64,000 bases of DNA, from contig OX597826.1 of assembly GCA_951406725.2 (NCBI GenBank), positions 23,498,001 through 23,562,000 of the forward strand. Direction: 5' to 3'. The notes beneath the pieces are model-generated. The model was not told the origin of the DNA. It saw only the letters and a program-made list of their open reading frames with translations, and searched no databases. Of this stretch, positions 1-64,000 are shown in pieces. How positions within the stretch are numbered: the first letter of the stretch is position 1; each line of letters starts with the position of its first letter. The translations under genes and the position numbers were made by a program. This stretch comes from Octopus vulgaris. Its lineage: Eukaryota.

Positions 1-163
1 GTGTGTATGTGTCGAGTTTGGGTGTGTGGCAAATAACTGTGCTTTACTTAGTGTATGTGTGCGTGTGTGCTTGTATGTGCGTAAGTGTGTATACATGTAT
101 GTATAATTGTGTGCGTGTATGTATAATTGTGTGCCGTGTGTATGGGATGTATGTGTGGGTTCA

Positions 164-198
<35 letters not shown>

Positions 199-515
199 GC
201 GTGCGTGTCGTATGTGCGTGTAGTTGTGTGTGCGTGTACGTGTGCGTTTGTATGTGTGTGTGTAAGCGTATATGGGTGTATATCTGTGCATTCTTGTGCG
301 TGTGTGTACGTTTGTGTACGTGTGTGTGTGCACGGGCATATGTGTGTGTGTGCGAGGGTGTGTGTGGGTATGTGTATTTGTGTATGTGTGCGTGTGTGTA
401 TGTGTGTGGAAGTATGTGTGCGTATATGTGCATGTATGTTGTATGTGTGTGTGGTGTGTTGGACGTATGTGTGTGTTCGTGGATACGTGAGTATGTGTGT
501 GTATGTGTTTCTGTA
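1..515. repeat. Degenerate (GT)n/(GTAT)n microsatellite mosaic, probably the 3' tail of the adjacent Penelope-like element
   Basis: Continuous TG/TA/CG dinucleotide mosaic directly downstream (minus strand) of the PLE ORF end. Confidence 0.85.
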
Positions 516-573
516 TAAGGACAATAATTTATAAAAACAATAAAATAATAAAAAATCAAAAAACAAAAAATTA

Positions 574-2500
574 TTAAAATAATAGAAAAGACGTAATAGC
601 ACGTAAGGAAAGAAATGAAAAAAAGACAAAGAAAAAAAGAAAATGAGGAAGAAATAAGAAATAAAGTTGCTTCTTGCGGAAGGTGGAGACGTAGTCACTA
701 AGAGGAGGGGGCTGTGTTGAGTCTGTGCGGGGTAATAGTCTGTAAAGTGATAATAAACCGTTGCTCCAAGTGAAGCCTGGATTGTGGAGGTCCGTTGTGT
801 GGGGCGAGACCAAACACCGACATGTCACCGGGGGAATGGCTGGCCGAGCAGAAGTGACGTGCGACGGGAGAATTGGAAGGCAGCCGAGATGTTCGGCAAA
901 CCGGTCGGCCAACCGGCGTCCCGTCTGTCCTACATAAAGTATCCCGCAGAAGTTGCATTTTATGCAATATATGAGACCAGACGAAGTGCACGTAAAAGAA
1001 TGTCTAATACGTACAGTTCGCTGGTTGGAGCCGGTGACAGCAGTGGTGTTGGTGATGAAGGGGCAGGTGTTGCAGCGGGATCTGGAGCACGAGAAGGATC
1101 CATGTGGGGCTGAGGGGGAAGAGGAGAGGGTGCTACGTACCAGGAGATCGCGTAGATTCCGCGCTCGTTTAAAGGAGGACAGGGGTGGTTTGGGGAAATG
1201 GGGCGGGTCGTGGGATTGAGCTGGAGACGACGGAAGGCACGTAGTATGCTCCGACGAAGGGGTAGAGTGGAGGGGTGGAAAAGGAGGGGAAAGGGGGTGC
1301 GGTTGGGGGTTGGTGAGAGGAAGGAGAAAGGGCGGTAGTGCGATCGATGCGACGAGCGCGGGCAAGGGCGTTCAAGACCAGGGTTGGGGGGTATCCTCGA
1401 TGCCTGAACAGGCGGGCCAGGTACTGAGACTGGGTCTCGAAATCCTGGTCGCGGCTGCACAAGCGTCGGAGGCAGAGGAACTGGGAGTAGGGGATGGCCC
1501 GTTTGGTGTGGAAGGGATGGGAGGAGAAGTTGAGATAGAGGTGGGAATCTGTGGGTTTGAAGAAGGCGGAAGTGGTGAGAGAGTGGGAGGGGTGGTCGAT
1601 GCTAAGAGAGATGTCAAGGAAGTTAGCAGAGGTATTTGAGATGGTGGAAGTGAATTGGAGAGAGGGGTGGAAGTTAGAGAGGAAAGAGATGAAATGGCAG
1701 AGTTGTTTGCGGGAGAGGGAGGTGGCGCCTATGCAGTCGTCTATGTAGCGACCGTATAGCTCTGGGGTCGGCCCGGAGAATTGGGAGAATACTTGGGCCT
1801 CAATGTAGCCAACAAAGAGATTGGCGAAATTGGGGCCCATTCTCGTTCCTATCGCGACCCAAGACAGCTGTTGGTACGTTTCCCCGGCGAACGTGAAGCA
1901 GTTGAGGGTGAGGACGAGCTCTGCCAGGCGGAGAAGGGTGGGAGTGCTGGGGGTGGGGTCGGGGCGACGGTCGGGGAAGTATGGGAGGGCTAAGAGACCG
2001 TCGTTGTGGGGAATTACAGTGTAAAGGGATTTGATGTCTAAGGTGAAGAGGAGGTGTGAGGGGCTAGGAGGAAAGGAAAAGGAATTGAAGAGACGGAGGG
2101 CGTGGTTAGTGTCATGTATGTGGGATGGGAGGGCAGCGACTAAGGGGGACAGGATGCGGTCGAGGTATAGGGAAATATGTTCGGTGGGACAATTACAGGC
2201 GGAAATGATGGGGCGGCCAGGGTTATTGGGTTTATGAATTTTGGGAAGGAAATAGATGGTGGAGGTTCGGGGTGTACGGACGATGAGGTTGGTGGAGGCG
2301 GGGGGGGGGGGGCAGAAGAGGAGATGAGGTCGTGGATGGTGGAGGACACTCGCTGTTGGTAGGAAGAGGTGGGATCGGAAGGGAGGAGGCGATAGAAGAG
2401 GGGATTTTGAAGCTGGCTGAGCGCTTCCTCCCTGTATAGGTCCGCGCGCCACTGCTCCGCCTTTGTCTGCCGGTTTGATGACGATGTCATTGCGGCGACA
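574..2500 (-). mobile_element. Penelope-like retroelement (RT + GIY-YIG endonuclease), 5'-truncated and frameshifted
   Basis: RT motifs [54 protein letters not shown]-terminal CSRSRCNTC and IYCIKCNFCGILYVGQTGRRLADRFAEH (GIY-YIG). The 5' end abuts a (TA)n run at 2501. Confidence 0.95.
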
Positions 2501-2600
2501 GATATATATATATATATATAATGTATATATATACATATATATGTATATATACATACATATATATATATATATACATACATATATATATATATACATATAT

Positions 2601-2717
<117 letters not shown>

Positions 2718-2739
2718 CATATATACATTTCTTTAAAAA

Positions 2740-3116
2740 TTTGTTTCAGTCAATTGACTGCAGCCATGCTGGAGCACCACCTTTAGTCGAGCAAATTGAC
2801 CCCAGGACTTATTTTTTGCTTTGTAAGCCTCATAATTATTCAATCAGTGTCTTTTGCCAAACTACTAAGTTATGGGGACGTAAACACACCAGCATCGGTT
2901 GTCAAGCAATGTTGGGGGGGGGGACAAACACATGCACAAAAACACACACACACATATATGTAAATGTACAACAGGCTTCTTTCAGTTTCCATCAATCAAA
3001 TCCACTCACAAGGCTATACACGTAGAAGACACTTTCCCAAGGTGCCACACAGTGGGACTGAATCCAGAACCATGTGGCTAGTAAGTAAGCTACTTACCAC
3101 ACAGCCACTCCTGCAC
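2740..3116 (-). mobile_element. tRNA-derived SINE, family A (octopus-type)
   Basis: Matches the other copies (20473, 55301, 57090). Minus strand reads head GGAGTGGCTGTGTGGTAAGTAGCTT..GGTTC..TCAGTCCC and tail GGTGCTCCAGCATGGCTGCAGTCAATTGACTGAAAC. Confidence 0.85.
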
Positions 3117-3218
3117 CTGAACCTAATGGCAGACGAAATACCACTAAGCATTTCGCCCGGTGTGTTTATGATTCTACTAGCTCATCACCTCGGATTCTGC
3201 CAGCTCACTGCCTATGTA

Positions 3219-4425
3219 CAGGAGTTGGACAAAATAATGGTAACACCTTAAAATTTCAAGCAAATTTATTTTGATATGGGGTAGGACTGCTTTTAGCAGT
3301 AATTACTGCTTGAATCTATGAGGTATGGACTAGTACAAAGTTTGAATTGTTTCCAAAAGAATTTTTGTCCATTCTTCAGCTAAAACAGTCTCCAGTTCTT
3401 GTAGTAATGATGTTGGAGGATGTTGACTCCTTACTTGTTTTTCTAAAATGTACCATAAATGTTCAATAATATCGAGATCTGGGGACTGGTGGTCAGATAA
3501 GATGTTCAACTTCAGTAGAATGTTTCTCGTGCCATTCAGTAGGAACATTAGCTGTATGAATTGGTGCATTATCATCCTATAAGATTGCGTTTACCTCCAG
3601 AAACAGTTCTGCAACCATAGGATGAATTTGATCAGATAAAATGCTTACATAGTCTTCACTATTAATTCTGCCATGAAGGGAAACCATTGGGCCGGCAGAT
3701 TTCCAAGATATAGTCCCCTCCTCCCCGATTCTTCACAGATCCTCCTCTATGTTTAATAGTGGGAAGAAGACAGTCTGGGTCAAATGCTTCTTTTGGCTGT
3801 CTCCACATGTATACTCGGCCAGTGGTCGGAAATAAGGTAACGGATGACTCGTCTGAGAAAATAACATTCTTCCACTGCTCTAGGGACCAATTCTGAAGGT
3901 TTTTACTCCACTCTAAATGCTTTGCAACATTTGTTTTTGAAAGTAGTGAAATCCAGCTTGCGCAGCTCCCAGCGTTCTTGAGGTGGTCATTAAGCTCTGC
4001 AGTAATTTTGTGATCCTTTCTCACAATTCGCGTAAGAGTCTGATGGTCCCTATCTGAAAGTTTTGGTTTTCTTTTGGAGTTTTGTTACGACGAAGAGGTT
4101 TTTCCCTTTTTCTCAAAGGCTGTCATTACTTTCAAGGCAGTACTTCTTGATACACCAAAATATTTCGTCTGTCTTCGTTACGCTAACGCCTGCCATACGA
4201 GCACCAACAATTTGACCTCTTTGAAAGTCCGATAGATCTGTCATATTAATGAATTTCAATTACATCTTTCTGATGATATCTGAAAATAAACAGCAATTTT
4301 AGCAAAGCATATTAAGCAACACTAATGATAAAAAAAACAACATAAAAATAAACAAGCTTTTAACGGTTTTATAGATATTTCAAAATTATGATGCTAGGTG
4401 TTTCCATTATTTTGTCCAACCCCTG
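3219..4425 (-). mobile_element. Tc1-family DNA transposon with decayed transposase
   Basis: 30-bp TIRs (CAGGAGTTGGACAAAATAATGGTAACACCT at 3219-3248 and its complement at 4396-4425) with flanking TA. Transposase fragments MTDLSDFQRGQIVGAR, WKNVIFSDES, SPDLDIIEHLW. Confidence 0.93.
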
Positions 4426-4714
4426 TATATACATACGTACACACACACACACACACACATGGTATGTTCTGTTAAGGACGTAATAGAGTACAGTATAAAG
4501 CACGTCCACCTTCAGATGATTTACACTGTGCTATCCAGTAATAGTATCTCTTATTATAATTATACATACTTCCAGGTTTGTGCTTGGGCATCTGTTGTGT
4601 GTGAATAGATAACTGAAAAAATTGGAGTCAACAAGAAGGGATACAGTTGGACATTTATTCTTTAATCACTACAATTGTTTGCATTCAATGTAGTTCTCCG
4701 GGCATGTAGGTACT

Positions 4715-4942
4715 TGTCAAGCGATGTTAAGGGAGGGGGGGGACAAACACACACACACACATATATATATACATATATACGACGGGATTCTTTCAGTTTC
4801 CGTCTACCAAATCCACTCACAAGGCTTTGGTCGGCCCGAGGCTATAGTTGAAGACACTTGCCCAAAATGCCACGCAGTGGGACTGAACCCGGAACCCTGT
4901 AGTTCGTAAGCAAGCTACTTGCCACACAGCCACTCCTACGCC
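4715..4942 (-). mobile_element. SINE family A, partial
   Basis: Shared CAGTTTCCGTCTACCAAATCCACTCACAAGGC..GGGACTGAACCCGGAACC segment. Confidence 0.8.
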
Positions 4943-5766
4943 TAATAATATTTCATTTTTAAAATATCATAGGATTTTTTTTTAAACATCGAATGGCTAT
5001 GAGGGTCCACCTGAGTAAAATAGAAATCATAGGCAAAAAAAAAAAAAAAAAGATGGTTGAAAAACACTGTTTTAAACGGTACGGGAGTGATTCAAGAGAA
5101 ATTTTGCTGCTATTTTTAGCACGTTCAGTGACCTCGCATGAGCTTCTTCATTTGATCTGAAACAAAACGCCTGCTGGAGAGGCAAGTCACAAGTATTATG
5201 TCAGATTAACTTTCTCCCAGAAGGGTTAAAGAATGCTTCTATTAACCGCGAGCGATACACACGCACACGCGCGCCCACACAGGAATAAACACGTACCAAC
5301 TGTTCACAATGCGGAATAATAAATTAGTCTGCCACGAGGAATTCCACTCAGTAAACTGTTTGCATTTTGTTTACCTCAACGAATACTAACACCTTTTTTT
5401 TACTTGTTTATTTTACTTTATTTAGTTTTCTTCATTTCTACTGTTTCGTTTCGATATTACACACAAACGTTAAGTTCGTACAAACATATATACACATACA
5501 GACATGTATGCATGCATGCATGCATACGCATATACACACGCTCTATTGTATTGAAGCCGAACCCAAGAACTTAACAAACTGTCACTCATTGCTTCACGTA
5601 ACCGTATACCAGACATTGATGAGAAATCAGAGTCATACAATAATTTGTAAATTATGAGTATTTATATATATATTTTATAAGCTTATAGCTTATAAGCGAT
5701 TATCATGCATTGACTGAGGTAAATAGCTTAATATTGGAGCATATAAGCCCTCGACGGAAAAACAGG

Positions 5767-5802
5767 TGTTTTACGTTTCGAACAAAGCTCTTCTTCAGAA
5801 CA
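5767..5802 (-). ncRNA. Minimal type I hammerhead ribozyme motif in a solo PLE terminal-repeat fragment
   Basis: Minus strand: TGTT CTGAAGA A GAGC-TTT-GTTC GAAA CG TA A AACA. Confidence 0.6.
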
Positions 5803-5964
5803 GGAGAAGAGGAAAAGGAAGATGAAGGGAAAAAATCACCAACAATCTACTTGTAGTTACATTTTGGAATACACACACACATGCATACACACGCATGCAC
5901 ACACACACACACACACACACATACACACACACACACATACACACATGCATATATATATATATGA

Positions 5965-8529
5965 TTTTGATTTTGATTTTTCCAGTTTCAGCTCATGAGC
6001 TGTGGCCATGCTGGGGCACCGCCATTTGGTTTGCTACATGATTTTACCTCACGAATGCTTTTAAGCAACTGCCATTTGGTGCATGAGAGAGTTCGATGCA
6101 GCTGCCCTCATCTGCACCTCCTGCCGTGAAGTTGGTTCATCCGGGACACCTGACAGGAAGAGATCCAGTCCTACTTTAAAGACATCCGCATCTACACCAT
6201 GCAGGTCCCTCAGGTTCTTCGGGAGGATATTGAAGAGCTGTGGGCCTCTGAAGCCCAGGCTATCACAGTATCTTGTCCTACATCTTGATGGCAAATTTGG
6301 AGTCCTTGGTACCACGCAGTGGCGCCCGGTTCTGGCATTTGTGTGACTCTCGATGCCAAAGTTTGGGACAAGTCCCTCCAGGATCTTCCAGATATATATT
6401 ATGGCATATCTTTCTCGCCTTCGCTCCAAGGAATAGAGTTTTAATCTCTTGAGTCTTTCCCAGTAGCTTATATGCTGCACATAGGCTATCTTCTTCGTGT
6501 AGCTTCGTTGGATCGCCTCAAGTTCTGTGATCAACTTGACACTGGATGGTGATCATAGCTGAGAGCAATAGTCAAAGTGGCTTAGGACAAGTGTCTTCCA
6601 GAGGACCATCATGGTTTCTTGTTCTCTTGTTCTAAGGGTTCTAAGAATCCATCCGGCCAGCCGTCTACATTTCATTGCCAGTTTAGCAACATGTACATGA
6701 AAGGTTGCGTCATCACTCATGTGAATACCCAGGTCACGCACTGATTGTGCCTCTGGGATTGCAATCCCTCCGGGTCCAGTGTATTCATTGGGTATTGCAT
6801 TCAGTTTTGCATGCTGATAGCATAAAGCTTGAAACTTTTCAGCATTGAACTGCATGCTATTCTTTTCAGCCCACTTGTATATTTTGTCCAGCTCACATTG
6901 CAGGTACTTAGTGTCTTCAGGGTTCTGTATTGCCTGTGAAACTTTTGTATCATCTGCATAACTTGTGATCGTGGCTCTCTGCGTGGCTGAGGGCATGTCT
7001 GAGAGGGCCATTATGAACAGTAGTGGTCCCAAAACAGTGCCCTGCGGAACACCGCTCACTATTTGCGTGTTAATGGAAGTGGCCCCATTGGCTACTACCA
7101 CCAGACTTCTATCCTTCAGAAAGTCATGAAGCCATTCTCCCAATTTTCCAACTATGCCAAGATCACGCAGTTTGTGACATATCATTCCATGATCGACTTT
7201 ATCAAAGGCCTTTGCAAAGTCGAGATATATGACTTCCACATTTGAGTGGTTGAGCAGTCGTTTCAGCACCCAGTCATAGTGTTGTAGGAGCTGAGTTAAG
7301 CAGCTTCTTCCTGGTCGGAAACCATGTTGGGTGTCAGGCAGCAAGTCATTTTCTTCAAGGAAGGTGATTAGTTTCCTTCTAACTATTCGTTCCATGACCT
7401 TGCTGATGTGTGAGGTCAGAGAGATAGGTCTGTAGTTCTTGGCCTCCGCTCTGCTACCTCCTTTATGAATAGGGCATATTTTACCTTCCTTCAGTTTTCT
7501 TGGAAGTTTGCCAGTTGCAAGGAAGCTCTGAAAGAGAGACTGCAGTGGTCTTGCTAGGACTCTCTTACATACTTTTAGAAGGATTGCCGGGAATCCATCG
7601 GGGCCAGTAGCTGAGTTTGTTTTCATCTCATCTATAGCCTTTATTACATCGTCTTCCTTTATATTGATGTAATCAATCATCGCCGCCTCTTACCCCATAT
7701 CTGCAGTGGTGAAGAAGTCAGTTGGATTGCTGATTTGGAAATGCCCAAGGGGTGGGGTGAAAACACTCTCGAATTACTCATTTAGTATTTCACTTACCTT
7801 CATTGGATTTCCTGTGAGTGTGCCATCCCTTTCAAGGAGTGGCCCTATCCTACAGTGCACCGTAGCTGTTTCTTTGGCATACCTGTAGAAATCTCTGGGG
7901 TTAGATTTTATGTTGTCTATAGCCCAGGCTTCTTTGCCTGCTCTTTCCTTTTCATGGGAGAGTTGCAGACATTTTTCAATTTCCAACAGTTTCATTTTCA
8001 GGCGGGACTTTTCACTGCTTTCAATTTGTTTGTTTAGGCGATTTGAGATTTTTGTACGCCGTCTCATTAGAATTTTCCTCTCTCTGGGGATTTTGTTCTT
8101 GTGTACAGTGGCCTTTCTCTCTGGGACACATTTGTAGCATATGGCTTGCATTACAGACATGAATTGTTGAAGTTTCATGTCGATGTCTGGCGAGGAGAGA
8201 CATTCAGGCCAGTTTTGTTTGAGGATCTCTTTCTCAATTTGTTTCCAGTTTGCCTTATTGAAGTTCAAGCTGGAAAGATTCTGAGAGTTTCTTGTAGGCT
8301 GCATGTTCATGCTTTCCTTTGGCCCGTACATGGTCAGCTTTACCATGTTGTGATCCGAGAGTAGTGTCGGTGTCACTTTCACATTATGGATGAGATCCAT
8401 ATTATTTGTGAAGCAGAGATCCAGTGTGTTACCTGCCCTGGTTGGTTGGAATATTACTTGCTCCATGTACAGGGTGTTGATGAGGTTCAGGAGGGACCTC
8501 GCCTGTCCTCGTTCACATCGTGTCATTCC
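5965..8529 (-). mobile_element. CR1-group LINE (APE C-terminus + RT), 5'-truncated, disrupted
   Basis: QPTRAGNTLDLCFTN (APE end), NYRPISLTSHISKVMERIV, QHGFRPGRSC, LDFAKAFDKV, GVPQGTVLGP, YADD. 3' tail is (AAAATC)n on the minus strand. Confidence 0.92.
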
Positions 8530-8555
8530 ATATATATATATATATATATATATAT

Positions 8556-8756
8556 GGTGAGAATTTACAAAAAAAAAAAACAAAAAACAAAAGACGAAGA
8601 CGGGTGTGTAAACAACAAATAGATGTATTAGTCTAACACTCGGGAAGTGAGAAAGTCTTTTACGTTTCGAGCCTACGCTCTTCGACAGAAAGGAACATAG
8701 AAATAAACAGGAAAAAAACATAAATAAGGTTTAGTGGCCCAGCGTTCTATCATAGC

Positions 8757-8757
<1 letters not shown>
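8556..8757 (-). mobile_element. Solo PLE terminal-repeat fragment with hammerhead variant (8657-8692), inserted in (TA)n
   Basis: Homologous to the PLE end at 59590-59760 and to 45260-45430. Minus: CTTT CTGTCGA A GAGC-GTAG-GCTC GAAA CG TA AAAG. TA runs on both sides. Confidence 0.75.
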
Positions 8758-8804
<47 letters not shown>

Positions 8805-9042
8805 CATATAAAATTTAAATTTTGTATGTAAAAATATTTTAATCTTCGGATTTCTTTAATATGCTAGTCCGCTGGTTTTAATTGATTAATATCAATTTCT
8901 ACCCTTATTCAATTTTATATTATAATATATATATATATATATATCATAGTATATTATATTATATATATATATATATATTTATATATAATATAATTAAATT
9001 TTATTTTAATCTTCTTTTTATATATGTTTTTGATTAATATTT

Positions 9043-9101
<59 letters not shown>

Positions 9102-9215
9102 TATATATGTATATATACATATATTCATATATATACATACATACATATATGCACATATATATACATATATTCATATAAATACATACATTCATGCATATAT
9201 ATATATATTCATATA

Positions 9216-9254
<39 letters not shown>

Positions 9255-9261
<7 letters not shown>

Positions 9262-9439
9262 TTCGAGACAAAACCACTATTTTGCAAATCAAACAAGGAA
9301 AGACTTCATCAATACATAAAAAATTTTAATATAAAGTAAATAAATAAATATTTATTTACTTTATATTAAAATTTTTTATGTATTGATTAAGTCTTTCCTT
9401 GTTTGATTTGCAAATAGTGGTTTTGTCTCGAATTAATAT
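9255..9439. repeat. Near-perfect ~185-bp palindrome
   Basis: ATTAATTCGAGACAAAACCACTATT..GTAAATAAA / TTTATTTAC..AATAGTGGTTTTGTCTCGAATTAAT with a spacer of ~6 nt. Confidence 0.9.
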
Positions 9440-9730
9440 TATATAATATTTTACTATAAAATTGGATTTAATCCTAAATCTGATTTTTTTTCCCTGTAAT
9501 TTTGGATTTATTCCCTAATATTTATTATTATTATATATATATATATATATATATACATACATACATATATACATACATACTTACATATATGCATAATTTA
9601 TTTGATGAAATTTATTGAACTTTGTTTATTAAATTAAGTCTGATATTAATTATATATATATATATATATATATATTGTGTGTGTGTGTGTATGTATGTAT
9701 GTATATACACATACATATACTTACATATAT

Positions 9731-9769
<39 letters not shown>

Positions 9770-9772
9770 TAT

Positions 9773-9872
<100 letters not shown>

Positions 9873-10051
9873 ACAAAATAAGGGCAAAAGAAAAATTCTA
9901 ATGCCAAATATGCCGAAAAAAAGACAAAAATTGTCAATAACCATTATAATTTATGCGTCTCGTAATTTATTTATAAATTTAACCTTTAAAGGTATTTTTT
10001 GATATGCTGGCCATTGATAAAAGTTTTTCAGGAAAAATTTTTTATCCTACA

Positions 10052-10409
10052 CTAGCAGTATCGCCCGGCGTTGCTCGGGTTTGTTTCGACCCGCTGGAAT
10101 TGTAATTTTGAAAAGTAAAAATTTTGTGAACATTTTTCTGGTCGAAATACACCGAAAAGTGGCGACACAGCAGTGAAAAAATCGTAAAAAATCGGGATTT
10201 TCATAGAAAAAAGCAGCTTTTTGATATAAATAATTTTTGGTGTTAACATAGTCCGATTTGAATTTTATGTTCTACGGAAGGAAGAGCAACCCTTCTTCTA
10301 TCATACTCTCAATTTTGGTCAACTTGCGCCGCAGGGTCTCGGAGGAGATAGTGTTAGTTGAAGGTTACAAAACGTGGCGCACACAGACAACTTCAGCTTT
10401 ATATAGAGA
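10052..10409 (-). mobile_element. Non-autonomous Helitron
   Basis: Minus strand begins A|TC(TCTATATAAAG) and ends with hairpin CCCGAGCAACGCCGGG, then CGATACTG CTAG|T. Same 3' end as 42042-42528. Confidence 0.8.
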
Positions 10410-10515
10410 TAACACACACACATTAATACACATACATAGACACACACACACATGTATGTATGGATGTATATATGTACATCTGTCCACTTCTTGCAATATT
10501 TTTATCCTTCACTTC

Positions 10516-10559
<44 letters not shown>

Positions 10560-11374
10560 ACCTTATTAGCTTACAATTTCTTTCTGTCAACAATTGACAA
10601 CAGAAGTACGCTCGCCAATTAATACTACCAAAATTTAACGACAGAAAGTAAATTAAAAACCAATTTACCTTTTCTGTATTGTTATGGCAATTCGACCGTC
10701 GGTGTGTTTTTGCAAATGTGTTCGAATGAGAAGTGAGTTGTGTTTGGCGCCTTTTTTACTAATAACAAACACACACGTGTTTGTATGTAGTTGTTTGAAA
10801 CGTTTGTGTTTGTCACTGTCATATATGTATGTGTATGCGTGAGTGTGAGGAATGGCAAACCAGATAGATAGCGCGTGAAGTTCTTTTGAAGTTCGTGCTC
10901 CGCTTGTGTGTGTGTGCGTGCTTTAGGTGTACGTAGGTATGCGTTTTTGTGTGTGTGTCACTGAAGCCATACATACATATATACATACATGACCTCTCTC
11001 TCTCTTTTCTCTCTCAGTCACTCACTACAAAAAGTGAATAAAAAAAGTTCAGTTATCTCTGTCTTTCACACATACACACACAGCACAACATTACTCTCTC
11101 TGTCTCTTTACACACACTAACAAAAGCACTTCACTTACACACCACACTTTCTGTGTCGCACACCCCATCAAACACACACACACACACACACTCACGCACG
11201 CACACATGTACATCAATGCTTTCGGAGTGAAATGTTAAAATATTGAGTTTTCTCGAATTTTGTCTTAATTGGGGGTGAAATTGAAAGAAATTTTGTATGG
11301 CATGACCGAATGGAAGTACTTTGAAAAATCATAGGTAAACTCTAATTGAAGAAATTGTGTGAGGAGTAAATCGT

Positions 11375-12860
11375 TATGTAGCGGAAGAGTCCGTGGGCTT
11401 GCAACTAGGCACCTGGAGAGGCAAGTCCATGCCATCCAACAGCGTCGTAGGGCGCTGGACAGACGGACCCGTTAAACTGCTCGGGGTCTGGTTCGGTCCG
11501 GACCTCCAGGTGGATAAAAACTGGGAAGAAGTGACGAGCAGGATGACCAATCTCACCTAGAAATGGGCCGAGAGGAAGCTGTCCCTGAAAGGTCGAGCAG
11601 AGGAGACGAATGCGTACATCGTATCCGTCATCTATTACCGCTTGACCGTCGTCCCTTGTCCCGACCGCTGGTTGGCCAAGCTGGTGCGCTTGCTCTTCGA
11701 CTTTTTGTGGAAGGGTCAGGTACTACAGGTCAGGCGATCCATCTGCTGTCAACGACCGCTGAACGGAGGCCTTGGCATGCCGTGGTTACTGATGCGCAGA
11801 CATGCGCTCAGGCTACGGCATCTCAAGCGTTTCCTAGACAGCGAACAGGTGTGGTCGTCTTTTGTCAGACCCGATTTTCCACAGCTCGTCTCTTTGACAG
11901 AGCTGCAGACCTGGATCAAACGTAGACCGAGGAAGGGCGCTTGGCACCTCGAGTGCCGTCAAGCTCTCTCCGCCCTCCGCCAGGCGGGCAATGCGATCGG
12001 TTTTAGTTCCACTCTAGCGTTCTATAGAGGGTTAGTGGAAGAAAAGTGCGACGACGTTCTCGGGGAAACTCTAGGCGTTGACGATAACGAGCTGAGCAGT
12101 CTGTTCGGGAGGACTTTCGGGCCGGGGCCAATGGATAATTTCCAGAGGTCCCTCGCCTGGCAGTGCTACCGAGGGGTTCTGCCTGTTCGAGATAAACTCT
12201 ACCGACACGGAAATGCCGTCAACCGGACCTGCCCGAGGTGCTGCCAGGACGACGAAACCGCTCTGCACGCACTCGTCCAGTGTCCGAGTATTGCTGAACT
12301 ATGGGTTTATGTCGAACAGCTACTGTCGTGTATAGGACGGATCCGGCTATCAGCTGAACCCATAGTGAGGATTGCCCCGCCGACCTCCTTTAACCGGGAG
12401 GGCAAAAAGTTTTCCTTTGCCTAGTGGCTGTAGCGAAAGAGGTTGTATGGTGGACCCGTTTGAAAGGGCTAAGGTCAGACACTTTCCTCTTAGAAAAGGA
12501 AGATGAGCGTAGAGAGGGAAGTGCTGTCCGAAAGCAAGTTTAATGAAAGGTGGATAAATGTCGCAAGAATAGCCAGTATGAAAGGAGCCATTCTGAGGTT
12601 ACACCTGTCATTTAAAAAGGTATTACAAAAGGAGAAAGGGGATCTCTACCCCGCTTTTGACCAGGCTCCTGTTGGCTTTTATGGGTTTTTTCCACCAGGA
12701 ACCTTTCATAACGCCTCCCCCTATTGGGAGTTTTTCGTTGTTAAACTGCTTTTTTTACTCGGATTTTACAAACGGACAAAACCCTTTGTAACCTTTCGTC
12801 CTGTTTTGTCCTTTTATGTGATAATTGATTTTTTTTCAGCCCTTGTGGCCAATAAAAGAA
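11375..12860 (+). mobile_element. Tx1/L1-clade LINE, 3' fragment
   Basis: LSLKGRA..NAYIVSVIYYRL, GGLGMP, zf-RVT-like LPVRDKL..CPRC..ETALHALVQC. 3' UTR ends AATAAAAGAA before (ATT)n. Confidence 0.85.
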
Positions 12861-12863
12861 CTA

Positions 12864-12929
<66 letters not shown>

Positions 12930-12930
<1 letters not shown>

Positions 12931-15900
12931 TATGTTTGACTTTTGCTTTATGTTTGTACAAGTTGGCTCCAAGTCTCACCCAGAGACCTCAAGAGACAAC
13001 AGGTTGGAAGTTCACGTTGTTGTTATGCCTAGTGTGCCATATATTTGGGGGTTTTTTTGTGGTGTACTAGTGAATGTCGAATAAATAAATTTTTAAAAAA
13101 AGTTCGTTTTAAACCTTGAGATTACATAGAGAGTATTTTGTGTAGGATATGAGCAGTTCCCATGAGCACTATCTTTTGAATTTCTGCCATTTTTGGGTTT
13201 CCTGGTATCTGAGTTAGGTAGCAACCAGCCCCTTTCGGTATCATTCCCAGGGCACCTATAACAACAGGTATTGTTTTAGTCTTCAGCTTCCACATTTTGC
13301 TGATTTCTATTTCAAGATCTTTATATTTACTCAGTTTTTGGTAGGTCTTGACAGATATGTTTATATCGATTGGGACAGTCATATCAGTGAGGAGGCATGT
13401 TCTTTGTCTGAAGTCTTTCAATATGATGTCTGGCCTGTTTGCATCTATTTTTCTGTCAGTTTGAATGGTGAAGTTCCAGAGGAGTGAGATGTGGTCATTT
13501 TCAAGCACTGGAGGTGGATTTGTTCCCACCAGTTTTTTTCATGGGCAAATCCAGGTTTTTGCAGATTACCCAGTGAATATATTGTGCAGCTGTATCATGC
13601 ATGTTGAGGTACTCTGTAGGTGCTAGAAGACTGCACTTGGAGACAACATGATCAATGGTTTCATTTTGTTGTCGACATACACGACATGTTGGGCTACTGC
13701 CGTTCTTTAATATGTTGGCCTGGTAGTTTCTTGTTGGTAGGCATTGATCTTGAGCTGCTATGATAAACCCTTCTGTTTCAGATTTTAAGCCAGAGGCCAT
13801 TAGCCATTGATGTGTCAGGGCTTTGTCAATATCTGCATTATTCACTCACTTTGGGTATTTGCCATAGAGAGGTTTTTCTTGCCATTTGTTATTCAGAATA
13901 TCTAAGGCCGCAGGTTTGGCACGGGTTTTCATGCGCTTAGCTTTTTCAGTGCTTGTTTCTTGTATGACTATCTCTAATTCCGAAATTTGTTGTATTCAGA
14001 ATTCACTTAGATATTCCTTTGCCTGTTTTGTTACTGAGTATGATGCTTTCTTGTTTTCATGTTTTGAGACAAGTTTTAACATCCAGTCCTCAGAGTTTTT
14101 CAGGTAGGTGTCTAGGCCAATTGTAGCAATCTTCATTGTTATTGCCAGTTGTAAAAGACCACGGCCTCCCTCTTTTCTTGGCAGATAAAGTCGTTCTGTA
14201 TCTGCCTTAGGGTGGTGCATTCTATGCATTGTCAACAGTTTTCATATTTTTCTGTCAAGCTGACATATTTCAATAATTGACCAGTTAACGATATTGAAAC
14301 TGTAAGTCACGACTGGTATGGCTAATGCATTGATCGCTTCGATCCTGTTTCTTGCCTTCAGCTCTGTCTTGAGTATTGCTCTCACTCTTCGATAACATTC
14401 TCTCCTGATCCTTTCCTTCATCTCTGAATGCCTTATTTTGTCCCCTTTAATTACCCCTAGGTACTTGTAGTTCTCCGCTGGGTCTAGTTCTTTTATGACA
14501 TTTTGTTGGTCAATGTTAACGTTAGATGTTTCTGTCATTTTTCCTTTGATAAAGGTAGCTTTTGCACATTTATCGAGGCCAAATTGCATTCTGATGTCGA
14601 CACTGAATTGTTTGACTATCGCTAGTAAGCCCTTGAGTTGTTGGTCATTTTTTGCAAAAAGCTTTAAATCATCCATGTAGATGAGATGATTTACATTTTG
14701 ATCAAACATTTTATACCCGTACTGCGCGTCATTGAGCAGTTTTGAGAGAGGTATTAAGGCTAAACAAAAGAGGAGTGATGACAGTGAGTCACCCTAGAAA
14801 ATGCCACATGAAATTTTTACCTCACCAGCATTTAGAGATTCATTGTCACTGTTCAGAGTTAGTGTGGTTCTCCATGATCTCATACTTACAGTCAAAAAGT
14901 TTCGCAGAGTAGGTGCTATCTTATACATTTCCAAGCATTTCATAATCCAGCTATGTGGTAGGCTATCAAAAGCCTTTTTATAGTCTATCCAGGCTCTTGA
15001 TAAGTTTTTGTGTCGTTTGTGACAATCTTCTAAGATCATCTTATTGATGAGTAGTTGATCTTTACAACCGTAGGATCCACGTTTACATCCTTTCTGTTCA
15101 TTAGGGAATATGCTGCTGTCTGTTAAAAAACTATAAGTATATTCCGTCAGGACAGATGTTAGCGTTTTATACATAGCTGTTAAGCAGGTTATGAGTCTAT
15201 AGTTTTTTGGTTCATTTGTTTCTTCACTTTTTGGAAGCAGGAATGTTAACCCATTAACTAGCCAAGGAGGCATCCTACTAGGGTGTTGCAAAACATCATT
15301 GTACAGTTCTGTTAGCAGTTCATGGCTCTCTGGAAAGGCATTCGGCCAGAAGTTAGAAATTTTGTCCTTTCCTGGAGACTTCCATTTGCTTGACCTCCCG
15401 AGAGCAGATCTTATATCTTCTACCTTGAGACCCTCCCACTTTTGCTCTTCTAAGGAGTCCAGTTCTGTAGATATTCTGTCAATCCAGGGGGCCTTTTCGT
15501 TGTGTGTTTTTTCTTCTGCCCAAATTTTATTCCAAAATCACTGCACTTCTTTTGATGGTACAGACCTTACAGTAACTGCTGTTTTTCCAATCTTCCTGTA
15601 AAAATTTTTGGGGTTATTTTTTAACATGTTGTTGTCCTTGAAAAATCTAACACGCTTTTCATACCTCGCTATGCAGGCAGCTTTGGCAGATACCTTTTGT
15701 TTGATGGTTTCTATGGTGGCATCAATATCAAGTATAGTTTTCATATTGTATTTTTTCATTAATTTTTGGGTTTTTGTAGGTTTGGTAGTCTTGTGAACCT
15801 TAAGGTTTTTCAAATATTCAATGTCAGATCTAAATAGTTTAATTTGTTGTTGCAAACGCTCTTGCCAAGAAGGCTTTTTGTGGGAATGTTGCCGTTTTCT

Positions 15901-16851
15901 AATCTTTACACCACATAGGATCGTTGAGATTTTCGCGGATGCATAGTATAGGTGGTTGAGATTTGTGATATCAACATCATTAGCTGAAATTATATCCTTA
16001 AGTGCAAGCCGGATTTTACCAATTATTTTCATGTTTTGGTTAGAGTTGCGGATTTTAGGGAGTGCATCGCATTCATCCATGCTGGTTTCTTTAGTTTTCA
16101 GCCATTCAATCATGATTTAATTTTTTAGCTCATGTAGTTCTGTTGGGTCAATATTTGTGTGACTTTCTTTATCTATTTGATGTTCATCTGTCTTAGTGTT
16201 TATGAATGGTTCAAGGAGTATTTCACTTTGCCTATCACTTATACTAACTCTTTCAATCCTTACTTCGTTTATATCAGCCCTGGGCTGGTCTATAATTATT
16301 TCCTCTGTATTATCTTCTCTAGCTGCAGCTTCGTTCATTTTATCCGTTACTGCTTGTCTAACTTGATCAATCTCTACTTCAGTAGGTAATTTTTTTTTAT
16401 AATGTTTCTTCTGACGTTGGCAAGTTTGTTACTGTCTATGTAGGGTCTTGCTTCAGTGTGTTTCTGTCTCCAGTTTAAGTATGTTTGTGCAGTGTTAGGT
16501 TTATCTGTGGGGAAATATATGGCATGGTAGAAGGCCGCAAGAACTTCTTTATTATCTTCCCTAGACCATTTTTCCTTCTTTTTCTTTTGATTATTTGGTG
16601 ACGAGCATGGATGGCCATCTGTTGGAATATTCCGGTTGTGGGGTACGTCCAGCTCCTGTGTGTTGGGAAGATTTGATCCAGTAGCTGATTTTTCAATCAG
16701 AATTTGGTTCAATTTTCGGATACGTGGTCTTTTGTAATCCGCGCGATAACCAATGCGGTTTGTAGCTTGTTTTGTTGACATTGAAGTATGACGAGCTTCC
16801 ACTCTTAGATTAGGAGATGGATCTGTCAGTTTAGGGTTCTCTACACGTAAG

Positions 16852-16852
<1 letters not shown>
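12930..16852 (-). mobile_element. R4/Dong-type non-LTR retrotransposon (RT + CCHC + restriction-like endonuclease), near full length, disrupted
   Basis: WIDYKKAFDS, YMDDLKL, HPKAD.ERLY..RKEGGRGL, ETEGFIIAAQDQ, CRVC..ETIDH..C, RPDI..D..P..KY.DL..EI, PVVIGALG. Flanked by (ATT)n on both sides. Confidence 0.92.
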
Positions 16853-16894
<42 letters not shown>

Positions 16895-16895
<1 letters not shown>

Positions 16896-17127
16896 TATGT
16901 TTGACTTTTGCTTTACATTTGTACAAGTTGGCTCCAAGTCTCACCCACAGACCTCAAGAGACAACAGGTTGGAAGTTCATGTTGTTGTTATGCCTAGTGT
17001 GCCATATATTTGGTTTTGTATTTAGTGTTGTACTAGTGAATGTCTAAAAAAAACAGACGAAAATTATGTTTGTTTTAAAACTTGAGATTACATAGAAGGT
17101 ATTTTGCGTAGGATATGAACAGTTCCC
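16895..17127 (-). mobile_element. Second, heavily 5'-truncated copy of the R4/Dong element (3' UTR + last codons)
   Basis: Closely matches 12930-13160 (CTATGTTTGACTTTTGCTTTA..GAGATTACATAGA). Confidence 0.9.
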
Positions 17128-17185
17128 TATTGTTATTATTATTATTATTATTTATTATTATTATATTATTATTATTATTATTATT

Positions 17186-17265
<80 letters not shown>

Positions 17266-17411
17266 AATTATTATTAATCATTATTATTATTATTATTATT
17301 ATTTATTATTATTATATTATTATTATTATTATTATTATTATTTATTATTATTATATTATTATTATTATTATTATTATTATTTATTATTATTTATTATTAT
17401 TATTATTATTA

Positions 17412-17454
<43 letters not shown>

Positions 17455-17466
17455 AATTATTATTAA

Positions 17467-17519
<53 letters not shown>

Positions 17520-17610
17520 CATTATTATTATTATTATTATTAATTATTATTATTATTACTATTATATTATTATTATTATTATTATATTATTATTATTATT
17601 ATTATCATTA

Positions 17611-17645
<35 letters not shown>

Positions 17646-17672
17646 TATTATTATTATTATTATTATATTATG

Positions 17673-17762
<90 letters not shown>
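17128..17762. repeat. Long (ATT)n array, continuing at 19660-20085
   Basis: Imperfect ATT trinucleotide run interrupted by the foldback element. Confidence 0.95.
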
Positions 17763-18478
17763 GGATCTTTTCCTTTTGAACGGCACATGTCAACACAATT
17801 TCTAGTCAACTAAACACTTTTAAACTTCGTATACTGGTAGAATGTGTTTATAAAACATAATTTTTTGTTGGCTTTATTGAGAAAATTCTATAGTTTGTAA
17901 GATATTTCGTCTGAAAATTCGAGTATTTCGGCAAATTTAACCAATCGCTGACCTCCATTTGGGGTGAAAACATACCGTGCTGTATGAATATGTCCCTCGT
18001 TTAAGAAACAGATTGGGTTTATTTGCATTTGCGAAGAAAAAAAAGATACCCTTCCCCCACCCCTAACCCTAAACCTAACTCTCACCCTAAATCCAAAATA
18101 GATTGAAATGCAATAGATCGATACTAGGGTTATAATTATGGGTGACATTTTCATTTGACACCGCTTGAAAAAAATCCCATTTTCCGTAGCGGTGTGGTAT
18201 GAAATTGTCACCCATAATTATAACCCTAGTATCGATCTATTGCATTTCAATCTATTTTAGGATCTTTTCTGTTTGATGGACGGAATTTTCTAGTTAACTA
18301 AAAAATTTGAAACTTCGTATACTGATAGAATGTGTCAAAAGAAGACATTGCTGTAAACAAAATTGAAAACAAAATTGTAATTTGTAACTTAAACGTAGTT
18401 TAATTTTACGAATTTTAACCAATGAAATCCCAGCATTGCTGCGTTATCGATATTGATAAAGAAATGTAGCAGACGCAC

Positions 18479-18514
<36 letters not shown>

Positions 18515-19659
18515 CTCTCTCTCTCTCTCAAACACATGCATATACATTTGCACAAGCACATAGTAATTAATATATAAGCGTACACACACATACAAACGGA
18601 CATATACATACACACACATACGCACACAAGCATACATACACGTTCGTGAGTTGCCCCTTGCCGTAACAAATTTACACAAAAGGTAAATAAACCAGAAGGG
18701 GGGGGGTCAATGTTTCATCGTTTCGGGGTCGATAAATTAAGTACCAATTACGCACTGGTACCGAGGATTTTTTTCCCAATTTATATCACAGCTTCCGACA
18801 AGCTGGGGGCATCCTTTTATGAAAAAATATTTCGCAAAATTTTTACAATACTACTCACACTCCACGCGCAAACTTGAGACCGATTTAGGCATATTATTGT
18901 TTTGTTTTTGTTGTTTCTGGCCCTTCAAAACCATGGGAGAAGCCTTTTCGGTAAAAAAAAAATAAAGAAAATATTAAAAAAATATCGTTAATATTTTTAT
19001 TGGGAGACGAAATTCATCGATTTAAGAGATATAGCTGTTATTTCTAGCACATGTAGAAGACAGAAGAGAGAGAAAGGATGAATAAGACGTGTGCGTGTGA
19101 GTTTTTAGACGCAGCAAATAATTTGAGCTCGAATGCTGCGATTTCATTGGTTAAAATTCGTAGAATTAAACTACGTTAAAGTTACGAATTACAATTTTGT
19201 TTTCAATTTTGTTTACAATAATGTTTTCTTTTGACACATTCTACAAGTATACGAAGTTTCAAATTGTTTAGTTAACTAGAAAATTCCGTCCATCAAACAG
19301 AAAAGATCCCTATTTTAGATTTAGGGTGAGAGTTAGGGTGAGGGTTAGGGTTAGGGTTAGGGGTGGGGGAAGGGTATCTTTTTTTCTTCGCAAATGTAAA
19401 TAAACCCAATCTGTTTCTTAAACGAGGGACATATTCATGCAGCACGGAATGTTGTTTACCTAAATGGACGTATTTGATTGGTTAAAATTGCCGAAATGCT
19501 CGAAATTAAAGTCAAAATATGTTACAACATATAGAATTTTCTCAATAAAGTTAAGAAAAAATGATGTTTTATAAACACATTCTACCTGTATACGAAGTTT
19601 AAAAGTGTGTAGTTAAGTAGAAATTGTGATGACATGTGCCGTTCAAAAGGAAAAGATCC
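17763..19659. mobile_element. Foldback MITE (GGATCTTTTCC termini) with internal (TTAGGG)-like repeats; hosts a nested relative
   Basis: Arms of ~410 bp are complementary around a centre near 18175. Flanks are TATTATTA on both sides. CCCTAA repeats at ~18060, TTAGGG at ~19320-19362. Confidence 0.88.
18260..19309. mobile_element. Nested MITE of the same GGATC-TIR family
   Basis: Long TIRs GGATCTTTTCTGTTTGATGGACGGAATTTTCTAGTTAAC. 8-bp TSD CTATTTTA at 18252-18259 and 19310-19317. Confidence 0.9.
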
Positions 19660-19694
<35 letters not shown>

Positions 19695-19720
19695 ATTATT
19701 AATTATTATTATTATTATTA

Positions 19721-19751
<31 letters not shown>

Positions 19752-19767
19752 ATTATTATTATTATTA

Positions 19768-19798
<31 letters not shown>

Positions 19799-19860
19799 AT
19801 TATTATTATTATTAATTATTATTATTATTATTATTAATTATTATTATTAATATTATTAAT

Positions 19861-19892
<32 letters not shown>

Positions 19893-19930
19893 ATTAATAT
19901 TATTATCATTATTAATTATTATCATTATTA

Positions 19931-19973
<43 letters not shown>

Positions 19974-19996
19974 ATTAATTATTATTATTATTATTA

Positions 19997-20085
<89 letters not shown>

Positions 20086-20448
20086 GATATGTAAGATACA
20101 TATATATTGTAAAAAGTCCCCCTGCAGACTTAGATAGTCAATAATGTAGAAATAAAAGTTAAGCAATTTTTTCAGTATGTCCTGGTACCAAATGATCCGT
20201 TTTATTCAATTAACGTACACGTTTTATTTGTCATTAATTCTGTTTTATAAAGAATAATATAATTCAAAGATATCAGTTCAATTTTTCTTCAGTGAAACAA
20301 AAAGTTAACCAATCTGTGGTTCAAGAATGAAAAATAATAATGGGAAAGACTTGATCTTTAACGAAGAAAACGAGTGAAAGCAGCCAATGTACGAAGAAAT
20401 AAAGTGATTAACAGAAAAAAAGTAAACAAAAAGAAGAAAAGAAAACCA

Positions 20449-20964
20449 GGTACTACTTAAGAAGAGTGGTCCATGTGGTAAGTAGCTTGCTTACCAACCA
20501 CATCGTTCCGGGTTCAGTCCCACTGCGTGGCACCTTGGGCAAGTGTCTTCTACAATAGCCTCGGGCCGACCAAAGCCTTGTGAGTGGATTTGGTAGACGG
20601 AAACCGAAAGAAGCCCGTCGTATATATGTATGTATATGCGTGTATGTTTGTGTGTCTGTGTTTGTCCCCCCAACATCGCTTGACAACCGATGCTGGTGTG
20701 TTTACGTCCCCGTAACTTAGCGGTTCGACAAAAGAGACCGATAGAATAAGTACTAGGCTTACAAAGAATAAATCCTGGGGTCGGTTTGCTCGACTAAAGG
20801 CGGTGCTCCAGCATGGCCGCAGTCAAATGACTGAAACAAGTAAAAGAGTAAAAGAGTAAAGTAAATGAAACAAAAACACAAAGGATCGACTAGTCACGAC
20901 TAGCTAGCGCGGATGCACGAGTACGCGAGTGTGCGCACCGGGACCACTCTTCTTAAATAGTACC
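20449..20964. mobile_element. Small TIR element (24-bp TIR, 9-bp TSD; Merlin/MULE-like) containing a SINE
   Basis: GGTACTACTTAAGAAGAGTGGTCC / GGACCACTCTTCTTAAATAGTACC. TSD AGAAAACCA at 20440-20448 and 20965-20973. Confidence 0.85.
20473..20870 (+). mobile_element. SINE family A, nearly complete
   Basis: B-box-like GGTTCAGTCCC, internal microsatellite, tail CAGTCAAATGACTGAAAC(AAGTAAAAG)n. Confidence 0.88.
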
Positions 20965-21978
20965 AGAAAACCATTAGGTGTATAAAAGGATACTTTATCG
21001 AAATATTCTTACATTTAAGAAAAAAAAAGTGATAATAGAAATCAACCACCGAAACAGCAATTCGCTTCGCCTACCACCTACACTCTAGAATTGTGCTCGA
21101 TAATTCAGTTTTTGTAAAATAGTGTCCCCCTCTCCCCGTGGAAAGTATCATGGACGACGATACTTTCTCTCTAAACTGGTGCTGTTTGTTTACAATAATG
21201 TATCAAATGGTCACCTATTTTCAATCGAGCTCATAGAAATGAAAGGAGAAAGTCGTCCTTGATGACTCAACTCCTGTTAGATTTCGTATCATCCAGGCCT
21301 CGCAGCTCCATCATCACCACCAACTCAACCATCGCCTGACATGGATGATAAAACTAAGTAAAAAATTTTATAAAGAAACAAGAAAAAAGTACTTAGTCAA
21401 ACTCATTTAATTAAAAAAGATTCGCGCACACACGCACATACTGTACACACAGACATGCACACAAACGCGATGTTGGTATCTAAATAGCAAACAGATTTGT
21501 GAGAAAATTATTATCAGGTTTATTTTTAACACCTCATTTGACAAACTGTTTGAAATCTTGTACAACCCTGTTGACACTGTGATACTTGAGAATCTGAGGT
21601 CATCTCTCCGCCTTACAACATAACATTACTTCATCACACTTCCTCTCTTCCTCCCACAAGTCGTCGTTATCTGGTTATTTTCGTTGATATTTGTCTGCTT
21701 GTATGTAGAGGGGTTCCCAGATATTTTCGAATTGGTGTCTTCGTCCTGTTTCACTTCTTTTTTTCACTTCTATTTCCGCACTCTATTTCTCCTTATTTAT
21801 CTATGTATTTCCGGATAGTGTTGATAAGAAATCAGTTTTGGTGAACTGACAAGGTTATCTAATTGATTCTAAGATTAGGAGTAAGATTAACATTGCGAGA
21901 TTAGGTTAAAAGTTAGCAAGCACAATACACACGCACACACACGCACACACGCACGCACGCACGCACACACACACATAC

Positions 21979-22032
<54 letters not shown>

Positions 22033-22524
22033 AACTTACTAAGGTCAGTTGAATTTCAATTATTGACAGATTCCCTTCACTCTACATTATTTGATGGGGT
22101 ACATCTAATACGCCCGTGCATCTTCTATGTTATAAAATACGGTTTATAATAAAGAGCAAGAACTCTGAAATATGTCGAAGAACTACATATTGGAAACCTC
22201 ATGTTACATATTAACCGCATTTCAAGAGATTCTAATTCTCGGGATGAGGGCCACTCAACCGGTGCGATTTTATATCTACGAAAAGGGCCGTAGTTTTGTA
22301 GACTTGCAGTATTAGATCAGTGTTGCGTTTGTTATTTCGTTCCGACAACTGACGACTTCAGATTACATGAGATCTGTTTGGGAAAGTAGGTAGGCAGGGC
22401 TGACTTAGCAGCATTATTGGCCCCCGGGTAAATCAATGTACTGGGCCCTATAGTCAGGATCGCCTTAAGACACAAGTAATCTGGGCATTTGCCCAAGGAC
22501 CTCACAGGTCTAGGGGCCCTATTC

Positions 22525-22711
22525 GGATCTTTTCCTTTTGATAGCCAGATTTCAACACAATTTCTAGTTAAACAAACGAATTACAAATTTATCAAAAAAG
22601 CCAAGTGAAAATAATGTTTTCTTTTGACACATTCTACCAGTATACGAAGTTTTAAAGTGTTTAGTTAACTAGAAATTGTGTTGAAATCTGGCTATCAAAA
22701 GGAAAAGATCC
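22525..22711. mobile_element. Short MITE of the GGATC-TIR family
   Basis: ~45-bp TIRs. 8-bp TSD CCCTATTC / CCCAATTC (1 mismatch). Confidence 0.85.
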
Positions 22712-22735
22712 CCCAATTCTGACCTATGCATATGA

Positions 22736-22947
22736 AGGCGCATGGCTCAGTGGTTAGAGAATCGGGTTTACAATCATCTGGTTGTGAGTTCGATTCCCGG
22801 ACCGGGCTGTGTGCTGCGTTAGTGAGCAAGGCACTCTATTTCGCGTTGCTCCAGCTCACTGGGCTGTAGAAATAGATTGTGACATCACTGGTGCCAAGTT
22901 GTATCGGCCTTTGCCTTTCTCTTGAACAACATCGGTGGCGTGGAGAG
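22736..22947 (+). mobile_element. tRNA-derived SINE
   Basis: A-box TGGCTCAGTGG, B-box GAGTTCGATTCC, body GAGCAAGGCACT..TTGCTCCAG. Confidence 0.7.
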
Positions 22948-23587
22948 TTTAAAAAAATTATTTTTTGTAACTAAACACTTTCAAACTTCGGACACTAGTA
23001 GAATGTGTCATATAAAACATCTTTTACTCTTAGTGTTTTTGAGAGAAGCTTATATTTAGGAAGTTATTTCACGTTAAAGTTGTCGTATTTCGGCAATTTC
23101 AACCAATCAATGACGTGTATTCAGCTGAATAGAGTTACTGCTGTTGTTTGTCAACAACAACTATCGGTGGTGTATATTTCGTTTGTCACTGTTATGTATG
23201 ACATAGTTCGTGCGTTTGTACTGGTTTTAGCTTTAAGGTTTTAGGGTTAGGGTTAGGGTTTTAGGGTTAGGGTTTTAAGGTTAGGGTTAAGGTTTTAGGG
23301 TTAGGGTTGTCATAAATAATAGTGACAAACGAAATATACACCGCTGGAAGTTGTTGTTGACAAACAACAGCAGTAATTTTATTCAGTTGAATACACGTCA
23401 TTGATTGGTTAAAATTACCGAAATACGACAACTTTAACGTGAAATAACTTCCTAAATATAAGCTTCTCTCAAAAACACTACGAATAAAAGATGTTTTATA
23501 TGACACATTCTACCAGTGTCCGAAGTTTGAAAGTGTTTAGTTACAAAAAATTATTTTTTAAATTTGTAGGTCAAAAGGTAAAGATCC
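22948..23587. mobile_element. Foldback MITE (GGATC family, left end lost) with a (TTAGGG)n spacer
   Basis: Arms 22948-23200 and 23310-23560 are complementary. Spacer has TTAGGG/TTTTAGGG repeats. Right end is AAAGATCC. Confidence 0.85.
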
Positions 23588-24263
23588 AACAGCTAGTTAT
23601 AAAAATCTCGAGACAGAGTAGTAACGTACACTAAACAGAAAAGCGAGTAGCCACATCAATGTGACAGATGAATGTTACTAGTAGTTTAGCCCCAGGCGAG
23701 TTCTCCACCAGCTGGGTTTCGGTACAAGCTCTGCACCCTTTATGTACAACACATTGCTAGCAGGGGCAGCGAACCCCTACTACCCTCCAACAGCTGACAG
23801 GATCGCAGGATTGGCTGGTTTGGAGCTTCTTGGCTCACATCAGCCGCGCGAGCCTGCACAGTGGACTGTAGCTAAGATCCGTTCCTGCTAGCGATATATG
23901 CACATTAAGATGTTGTTCTGCAGTCGTTAAGAAAATGCCTAAAAAGCTCTTCAGAGCAGCGACTGTTATAATAAAACATCTGCCACGCCTCCAAATATTT
24001 ATGGAGAACTTTTTTTTTTGTGTGCCTTTCTCCCTACCTCTATATTAATAAGAAGACAAAATTGTTTGCATCTATATGTATTCGCTATGGTGTTGGACAA
24101 ATTTTAAATATCTAAAATTATTTTAATTTTATCAAACACAGCAATTTGTCGGCCCCACTACACTTTTTTTTTCAATCCTCACAGGACCTTTCCTTGTGAG
24201 AATCACTACTTTAGGCAGTGTTGAAAGCAACTATATCAAGTTAGTATTTTAATCTTCAGGCTT

Positions 24264-24302
<39 letters not shown>

Positions 24303-24437
24303 GAGAAAGAGAGAGGGGGGGAGAGAGAGAGATTATATTAAACACAAGTTTATATTATTTGTTCCAAAATATTTTACAAAGTTGATTTTTTTCAATTGTT
24401 ATATCAAAAGAAACACAGATATAATAATAACAATAAC

Positions 24438-24533
<96 letters not shown>

Positions 24534-25054
24534 CATCATCATTATCATTATCATTATTATTATTATTTGTACATTAATCAAATTAGAGAAATCCAATACT
24601 GGAAATGTAATGTTTCAAATTAGTTCGTTTTGGCGATGAAAATTTCCAAGGAGACGTTTATAGCATTTTCATTGCCCACCCCACAAAAATCTAGGGGATG
24701 CAAGCGTACACCCTGTACCACCTGTTCCTGCGCCATATTGTATGGCGAGCTGCCGATATTCTAACTCTAGTAATGCGTTATGGCTTACTCATCCTCTTCT
24801 TCACAGCCGCTACAGACTGGGAATCTCAAGAGCAGTGGGAGATCAAACTCATTTGGCTTTGTGAGCGAGATTGAAGCATCAATTAGATTTAGCGAGTTGA
24901 ATATGGACAATCACTCCTAAAAATAATCTTATTTATTGGGAAGGTTAAAGGAAATGGTTTAAGGGGGTTACTATACATTATTTCAACATTATTATATCAG
25001 GTGCCAGCAAAGCTTGTACGCAGAGATGTGCAGAGAAAAAACTCGTCTGCATGA

Positions 25055-25815
25055 TATATGATTGATTGATTGATTGATTGATTGATTCTAGTTTCAGCTT
25101 ATGAGCTGTGGCCATGCTGGGCACCGCCATTTGGTGTTGCTACTTGGTTTTACTTCACGAAAGCTTTTTAGCAACTGCCATTTGGTGCATGAGAGAGTTC
25201 GATGCAGCTGCCCTCATCTGCACCTCCTGCCGTGAAGTTGGTTCATCTGGGACACCTGACAGGAAGAGATCCACTTCCATTTTAAAGACATCTGCATCCA
25301 CCCCATGCAGGTCTCTCAGGTTCTTCGGGAGGATATTGAAGAGCTGTGGGCCTCGGAAGCCCAGGCTATCACAGTATCTTGTCCTACATCTTGATGGCAA
25401 ATTTGGAGTCCTAGGCACCACGCAGTGGCGCCCAGTTCTGGCATTTGTGTAACTCTCGATGCCAAAGTTTGGGACACGTCCCTCCAGGATCTTCCAGATG
25501 TATATTATGGCATATCTTTCCCGCCTACGCTCCAAGGAATATAGTTTTAATCTCTTGAGTCTTTCCCAGTAGCTTACATTCTGCATAGAGGCTATCTTCT
25601 TTGTGTAGCTACGCTGGATCGCCTCGAGCTCTGTGATCAACTTGACACTGGATGGTGACCATAACTGAGAGCAGTAGTCAAAGTGGCTTAGGACAAGTGT
25701 CCTCCAGAGGACCATCATGGTTTCTTGTTCTCTTGTTCTAAAGGTTCTGAGAATCCATCCGGCCAGTCGTCTACATTTCATTGCCAATTTAGCAACATGT
25801 ACACGAAAGGTTGCG
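25055..25815 (-). mobile_element. Second copy of the CR1-group LINE, 3' ~0.7 kb
   Basis: Translation nearly identical to 6061-6700; (AATC)n tail. Confidence 0.92.
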
Positions 25816-27044
25816 GTCTAATTAAGTTAGAATATTTAGAGTGAGGATAGAGACAGCAATTGTCCAAATGAATGCCTGCAATTGGTTGGAGGACCAATGT
25901 TTGATAGAAAGTTTGCACTTTCGGCGTCGTTCAAGTTATTTAGATAAATCAACCCGTTTGACTCGGTGAATAAAAACAAAATGGAGACTGGCTACATGTT
26001 GTAGTACATGGACTCACAAGCCTCGTTTTCATTAGTTGAGCTAACAAATATTCCTTAAGGTACAACAATTTGATGAATTGCAATCGGTGTTAATCACAAC
26101 TTGAGTCAGATTTCAATTCTGAACACATGCTAACGATATACATTTTACAGATTATTTTAGAATTGAATAATAATAATTGTTTTGTATAAAACTGAATCAA
26201 GGAACCGGACTAAGAATTGTTGAGAGCTGGATCCGACTCACCAGCCGTATGTATGTTATCCCTGCTCTTAGTGATATCTCGACCTGTTGGAAAAAAGCAG
26301 CAAACTCTCCCTTACATCACATTCTACTGTCTTAAAACAAGAAAGTCAAACGAGATAATATAACCTTAGAGATAAATTTCGGAATTGGCGTAGTTGGAAT
26401 GTCTGTAACCATAGATTGCTTTGATCAAGGTTGACTTGGGGGTTAAAAAAAAAGCAACAATGACAGCACGTATGAAAATTGATTGCAACAATTATCGTTC
26501 CGTGAAGTTAACTTGTTCTCATAAAAACATCTAGAGTTAGCGGTTGTGTAAAAACCTTAGAATTATACAGAATGAATTTCCAGAAGTTAATCTCAAATAT
26601 CTTAATATAGGGCGTCTCTATTGTGTAAAAGACAATGGTAAATGCAGAACAAAGTATTTAGTATAACATTCTTCCGTCTTGCCGAGACAGGATAATGCAA
26701 AAATTCTTGTATCATTATATTCTTGCTTCTTTTGTTTGAGACGAAAATTGAAAATTTATTAAAACCACGATGGTATCTGATGGTATCTGGCGCCAACCAA
26801 AAGAACCTATCCTACTTATAAATTATTTGCAAAACTGAAGCTGCTTGCAGCATTAATGAAAAATAACTCGGTGGAACTGCAAAGATGCTTCAAGATCGCA
26901 TGCAGTTATGACTACCAAATAGTCTCTTCAACAATGTATCAGTTATAAAAGATGGTGGAATTTATTAATTAGTTAAAATGAGGAGAGGAAGCGCTCCTGA
27001 ACATTTAGCCTCCACTTCTAATAATAGTAATAATAATAATGATA

Positions 27045-27480
27045 ATAATAATCCTTTCTACTGGAGGCACAAGGCCTCAGATTTGGCGGGAGGGGACTGG
27101 TCGATTATATCGACCCTAGTACTCAACTGGTACTTATTTTATCGACTCCGAAAGGATGAAAGGCAAAGATTACCATGGCGGAATTTGAACCCAGAAGGTC
27201 AAGAGAGGCGAAATGCCGCAAAGCATTTTGTCAAGCGTGCTAATGATGATGATGATGATGATGATGATCATCATCATCATCATCATCATCCTTTCTACTA
27301 TAGGCACAAGGCCTGAAACTTTGGGGAAGGGGGCAGTCGAATAGATTGACCTCAGTACGCAACTGGTACTTATTTTACCGACTCGGAAAGGATGGAAGAC
27401 AAAGTCGATTTCGGCGGAATTTGAACTTAGAACTTAAAGATGGACGAAATACAGCGAAGCATCTTGTCCATCACATTAGC
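27045..27480 (-). mobile_element. Two tandem SINEs (family B head/core with a GATT-type tail)
   Basis: Minus strand: AGTTCAAATTCCGCC..TTTCATCCTTTC..GTCGATAAAATAAGTACCAG..GTAGAAAGGAT(TAT/GAT)n. Similar copy at 49493-49712 (+). Confidence 0.7.
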
Positions 27481-27613
27481 TCTTTCTTTATAGCCAACAG
27501 ACAGAGGAAAACTCCCTGCTCTTCCATTTCCTAGCCAAAAGAAAGCTGCCGGATGATCCTCACGATAGACTCGGCTGATAACTGGATCCGTCCTACGCGC
27601 GACAACAGCTATG

Positions 27614-27800
27614 TGGAGGTGCAATGGCCCAGTGGTTAGGGCAGTGGACTCGCGGTCGTAAGAACGCGGTTTCGATTCCCAGACCGGGCATTGTGAGTGT
27701 TTATTGAGCAAAAACACCTTAGCTCCACGAGTCTCCGACGGGTGGTGGTGAACCCCGCTGTACTCTTTCACCACAACTTTCTCTCACTCTTTCTTCCTAC
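27614..27800 (+). mobile_element. tRNA(Arg)-like SINE head and body
   Basis: TGGCCCAGTGGTTAGGGCAGTGGACTCGCGGTC..GGTTTCGATTCCC; homologous to 50936-51140. Confidence 0.75.
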
Positions 27801-28176
27801 TTCTGCCACAAAACAGAGGAACCATGGTGTGGTAAACTTTCAGACCCTAATCTAGATTGCGAATCCTCTGTACCCCAGGATGGTTCAGCTCTCCACCCGT
27901 TAAAAGCCACCGTTTACAGAATGAGGATAACAACGTAGCTTTCGCGCCCGTGCAACCGCCAGTCTATTGCGTGTGGTGGGTGGATCTTCAAGTTGCCACA
28001 CGCATTCTTAGTAGATTAGAGTAGGCTCGAATTAGAGATTATTCTTTGTGGCTAATGGCGTGAGTCCTGATTGGAAGGAGGGAGGAGGGGAGGAGAAGAA
28101 GAAGAAGAAGAAGAAGAAGAAGAAGAAGAAGAAGAAGAAGAAGAAGAAGAAGAAGAAGAAGAAGAAGAAGAAGAAG

Positions 28177-28372
28177 ACAACAGCTGTTCGACAAAGCTCC
28201 ACAGGTAAGCAATGCTCGAACACTGGACGAGTACATGCATAATTGTTTCATCGTTTTGTGCGTATTCGGACAGGTCCGCCTGACAGCACTTCCGCGCCTG
28301 TAGAGCTTACCTCGAACCGACAGAGCCCGCCCTGCCTCCAGTAGCACTGCCAAACCAAGGACTACATGATTC
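28177..28372 (-). mobile_element. Decayed fragment of the Tx1-type LINE next to (GAA)n
   Basis: LSVRGKLYRRGSAVRRTCP / HVLVQCSSIAYLWSFVEQLL matches 12180-12330. Confidence 0.75.
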
Positions 28373-28490
28373 AATGTTTAGTTTTTAGAGTGAGATTTGA
28401 TGGATATATGGCTATTTTTAGTTTGTTGATCGACCACATAGAAACTCTCCCGTTGGCATGTAACAAGCGACCACAGGAGTCTCTCTCCTC

Positions 28491-28541
<51 letters not shown>

Positions 28542-28555
28542 GGTACAACATTTAG

Positions 28556-29142
28556 AAGGCGGCGTGCTGGCAGAAACGTTAGCAGGCCGGGCGAAATGCT
28601 TAGCGGTATTTCGTCTGTCGTTACGTTGTGAGTTCAAATTCCGCCGAGGTCGACTTTGCCTTTCATCCTTTCGGGGTCGATAAATTAAGTACCAGTTACG
28701 CACTGGGGTCGATGTAATCGACTTAATACCTATGTCTGTCCTTGTTTGTCCCCTCTATGTTTAGCCCCTTGTGGGTAATAAAGAAATAGGTATTTCGTCT
28801 GCCGTTACGTTCTGAGTTAAAATTCCGTTGGCTTTCATCCTTTCGGTGTCGATAAATTAAGTACCAGTTACGCACTGGGTTCAATATAATCGACTTAATC
28901 CGTTTGTCTGTCCTTGTTTGTCCTCTCTGTGTTTAGCCCCTTGTGGGTAGTAAAGAAATAGGTATTTCGTCTGCCGCTACGTTGAGAGTTCAAATTCCGC
29001 CGAGGTTGACTTTGCCTTTCATCCTTTCGGGGTCGATAAATTAAGTACCAATTACGCACTGGGGTCGATGTAATCGACTTAATCCGTTTGTCTGTCCTTG
29101 TTTGTCCCCTCTGTGTTTAGCCCCTTGTGGGTAGTAAAGAAA
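28556..29142 (+). mobile_element. Trimeric SINE (family B): one head plus three ~175-bp body units
   Basis: Units restart at GGTATTTCGTCTG (~28605, 28789, 28961). 16-bp TSD TAGGTACAACATTTAG at 28540-28555 and 29143-29158. Confidence 0.9.
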
Positions 29143-29630
29143 TAGGTACAACATTTAGGCCCGTTGTTTTAGATCTCGATTTTTAAATTATTGAATGCAG
29201 GATTAGAGTATATCTGCAACGTAAGAGGCAGTTTCTGTGCTTTATTGGTAAATTAACAGTGAAATATCATAGATGCAGATGCTATTTTAGCATATACTGG
29301 TCTAATTTCGTGGAATCTGCTGCCAAGGTAATTTTCATTTTCATCTAGATTTGCTTGAAAATTCAGGACAGACATTGAACAAGTCTTATCAATGTAGCTG
29401 TAGACACAAGAATTTTAAATTCCAGCACACATGTTTATAGGGAAGTGCGAAAGGTTAAAACGTGAGGACTCAGTGAAAAGAACATTAAAAAATCGAATAT
29501 GTCACAAAATTATCTACCAGATTGGTACATGGTATCCAGCTGAAGAGATCGTGTCGAAATGTGTTTAGAAATTAGGTATTTCTGAAAAAGCACAAGGTCA
29601 ATATTTATGTGTGTGTGTGTGTGTGTGTGG

Positions 29631-29696
<66 letters not shown>

Positions 29697-31394
29697 TAGA
29701 GACAGACAGAGAGAGAAGTGGATGGTGGAAGGAAGCGAAAGGGAGGAGGGAGAGGAGGATTTAAGCTCGTGTAAGTAGACTTGCATATCAGCCGTAATAC
29801 AAGCAAATATGAAAAGCTGGACTCCGGGTTCCAATGGCAAGGCTGACAACCGAAGTAATAGGAGGACCTTTGTCCAAGGTTAAGCGTTGATGCGGACTCT
29901 CGTTGCTTTCTTCCAGTCCGTAGAAGATTTGAGTTTACATTGAAATCTGATAAAATACTCGTTTAATTATAGTGATTCCGCTATTTTAAGTAATTATCTC
30001 ACACTATCTGTGGTATCTACTTCTACAAGATGACTTGAGCCACTAAAAGTTAAGTGATGTCTTGACAGTGCAGTGCGGCATAGGTCAGTGGTTAGGGCGT
30101 TTGGTTCGCAGTTATAAAACCGTGGGTTCGATTTCTGGGACAGGCAATTCGTTACGTCTTTGAACAAGGCACGTCTTTTTACATAGTTTTAGTCTACTTA
30201 GCAAAAAATTAATACCAGTCGACTGCCGGTGCAGCCCTCTCTCCCTCCAGTTGTCAAATCCTCGATGTTCCACAGGATCAAAGGTGGGGAGGTCAACATC
30301 TGTTTGCGACTACATAGCATGCCCGTCTCTAAGGGGGGGTCACTGGGTGGCACTACCCCTTCACTATTCAATGGTGCACCCTTAGGTTAAGAAAATACAG
30401 TTTACAAAAATCTTCCCGCGGTACAAATTAGTGTCCACCCATAATATTCTAATGCACCCCCAAACAGCAAAGTCTGGCGACGGGCCTGCTACACAGAGAC
30501 ACAAACTATTTAAGAAAAACATGGTACATGCAATCAGGTTACGCACTTACGAGTAACGGCCATGATTGCTTTATAATTAGTTCTAGTTATTTTTTTTCTC
30601 TTCTTTAAATATATTAGCATTAACGTAACTTTAAATACAAGTGATATAGTTATTACTCCATCCATGGATATCACTTATATTACTGTTATTTATTTAAATG
30701 AACAGAGATAAATCGAAGTACACTGTTGTGGAAGTTAAACCGAATCTTTTATAGTAAAGATTACTATACTGCACTCTAATAGTTAGGATATCAGCCATTA
30801 CCTCTACATAGCTATTATAGGGGTCAAAAATAGCAATCCAATTCTCTCAAAGTATCATTTTTAAAAAGAAAGGCTGGATTGTATAATGTGGCCTTAGATA
30901 TGTAAATAGACGGCATGATCAAAGGTGGAACATTTTCAATCATTCGCGGGATGGCTTAGGCCTAAATAACAACAATAACAACAACAACAGCAACAACATT
31001 GTTCTTAGAAAAAATATAGATGCGTAAACTTCTGTAGTAGACATCGAAACATGCCAAATTTACCTATTTTTCTGTAGATTGAAAAATTAATGAAAACCTC
31101 AATCGATTTTCGATCCTTATTGGGATTTCAAAATGATATAATTTGGATGCACTCGACGTGCAATAGTTAAACCATCCAGTTTCGTCTGTAATGTTAATCT
31201 CATTAGATTCCCACCGTCACTTATAGACACTTTGGTCCTCTGTCGTCAAAAGTCGGCCATGACAATACAAAGAACGCGGCAATAATAAGAGATAAAAGAA
31301 CACGGTTTCTTTCTCAAAAGTTTTACATAGTTCAATCTGTTTCTAGCCACTGAAACAGTTTCCTCTCGAATGGGAGTCATTGCAGATATACACA

Positions 31395-31621
31395 ACTCTT
31401 TACTCTTTTACTTATTTCAGTCATTTGATAGCGGCCATGCTGGAGCACCGCCTTTTAGTCGAGCAAATCGACCCCAGGACTTATTTTTTGTAAGCCTAAT
31501 ACTTATTCTATCGGGCTCTTTTGCCGAACCGCTAAGTTACAGGGACGTAAACACACCAACATCGGTTGTAGCGATGTTGGGGAGACAAACACAGACACAC
31601 AAACATATACACATACATACA

Positions 31622-31650
<29 letters not shown>
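31395..31650 (-). mobile_element. 3' half of a family A SINE whose internal microsatellite received the large PLE insertion
   Basis: SINE tail and body run into (TACA)/(TA)n. The matching 5' part reappears at 41222-41295. Confidence 0.7.
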
Positions 31651-31703
<53 letters not shown>

Positions 31704-31786
31704 GGTCCCGGGTTGATTCGGGGTTAACCACAGTAAGTAAGGTACTCAATACATAGCAGAGTAAAATTAATTTATTATATAGAAGG

Positions 31787-31837
31787 AGCTTCTACAGGAC
31801 TAGTACTGTTTCATTCAAGAGAAATCTTCAGGAAGCT
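31787..31837 (-). ncRNA. Type I hammerhead ribozyme motif (left arm terminus)
   Basis: Minus: AGCTTC CTGAAGA TTTC-TCTT-GAAT GAAA CAG-TACTAGTC-CTG TA GAAGCT. Confidence 0.8.
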
Positions 31838-32999
31838 ATTTAACAAGAATTGTATTAGCATTTATACATTTAGGCAGGTTTAAAGGAGTGGTGGTGGGGG
31901 ACTTTTTGGGGGTAGGCATAGCGCAAAATATCATACTTGGGGGAGTGGTCAAGGAGTCAGTGGTAAGTTAGATGAAAGAATAGATAAATAAAAAAATAAA
32001 AAAATAAAAAAATAAAAAAATAAAAAATATATATAAAAAATATATATATAAAAAATATATATATAAAAAAATGGGGGGATAGAGTTATAGGTAAATAAGG
32101 AGATTCTCACTTATACCTATACACACATGTATACGTATCTACACACACATACATACATACACATATATATACACACACATATATATACATATATATATAT
32201 ATAATACACACATACATACATATCTACATACACACATACATACACCCGCCCACATATACAAATTTATACACATGCACATGCCTATACCTGTCTACACATA
32301 CACACACGTATATATGCATACACTCACTCCCATGCATGCACGCATACACACATGTATATATATATATATATACCCACGACCACACATACATATATACACA
32401 TAAAAATATATATTCATACGCACATACACTCATGCACACACAACACACCTAGTTCCCTATATACACATATTTACACCTATATATACATACACCCACATAC
32501 ACCTATGTACACATATATATATATAAACATATACACGCATACATATATATACATGTGTGCACATACATACATACACACATATATACATACACATACACAT
32601 ACACATGTGTACCTATACATACCTACACATACACACATACATACATACAAATATACGTATACATATATATATATACAATCCAATACAGGCCCATTCCCTA
32701 ATTTTAATTTTATTATCTTCATTTATTACTTTTGTTATCTTTGATCGCTAGAGCTAAGAATCCTGGCAATGGCTGCATGTCCATTTGTCTGTCTACTAGA
32801 AGGCAAGTACTCATTCCCGCACGCACACTCATTAGCACGTACATTCACCCATTCGTACACTCATACACATACACGTACGCACGCGTTATATTCATACATA
32901 CAAACATCTACATACGTTCACGTATATACACATACGTACTCGTACCTACAGATTCGTGTCTACACTTTAGGAGGCTAGTCTATACATATACACCAATAA

Positions 33000-33044
<45 letters not shown>

Positions 33045-33094
33045 CACATATACATACACACACACACATATATACTCCTACATACAGATACATA

Positions 33095-33137
<43 letters not shown>

Positions 33138-33319
33138 CACATACATACACATACACACATACATATACACACACATACATACACATATATATACATACAC
33201 AAACATATATACACACATATATATATACATACACACATACACACATACATACGTATACATACATCCATACATCCATACATCCATACTTACATGCATTTAT
33301 ACGCATACACACACCCATC

Positions 33320-33350
<31 letters not shown>

Positions 33351-33631
33351 TCACACATACATATACAAATCTACGCACACACATACATACATACATACAC
33401 GTATACGCATACACGCACATACACATATACATGCGTACCCATACACGTGCACACACGCACGCGCATCCATATATATACACACACACACATATATATACAC
33501 GTGTGCAAGCATACATACATACTCATACGCGCACACATACTTACATATACATATATGCACACACTTACACACATATATATACATACACATATACATGCAT
33601 ACATACATATATACATACATACACACACGCA

Positions 33632-33673
<42 letters not shown>

Positions 33674-33736
33674 TATATACATATATACATATATATACAC
33701 ATACATACACATACACATACATACACACATATACAC

Positions 33737-33768
<32 letters not shown>

Positions 33769-33981
33769 TATACACATACATATATACACATATACATACA
33801 TATACATACACACACACATACATATATACATATACACTGATACACATACCCATACATACACATGCATATACTTATATCACTACATACTCACATATATAAA
33901 CATATATACATATACACATACATACATATACATGTATATACACATACGTATGCATATATATATATATACATATATATACAC

Positions 33982-34016
<35 letters not shown>

Positions 34017-34670
34017 TACATATACACATATACATGTATACATACGCAAAAATGATACACATATATACACATACACACACACAGACAGATGCATATACAT
34101 ACATATATATATATAAACTACATATCTATATAAATACATACATAATACACATATACACACACATATATATACATTCCTGCATATACATATACAAGTATAC
34201 ATACACATACATACACACACACGCGCACACATACATATACACACACACATATACAAATACATACATACACACATACACACACACATATATATATATATAT
34301 ACATACATGTACACATATACATATGTATATATATATCAACAAGGGAGGGTAAAGTTAATTAGTTATTAATCAATTTCATCAAGTGTTCAGTATGTAAAGG
34401 GACCATTATTATTTTGAGTAAACAATGTTAGAGGGAAAAAAATTCTCTAAGTAGTGGAAGAGGCTAAAAAACTTTATTGGCTGCTATTTCTAGAAAGTTT
34501 AGTATGTGGCAAAGTAATTTATTTTATTTTCCTAAGCCCTAATTATATAATATTTTATACATACATACACATACATAAGCACATACATTTACACATACAT
34601 ATGCATATACATATATACACATATACATACAAACACATATACACATATACACACACACACACATACAAGC

Positions 34671-34713
<43 letters not shown>

Positions 34714-34962
34714 AATATATATACATATATATTTTTACATGCATACATACACACACACACACATAATACATGCGTATATTCCTACTGTACCCATGCATTT
34801 CTATACATATATACATACATACGATACACATATACAAGCGTGCACATATAATATGTGAAAGGTCTTAGGAGAAAAGGTAATCGGGGGTGCTAGGGGAACA
34901 GTGGGGTTGGGGGGGGGTTGTAGGGGGGGTTGTAGGGGGGGGGGTTGTAGGGGGGGTTGTCA

Positions 34963-36310
34963 TCAATCAGGTTGCCGGGTAGGTCTATAGTTCTTGTAGT
35001 TCGCATACTTCTTATGCATGCAATTTGGGGAGTGTTCTGAAAATTTGTTAAGGAGAGGGCCTTTGGCGAACAAGATCTCTAGGCTCTCTGATATGCATAG
35101 GTCACAGCAGGTATGTCCTCCTGTGTACGAGCGCGCCTTCTGTAGTAGTTTCCACTTGGTCTTGAAGGGGATTGAGTTCCTTTTAAGGTACCAGATGTGG
35201 GCGGCGAGGGTAGTTTGGTTGGATTTATCCTGTCGCCGGAACGAGTGTGTATGTGCGTACCAGCGGGTCTTAAAGCTGTTTGACGTCATTCCAATGTAGG
35301 ATTTACTTTTATCGTCAAGGCCTGATCTTACCTCGCATTTATATACTAGGTCCCTCTGTAGGCAGTTGTTGTTGAGGGGGCAGGTGGTTTTATCATGGCA
35401 GTTGCAATTGCTATCGGACGTTGGATGGGCCCCGGAGAAAGTAGATATGTTAAGTTTTTTCACATTGTTGTTGGCTAGGTTCCTGGCTAGGTTGGGCGTG
35501 GTAGAGTAGGAGAGTCTAATAGTGTTCTTATTTAGGATAGTGTAGTACTTATGTTGGGTGGGGAAGTGTTTCTGTAGGAGAGTGAAAAGATCTTAGCTAC
35601 AGGTGTAGCGACCTCACGGTTGAAGGGGGGTTGTACCAGCTAATGTGTCTTCGTCTATTTTTCCTGGGTTGGCGTGGGGCTATACTAGTGTAGGTAATCT
35701 TATCTTTAAAACCACTGCGGGCCAGGGCCTCGTTGTAATAGGGGGCTGCGGCCTTAAAGATATCTTCCGTGGCGGACAGGCTAGAGATTCTAATTGAGAC
35801 ACTTTTTACTAGGTTATCTAATATATTTCTGGGGTGGTTGGAATTGATATCTATATATCTAAGGGATTCATTTGGTTTGTGGTACGGGTAATAAAGTGAG
35901 GTTTTTAAGTCGAGGGTGACATCTAGGAAGTTAGCCTTTGTTAAGTTGGATTCTAGGGTAATCCTAAGGCCTAAGTTTTTAAAGAAGGTGTGAAGATTTT
36001 TCCGGAACCCATCCGTGGTCCTGGGGTTTATATTGTGGAGGGCGAAAAGGCCGTCATCTCGGTAAAGACCACCGGAGAGGCCTGTGAATAGGGTTTTCAG
36101 CCTATGGAGGATGAAAAGGCCCACTAGGTCACTTATTTCAGCAGAGTCGTTAGCACCCATGCTGACGTCGAAGGGGGTCACAGATTTTTTGTTGATCCAG
36201 TGGGATCCGTCATAGAAAAGAAAAGTCTTACGTGCGTGGAGGATCACATCTTGCTCGGCCTCGGTGATGGTGGAGGACCTCCTGGCGAAGTTAATCGCAT
36301 CGATCAGCAA
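34963..36310 (-). pseudogene. PLE RT C-terminus + GIY-YIG, split by a 1-nt frameshift at the YNPP(F) poly-C
   Basis: ORFs 35597-36310 and 34963-35463 join (YNPPFNREVATPVAK..) if one C is restored. Confidence 0.85.
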
Positions 36311-36376
36311 GCTCTCCGATATAGAGGCGTAGTAATCCTCGATATCCAGTTGTAGGAATCGGGTGTTGCTTAAAAA

Positions 36377-37584
36377 CCTCGACTTAAAAACCTCACTTTA
36401 TTACCCGTACCACAAACCAAATGAATCCCTTAGATATATAGATATCAATTCCAACCACCCCAGAAATATATTAGATAACCTAGTAAAAAGTGTCTCAATT
36501 AGAATCTCTAGCCTGTCCGCCACGGAAGATATCTTTAAGGCCGCAGCCCCCTATTACAACGAGGCCCTGGCCCGCAGTGGTTTTAAAGATAAGATTACCT
36601 ACACTAGTATAGCCCCACGCCAACCCAGGAAAAATAGACGAAGACACATTAGCTGGTACAACCCCCCTTCAACCGTGAGGTCGCTACACCTGTAGCTAAG
36701 ATCTTTTTCACTCTCCTACAGAAACACTTCCCCACCCAACATAAGTACTACACTATCCTAAATAAGAACACTATTAGACTCTCCTACTCTACCACGCCCA
36801 ACCTAGCCAGGAACCTAGCCAACAACAATGTGAAAAAACTTAACATATCTACTTTCTCCGGGGCCCATCCAACGTCCGATAGCAATTGCAACTGCCATGA
36901 TAAAACCACCTGCCCCCTCAACAACAACTGCCTACAGAGGGACCTAGTATATAAATGCGAGGTAAGATCAGGCCTTGACGATAAAAGTAAATCCTACATT
37001 GGAATGACGTCAAACAGCTTTAAGACCCGCTGGTACGCACATACACACTCGTTCCGGCGACAGGATAAATCCAACCAAACTACCCTCGCCGCCCACATCT
37101 GGTACCTTAAAAGGAACTCAATCCCCTTCAAGACCAAGTGGAAACTACTACAGAAGGCGCGCTCGTACACAGGAGGACATACCTGCTGTGACCTATGCAT
37201 ATCAGAGAGCCTAGAGATCTTGTTCGCCAAAGGCCCTCTCCTTAACAAATTTTCAGAACACTCCCCAAATTGCATGCATAAGAAGTATGCGAACTACAAG
37301 AACTATAGACCTACCCGGCAACCTGATTGATGACAACCCCCCTACAACCCCCCTACAACCCCCCTACAACCCCCCTACAACCCCCCCCCAACCCCACTGT
37401 TCCCCTAGCACCCCCGATTACCTTTTCTCCTAAGACCTTTCACATATTATATGTGCACGCTTGTATATGTGTATCGTATGTATGTATATATGTATAGAAA
37501 TGCATGGGTACAGTAGGAATATACGCATGTATTATGTGTGTGTGTGTGTTTGTATGCATGTAAAAATATATATGTATATATATT

Positions 37585-37625
<41 letters not shown>

Positions 37626-38281
37626 GCTTGTATGTGTGTGTGTGTGTATATGTGTATATGTGTTTGTATGTATATGTGTATATATGTATATGCATATGTA
37701 TGTGTAAATGTATGTGCTTATGTATGTGTATGTATGTATAAAATATTATATAATTAGGGCTTAGGAAAATAAAATAAATTACTTTGCCACATACTAAACT
37801 TTCTAGAAATAGCAGCCAATAAAGTTTTTTAGCCTCTTCCACTACTTAGAGAATTTTTTTCCCTCTAACATTGTTTACTCAAAATAATAATGGTCCCTTT
37901 ACATACTGAACACTTGATGAAATTGATTAATAACTAATTAACTTTACCCTCCCTTGTTGATATATATATACATATGTATATGTGTACATGTATGTATATA
38001 TATATATATATATGTGTGTGTGTATGTGTGTATGTATGTATTTGTATATGTGTGTGTGTATATGTATGTGTGCGCGTGTGTGTGTATGTATGTGTATGTA
38101 TACTTGTATATGTATATGCAGGAATGTATATATATGTGTGTGTATATGTGTATTATGTATGTATTTATATAGATATGTAGTTTATATATATATATGTATG
38201 TATATGCATCTGTCTGTGTGTGTGTATGTGTATATATGTGTATCATTTTTGCGTATGTATACATGTATATGTGTATATGTA

Positions 38282-38320
<39 letters not shown>

Positions 38321-38525
38321 GTGTATATATATGTATATATATATATATGCATACGTATGTGTATGTACATGTATATGTGTATGTGTGTATATGTATATAT
38401 GTTTATATATGTGAGTATGTAGTGATATAAGTATATGCATGTGTATGTATGGGTATGTGTATCAGTGTATATGTATATATGTATGTGTGTGTGTATGTAT
38501 ATGTATGTATATGTGTATATATGTA

Positions 38526-38558
<33 letters not shown>

Positions 38559-38623
38559 GTGTGTATATGTGTGTATGTATGTGTATGTGTATGTATGTGT
38601 ATATATATGTATATATGTATATA

Positions 38624-38665
<42 letters not shown>

Positions 38666-39153
38666 TGCGTGTGTGTATGTATGTATATATGTATGTATGC
38701 ATGTATATGTGTATGTATATATATGTGTGTAAGTGTGTGCATATATGTATATGTAAGTATGTGTGCGCGTATGAGTATGTATGTATGCTTGCACACGTGT
38801 ATATATATGTGTGTCTGTGTATATATATGGATGCGCGTGCGTGTGTGCACGTGTATGGGTACGCATGTATATGTGTATGTGCGTGTATGCGTATACGTGT
38901 ATGTATGTATGTGTGTGCGTAGATTTGTATATGTATGTGTGAGTGTGTATATATATATATATATATACATATATATAGATGGGTGTGTGTATGCGTATAA
39001 ATGCATGTAAGTATGGATGTATGGATGTATGTATGTATGTATACGTATGTATGTGTGTATGTGTGTATGTATATATATATGTGTGTATATATGTTTGTGT
39101 ATGTATATATATGTGTATGTATGTGTGTGTATATGTATGTGTGTATGTGTATG

Positions 39154-39203
<50 letters not shown>

Positions 39204-39253
39204 TATGTATCTGTATGTAGGAGTATATATGTGTGTGTGTGTATGTATATGTG

Positions 39254-39302
<49 letters not shown>

Positions 39303-40107
39303 TTATTGGTGTATATGTATAGACTAGCCTCCTAAAGTGTAGACACGAATCTGTAGGTACGAGTACGTATGTGTATATACGTGAACGTATGTAGATGTTT
39401 GTATGTATGAATATAACGCGTGCGTACGTGTATGTGTATGAGTGTACGAATGGGTGAATGTACGTGCTAATGAGTGTGCGTGCGGGAATGAGTACTTGCC
39501 TTCTAGTAGACAGACAAATGGACATGCAGCCATTGCCAGGATTCTTAGCTCTAGCGATCAAAGATAACAAAAGTAATAAATGAAGATAATAAAATTAAAA
39601 TTAGGGAATGGGCCTGTATTGGATTGTATATATATATATGTATACGTATATTTGTATGTATGTATGTGTGTATGTGTAGGTATGTATAGGTACACATGTG
39701 TATGTGTATGTGTATGTATATATGTGTGTATGTATGTATGTGCACACATGTATATATATGTATGCGTGTATATGTTTATATATATATATGTGTACATAGG
39801 TGTATGTGGGTGTATGTATATATAGGTGTAAATATGTGTATATAGGGAACTAGGTGTGTTGTGTGTGCATGAGTGTATGTGCGTATGAATATATATTTTT
39901 ATGTGTATATATGTATGTGTGGTCGTGGGTATATATATATATATATATACATGTGTGTATGCGTGCATGCATGGGAGTGAGTGTATGCATATATACGTGT
40001 GTGTATGTGTAGACAGGTATAGGCATGTGCATGTGTATAAATTTGTATATGTGGGCGGGTGTATGTATGTGTGTATGTAGATATGTATGTATGTGTGTAT
40101 ATATGTA

Positions 40108-40152
<45 letters not shown>

Positions 40153-40547
40153 GTGTGTGTATATATATGTGTATGTATGTATGTGTGTGTAGATACGTAT
40201 ACATGTGTGTATAGGTATAAGTGAGAATCTCCTTATTTACCTATAACTCTATCCCCCCATTTTTATATATATATATTTTTATATATATATTTTTTTATAT
40301 ATATTTTTTATTTTTTTATTTTTTTATTTTTTTATTTATCTATTCTTTCATCTAACTTACCACTGACTCCTTGACCACTCCCCCAAGTATGATATTTTGC
40401 GCTATGCCTACCCCCAAAAAGTCCCCCACCACCACTCCTTTAAACCTGCCTAAATGTATAAATGCTAATACAATTCTTGTTAAATAGCTTCCTGAAGATT
40501 TCTCTTGAATGAAACAGTACTAGTCCTGTAGAAGCTCCTTCTATATA

Positions 40548-40552
<5 letters not shown>
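36377..40552 (+). mobile_element. Inverted copy (right arm) of the same PLE
   Basis: Reverse complement of ~31770-35915, with identical peptide sequence (36830-37330 = 34963-35463). Confidence 0.95.
40486..40536 (+). ncRNA. Type I hammerhead ribozyme motif (right arm terminus)
   Basis: Stem I AGCTTC/GAAGCT, core CTGAAGA 40492-40498, GAAA 40511-40514, stem III CAG/CTG, GUA site. Confidence 0.8.
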
Positions 40553-40606
<54 letters not shown>

Positions 40607-40810
40607 AGTAGGTGAATGAATTATCCTATGTTTATCGTCAGCATGGAAAATTCGTTTAACCGAAACCTGGGTAGCAAATTCACGTCAGAAAACACGGTTG
40701 AAGCGACCTGTCAAGGGTAGAAACTCCGGGTTCATGTGTAGAAATTTGTGTGTTGTATATGAATAAATGAAAGAATGGAGTCGAACGAAGATGTTAACAA
40801 AATTCCTTTA

Positions 40811-40892
40811 CTCTCGACACATGTTTCGAAGACAGCATGTTTTCATTCCAAAGGAATAAAGGGTGCATTATGCAATCTTCTCATCAGGAAAG
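40811..40892 (-). ncRNA. Hammerhead ribozyme motif, minus-strand copy in the hairpin
   Basis: Reverse complement of 40971-41052. Confidence 0.8.
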
Positions 40893-40970
40893 AAAGGGAG
40901 CCTCTCTCGACAACAAGACAAACAAAAAAGCGATAATGAGTGTGTATTGTTGTTGAGAGAGGCTCCCTTT

Positions 40971-41052
40971 CTTTCCTGATGAGAAGATTGCATAATGCAC
41001 CCTTTATTCCTTTGGAATGAAAACATGCTGTCTTCGAAACATGTGTCGAGAG
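40971..41052 (+). ncRNA. Type I hammerhead ribozyme motif with canonical core and expanded stem II
   Basis: CTTTC CTGATGA GAAGA-(43 nt)-TCTTC GAAA CATGTG TC GAGAG; GUC site at 41045-41047. Confidence 0.82.
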
Positions 41053-41150
41053 TAAAGGAATTTTGTTAACATCTTCGTTCGACTCCATTCTTTCATTTAT
41101 ATATATATATATATGTTGATATTAAAATTAATATTAATTTATCTCCCTCA

Positions 41151-41214
<64 letters not shown>

Positions 41215-41291
41215 CATATATATACGACGGCCCGAGGCTACAGTAGAAGACACTTGCCCATGGTGCCACGCAGTGGGGAATGAACCCGGAA

Positions 41292-41339
<48 letters not shown>

Positions 41340-41704
41340 AAATAAGGAGTTAAAAACGTAGAATCTTTAAGATCTGGTTAATGGTAGGATACAAAATATA
41401 TAAAAATACGATACATGAGATGAGCTATTTATTTACCATTTCCGATGAAAATGTCCAAAATCCTATAGTCTTGCACGAAACTGTATATATATTTTTTAAT
41501 GTTTACATTAACGGAGGGCGGTGATGTAGGGAAAACAGAATAGCACTAAAACTACAGATTAAATAACTCGACAGAATTTAGCTCAACGAGGAAACAGAGA
41601 AGAGCGACATTTGTCAGTTCGGTGCATGTACTGAGGTAAGACTGGTCGGAAAGATAAGTTGCAGGGTAGGGCAGGGTGAGAATAACCCACGGGGTATCAG
41701 ATAA

Positions 41705-41917
41705 GAGGGGGCGCTGAAAAGTCCCTAGCTTTGAGAAAAAGAAAACACAGGAGGATCAGTTAATTGTGATTTTATTCAACATATTCCCCTCTCAGAACTA
41801 CAAACTTATTGCAACGGTCCTTCAGTTTTCTAAGCTTTGTAAAACAACTCGGAAGATTGAACCTCCAACCAGGCCTTTCACAATACCCTTAAAGCTAGGA
41901 ACTTTTCAGCACCCCTC
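41705..41917. mobile_element. Mariner-type MITE
   Basis: TIRs GAGGGGGCGCTGAAAAGTCCCTAGC / GCTAGGAACTTTTCAGCACCCCTC. Confidence 0.75.
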
Positions 41918-42041
41918 AAACAGTCTATCCGACAGATTGATTAGCTTCTGTTTACCAAATTTTTATTTAAAAATCTTGGATTGAGCCGAGGATACGGTAG
42001 AAGACATCTTTTCTAGGTGCACCGCATGTTTGCGACACATA

Positions 42042-42528
42042 TCTATATATATAAAACTCTAGTTGTGTGAGTGTCTGTCCCCTTCGATTTACATTCCTAA
42101 CTACTCCCACATTTTGCGGTGCAGTTTAACCAAATTCGGGTATCTTATAGTCGTGATTAATATCGAGCCCGTCTGACTATTAGCGCGCGTCAACGATGAG
42201 TCTACGATTTTAAAAATAATTTAATATCATTTTTTATTCCATTTTAATGCATAAAATGCATCGTGTGTCCATGGCGGCGGAGTTGGCGTCCACGCTCACA
42301 GCTGCACCTGTTTGCTTCTCCCCCTTCCCTCCCTCGTGAAGCTGTGGTGAAGGGAGTGTAAAGAAATCAACGTCGTAATGCGTTGTGAAGGAGACCAGCG
42401 TTCTTTTAGAACAACGACTTCATGGCTAAGAAAGCCCGAATTGGCATCTATAAGGGAAGTAACTCTCTAAAAATGCTTATATAGTTATTTCCCTTACAAA
42501 CCCGAGCAACGCCGGGCGATACTGCTAG
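42042..42528 (+). mobile_element. Non-autonomous Helitron
   Basis: A|TCTATATATATAAA ... CCCGAGCAACGCCGGG CGATACTG CTAG|T. Confidence 0.85.
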
Positions 42529-42919
42529 TTCCTTAATAAACTTAACATACGACTAATTTCATTAATGACTTTCCACTTATTAGTCTGGTACGGTAGTGTG
42601 GCGACAAGCTGACAGAATCGCTAATGCGTCGGATGAATTGCCTGGCGGCATCGGCTATCCTCTCCCCTCAAATTGCTGGCTTTGTGTTGAAATTAGAAAG
42701 GACTATTAGTATAGAGCTTATATCGACATGAGAAGGATAAAATATAAGTCGGCCACGGCGGGGTTTGAACTCAGAATAAATGTGTGTATGTGTGTGTGTG
42801 TGTGTGTGTCTGTGTATGTGTCTGTGTACACATACATAGTTATACATAATTAGGATAAAGTCATTATTTAATGATTTATCAGTGGCCAGCGTACTAACAA
42901 TGCCATAATGGTTAGTTCG

Positions 42920-43097
42920 TATTTAAGTATAATTATATAAAATATAATTATAATAAGGGCGCTGAAACGACAACGCCTGCACGCTAGAAATAGACCCAAA
43001 ATGGTCCACAAAGCACTTAAGTTATTACTCCAGCGTGCAGGTATTGTCGTTTCAATGCCCTTATTATAATTACATTTTATATAATTATACTTAAATA
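42920..43097. repeat. Imperfect inverted repeat, ~66-bp arms
   Basis: TATTTAAGTATAATT..AAGGGCGCTGAAACGACAACGCCTGCACGCT vs AGCGTGCAGGTATTGTCGTTTCAATGCCCTT..ATACTTAAATA. Confidence 0.85.
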
Positions 43098-43849
43098 TAT
43101 ATATACATGTATGTGTGTGTGTGTGGAGAAAGAGAGAGAGAGAGATAGACAAATACTGAGCTGACGATGCCAATTTAGGCAGAAACACTTGCTCAAAGCT
43201 GTCCTCTTGCCTTCAAGCAATCAGACTCTCTTTTCCTTAATGAGATATCAATTTCAGAAAATCCTTGACTAATGAATTTACCTCCCCTTCTAATTTCCAA
43301 TTGGTCGCAACCGAAACTAAGCATTTGTTTGTTCTTCTCTCAAAGGAAAAATAATTTCAATAAATCAAGAATCCATCTAGTAAGGTATTAGATGTCCCTG
43401 TCTTTGCTTTTAGTGTCCATATCCATGCCACTGATCTCTCGGAGTTACTTTCTCAGGTCTTTTTCATTGCTTAAGCAGCAGAGTAGTTTCATAACTTTGA
43501 TTCTATGAAGTTCATGACGTTTCTACGAAATAATATTACAACGAGAACTAGAAATGAGATTAAAAGCGTGAGCCTGAAGCATCCGTTTCCGTGCATGTCG
43601 TTCACAAAATTTTTAAACAAAAGAAGATAAGGATAAGCGTTTTCTTTAAATTTTCCTTTCATCTTTCAAGAAATATATTTAGACAGTGGATTTTTCCGAA
43701 GAAAACCAGGCTTGGTTCACCCGCTGATGATCGGAAAAGAGCAAATCTGAGTATTCGAAATCAGAGCCTTTCAGTTATAATATATTGAAGAGAACTCTAC
43801 ATTTCTATTGAGTCCTGTAATTTATCACTTTTGATGAATCAAAAAGAGA

Positions 43850-43890
<41 letters not shown>

Positions 43891-43909
43891 ATATGTATGT
43901 GCATTCTTT

Positions 43910-44125
43910 ATTCTTTTACACATTTCAGTCATTTGTCTGCAGCCATGCTGGAGCACCGCCTTAAGTGGTTTAAGTCGAAGAAATCGACTCTAGGACTTAT
44001 TCTTTGTAAGACTAGTACTTCTTCTATCGGTCTCTTTTGCCGAACCACGAATTTACGGGACATAGACACACCAACATTGGTTGGCAAGCGATGTGGGAGG
44101 GGAACAAACAGATACAAAGCCACAT
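43910..44125 (-). mobile_element. SINE family A, 3' half
   Basis: CAGCCATGCTGGAGCACCGCC..GACTTATTCTTTGTAAG. Confidence 0.7.
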
Positions 44126-44214
<89 letters not shown>

Positions 44215-45245
44215 TAACAGAAAAGAGGAATTTCGGTTGTCCCCACGTGGTGGGTTGTAATGTATATAAGAAATTAAAAGAGGAAAATACGCACATTTAC
44301 ATGGTTTTAATATATCGACCGGTTTCGCTATCGCTATTCATGATATAATGTTTAATTTATATGAATATATATTTTTTCTTAAGAAGAAATTTGGTCCATG
44401 TTGTGTGTGATGAAATTCACGAGTGAATGACTTTACATGTAGACAAATAAAGGGAGGTAATTGGTTGTTATTATTGTTATTGTTGCGTGTAAGGGAGATA
44501 ACTGTTCACGTTTTGGGTGGGGAATAAATATGTGTACAGAAAAGAGACAGGTTTTTAAAAAAGACCTTGTTTAGTAGGGGATTTATGTACAGTGATGTAA
44601 TATGTAAAAATATAAAAGTTGGTTATGCGTGCATATTAAGACGTGTTTTGTATTTTTCAATGAAAAAAGTTTCTTTATTTAAGCGTTCTAGTTGAGAGAT
44701 TGCGTCTTTGTACTGGTAGAAAGGGAAGACTGTGAAATTTGGTTTGATGTTACCTGCACATTTTTCTATGTGTTCACTAAGAGGAATTTGTCTGTATTGC
44801 GGGAAACGGATTTGCTCCTTATGCAGAGTGATTCTCTTTCTCAAAGTTAAACTCGTTTGTCCAATGTACTGATGACCGCAACCCGAGCAGGTTATTACAT
44901 AAATTAGGTAAACAGAGGCACAGGTGAAACTAGTTTTAATTGTGAACCTCTGTCCTTGTTTGAAAAGGAAATCCGAGCCTTCAAGCAGGTTGGGGCAGGT
45001 TCCACAGTTCGGGCGTCCACATTTTTCAACCGTTGGTTTCGTGGTTGTTTTGTAAAGCTACGCATTTGTTAGTAGTCTCTTTAGCGATTTGTCTTGTTTT
45101 TTACATTTGATGAGTTTGTGTGTTTTCAGGATGTCGTTCATTTTTGGATCTCTAGTTAGTAAATGGAGAGTTTGCACAATAGTGTTGAATGCCTCACTGT
45201 TTCTGGGGTTGTTTGTTGATATAAAAAGTAATGTTTTGGTTTGAG
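44215..45245 (-). mobile_element. Penelope-like element, 3' fragment (GIY-YIG + terminal region)
   Basis: CGRPNCGTC, FTCAS..LIYVITCSGC..QYIGQT..LRKRITLH..H. Flanked by microsatellites. Confidence 0.85.
44311..44347 (-). ncRNA. Minimal hammerhead variant with an A3:U8 core
   Basis: Minus: TATATC ATGAATA GC-GATA-GC GAAA CCGG TC GATATA. Confidence 0.65.
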
Positions 45246-45259
45246 GTATATATATATAT

Positions 45260-45430
45260 AGTTGAAATTTATAGAAAAACTAAAGACGAAGTCAGGTGTA
45301 TGAACAACAAGTATGTGTATTAGTTTGGCGCTCGGAAAAATGAAAAAAGTCTTTTATGTTTCGAGTCTGCGCTCTTCAGCAGAAAGGAATACAAGGTAAT
45401 AAACAGAGAGAGAATGAACAAAACATATAG
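45260..45430 (-). mobile_element. Solo PLE terminal fragment with hammerhead variant (45351-45386)
   Basis: Homologous to 8556-8757. Minus: CTTT CTGCTGA A GAGC-GCAG-ACTC GAAA CA TA AAAG. Confidence 0.7.
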
Positions 45431-45982
45431 ATTTCACGTTTCCACGACGGGCTTCTTTCAGTTTCCGTCTACCAAATCCAGTCACAAGGCTTTGGTCGAC
45501 CCAAGGCTATAGGTCCAAGGTGTCACGCAGTGAGACTGAACCTGGAAACATGTGGTCGCGAAACAAGCTTCTTACCACACAGCCATGACCGCACCTATAT
45601 ATCTTTTATCTTTTACTTGTTTCAGTCATTATACTGCGCCCGTACTTGGGCAACGCCTTGAAGTGGTTGGTCGAACAAATCGACACCAGTACTTTTTTCT
45701 AAGTTCTGCTGGATATCTTTTTTTGCCGAATCGCTAATATACGGGGAGGTAAACAAACAAAGACTTCTTGTTAGCGTTGGTGGGGGAGAAACATATACAC
45801 GCGCGCGCACATACACAGACAACGGGTTTCTTTCAGATGCCGCCAGGAATTGAACTTGGAACCATGTGGTTGGGAAGTAAACTCCTTACCACACCCAAGC
45901 CTCTGTGTGTGTGTGTTTGTGTTTGAGTGTAATGTGCTTGGGTGTATTTATACATTTGTACAAGTATGTATATGTGTGTGTT

Positions 45983-46029
<47 letters not shown>

Positions 46030-46100
46030 ATATATATATATATGTGTGTGTATATATATATATATATACATGTGTGTGTGTGTATATATATATATATGTG

Positions 46101-46214
<114 letters not shown>

Positions 46215-46543
46215 CAACCTGGTAGTTGGAGCAGAACTCCGGAAGTGATAAGAAGCCAAAAGGGTATGCTCCCGCTTTCAGTGTTCCCAAATCCGAATGA
46301 AGGAGTTCTGAGCTGACGAAAGAAATGTCGATTTGACTAATCTAGAAACGTACGTTCTCAAATAACCTTTGCATTTGTGATTTTTTAATGTCTTTACCCC
46401 CATATCTTCGTGAGTTGACTTGAGCAAAGACTATATGAGAGAGATTTTCTTTAAGTATTAGAAATAGTTTAAAAAAATTTTTTTAGCTGCTATTTCTAAT
46501 GAGTTCAGTATGTGGCAAAGTAATTTATTTTACTAAGCCCTTT

Positions 46544-46601
<58 letters not shown>

Positions 46602-48372
46602 ACATTTATGTGTGTATGTATGTATACTTGTTTGTTTGCTTCTGTGTGTGTGTGTTTCTTTGTGCACGTGTCTTGTTACATATTACAAGGCAAAAGTAAC
46701 GTGTTCTACATATTATATAGGTGACAGGTTCACCCCGAATCGTTTGATATTTCCTCTAACATATGCAGGACAAACACTAGAGGAGTTTCTTCGAATTCTT
46801 GTGATTATATTCGGTTCAAGATACATATATTCATACATTCATACATATGTTTATTATCGCACGAATGCACATATATATTTCTGAGGTAAATATTTATGTA
46901 TGAGAAAAGGGGTGGAATAGACTGAGTGTTTGGTAAATTCTATGAACAAGAAGCTACATGGCATTCATTAACACGCCAGATGTCTCAAATCAGAGAAGTT
47001 TGAAAGAGATATCAACATCTGATCTGTTTAAGCATTTCACACGTACATACACGTACATATGAGTATACGGTCAACATGCACGAATATGTGTATAGACATA
47101 TTTTAGATCTTTTATTATTATTATGAATTTTATATATTTTAGTAGCTTCCTCATCCGGTTTATATTTCATGATGCCAAGCAGAATATAGAGCCTTGGCGG
47201 ACCAAATCGATAGGGTGTCGACCACCACTACCATTCCCAGCTTTGATCATCTCATCTTTTTATTTTTATCGGTGTGTTCAGGACTACATTATCTGATGTG
47301 TGGTTATTTTTGTAAGACCATATGGTGCCATTAGAACAAGATTTGATGGTTATTTTCGGTAGACTGAGCGAGTATATAGAATTTCTCTTCGCCACAATTC
47401 GAAAGCTGACTTGGAGCTAAACAATATAATACTCAATGATTCATATCCCGTTACCGGTACCAGTACTGTGTTGGCAAACGATAGCTTAACTCACAACAGT
47501 CTAGTGTACTTGACTGTAAATAGAGTAAGATGGGTATAGTTCACAGTTACGTGACAAAGGGATGTTTTGTAAGCCTGTAATACAAAGCCAAAATATTCCC
47601 ACGAATAAACATAGCGATATTTCTAATACAGTATATTCCGGCATTCAAGATGACGGAGTATATAGTGTAAATACGTAGTGCAAACATTCAAGCATCATGC
47701 TCATCTTTTCAAATCCTGCTGCATTTCGCACGAATGTTTGGTCCAAAGTTGTCTTTGTGTATAAGTTACCTCCTTTTTATAACTGGAAATTTTGATCAGA
47801 AAAATTCGACTTGTATGCCAGAAAATACCATTACTATTGTAGCGAGACCATTTCTATTATGGCGTATTGAATACATTAAACTGATGTCAGTTCATCGCGT
47901 TAACCTGTAATGACTGGTCGTTTTACCTATCACGTAAGTCTTGAACATTGGTTCAGTGCTATGCTGCGATTGATTGGATATTGCGCAGGATTTTGGATCG
48001 AAAGTCTAATCACATTGCATGTAATATATTCCCAAACAACCAATCTGTATGTGCTCTGGAGCCTCCACTTTTTTTCCTTTTCTATAAATGAATGTAACAA
48101 ATTATCTACGAGCAGAGGAGTGAGTGATTTTCATGAAGGCGAGCTATGCTGATTTCCTACCGTTTTTCACCAGGGCAAAATTAATATAAGGGAGCACATG
48201 TAACCAACGGCGACCCAAGCTGAATAATCCAAACACTGGATGAACGACAACCACCAGAATTCGTGATGTTTCTTTCTTGATCCACTACACTATTTTACAG
48301 AGGAATACAGTCTCGCAGTTATGTTTTTACGTTCGTTTCTTGTATTACTTCTATGAGTGAACACACAACATA

Positions 48373-48939
48373 TATTGTTGTCCGGAAAGATCGTGCTGAT
48401 TTTTAAAGGAAAGAAAAAAGTCAATAAATACTTGCCATTACATTTTTAATCAACCAAATATGAACCGTTTTGTTGCACAATACGTCTCCATCTTTCCTTT
48501 AACTTTAAAATACCCCCTTTCCAGAATTGAGGTGGTTTCATGGCAAATAATTCATCAAGGTAACTTTTTACGTCATCCAAGGAATTGAAATTTTTACCAT
48601 TAAGACTATTCTGCAGAGACCTGAATAAGTGGAAATCCGAAGGAGCAATATCTGGTGAATATGGAGGGTGGGGTAACATATCCAGCCGAGCTGCAGCAAT
48701 TTTTGTCTGGTTCCCAAAGATTCAAGTGCCGAAAATGAATTTTCTTATCTTCCATTTTAAAGGGTTACAGAATTAACACAGGTTATAGGAACGTAAACCT
48801 TCTTCCACAAAAAGATAGCTTAAACTGTGCTCTAAATGGAGGTGTAGTCAAATCCTATTTTATGAACTCAACCATGTTCTGAAATAAGTCGAAAGGTAAG
48901 CTGCTATAAATCGGCACGAACTTTCCGGACAATCCAATA
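48373..48939 (-). mobile_element. Internally deleted mariner transposon
   Basis: TIRs TATTG.TGTCCGGAAAG.TCGTGC.GATTT with flanking TA; transposase C-terminus PHPPYSPDIAPSDFHLF. Confidence 0.92.
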
Positions 48940-50935
48940 TAATGGTATACATGATTCAGTAGTAAAACCAAGGGAGATTCGAACATGAATAGACTAATCG
49001 CTGGTGCGTTTCTCGTAGGAGAACTGCTTCTCCTTTACGGCGATGATCTTGTTTATAATTTTGTTTGAGTCTGCCGGAATGTATTTAGAATATGCGCAGT
49101 AGGACTGAACCAGAAAGCATGCAGTTGCCAAGCGAGCTTCTTAACAACACAGCCTTTAAATAATTTTTTTTAGATAATTAATTAATAAAATTATTAGCGT
49201 TTAATTTTTTTGCTTTGTTTTGTAGAAACCGGGTTCTTTAAATTCAGTGTAATCTTTCCAAATAGCAACAATATTTTCTTCCTCTCTATTTTAAACTATT
49301 TTTATTTTGTTTTTAAGTCAATCTATTTCTGTTATGTCTTATCTTCTTTAAACAGAGAATGTTCTGGAAGACAGCTTTAGTTAAAAACGTAGACATTTTT
49401 TAATTGTCTAAATTAAAATGCCTCAGCAGTTTTTTTTCTTCTGAATAACTCTTGTTTTTTCCTATTTTTTGTCAGTGTTCTCTGCCAAATAAAGGAGGTG
49501 AGCAAGCAGAATCGTTAGCGCGCCGGACAAAATGCTTAACGATTCTTTACGTTTCTAAGTTCAAATCCTGCTGAGGTCGACTCTGCCTTTCATCCTTTCG
49601 GAGTCGATAAATTAAGTACCAGTGAAACACTGGGGTCGATGCAATCGACTAGTCCCCCACCACCAAAATTTCAGGCCTTTGCCTATAGTAGAAAGGATTA
49701 TTATTATTATTATTCAGTAGTTTTATTTTTATATCGTGCTTTCACTTCAATACCGAGCGCAGCTCTGTGTGCCTTGGGTATGTACTGTGGTTTGTTATGA
49801 TGCTCTTGTGGTTACTGTATTGTATTATTATTATTATGATTATTATGATTATTATTATTATTATTATTATTACTCAGGTCCTGTTGTTAGTGTTTGTTAA
49901 GCTCTAGTTCAAATCAGGAAACATTTCTGTTGGGCTACCAAGATTTCAAAAATTAAAGTTTATTGAAAATTTTAAAATTTGGTACGTTAATGTAGTTTTC
50001 CAAGCTGAATTGCTGGAGTTATTTCACTTTTTCCAGAAGTTTTTTCTTTTAATTATAGAGGTTTGAAGTTTGATCATTTTCATTCGGTCAGGAAGCAGGA
50101 TTTGAAAGTTGTCATTTTGTGCATGACTGCACATGACTGCACATTTTGTCAATATTTGTATTCTAGACGCGGAAAACGAGTAAAAAAACACATCTTTTGT
50201 AGTTTTAAGCATCCAATATGCATTTAATCCGACAAAACAGCACATTACAAATTAATATTTCTCAAAATAAGAAACTTATAGCACGAACTTAAAAGATTCA
50301 TCTAAAAAAAAATCAAATAGATCGGTAAAATTTCCAGGTGAGTAAAACAGTAGAACACAGCGTCAACACATGCTTTCTCGAAGATAAAAGCGTTCTCATG
50401 TTCGGCTTGTTACTATGGAAACAGGCATGAGTGTGTCAGTGGCTTATGATTAGCTAAAATTCTTAAATTTTTCTAACTAATAGCAGCTAATAACTCTTTA
50501 TTTATTGATTTATATCGAATATGATTTTCATAGCATTGATTAGCCTATAAAAGTGTATTGTTACACTGAATATGAAATCAATTCGAACAGAAATTGACCT
50601 TGGCAGCCAAACAAAAAAGATCCCAAAGTTCGAACAACTCTATTACTAATAGCGTTCTTTTTCAAAAATAAGGTAGAGTGTGTTTGACTACTATGTCTAG
50701 CTGGTCGATCGAACATGTGGAGGGAGGCTCGCTTATTGACTCGTTGCATTACTCAATTGTTTATACTTATATTTAATGTTTTGGTTTCAAAACGTTAAAT
50801 ATTTTGAAACGCTCTCTCTATCTGTGTATATATATATATATAGATAGATAGATAGATAGAGCGAGAGAGACAGAGACAGAGAGAGGTCTATATGATTATT
50901 ATTCTTTTTTTTTTCCCCACAGATTGCGGAATGTG

Positions 50936-51140
50936 GCGGCGCAATGGCCCAGTGGTTAGGGCAGCGGACTCGCGGTTTCGATTCCCAGACCGGGCGTTGT
51001 GCGTGTTTATTGAGCGAAAACACCTATAAGCTTCACGAGGCACCGGCAGGGGTGGTGGCGTCCCCTGTTGTACTGTTTCGCCCCAACTTTTGAATGGCGG
51101 TGCCCCAGCATGGCCACAGCTTGTGAGCTAAAACTAAATG
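50936..51140 (+). mobile_element. tRNA-derived SINE ending in the CR1-group LINE tail
   Basis: Head TGGCCCAGTGGTTAGGGCAGCGGACT..TTCGATTCCC; tail GGCGGTGCCCCAGCATGGCCACAGCTTGTGAGCTAAAAC. Confidence 0.8.
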
Positions 51141-51695
51141 AAAAAAAAAAGAAAAAAAATTTATTCCAAATCGCAGGCAGTCGAAATGTTTTACATAGTG
51201 AAACAATGTCATGAAGATCTATCTATAAATTTATTCATTAAAAGTTATACTGATAGATAGTTAAATCAAAGTGAAATAATCTTAGTAGATAGCTGTGGAT
51301 GTTACACGTTTATCTTTTACGTATTTCAGTTTGGTTGGCTCACCGAACTCCAGAAAATGGAATTTTAACCGAAAGTCCTGATTGGCTGATTCGCAATTAT
51401 GGCGCGAAATAAGTCGAGACAATTCGCGTCACGTGTCAACTAGTGGCGCGAACTTCGTAGGGACCCCCGTGTCACATGTCAACCAGTGGTGCGAAACACG
51501 TAGAGACCACTCGTGTCACCTGTCAGCCAATCAAGTTAGCGTTTAGAACAAGAACAAGTTGACCAAAGATGGTTGTAACCTCAAACGAGATCATTTCTGC
51601 CTTGCCTTTCACACAGTGAAGATATTAGCAATCGCTATGGTCATATTTCAAAATGGCTGAAATTGCCACGCTACAATAGTATAACTACAACTTTA

Positions 51696-51918
51696 AGGCG
51701 GCGAACTGAAAGAAACGTTAGCACGCCGGCCGAAATGCTTAGCGTTATTTTATCTGCCGTTACGTTCTGAGTTCAAATTCTGCCGAGGTCGACTTTACCT
51801 TTCATCCTTTCGGGGTCGATTAAATAAGTACCAGTTACGCACTGGGGTCAATATAATCGACTTAATCCGTTTGTTTGTCCTCTGTGTGTTTTGCTCCTTG
51901 TGGGTAGTAAAGAAATTG
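51696..51918 (+). mobile_element. Monomeric family B SINE
   Basis: Same head and body as 28556; 17-bp TSD GTATAACTACAACTTTA at 51679-51695 and 51919-51935. Confidence 0.9.
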
Positions 51919-51937
51919 GTATAACTACAACTTTATG

Positions 51938-52267
51938 CTCCGACCTCCAAACAGGTTTCCACATAACTTTCTGAAAATGGATTTTTTAAAAATGAAATTC
52001 CAAAAGAGAAACGGTGGGATAGACTTCAAAAAAAATTTTTGGTTTTCCATCATGATTGTTATCTACATCATAAAAACTTATAAGGAAATAAAGTGGAGGC
52101 GTGTTAATTATCCGAAAAGCCTCTCATCCCATCTCTCCACCTCCGAAAAACATTTTCAAAGCAAATTCCGATATGATCGTAATCTGAACCACCTGAAAGG
52201 CATTTGTAGAAAATTTCATTTAAAAATATCCATTTTTCAGAAAATTATGAGGAAACAAAGTCGGAGC
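51938..52267. mobile_element. Probable MITE (imperfect ~60-bp inverted ends)
   Basis: GCTCCGAC..TTTCC.CATAA.TTTCTGAAAATGGA..AAATGAAATT mirrored at 52212-52267. Confidence 0.55.
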
Positions 52268-53094
52268 GGGTGGGGCACTCATTTGTAATAATGGCGTATT
52301 AATTTGTATTAACGTTCGTTGGCTTAGAGAAGTGGTCACCAACCATTTTTGTACCACATAGCTGTTTCATAAAAAGACAACTTTTCCATGGGCCGGGGAA
52401 TTACGTGTGTGACAAAATGCAATAAAGTGCATGGTATATAATTTATTACATATATATAACACATATATAATGCAAAAACACACTACAGATTGCAATAGAC
52501 AATTACTTTAAAAAAATTTTAATTTGATCTGTGTGGCCTGGTATCAAATGATCCACGGCCCGGGACTGGTTTGCAGTTGAGTGGCTGGAGATCCCTGGTT
52601 TAGTGGATTAGAGCGTCACGTCTTAGTAAGACTCCAAAAATAAGACACTTGAAGATCAGCGATCAAACCGCGCTTCGCTCAGCAATGGCTGTCGTCGTGG
52701 TTGTCGTTGATTGTGAAGATGAATGATAATGATTATTATTATTGCTTGAAAGACAGATGACATAGTTTAGTTATGGCTAGGGTCGTGATGATAGATCTGC
52801 TCGACCACGTTTGACAGGAAGGAACAACAACTACAACAAAGATGAATGGGTCCCCGTAACTTAGCGGTTCGACAAAAGAGACCGATAGAATAAGTACTAG
52901 GCTTACAAAGAATAAGTCCTGGGGTCGATTTGCTCGACTAAAGGCGGTGCTTCAAAAAGAGTAAAAGTGTAAAGAGAGGGTAATAACTAAGAAAATCATG
53001 TGGGTTTTTGTATTTGTTTTTGTTTAGCCTCAGGCCAACCTTGGCCGAACAGACCTGAGGATGCAGGCTTGGATGTTAGGTAACTCTTTGTCTG

Positions 53095-53415
53095 CTCAAA
53101 GCATTTTCATAAGTTTGTCCTAAACGTCCATGCTTGTTTTAAAACTTAGTTGGCCCTTATTTCATATGCTCTTAGTAACATAAAGCTTTCCTTTCATAAA
53201 TCCCAAGTTACTCTAGTGGTTGATAAAAAAAATAAAATAAAATAAAACAGAAAAGACGCCAGGGAAATATGTCCTGCCTGTCCGAAGTATTTTGGTAAGT
53301 TTGACCTAAAATGTCCATGCTAGTTTTCACACTTTTAGTTCACCCTTGTTTCATATGTTCTTAGCAATAAAAAAAGCTTTTCTTTCACAAGTCCCAACTT
53401 ACTCTGGTGGTTGAG
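53095..53415. repeat. Diverged tandem duplication (period ~190 bp)
   Basis: TAAGTTTG.CCTAAA..GTCCATGCT..CCCTT.TTTCATATG.TCTTAG..TTACTCT.GTGGTTGA occurs twice. Confidence 0.7.
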
Positions 53416-54124
53416 AAAGATTTTGGGTAAGTGTATCATATATGATGCATGAATATCAGAGATATGTGTCTTGTGTATCATATGTAAGAGACAGGACAGG
53501 CAAAGGGTTGAGAAGTAACCTTTGCAACTACGTGGTTTCTTGTTTCCATCTACAACGTGGTCTCCAAAGCAAATATCTTTTGTTTTCTATAACACCGGGT
53601 CGACAAAAGCCTTGAGAGTGAATTTTAGTAGAAGGCAATCTGGTGAAAGTTCGTAGGAGTCATAACTGTTTTGGGGAAACAAACTTAATCCGTCACCCGG
53701 TTTAACACTACAGCTTGGTCCTTGGGTCTCTTCAGCAAGATTCCCCCTGTTGCAAACATTCAGGTCGGTCTCCTATTAGAAGATAATAACTTCTGCCTTT
53801 CCTTTCGCCAATCAACGAGGCCTTGAAAAGGGCCGTTAACGCTCCTCTTCCTTTTCTGACTAAGCAAGTGTAAAGGTAATTCCAGCCGTGAGCATCTCGT
53901 CTTTTTAGGGGATTTTATCTTTTATATTTAACTTGTTTTAGTCGGTATGGACTACGGCCATACCGGAGCACGACCTTGAAGGATTTCTTTGATCTTATCA
54001 TCCTACTGACTCCAGTAGTTACCTTTAAATCTAAACTTAAATCTATCCTTTACTTTTTGTTGTACAGCTTAGCTATGTGAGGTGCGTACAAACCAACACT
54101 AGTTGTTTGTCGGCGAGAGACAAA

Positions 54125-54450
54125 GGAGCACTCCGTTGGCAGCGACGACGAGGGTCACGGCTGATACGATCAACGGAACAGCTTGCTCGTGAAATTAACG
54201 TGCAAGTGGTTGAGCACTCCACAGGCACGTGTGCCCTTAACGTAGTTCTCGGTGAGATTCAGCGTGACACAGAGTGTGACAAAGCTGGCCCTTTGAAATA
54301 CAGGTACTACTAATTTTTGCCAGCTGAGTGGAATGGAGCAACATGAAATAAAGTGTCTTGCTCAAGACACAACGCGCCGCCGAGATGTGAACTCATGGCC
54401 TTACGATCATGAGCCGAATGCCCCTAACCACTAAGCCACGCGCCTTCACG
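54125..54450 (-). mobile_element. tRNA-derived SINE (third family)
   Basis: Minus head GGCGCGTGGCTTAGTGGTTAGG..GAGTTCACATC; body resembles 22736. Confidence 0.6.
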
Positions 54451-55300
54451 CGAGAGACAAATATAAACAGAAGGATGCACACATACATTTATGTGTTTGT
54501 GTGTGTGTTTGTGTGCGTGTGTACGCACACACACATACACATGTATATACATGACAAGCTTCTCTATAGTTTCCATCTCCAAATTTCACTCCTCAAGGCA
54601 TTAAGTTGGCCCGGGGCTAAAATCGAAGACATTTGTCCAAATTGTTGCGCAATGGGACTGAATCCAAAAGTACAAGGTCGCCAAGCGGACTTCTTAACCA
54701 CACATTTTATTAAATTATATCTTATCTCGCAGAATCCTAGAATTCTTTCTCAAGAAACTGAGTTTAAGAAACGCTAACGTAGATTTTCCTTCCGGTAGTT
54801 TAGTAGCTAGCTGAATAATTAGACATACACAAGCTTAATCAAACTCTCGTTCTACATCCGTGTATCTCAGTCTACTAAATACAGCAGCGAAATCTTGAAA
54901 AAGGATGGACTCATTACGTAATGTATTTCAAAATGCATTAAAAAGACGGTATGGTCACAATTGCAACCTTTCGCCCAAAGCTTCCGTGTAATCAGATCGG
55001 ACCTGTATGTATGCAGATGTTTGTTTGCTTAGAAGATGAGGCAGGGGGGGGAGAGTAAACGAAGAGTTTGTGTGCGTGTACGTGTGTGTGCATGCGCGCG
55101 TGTGCGTACAAAAACGAGATTAGATAGCGTGATAAATATTAACAGTAAAAAGTAGAAAATGTAGGATTTTGGGAGTCGGGGATGAAAGAGTCGAAATAAA
55201 GAATGGAATGGTTTGATAGAAAACAAAGGTGAAGGGAAGAACGAAAAAAGAAAGGACAAAAATAGAAACGGATAGGAAAGAGTAAAAGAAACTAAATATA

Positions 55301-55692
55301 GACGCAGGAGTGGTTGTGAGGTAAGTAACTTGCTTACCAACCACATGGTTCCGGGTTCATTCCCACTGCGTGGCACCTTGGGCAAGTGTCTTCTACAATA
55401 GCCTCGGGCCGACCAAAGCCTTGTAAGTGGATTTGGTAGACGGAAACTGAAAGAAGCCCGTCGTATATATGTATGTGTGTGTATATGTTTGTGTGTCTAT
55501 GTTTGTTCCTCCAACATCGCTTGAAAACCGATGGTGGCGTGTTTACGTCCCCGTCACTTAGCGGTCCGGCAAAAGAGGCCGATAGAATAAGTACTAGGCT
55601 TACAAAGAATAAGTCCTGAGGTCGATTTGCTCGACTAAAGGCGGTGCTCCAGCATGGCCACAGTCAAATGACTGAAACAAGTAAAAGAGAAA
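55301..55692 (+). mobile_element. SINE family A, full length
   Basis: Complete head, body and tail as at 20473. Confidence 0.9.
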
Positions 55693-56159
55693 AAGGGAAT
55701 AGGCGCAGGTATAGCTGTGTAGTGAACTAGCTCGCTTTGCAACCGCGTGGTTTCGGGTTCAATCCCACTGAGTAGCAATTTGAGCAAATGTTTTCTACGG
55801 TAGCCCTGGATCGACCAGTGCCTTGTGAGTGAATCTGGTTGGCGGAAAGTGTGTAGAAGCCCGTCATACAGATGTATGTATGTATGTATGTATGTATGTA
55901 TGTATGTATGTATGTATGTATGTATGTATAGTCAGGTCACTTTCGAGTGCTACTGGAAACATGTAACCCAGTACAAACTGTTGCATGGTCGGGTCTTCGG
56001 CGACTAAACCGGCAACCCCACCAAGCTTACTTGGTGAGGAGGGTATTTTTTGGACACCCTGCGGCATGAAAAACAAAACCTGTCAAAGGGCGGAAGAACT
56101 GTTGAGAGTCAACGGCCATCCAGTAAATGTGTAATTACATATTTTCTCCTTATATCAAT

Positions 56160-56220
<61 letters not shown>

Positions 56221-56768
56221 TTATATATATATATACTTATATACGCTTATATAAAATAGAGAAATTCTTGATCATCAACAAAATGACTGCCATCGATTGT
56301 TATTTTTAATACAAAAAACTTTATATATTCTTTTATTCTTTATTCTTCTAATTGCTTCAGTCATTTGACTGCAGCCATGCTGGAGCACTGCCTTTAGTCG
56401 AGCAAATCGACCTCAGGACTTATTCTTCGTAAGCCTAGTACTCATTCTATCGGCCTCTTTTGCTAGATAGATACGCTTCAGTGTGTGTACGCATACATAT
56501 ACAAACATACGGGGACGTAAACACACCAGCATTGGTTGTCAAACACGGACATACAAACACACACACACACACATCGAAAGCGTATATTGTTGTTAAATGC
56601 TCGAAACAACAGACTAGAAAAACAGCCGACAACTGATGAAGGGTCGTTCTTTATGTTGTTTGTTATGTTTTCTATTTCTGTCTTTCGTTGTTCGAAAGAA
56701 TAGTTCATGTACTTGTGCTTCGTATTTTTTGTTGTACACGTTTCGTGACACCCTGTGCCCCCATATGC

Positions 56769-56847
<79 letters not shown>

Positions 56848-56892
56848 CATATACATATATATATACATATATATATACATATACATATATAC

Positions 56893-56943
<51 letters not shown>

Positions 56944-57089
56944 TATATACACATATACAAATATATATACATATATATACATATATATATATATACATAT
57001 ATATATACATATATATACACACACATATATATACATATATATACATATATATATACATATACATATATATATATATACATATATCTCTC

Positions 57090-57502
57090 TTTACTCTTTT
57101 ACTCTTTTACATGTTTCAGTCATTTGACTGCGGCCATGCTGGAGCACCGCCTTTAGTCGAGCAAATCGACCCCGGGACTTATTCTTTGTAAGCCCAGTAC
57201 TTATTCTATCGGTCTCTTTTGCCAAACCGCTAAGTGACGGGGACGTAAGCACACCAGCATCGGTTGTCAAGCAATGCTAGGGGGACAAACACAGACACAC
57301 AAACATATACACACACACTTATATATATATACATATATACGACAGGCTTCTTTCAGTTTCCGTCTACCAAATCCACTCACAAGGCATTGGTCAGCCCGGG
57401 GCTATAGCAGAAGACACTTGCCCAAGATGCCACGCAGTGGACTGAACCCGGAACCATGTAGTTGGTTAGCAAGCTACTTACCACACAGCCACTCCTGCGC
57501 CT
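57090..57502 (-). mobile_element. SINE family A, full length
   Basis: Reverse complement of the 55301 copy. Confidence 0.9.
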
Positions 57503-57694
57503 GTATATATATATATACATATATATATATATACATATACATATATATATATACATATATACATACATATATATACATATACATATATATACATATACAT
57601 ATATATACATATACATATATACATATATATATACATATATATACATATACATATACATATACATATATATACATATACATATATATATATATAT

Positions 57695-58682
57695 TGTTAC
57701 GAACCTACCGTCGCTCAACTCGAACCCGGGACCCTACTAAGTCGAGCGACGACGATGACCACGCTCAGTCAAACGGAATCCGCCACAGAAAACGGTAGTG
57801 GATTGGCAGCGAACACAGACCAGTAACCGGACATAACAACAACAGGAAGAGAGAGAGACACAGCGGAAGGCAGTTGCTTACATTTAACAACAGTTTATAC
57901 AATTGTTACAACATCAAATAAAACGTGATACATATCAGATACATTAAAGAAAATACAGAATTAAAAAGAAAAACAACAATCAAAGGCATGCACAATACGC
58001 CAAGTCCGAAGACAATCAAAACATTAATGTTCAACGCAATACAGAGTTCGAAACAGTTCAAATTAAAGTCTTTCTCTTTCCTTCTTTCTTTGTTTTTTCA
58101 GTTGTTTTGACACAATAGATTAGTTTACGTCACAATGTTCTTTTCCTTTTTTTTTTGACACAACTCACAGTTCTTTTCTCTTTTCTTCCTTTTCCACAGT
58201 TCCTTTTTTTTTCTGACAATTCTTTTTACAGTCTCTTTTCTTTCAACGCACATCAACACCAAAATTCAACAACAAAAAACATAAACAAACATTACCGCGT
58301 GTTTTCTCGTTTACAAACTCCTACTACAAGCATTCTAGCCTTCTCACCGGATTCTCCCTCACCTCCTCAATCCTCTGTGTCTGTCTTTCTCGCCACGCCC
58401 GTCATCCTTGTCGTTGCCTCTCCCGACTAAACCTCTAGCCAACTGACTGTCTTAGGCAAAACTGACCAACTCAGGCCAACTCTCTCTCGCCAGCTGATCA
58501 ACAAACCACAGCTCGCCGAATTTTGAAGGGTGGCAGATTTATTTCTTTGTTAAAATTTGCTTGACCGGATAAGGGTCAGAGGTATCTTCCAACCTCATCC
58601 ATTTCCCAACAAATGACAGAACAAAGCCAAAATAACTTGTCTCCTTAGTCAACCTCGCACCAAACCACGAAACTAGGTCACA
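57695..58682 (-). mobile_element. Probable LTR of an LTR retrotransposon with adjacent polypurine tract
   Basis: Minus strand starts TGTGAC and ends GTAACA, preceded by GGAGAAAAAGTGC. Embedded in (TA)n. Confidence 0.6.
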
Positions 58683-58709
58683 GCACTTTTTCTCCGACTA
58701 ACCTCGTAT

Positions 58710-59590
<881 letters not shown>

Positions 59591-59688
59591 ACGGGAAGCT
59601 TTATGAAAATAGACAAAAGACGAAGGCAGGTGGAAAACAAACAAACAATTGTATTAGTATGGCGCTCAGGAAATATAAATAAAACAAG

Positions 59689-59726
59689 TCTTTAACGTTT
59701 CGAGCCTACGCTCTTCAACAGAAAGA
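59689..59726 (-). ncRNA. Minimal hammerhead variant (position-6 U) in the PLE terminus
   Basis: Minus: TCTTT CTGTTGA A GAGC-GTAG-GCTC GAAA CG TT AAAGA; palindromic AACGTT stem III. Confidence 0.6.
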
Positions 59727-59889
59727 TACACAGAGAGAAAAAAACACAGAAAGAAGGAGAGAAAAAAATGCGTGCAGTAACTAACGAACCAACATGGCGA
59801 TCTGATTTCGGCCAGAAGTCAAAGATCAAACATGAGACGCGAGAGCGAAATTAGGGGAGATAATAGGGTTGAGTGACCAGCTTCAACAT

Positions 59890-60240
59890 AAGGGTGTGTG
59901 TGTGTGTATGAGAGAGTATTAGTGCGTATGAGAGGTCTGGACGTGTGTATGTATAGGGTTGGTGTGTATTAGTATGTATTAGTATGTATAAGGGTGTGTG
60001 TGTGTGTGTGTGTATGAGAGAGTATAAGTGCGTATGAGGGGTCTGGACGTGTGTATGTATAGGGTTGGTGTATGTATTAGTATGTATTAGTATGTATTAG
60101 TACGTATTAGTATGTATAAGTGTGTGTGTGTGTGTATGAGAGAGTATTAGTGCGTATGAGAGGTCTGGACGTGTGTATGTATAGGGTTGGTGTATGTATT
60201 AGTATGTATTAGTATGTATTAGTTGGTGTATGTATTAGTA
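59890..60240. repeat. Three ~100-125-bp tandem units in the PLE 3' region
   Basis: GAGAGAGTATTAGTGCGTATGAGAGGTCTGGACGTGTGTATGTATAGGGTTGGTG repeated three times. Confidence 0.9.
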
Positions 60241-62205
60241 TGGCACATCATGTATGATGTGATGTGTAAAGTCGTGTGGTGTAGTGTGGAGAGAGGAGAT
60301 GAGGGGGTGGGGGGGGAGGGGAGGAGGAGGAAGGAGGAAAGAGGGAGAGGGGGAGAGAGAAGGGGAGTGAGGGAGCAGAGGGAAGGGGAAGAGGGAAGGA
60401 GGGAGGGAGAAAGAGGGAAGAAGGGAAGGGGAGTAGGGGTGAAAGGATGAAGGACTGAAGAAGTAGGGGTCGGGGGAAAGATAGGTGAGGAGGGGGAGAG
60501 GGGGGGTTAGATGAGGAGGGGGGAGAGTTGAGACCAAATGGCTTATAAGAGCGAAGAGAGAAGATTAATTCCTGTTCACGGCGCAAACGGGAATCCGGAT
60601 GGCCTCTGTGTAAGGACAAACCGAACACAGATAGGTGTTGCAAGGAGTGACCGGTGGAGCGGTAATGGCGAGAGACCGGTGTGCCGTTCGCAAGGTGGAT
60701 GTCACGAAGGTGTTCCGCGAACCGGTCAGCCAAGCGGCGTCCCGTTTGTCCGATGTACAAGGAATGGCGGAGAGAGAGCAAGAGACGCAATAGATAATAT
60801 TGCTGGAGGTGCAGGTGAAGGAGTGGATGATGGGATAGGGTCGATGATGGGTGCTAGTGAGGAGGGTGGTGTTGGAGAGGTAAGGGCAAGTGCGGCAACG
60901 TGGGCGGGAGCAGGGGAACGAGCCGGGTTGGGAGGTAGGGTCAGGGAAGGAGCTATGGACCAAAAGGTCTCGAAGGTTGTGGGCTCGTTTGAAAGAGGGG
61001 AGGGGTCGGTTAGGGAAGAGGTGTGAAGTGGACGGGTCGGACTGGAGATGACGGAAAGCTCGAAGAATGGTGCGTTGGAGAGGTAGGGTCGTGGGGTGGT
61101 AAGTGAGGGGAAAAGGGAGGCGGGAGACTACAGGGCGGGTACGGGGAGAGAGAGCAGATACACGGTCCACGGACCGTGCTCTGGCAAGGGCGGTGTGGAT
61201 AGTGGTGAGGGGGTATCCACGTAGGGTGAAGTAGTGAGCCATACGTTGAGACTGAGTCTCAAAGTCATGGTCGTCACTACAGAGCCTACGTAGACGGAGG
61301 AATTGGGAATAGGGGATGGAAAGCTTGGTGTGTTCTGGGTGGGAGGAAGAGAAGTTGAGGTATGAGTGTGAGTCTGTGTGTTTGTAGTGAATGGAGGTGG
61401 TAAGAGTGGAGTGAAGAATGCTAACCGAAATGTCGAGGAAGGAGACAGAGGTGTTGGAGATAGTGGAAGTGAAGTGGAGGGCTGGATGGAAAGATTGGAC
61501 GAAAGAGAGGAAGGAATCTAGATGTTCACGGGAGAGTGAGGTGGCACCGATAATGTCGTCAATGTAACGACCATATAGTTCAGGAGTGGGACCAGTGAAA
61601 TTAGAGAATATTTGGGCCTCAACATAGCCAACGAACAGGTTCGCATAGTTGGGGCCCATTCGCGTTCCCATGGCCACTCCCGAGACCTGATGGTAGAACT
61701 CGCCCGCGAACGAGAAGCAGTTCAGAGTAAGGACAAGTTCGGCCAGACGAATGAGTGTGGAGGTGTCAGGTACAGGGTTGGAGCGGAGGTCAAGAAAGTG
61801 TTGAAGGGCCTGCAGTCCTTCGTGGTGAGGGATAACAGTATAGAGGCTTTGGATGTCCATAGTAAAAAGGATTTTGGAGGAGCCGGGAGGAAAGGAGAAA
61901 GAGTTGAAAAGCCGGAGAGCATGGTTGGTATCGTGGATGTGGGAGGGAAGAGATGCCACTAGGGGGGCAAGGACACGGTCGAGGTATTTAGAGATGAGCT
62001 CCGTGGGGCAGTTACAAGCGGAGACGATGGGGCGGCCAGGGTTGTTGGGTTTGTGGATTTTGGGGAGGAAGTAAATGGCGGGGGTACGTGGGGTTCACAC
62101 AATTAGGTTGGATGCGGTGTGGGGGAGACGGGAGGACGAGATGAGGTCGCGGACAGCAGAGGATACCATCAGTTGGTAGATACGTGTGGGGTTAGAGGGC
62201 AGAGG

Positions 62206-62282
62206 GATACATACATGTATATATACATACATACATGTATATATACATACATACATGTATATATACATACATACATGTATAT

Positions 62283-62313
<31 letters not shown>

Positions 62314-62328
62314 CATACATATATATAC

Positions 62329-62359
<31 letters not shown>

Positions 62360-62522
62360 CATACATGTACATACATATATATACATACATATACATACAT
62401 ATATATACATATACATACATATATATACATACATATACATACATGTACATACATATATATACATACATATACATACATATATATATATATACACATACAT
62501 ATACATACATATATATATATAT

Positions 62523-62569
<47 letters not shown>

Positions 62570-62670
62570 CATATATATATATATACATACATACACATAT
62601 ATATACACATATATACATAAACATATATACATACACATTTATACATACACACATATATATATATATATAC

Positions 62671-62709
<39 letters not shown>

Positions 62710-62778
62710 CATATATATATACATACATATACATACATACATATATATACATATCTATATATATATATATACATACAT

Positions 62779-62811
<33 letters not shown>

Positions 62812-62818
62812 CACATAC

Positions 62819-62869
<51 letters not shown>

Positions 62870-62873
62870 CATA

Positions 62874-62914
<41 letters not shown>

Positions 62915-62921
62915 AAATACA

Positions 62922-62959
<38 letters not shown>

Positions 62960-63072
62960 AATACATATATATATATATATATATAAATACATATATATAT
63001 ATACATACATACATATATATACATACATACATATATATACATACATACATATATATACATACATACATATAC

Positions 63073-63145
<73 letters not shown>

Positions 63146-63162
63146 CATATATATATATATAT

Positions 63163-63195
<33 letters not shown>

Positions 63196-63241
63196 TATAC
63201 ATACATACATATATATACATACATACATATATATATACATA

Positions 63242-63295
<54 letters not shown>

Positions 63296-63300
63296 CATAC

Positions 63301-63353
<53 letters not shown>

Positions 63354-63528
63354 CATACATATATATATATACATATATATACATACATACATACATATAT
63401 ATATATATACATACTTACATATATATACATACATATATATGCATACATATATATACATACATATACATACATACATACATATATATATATACATACTTAC
63501 ATATATATACATACATATATATGCATAC

Positions 63529-63593
<65 letters not shown>

Positions 63594-63633
63594 CATACAT
63601 ATATATATATACATACATATATACACATACATA

Positions 63634-63715
<82 letters not shown>

Positions 63716-63745
63716 CATACATATATACATAATATATATACATAC

Positions 63746-63778
<33 letters not shown>

Positions 63779-63842
63779 CATATATATAATACATACATAC
63801 ATACATATATATATACATACATACATATATACATACATACAT

Positions 63843-63877
<35 letters not shown>

Positions 63878-63878
63878 C

Positions 63879-63935
<57 letters not shown>

Positions 63936-64000
63936 CATACATACATACATATATATATATATACATACATACATATATATACATACATACATATATATAT
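62206..64000. repeat. (TA)/(TACA) microsatellite mosaic to the window end
   Basis: Low complexity; all ORFs here are Y/I/M/C repeats. Confidence 0.95.

Follow-up and report, generated by a model that had tools for sequence, protein, structure and literature searches.

A multi-kilobase palindrome in Octopus vulgaris probably formed when two Hydra-type Penelope-like element copies were joined head to head in one insertion event

Introduction

How Penelope-like elements (PLEs) build their inverted insertion units is an open question (PMC8557442). The typical unit consists of an inverted 5'-truncated copy together with a one-sided tail (PMC8557442), a concept found also in PMC3846280 and PMC11167929. 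An earlier note on a 64,000-nt stretch of Octopus vulgaris DNA (GCA_951406725.2 OX597826.1:23498001-23562000; the window) described an 8.8-kb PLE palindrome with a hammerhead ribozyme at each outer end, and proposed that it was an unusually long inverted product with consequences for RNA. The locus raises the questions of whether such a structure is genuine, from what element it derives, and how its two halves came to face each other. We propose that it probably represents two 5'-truncated copies of a Hydra-type PLE, set head to head within a SINE-like repeat's (TA)n tract by one recent insertion event. Its value is that of a specimen which speaks to the open question, being clean and young, with the tail, the junction and a shared frameshift visible at base level.

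Results

Architecture of the palindrome

When 31770-35915 (4146 nt) was aligned globally to 36377-40553 (4177 nt) in reverse complement, there were 4113 matches, 11 mismatches and 17 gaps; the arms are 99.7% complementary, which upholds the palindrome as first described. Between them lies a spacer of 461 nt (35916-36376), of which 456 nt are unduplicated reverse transcriptase (RT) sequence, as had also been claimed, and 5 nt are junction filler. The insertion unit as a whole occupies 31701-40553. Its left copy, on the minus strand, occupies 36371 to 31701 (4,673 nt, including an AT common with the target) and extends approximately 70 nt beyond the arm (31701-31769), and its right copy, on the plus strand, occupies 36377 to 40553.

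Reading outwards, both copies have the same order: RT end, GIY-YIG endonuclease, a 3.15-kb segment and a hammerhead motif. The left open reading frame remnant (34963-36371, minus strand), 5'-truncated at 36371, comprises the RT core, thumb, CxCX5C linker and GIY-YIG endonuclease, and its RT core with the YRDD motif (35916-36371, minus strand) is unduplicated and forms the loop of the palindrome. The right remnant (36377-37330, plus strand), 5'-truncated at 36377, retains the RT end, thumb, linker and GIY-YIG. From stop codon to hammerhead the segment spans 31838-34962 on the minus strand in the left copy and 37331-40485 on the plus strand (3,155 nt) in the right. Only about 950 nt of coding sequence are duplicated.

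Identity of the element

Homology and motifs, rather than placement in an RT tree, identify the element as a PLE with the marks of the Hydra clade, which are a CxCX5C linker, C-terminal Cys motifs, RWK and DKT (not DKG), (TA)n targeting and a 3' hammerhead (PMC8557442). In a protein database search the RT piece was 45-54% identical to the best among many RT-endonuclease proteins of approximately 700 amino acids, and a homolog named from Octopus bimaculoides, P0218, is 53% identical; no match in the protein searches exceeded 55% identity. On the minus strand the RT core with YRDD is followed by a 1-nt frameshift and then by an endonuclease piece with DLVY...YIG. This piece aligned by direct BLAST to the C-terminal part of 117 of the 120 RT homologs; a word-seeded search that used it as query gave no hits among 412 candidates, and a PDB sequence search with P0009 likewise gave none. 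Pfam returned nothing meaningful, neither RT nor GIY-YIG, for the three protein pieces, and it gave no hit for five homologs; the RT and GIY-YIG calls are made by homology and motifs. On this footing, the earlier assignment to the PLEs is supported.

The Hydra marks are mostly present. RT and, at the C-terminus, GIY-YIG belong to a single open reading frame, the CxCX5C linker lies at residue 79 of the endonuclease piece (and in 51 of the 57 homologs of at least 680 amino acids), and CxxC..E and CxH follow at 179 and 207. By eye we count a single Cys between the two halves, GIY and YIG, in contrast to the canonical endonuclease at 44626-45057, and over 170 amino acids the RT shares only 21% identity with the RT of a canonical-type PLE that the window also contains. 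The N-terminal region with RWK and DKT is missing from both copies through 5' truncation; in the homologs RW[KR] occurs in 54/57, DK[TS] in 52/57 and DKG in 0/57. A hammerhead motif stands near the end of each copy, in a layout like that of the Hydra rows of File S2 (PMC8557442), and (TA)n runs of 52 nt are found on both sides. Size is the exception: described Hydra elements are generally below 3 kb in all (PMC8557442), a typical trait that we count as non-defining, and from some 245 missing codons we infer a full unit of about 5.4 kb. The 5'-truncated inverted copy at the 5' end and the one-sided tail are those of an insertion unit of an endonuclease-bearing (EN+) PLE.

Non-LTR retrozymes are built of non-coding units in head-to-tail tandem, every unit having its own type I hammerhead (bioRxiv 10.64898/2026.07.22.740005). 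That assignment was rejected, as the copies here are inverted and bear RT-endonuclease sequence.

A single new junction and shared alleles

Where the earlier note placed junctions at 35915 and 36377, only the second marks a join: 35915/35916 is natural element sequence, and the new junction lies at 36369-36382. It alone is new because, in contigs from four of four public runs, 35916 connects with 36377 on opposite strands and the sequence departs from that of the window at 36371. These runs (4 of the 24 listed) represent four studies, one of them possibly the source of the assembly, and the comparison, made with contigs only, covered 35916-37335. At the junction are a 3-nt microhomology (CTT), the 5 nt of filler and, nearly in tandem, a 14-nt duplication of the bases with which the right copy begins. 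No piece bridging 36371-36377 on one strand was present among 24 of 1,210 records listed (from three DNA runs), in contigs, which drop rare forms. In run X1 the bin depth implies that the 5 filler bases are uncovered.

Within the duplicated coding part the run contigs vary at 22 places, and the two arms agree with each other at all 22. Both arms moreover lack a C at 36661, which creates a C-run frameshift and which some contig carries in each of the four runs. The arms therefore likely had one template, as judged from this agreement in sequence. The left copy has two 1-nt frameshifts, in the C run near 35630 and in an A run at 35585, and the right copy has the C-run frameshift only; being truncated and frameshifted, both copies are dead. 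As the missing C lies in a homopolymer it could be a systematic sequencing error, and the A-run deletion confined to the left copy hints likewise.

Four non-repetitive islands of the arms are free of substitutions (216/216, 293/293, 207/207 and a coding part of approximately 960 nt, the last with one 1-nt indel). The differences between the arms, which include indels of 27, 8 and 7 nt and 11 substitutions, are restricted to homopolymers and microsatellites (10 of the 11 substitutions fall inside our own low-complexity mask), and they likely reflect microsatellite slippage or consensus error. This near-identity is what would be expected if the palindrome were an artefact of assembly or library preparation, namely a chimera formed by fold-back of one element copy and linked to the right flank by way of repeats; inverted PLE structures are also a recognised difficulty for assemblers (PMC8557442). 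Against this, the arms do differ by the indels and substitutions listed, and the junction is a templated 14-nt duplication without adapter. As a counterweight, both the near-identity of the arms and their common alleles would also be expected from an artefact of one molecule.

Insertion site and tail

The outer ends of the structure bear further on its authenticity. They coincide with the ends of the element and with (TA)n tracts at 31649-31700 and 40552-40603, each of 52 nt, so that the flanking (TA)n runs reported previously are confirmed; no target-site duplication is readable at these flanks. Beyond the left tract lies the first part of a dispersed SINE-like repeat (31395-31648, plus strand), which continues into the repeat's internal microsatellite and appears to have been the target of the insertion; 31395-31640 corresponds at 88% to positions 9-256 of an intact copy at 57085-57520 in the window. 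The second part of the same repeat follows on the right (41213-41293, plus strand), in register and with an internal deletion: 41230-41298 corresponds at 87% to positions 310-376, and 41213-41229 was read by eye against positions ~245-261 of the intact copy. The SINE is abundant, with about 15 matching pieces in the window, and two parts could flank the site by chance. A second palindrome, with 146-bp arms and the same architecture, adjoins the first inside the same SINE interval; the site is a hot spot, having received two or more PLE-type insertions.

The tail of 69 nt (71 with the AT common to the target) is found in the left copy only, at 31701-31769 on the minus strand. It may stop where the next tandem unit has its start codon: its end shares 5/15 identities with the stretch before the likely Met of P0001, a value reached by 0.1% of 114,464 15-mers, with frame and register chosen post hoc.

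A fold-back chimera would be at odds with this picture at several points, since the right arm halts at the element end and passes into (TA)n, not into a mirror image of the left flank, only one side has a tail, the flanks are in-register SINE parts, and a small palindrome of the same design lies adjacent. Together with the junction itself, these observations lead us to regard an artefact as unlikely and the locus as probably genuine.

A genuine palindrome could also have arisen by later inverted duplication of one copy at the DNA level, through a replication template switch or break repair, or by two independent insertions. Microhomology and templated filler are typical of microhomology-mediated end joining, and the junction here resembles such break-repair scars; repeated insertion would also suit a hot spot. 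Duplication of DNA, however, would not be expected to stop at (TA)n 17 nt beyond the hammerhead without carrying any flank along, and two copies inserted independently would likely be distinguishable at some of the 22 variable places and be separated by (TA)n. We consider either of these origins quite improbable. The single junction, the alleles and frameshift common to both arms and the one-sided tail are best read as the result of one event, as was originally suggested.

A possible mechanism

For such a single insertion event we propose the following course. The endonuclease would nick both strands of the (TA)n tract, and each nicked 3' end would prime reverse transcription of RNA from one source copy. 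Two RT start sites approximately 70 nt apart would leave a tail on one side only. The two cDNAs would then grow inwards, stall in the RT gene at 36371 and 36377, and be joined through the 3-nt microhomology after a 14-nt slip. This would be compatible with work in vitro on the PLE protein of Anolis, which nicks both strands of the target and extends them, with two RT start sites that bound the tail (PMC11167929). Self-priming fold-back of a single cDNA, as proposed for PLEs (PMC3846280), fits the present locus too. Two cDNAs are somewhat favoured in our analysis because they explain the one-sided tail directly, but one locus alone cannot tell the two routes apart.

Hammerhead motifs and RNA

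The expected type I hammerhead motif was recovered at each outer end, at 40486-40536 on the plus strand (predicted cut after 40530) and at 31787-31837 on the minus strand (predicted cut after 31793), and the two are identical in sequence. Each has a stem I of 6 bp, a CUGAAGA core, a stem II of 3 bp closed by U.U, GAAA, a stem III of 4 bp with a near-palindromic loop, and a GUA triplet. A motif of equal quality occurred in none of 200 dinucleotide shuffles of the window, and looser motifs numbered a mean of 0.01 per shuffle against 5 in the window itself. Rfam gave no hits at the gathering score and no hammerhead family at E up to 10, and the isolated fold was no better than shuffles (z about 0).

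It had been supposed that a read-through transcript would acquire a self-cleaved 3' end. That expectation is weak, since in read-through RNA the motif opposes perfect antisense, with a predicted -116 kcal/mol for the duplex with the antisense arm and about -9 kcal/mol for its own fold; in any such RNA the hammerheads would be buried in duplex. In RNA folding computations the active fold accounts for 2.4% of the ensemble of the monomer, and the motif is predicted to fold as a homodimer; metazoan PLE hammerheads are known as poor cleavers that act as dimers or with the help of protein (PMC4209133, PMC11167929). Nor do the motifs set the ends of the arms. The hammerhead lies 17 nt from the end of the unit on the right and about 86 nt on the left, the right arm ends about 23 nt past the predicted cut at 40530, neither arm terminates at a predicted cut site, and hammerhead cleavage is dispensable for the Anolis PLE reaction in vitro (PMC11167929). 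The hammerheads travel as passengers with the 3' end of the element.

If transcribed across its centre, the locus would yield a near-perfect hairpin of approximately 4.1 kb, and its position could be intronic. One could on this basis suppose a functional double-stranded RNA locus, whose hammerhead-trimmed read-through RNA is processed to small RNAs; octopus has high hyper-editing and much potential dsRNA (PMC5625713), and rotifer PLE inverted structures yield small RNAs, mostly of piRNA size (PMC3846280). The long open reading frames of the window include no host exon, those tested or readable being transposon-derived, the active hammerhead fold is scarce and outcompeted as described, and the insertion is young and without sign of selection. 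In addition, a mollusc survey that included Octopus reports no dedicated siRNA pathway (PMC12479628), which weakens the suggestion of an endo-siRNA source. We regard such a function as very improbable, and a role for the host is not indicated. The companion suggestion of an ADAR substrate fares better: with hyper-editing in octopus and heavy editing of lizard Penelope on record (PMC5625713), editing would be plausible if the locus is transcribed, although this requires a transcript that crosses the centre.

The long 3' segment

The arms owe their length to the 3,155 nt that lie between stop codon and hammerhead, and to call the structure an unusually long inverted product is an overstatement: the duplicated coding part of about 950 nt is comparable to the 966 nt of Penelope-13_HM, and the remainder is this segment. 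It is 74% low-complexity, mostly microsatellite. At about 37756-37853 it contains, in antisense, part of the end of another repeat with a hammerhead, and this part is 79% like the terminus of a separate hammerhead-bearing repeat at 46205-46543, which suggests former genomic DNA. From the segment it would seem that elements of the Hydra type, like Pen1_Av, can carry captured DNA.

A bolder reading would be that this Hydra-type family has roughly double the known size, its RNA including 3 kb of captured host DNA filled with microsatellite, and that its insertions routinely build multi-kilobase perfect hairpins. If true, it would provide a standing source of long dsRNA behind octopus hyper-editing, and its long, slippage-marked arms could decide between a two-cDNA and a fold-back origin of PLE inversions; we hold this reading to be doubtful.

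Comparison with known systems

A literature search that covered mainly open-access papers and part of the PMC8557442 supplement, but not Repbase, found no report of this Hydra-type family or of Hydra arms this long. The element is like the Hydra clade members Penelope-13_HM and Hydra-1_Obim (PMC8557442) in having RT followed by GIY-YIG, CxCX5C, a C-terminal CxxC and CxH, and (TA)n, and like many Hydra rows of File S2 in its 3' hammerhead with a CUGANGA-U...U-GAA layout. It is unlike them in size, as the listed Hydra consensus lengths are 1080-3045 nt (PMC8557442) and the truncated left copy alone has 4,673 nt. On sequence grounds it represents a family other than Hydra-1_Obim (2,507 nt), because the hammerhead differs; the visible RT part also differs by eye.

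Paired hammerheads on opposite strands have parallels at other scales. Schistosoma PLE fragments (Cervera and De la Pena 2014, PMC4209133) bear opposite-strand minimal hammerheads with short stems and a palindromic loop 3 that favours dimers, and there the pairs lie about 100-700 bp apart, compared with 8.7 kb here. Penelope/Poseidon pLTR units belong to a different clade, with tails of 30-40 nt in contrast to about 70 nt, and a target-site duplication is unreadable at the present locus.

Head-to-head inversion, a one-sided tail and microhomology at the 5' junction are shared with Pen1-Pen4 of Adineta vaga (PMC3846280) and with PAc of Anolis (PMC11167929). Pen1_Av has a captured spacer of 0.9-1.5 kb between the open reading frame and the 3' pLTR, where the octopus element has 3.15 kb filled with microsatellite, and Pen3 and Pen4 likewise form long inverted structures (PMC3846280). 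In the Hydra element Penelope-13_HM a 5'-truncated inverted copy occupies nt 1-966, with hammerheads on both strands at 102 and 2944 (PMC8557442), so that the inverted arrangement with hammerheads is, as had been asserted, a known PLE pattern. The layout is therefore already published. The family is absent from the list in PMC8557442, and only the long 3' segment is unusual here.

Hammerhead and tail of the large element

In the type I hammerhead of the right-hand copy of the large element, the head-to-head pair of Hydra-type Penelope-like elements (PLEs), stem III and its loop (40514-40529) are together palindromic over 16 nt apart from one mismatch, which predicts a dimer fold between two molecules. 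At the other end of the element, the one-sided tail of the left copy ends at an AT, two bases with which the ORF start codon could begin. One reading frame of 31701-31745 (minus strand) is weakly similar to the stretch that precedes the likely Met of the protein P0001.

Other repeats in the window

A second, small PLE-type palindrome (40604-41100) lies within the large element's own (TA)n tract; its exact 146-bp arms (40763-40908 and 40955-41100) are separated by a 46-nt centre, with a 159-nt extension on the left side only, and each arm carries a type I hammerhead with a long insert in stem II (40811-40892, minus; 40971-41052, plus). The two structures belong to different families. Short palindromes also adjoin (TA)n at 9243-9449 and 42920-43097, and a motif scan of these found no hammerhead motif.

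Related inverted-repeat elements (17763-19659, 22525-22711 and 22949-23562) are likely to be non-autonomous DNA transposons, the first lying inside a (TAT)n run and containing a nested relative, and the last having TTAGGG-type repeats in its centre.

Remnants of canonical-type PLEs, all on the minus strand, are found at 577-2749, 44626-45057 and 60568-62094. The last encodes RT (PF00078), to which 887-2362 is a 69% relative, and the second encodes GIY-YIG (PF01541).

A solo repeat (46205-46543), with a (TA)n run on each side, contains a type I hammerhead motif (46309-46360), and its 3' part is approximately 79% like 34443-34540 in the large element's spacer.

Follow-up and report, generated by a model that had tools for sequence, protein, structure and literature searches.

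Results

Two inverted hammerhead copies in a (TA)n tract

The locus lies within the window, that is, the whole stretch of 64,000 nt that was analysed, and consists of two arms (40763-40916 and 40947-41100) of 154 bp each that are inverted with respect to each other and differ by one G-T mismatch. Pairing of the arms reaches 168 nt at 97% once the TA flanks are included, and the hairpin has a minimum free energy of -284.1 kcal/mol (z -41), with none of 100 shuffled sequences folding equally well. The near-perfect arms reported in an earlier note on this DNA, which was made from the sequence alone, are thus borne out. The same note delimited a 338-bp unit, and its arm coordinates stand, but the whole insertion is about 500 bp long (40603-41100): the minus-strand copy extends about 155 nt beyond the left arm and the "loop" of the hairpin is mainly element sequence. 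The features of the locus are as follows.

40549..40602, no strand: (TA)n target tract, left flank, in which an adjacent insertion from another family also ends
40603..40945, minus strand: 5'-truncated sense copy of the element 3' end (pseudo-LTR, hammerhead, tail), 97% identical over 330 nt to a full-length natural copy
40603..40755, minus strand: tail of about 155 nt, on this arm only, leading to the ORF start in tandem copies
40805..40897, minus strand: type I hammerhead, copy 1, recognised by motif, predicted cut after 40816
40917..40946, no strand: hairpin loop and inversion junction, mainly upstream element sequence (minus strand), placed by comparing the junction with the full-length copy
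40947..41100, plus strand: inverted 5'-truncated copy that stops at the "short" 3' end, from arm comparison and end class
40966..41058, plus strand: type I hammerhead motif, copy 2, predicted cut after 41047
40966-40975 with 41048-41058, plus strand: stem I of copy 2
40976-40982, plus strand: core of copy 2
40983-41035, plus strand: stem II of copy 2, 53 nt, unbranched
41036-41039, plus strand: GAAA of copy 2
41039-41046, plus strand: self-complementary 8-mer of copy 2
41101..41114, no strand: (TA)n target tract, right flank

The minus-strand copy (40603-40945) stops at what we call the "long" 3' end and has a deletion of about 30 nt near 40929. Both ends of the insertion enter (TA)n, and no other part of the family was found within the window. 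As previously stated, the locus has no ORF (no frame of at least 120 aa).

Both arms carry the canonical CUGAUGA...GAAA...GUC core that had been proposed, with predicted cut sites after 41047 (plus strand) and after 40816 (minus strand). The statement that a hammerhead is encoded on both strands holds in that there are two motifs; each arm has its motif on a single strand, and both strands carry one because the arms are an inverted repeat. A strict motif scan of the window returned these two hammerheads only, and a looser scan two more, both in a neighbouring element. The suggested check with a hammerhead covariance model gave no hammerhead match with Rfam, whether in the whole window at the gathering threshold or at the locus at E<=10, and returned only generic hairpin matches, probably because stem II is long. 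In a read-through transcript of either strand the antisense arm does come first, as had been pointed out. Computed energies also support the claim that hairpin folding would compete with self-cleavage, since the full hairpin is at -284 kcal/mol and the best fold that keeps a ribozyme at -138, about 146 worse.

A long, unbranched stem II and a self-complementary stem III

In the isolated motif, stem I is 10 bp long with a bulge and stems I and II pair at 0.82-0.97. Stem II passes a U-U mismatch, continues as GCAU/AUGC (0.62-0.91) and ends in an 8-bp apical hairpin (0.81-0.99). The 43-nt insert noted earlier is present between the 5-bp GAAGA/TCTTC strands, but the branching ascribed to it is contradicted by the fold: the TGCA-TAA-TGCA hairpin pairs at only 0.05-0.07, against 0.62-0.91 for the GCAU/AUGC extension. 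Of the two mini-hairpins proposed, the TGCA one is thus lost and the ATTCC/GGAAT pairs do form, as the apex of one stem. The branched fold is 2.6-6 kcal/mol worse than the unbranched one. We also compared 12 hand-picked diverged copies from three families (81% mean column identity). The TGCA hairpin is 77% paired in this set with zero two-sided changes, and RNAalifold picks the extension. Two-sided changes occur at 11 pairs of the unbranched structure, where shuffling gives 4.6. Pairing reaches 92% in the lower helix of stem II, and alignment is poor (62%) at the innermost pairs of the apex. All 12 copies have a core with little or no variation. Although these sequences are few and related, the comparison supports an unbranched long stem II kept across three sister families.

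Stem III had been read as the palindrome ACATGT. This 6-mer places A15.1 in the wrong register, and the stretch useful for catalysis is instead the 8-mer at 41039-41046, from A15.1 to U16.1, which reads ACATGTGT in 47 of 79 pattern matches and is a perfect palindrome, ACATATGT, in 22 of the 79. In a dimer, ACATGTGT and ACATATGT each pair over 8 bp (-6 and -7 kcal/mol, respectively). With the form of the 8-mer found in the window, a 6-bp off-register duplex is as stable as the 8-bp dimer helix. Within a single molecule stem III has a pair probability of 0.01, and hammerheads with a weak stem III are described as depending on dimers (PMC7229834).

In 28 new loci picked by their tail, 5' ends at the predicted cut site were found in 0 of 28 main copies and 0 of 16 inverted arms; in the loci collected before, the query had introduced a bias. 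This absence of a genomic trace of cleavage is in line with the dispensability of the hammerhead for insertion reported in PMC11167929.

The arms are the 3' end of a coding Penelope-like element

A search of the genome (2.8 Gb in 227 contigs) with the arm gave 1764 first-look candidates, and scoring 40 of them yielded 43 matches, 42 of which are 98-100% identical. Upstream of the arm we found a GIY-YIG coding end at 9 loci (8 distinct insertions). One copy holds a 785-aa RT-EN frame with YRDD and IYQC...FFYIG motifs, an ORF that is not present at the locus of the window. Four RT(-EN) homologues share 32-35% identity with this frame; among named proteins the closest homologue is from Argonauta, which makes a cephalopod host likely. 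Pfam recognised neither an RT nor an EN domain in it and a PDB sequence search returned nothing meaningful, and the assignment of both domains is based on motifs and homologues. Another copy shows the order pseudo-LTR, hammerhead, tail, ATG (335 nt past the core), ORF and second pseudo-LTR, with a period of 3205 bp. Pseudo-LTRs from partial tandem copies and 5' truncation are present in the family, as is an inverted 5'-truncated copy at the 5' end with a one-sided tail, which exceeds the published length. These sequences identify both arms as 3' ends (pseudo-LTRs) of a protein-coding Penelope-like retrotransposon that is young and present in many copies. The link to Penelope-like elements drawn earlier was therefore correct. 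The accompanying idea of a non-coding, mobilised unit of retrozyme or inverted-terminal-repeat type is not supported, since elsewhere the arm runs upstream into the RT/GIY-YIG coding end, and the fold-back point and arm length vary from locus to locus.

The protein has motifs of Hydra type, namely DKT (for DKG), RWL (RWK-type), CNIC (CxxC) and CKH (CxH), and insertion into (TA)n is seen across the family, as in the Hydra clade. The CxCX5C linker between RT and EN is absent, with an Asn-rich stretch in its place; it is present in three of the four nearest homologues, the fourth being a partial sequence. In the frame L036:350-2704 (P0001) this Asn-rich in-frame insert covers residues about 555-665 and replaces the zinc-finger-like linker. 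That the family targets (TA)n despite the insert weakens the idea that the linker sets the TA preference. The period of 3205 bp compares with units generally <3 kb in the Hydra clade, the excess being due to the Asn-rich insert and a longer UTR. As the CxCX5C linker is missing, we file the family as an EN+ Penelope-like element of Hydra type and not as a member of the clade. Relative to the publications and homologues compared, it appears to be an undescribed Hydra-like family.

Two sister families (L086-L097 and L098-L109) each gave about 1900-2000 first-look candidates and have the same 55-nt stem II architecture; in one of them the predicted cut site is GUA and the 8-mer is a perfect palindrome. 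None of the public runs that hold the family is listed as RNA; contigs of the family occur in two runs that are RNA by guess, and these are uninformative on expression, ends and editing.

Two fixed 3' ends, paired as one long and one short

Classification of 83 element ends at 68 loci gave 37 short ends, 31 long ends, 11 that run into the ORF and 4 unclassified. The short end lies about 125-130 nt past the core and the long end 156 nt further, and a TA-rich repeat follows the element ends in nearly all rows. Among 26 rows with inverted pairs, 18 could be classified at both ends. Every one of these 18, among them the window, combines a long with a short end (binomial P about 3e-6). Seven of the 8 other rows were dropped because an end ran through or off the locus, and one pairs a short with an intermediate end (425). 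In a test set beforehand on the 28 new tail-picked loci, 16 out of 16 inverted ends within 1.5 kb were short; the other 12 loci had no inverted end within that distance. Both sets together comprise 34 inverted insertions classified at both ends, and all 34 have one long and one short end. The rule was kept in all 6 inverted loci among 10 examined in a sister family, and the neighbouring insertion in the window likewise has one short and one tailed end. A 60-base query for short-end copies returned no match, a result that carries no weight.

Either arm can bear the tail, the longer one doing so in 12 loci and the shorter one in 6. Arms of one locus differ by 2.4% versus 4.3% between loci, which makes them only modestly closer, and gene conversion could be another source of this similarity. 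Of possible twin hairpins beyond each element end there are only weak stems, of -2.5 and -2.7 kcal/mol; their 5-nt loops resemble each other, and their distances are unequal.

An array with fixed A>G changes on the sense strand

A 27-kb tandem and inverted array of the family lies at G000:C20:23.329-23.357 Mb (L083-L085). Of 1066 A sites, 234 show an A>G change fixed in all its units, compared with 15 other fixed changes and zero fixed T>C. The rate depends on the 5' neighbour (U 0.40, A 0.24, C 0.13, G 0.06), a bias that we take to match the pattern of ADAR. The hammerhead core reads CUGGUGA in 18 of 18 alignment rows, some of which re-cover one copy. Nearly all edits are common to forward and inverted pieces (in one comparison of 97 with 96 edits, 95 coincide where 18 would be expected), and the changes are A>G on the sense strand even in the inverted pieces. 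Since the edits are common to forward and inverted pieces, we infer that one sense RNA was edited and that inversion followed editing. Two units are identical, and part of the array is therefore a later DNA duplication or an assembly duplication; rolling-circle copying is possible.

The edited form was recovered in DNA contigs of all four runs examined, from four studies, including contigs of 359-406 bp with 1-2 differences in two runs and one of 669 bp with 10 differences in a third. Among the 42 matches it is restricted to the array locus, and no A>G excess was seen at the other loci screened. Six small T>C flags (8-10 changes each) were raised at five loci, in diverged or run-on alignments. 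In the literature searched, mostly outside subscription journals, we found no direct description of ADAR-edited retrotransposon copies fixed in a genome.

Other elements in the window

A second Hydra-like family, with 44% protein identity and a CxCX5C linker, occupies 31700-40553. It forms a 4.2-kb inverted repeat (31770-35915 and 36377-40553, 98%) with compact hammerheads near both ends (40492, plus strand; 31831, minus strand) that have a GUA site and U-U at the base of stem II. Its 3' region is microsatellite-rich over about 3 kb. Of its two ends, one is again short and the other bears a tail of about 70 nt, and its short end and the hairpin insertion share one common (TA)n tract. We had considered whether the ORF from which the hairpin derives is the neighbouring Penelope remnant at 34.1-38.2 kb, and rejected this on account of its 44% protein identity and the lack of a DNA match.

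Remnants of another RT and GIY-YIG element lie at 574-2749 and 60248-62094 (minus strand), the second with a Pfam RVT_1 match. At 42920-43097 a 69-nt inverted repeat (91%) surrounds a GC-richer core. Frame fragments at 6061-8730, 11561-12424, 13122-16853 and 25155-25817 are, from a look by eye, presumably LINE-type RT and endonuclease.

Discussion

Origin of the hairpin

We are largely confident that the hairpin is a single Penelope-like insertion into (TA)n, made of truncated forward and inverted copies of the element 3' end, both cut DNA ends having likely been primed on sense RNA at two fixed sites. The family, its ORF, its TA target, the two ends 156 nt apart and their pairing as one long and one short can be read directly in the sequences. 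The model of priming at two sites is built on genomic end patterns, and it would run as follows. The GIY-YIG domain would cut both strands of the target, one DNA end would prime at the long site while its partner primes at the short one, each cDNA would stop early, the two would be joined head to head, and a hairpin would form wherever they had copied one stretch. The end rule together with the sense-strand edits of the array points to priming of both cut DNA ends on sense RNA. In vitro, a purified Penelope-like protein cleaves both target strands, extends each of them and initiates at two sites on its RNA (PMC11167929), and by analogy with this Poseidon protein two fixed RNA priming sites may also be used here. 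In the full-length element the ribozyme is predicted to be active, probably by dimerising at the 8-mer or by relying on protein. In the stub it would be locked in the duplex, and the locus is therefore likely inert, except as a possible source of double-stranded RNA.

A more elaborate version, which we put forward tentatively and would not ourselves back at even chances, has an RT dimer prime both cut ends on one sense RNA at the two fixed sites, 156 nt apart. All pieces of the array, whether forward, inverted or tandem, would then derive from a single RNA whose ribozyme had been disabled by editing, maybe a circular or uncut template copied round several times, and the 53-nt stem II, retained in three families through compensatory change, would be a module for protein binding or folding in a hammerhead that acts with the help of protein. 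No direct description of twin priming in Penelope was found in the literature searched, mostly outside subscription journals.

The strongest alternative keeps the insertion and the family and derives the inverted arm from a single cDNA by fold-back self-priming or template switch, or from an antisense template (PMC3846280), with the tail trimmed at endonuclease resolution. This route has already been proposed in print (PMC8557442, PMC3846280), some junctions in a sister family are near-perfect palindromes, and a single RNA would yield one tailed and one tail-less end. Yet many junctions are asymmetric, with the arm starting at unrelated positions, and at L015, L021 and L029 the long arm is the last 45-60 nt of the tail without overlap with the short arm, which a simple fold-back does not predict. 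For the edited array, an antisense template is opposed by the A>G changes on the sense strand and the 0 fixed T>C. We regard this explanation as unlikely, while still a serious one.

A self-standing non-coding unit (retrozyme, MITE-like or a viroid-like rod) whose competing folds control self-cleavage is very improbable. The locus has no ORF, many of the loci fetched are short non-coding stubs and a rod would suppress the ribozyme fold; but junction and arm lengths are individual to every inverted locus, the fetched loci show no short tandem repeat of the unit, and the arms come from a coding element, of which they are the 3' end. The analogy with viroid rods drawn in the earlier note is thus without support, the hairpin being a by-product of insertion. 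Finally, an assembly fold-back artefact is scarcely credible: contigs of 4 public runs leave 40930-40965 uncovered and none spans the window's own junction, but a gap of this kind is what polymorphism of the insertion or filtering of the contig would be expected to leave, and the arms differ at one site, end at two distinct family-specific ends and obey the end rule of the other loci.

Comparison with known systems

Insertion with truncated forward and inverted copies agrees with the published layout of Penelope elements. In typical EN+ Penelope an inverted 5'-truncated copy lies beside the 5' end and the tail is one-sided (PMC8557442, PMC3846280), and for Penelope-13_HM of the Hydra clade an inverted 5' copy is tabulated together with hammerheads on both strands (PMC8557442). 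As described by Craig et al. (2021, PMC8557442), the Hydra clade resembles our family in its protein, with a C-terminal GIY-YIG domain, DKT, an RW motif (in our family RWL) and, around the EN end, CxxC and CxH. It also shares the (TA)n target and a type I hammerhead that lies close to the 3' end and whose stem III is nearly palindromic. The printed N-terminus of the Hydra-1_Obim protein is similar by eye, whereas its hammerhead sequence differs. Our family departs from the clade described there by its Asn-rich insert in place of the CxCX5C linker, its 3.2-kb unit and its tail of about 156 nt, far above the 30-40 bp given in the publications consulted. Its stem II of 52-56 nt contrasts with 3-7 bp and loops of 3-10 nt in 26 Hydra rows of the hammerhead table in PMC8557442, where two non-Hydra PLE-X entries have loops of about 30-35 nt.

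Pen2a of Adineta vaga, as reported in PMC3846280, likewise has direct pseudo-LTRs, an adjoining inverted pseudo-LTR, a tail on one inverted pseudo-LTR and Asn-rich inserts between RT and EN. It has a 31-bp tail and a visible target site duplication, whereas here the tail is 156 nt and any duplication is hidden in (TA)n. The Anolis Poseidon element PAc (Frangieh et al. 2024, PMC11167929) shares two RT start sites matching the tail, an AT-rich target, and a hammerhead that is dispensable for insertion, with no reported reads ending at the cut site. It belongs to another clade and its hammerhead overlaps the ORF start; its start sites are 30-40 nt apart inside the ORF, whereas here both are upstream of the ATG. 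Metazoan non-LTR retrozymes, for which descent from Penelope-like pseudo-LTRs has been proposed, also carry type I hammerheads, with forms of weak stem III that need dimers (PMC7229834, bioRxiv 10.64898/2026.07.22.740005). According to these sources they are head-to-tail repeats of 150-450 bp without an ORF and with circular RNA, in contrast to the head-to-head stub of a coding element seen here, and no head-to-tail hammerhead repeats of 150-450 bp were present in the loci examined.

Implications

By comparison with these publications, the locus is a known kind of Penelope insertion footprint. What it adds is modest: a conserved stem II of 53-55 nt, a tail of 156 nt and a clean end rule that is backed by an editing barcode. 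The earlier note was sound in its call of a hammerhead motif, and the conserved long stem II is one that escapes standard hammerhead models, as the lack of an Rfam match indicates. The family provides a test system for how Penelope elements build their tandem and inverted ends and for the role of the hammerhead. Its useful assets are the strict end rule, with a long and easily scored tail, and the A>G barcode, which reveals the template strand. If the more elaborate reading, with an RT dimer, is true, this family would directly record the mechanism of Penelope integration.
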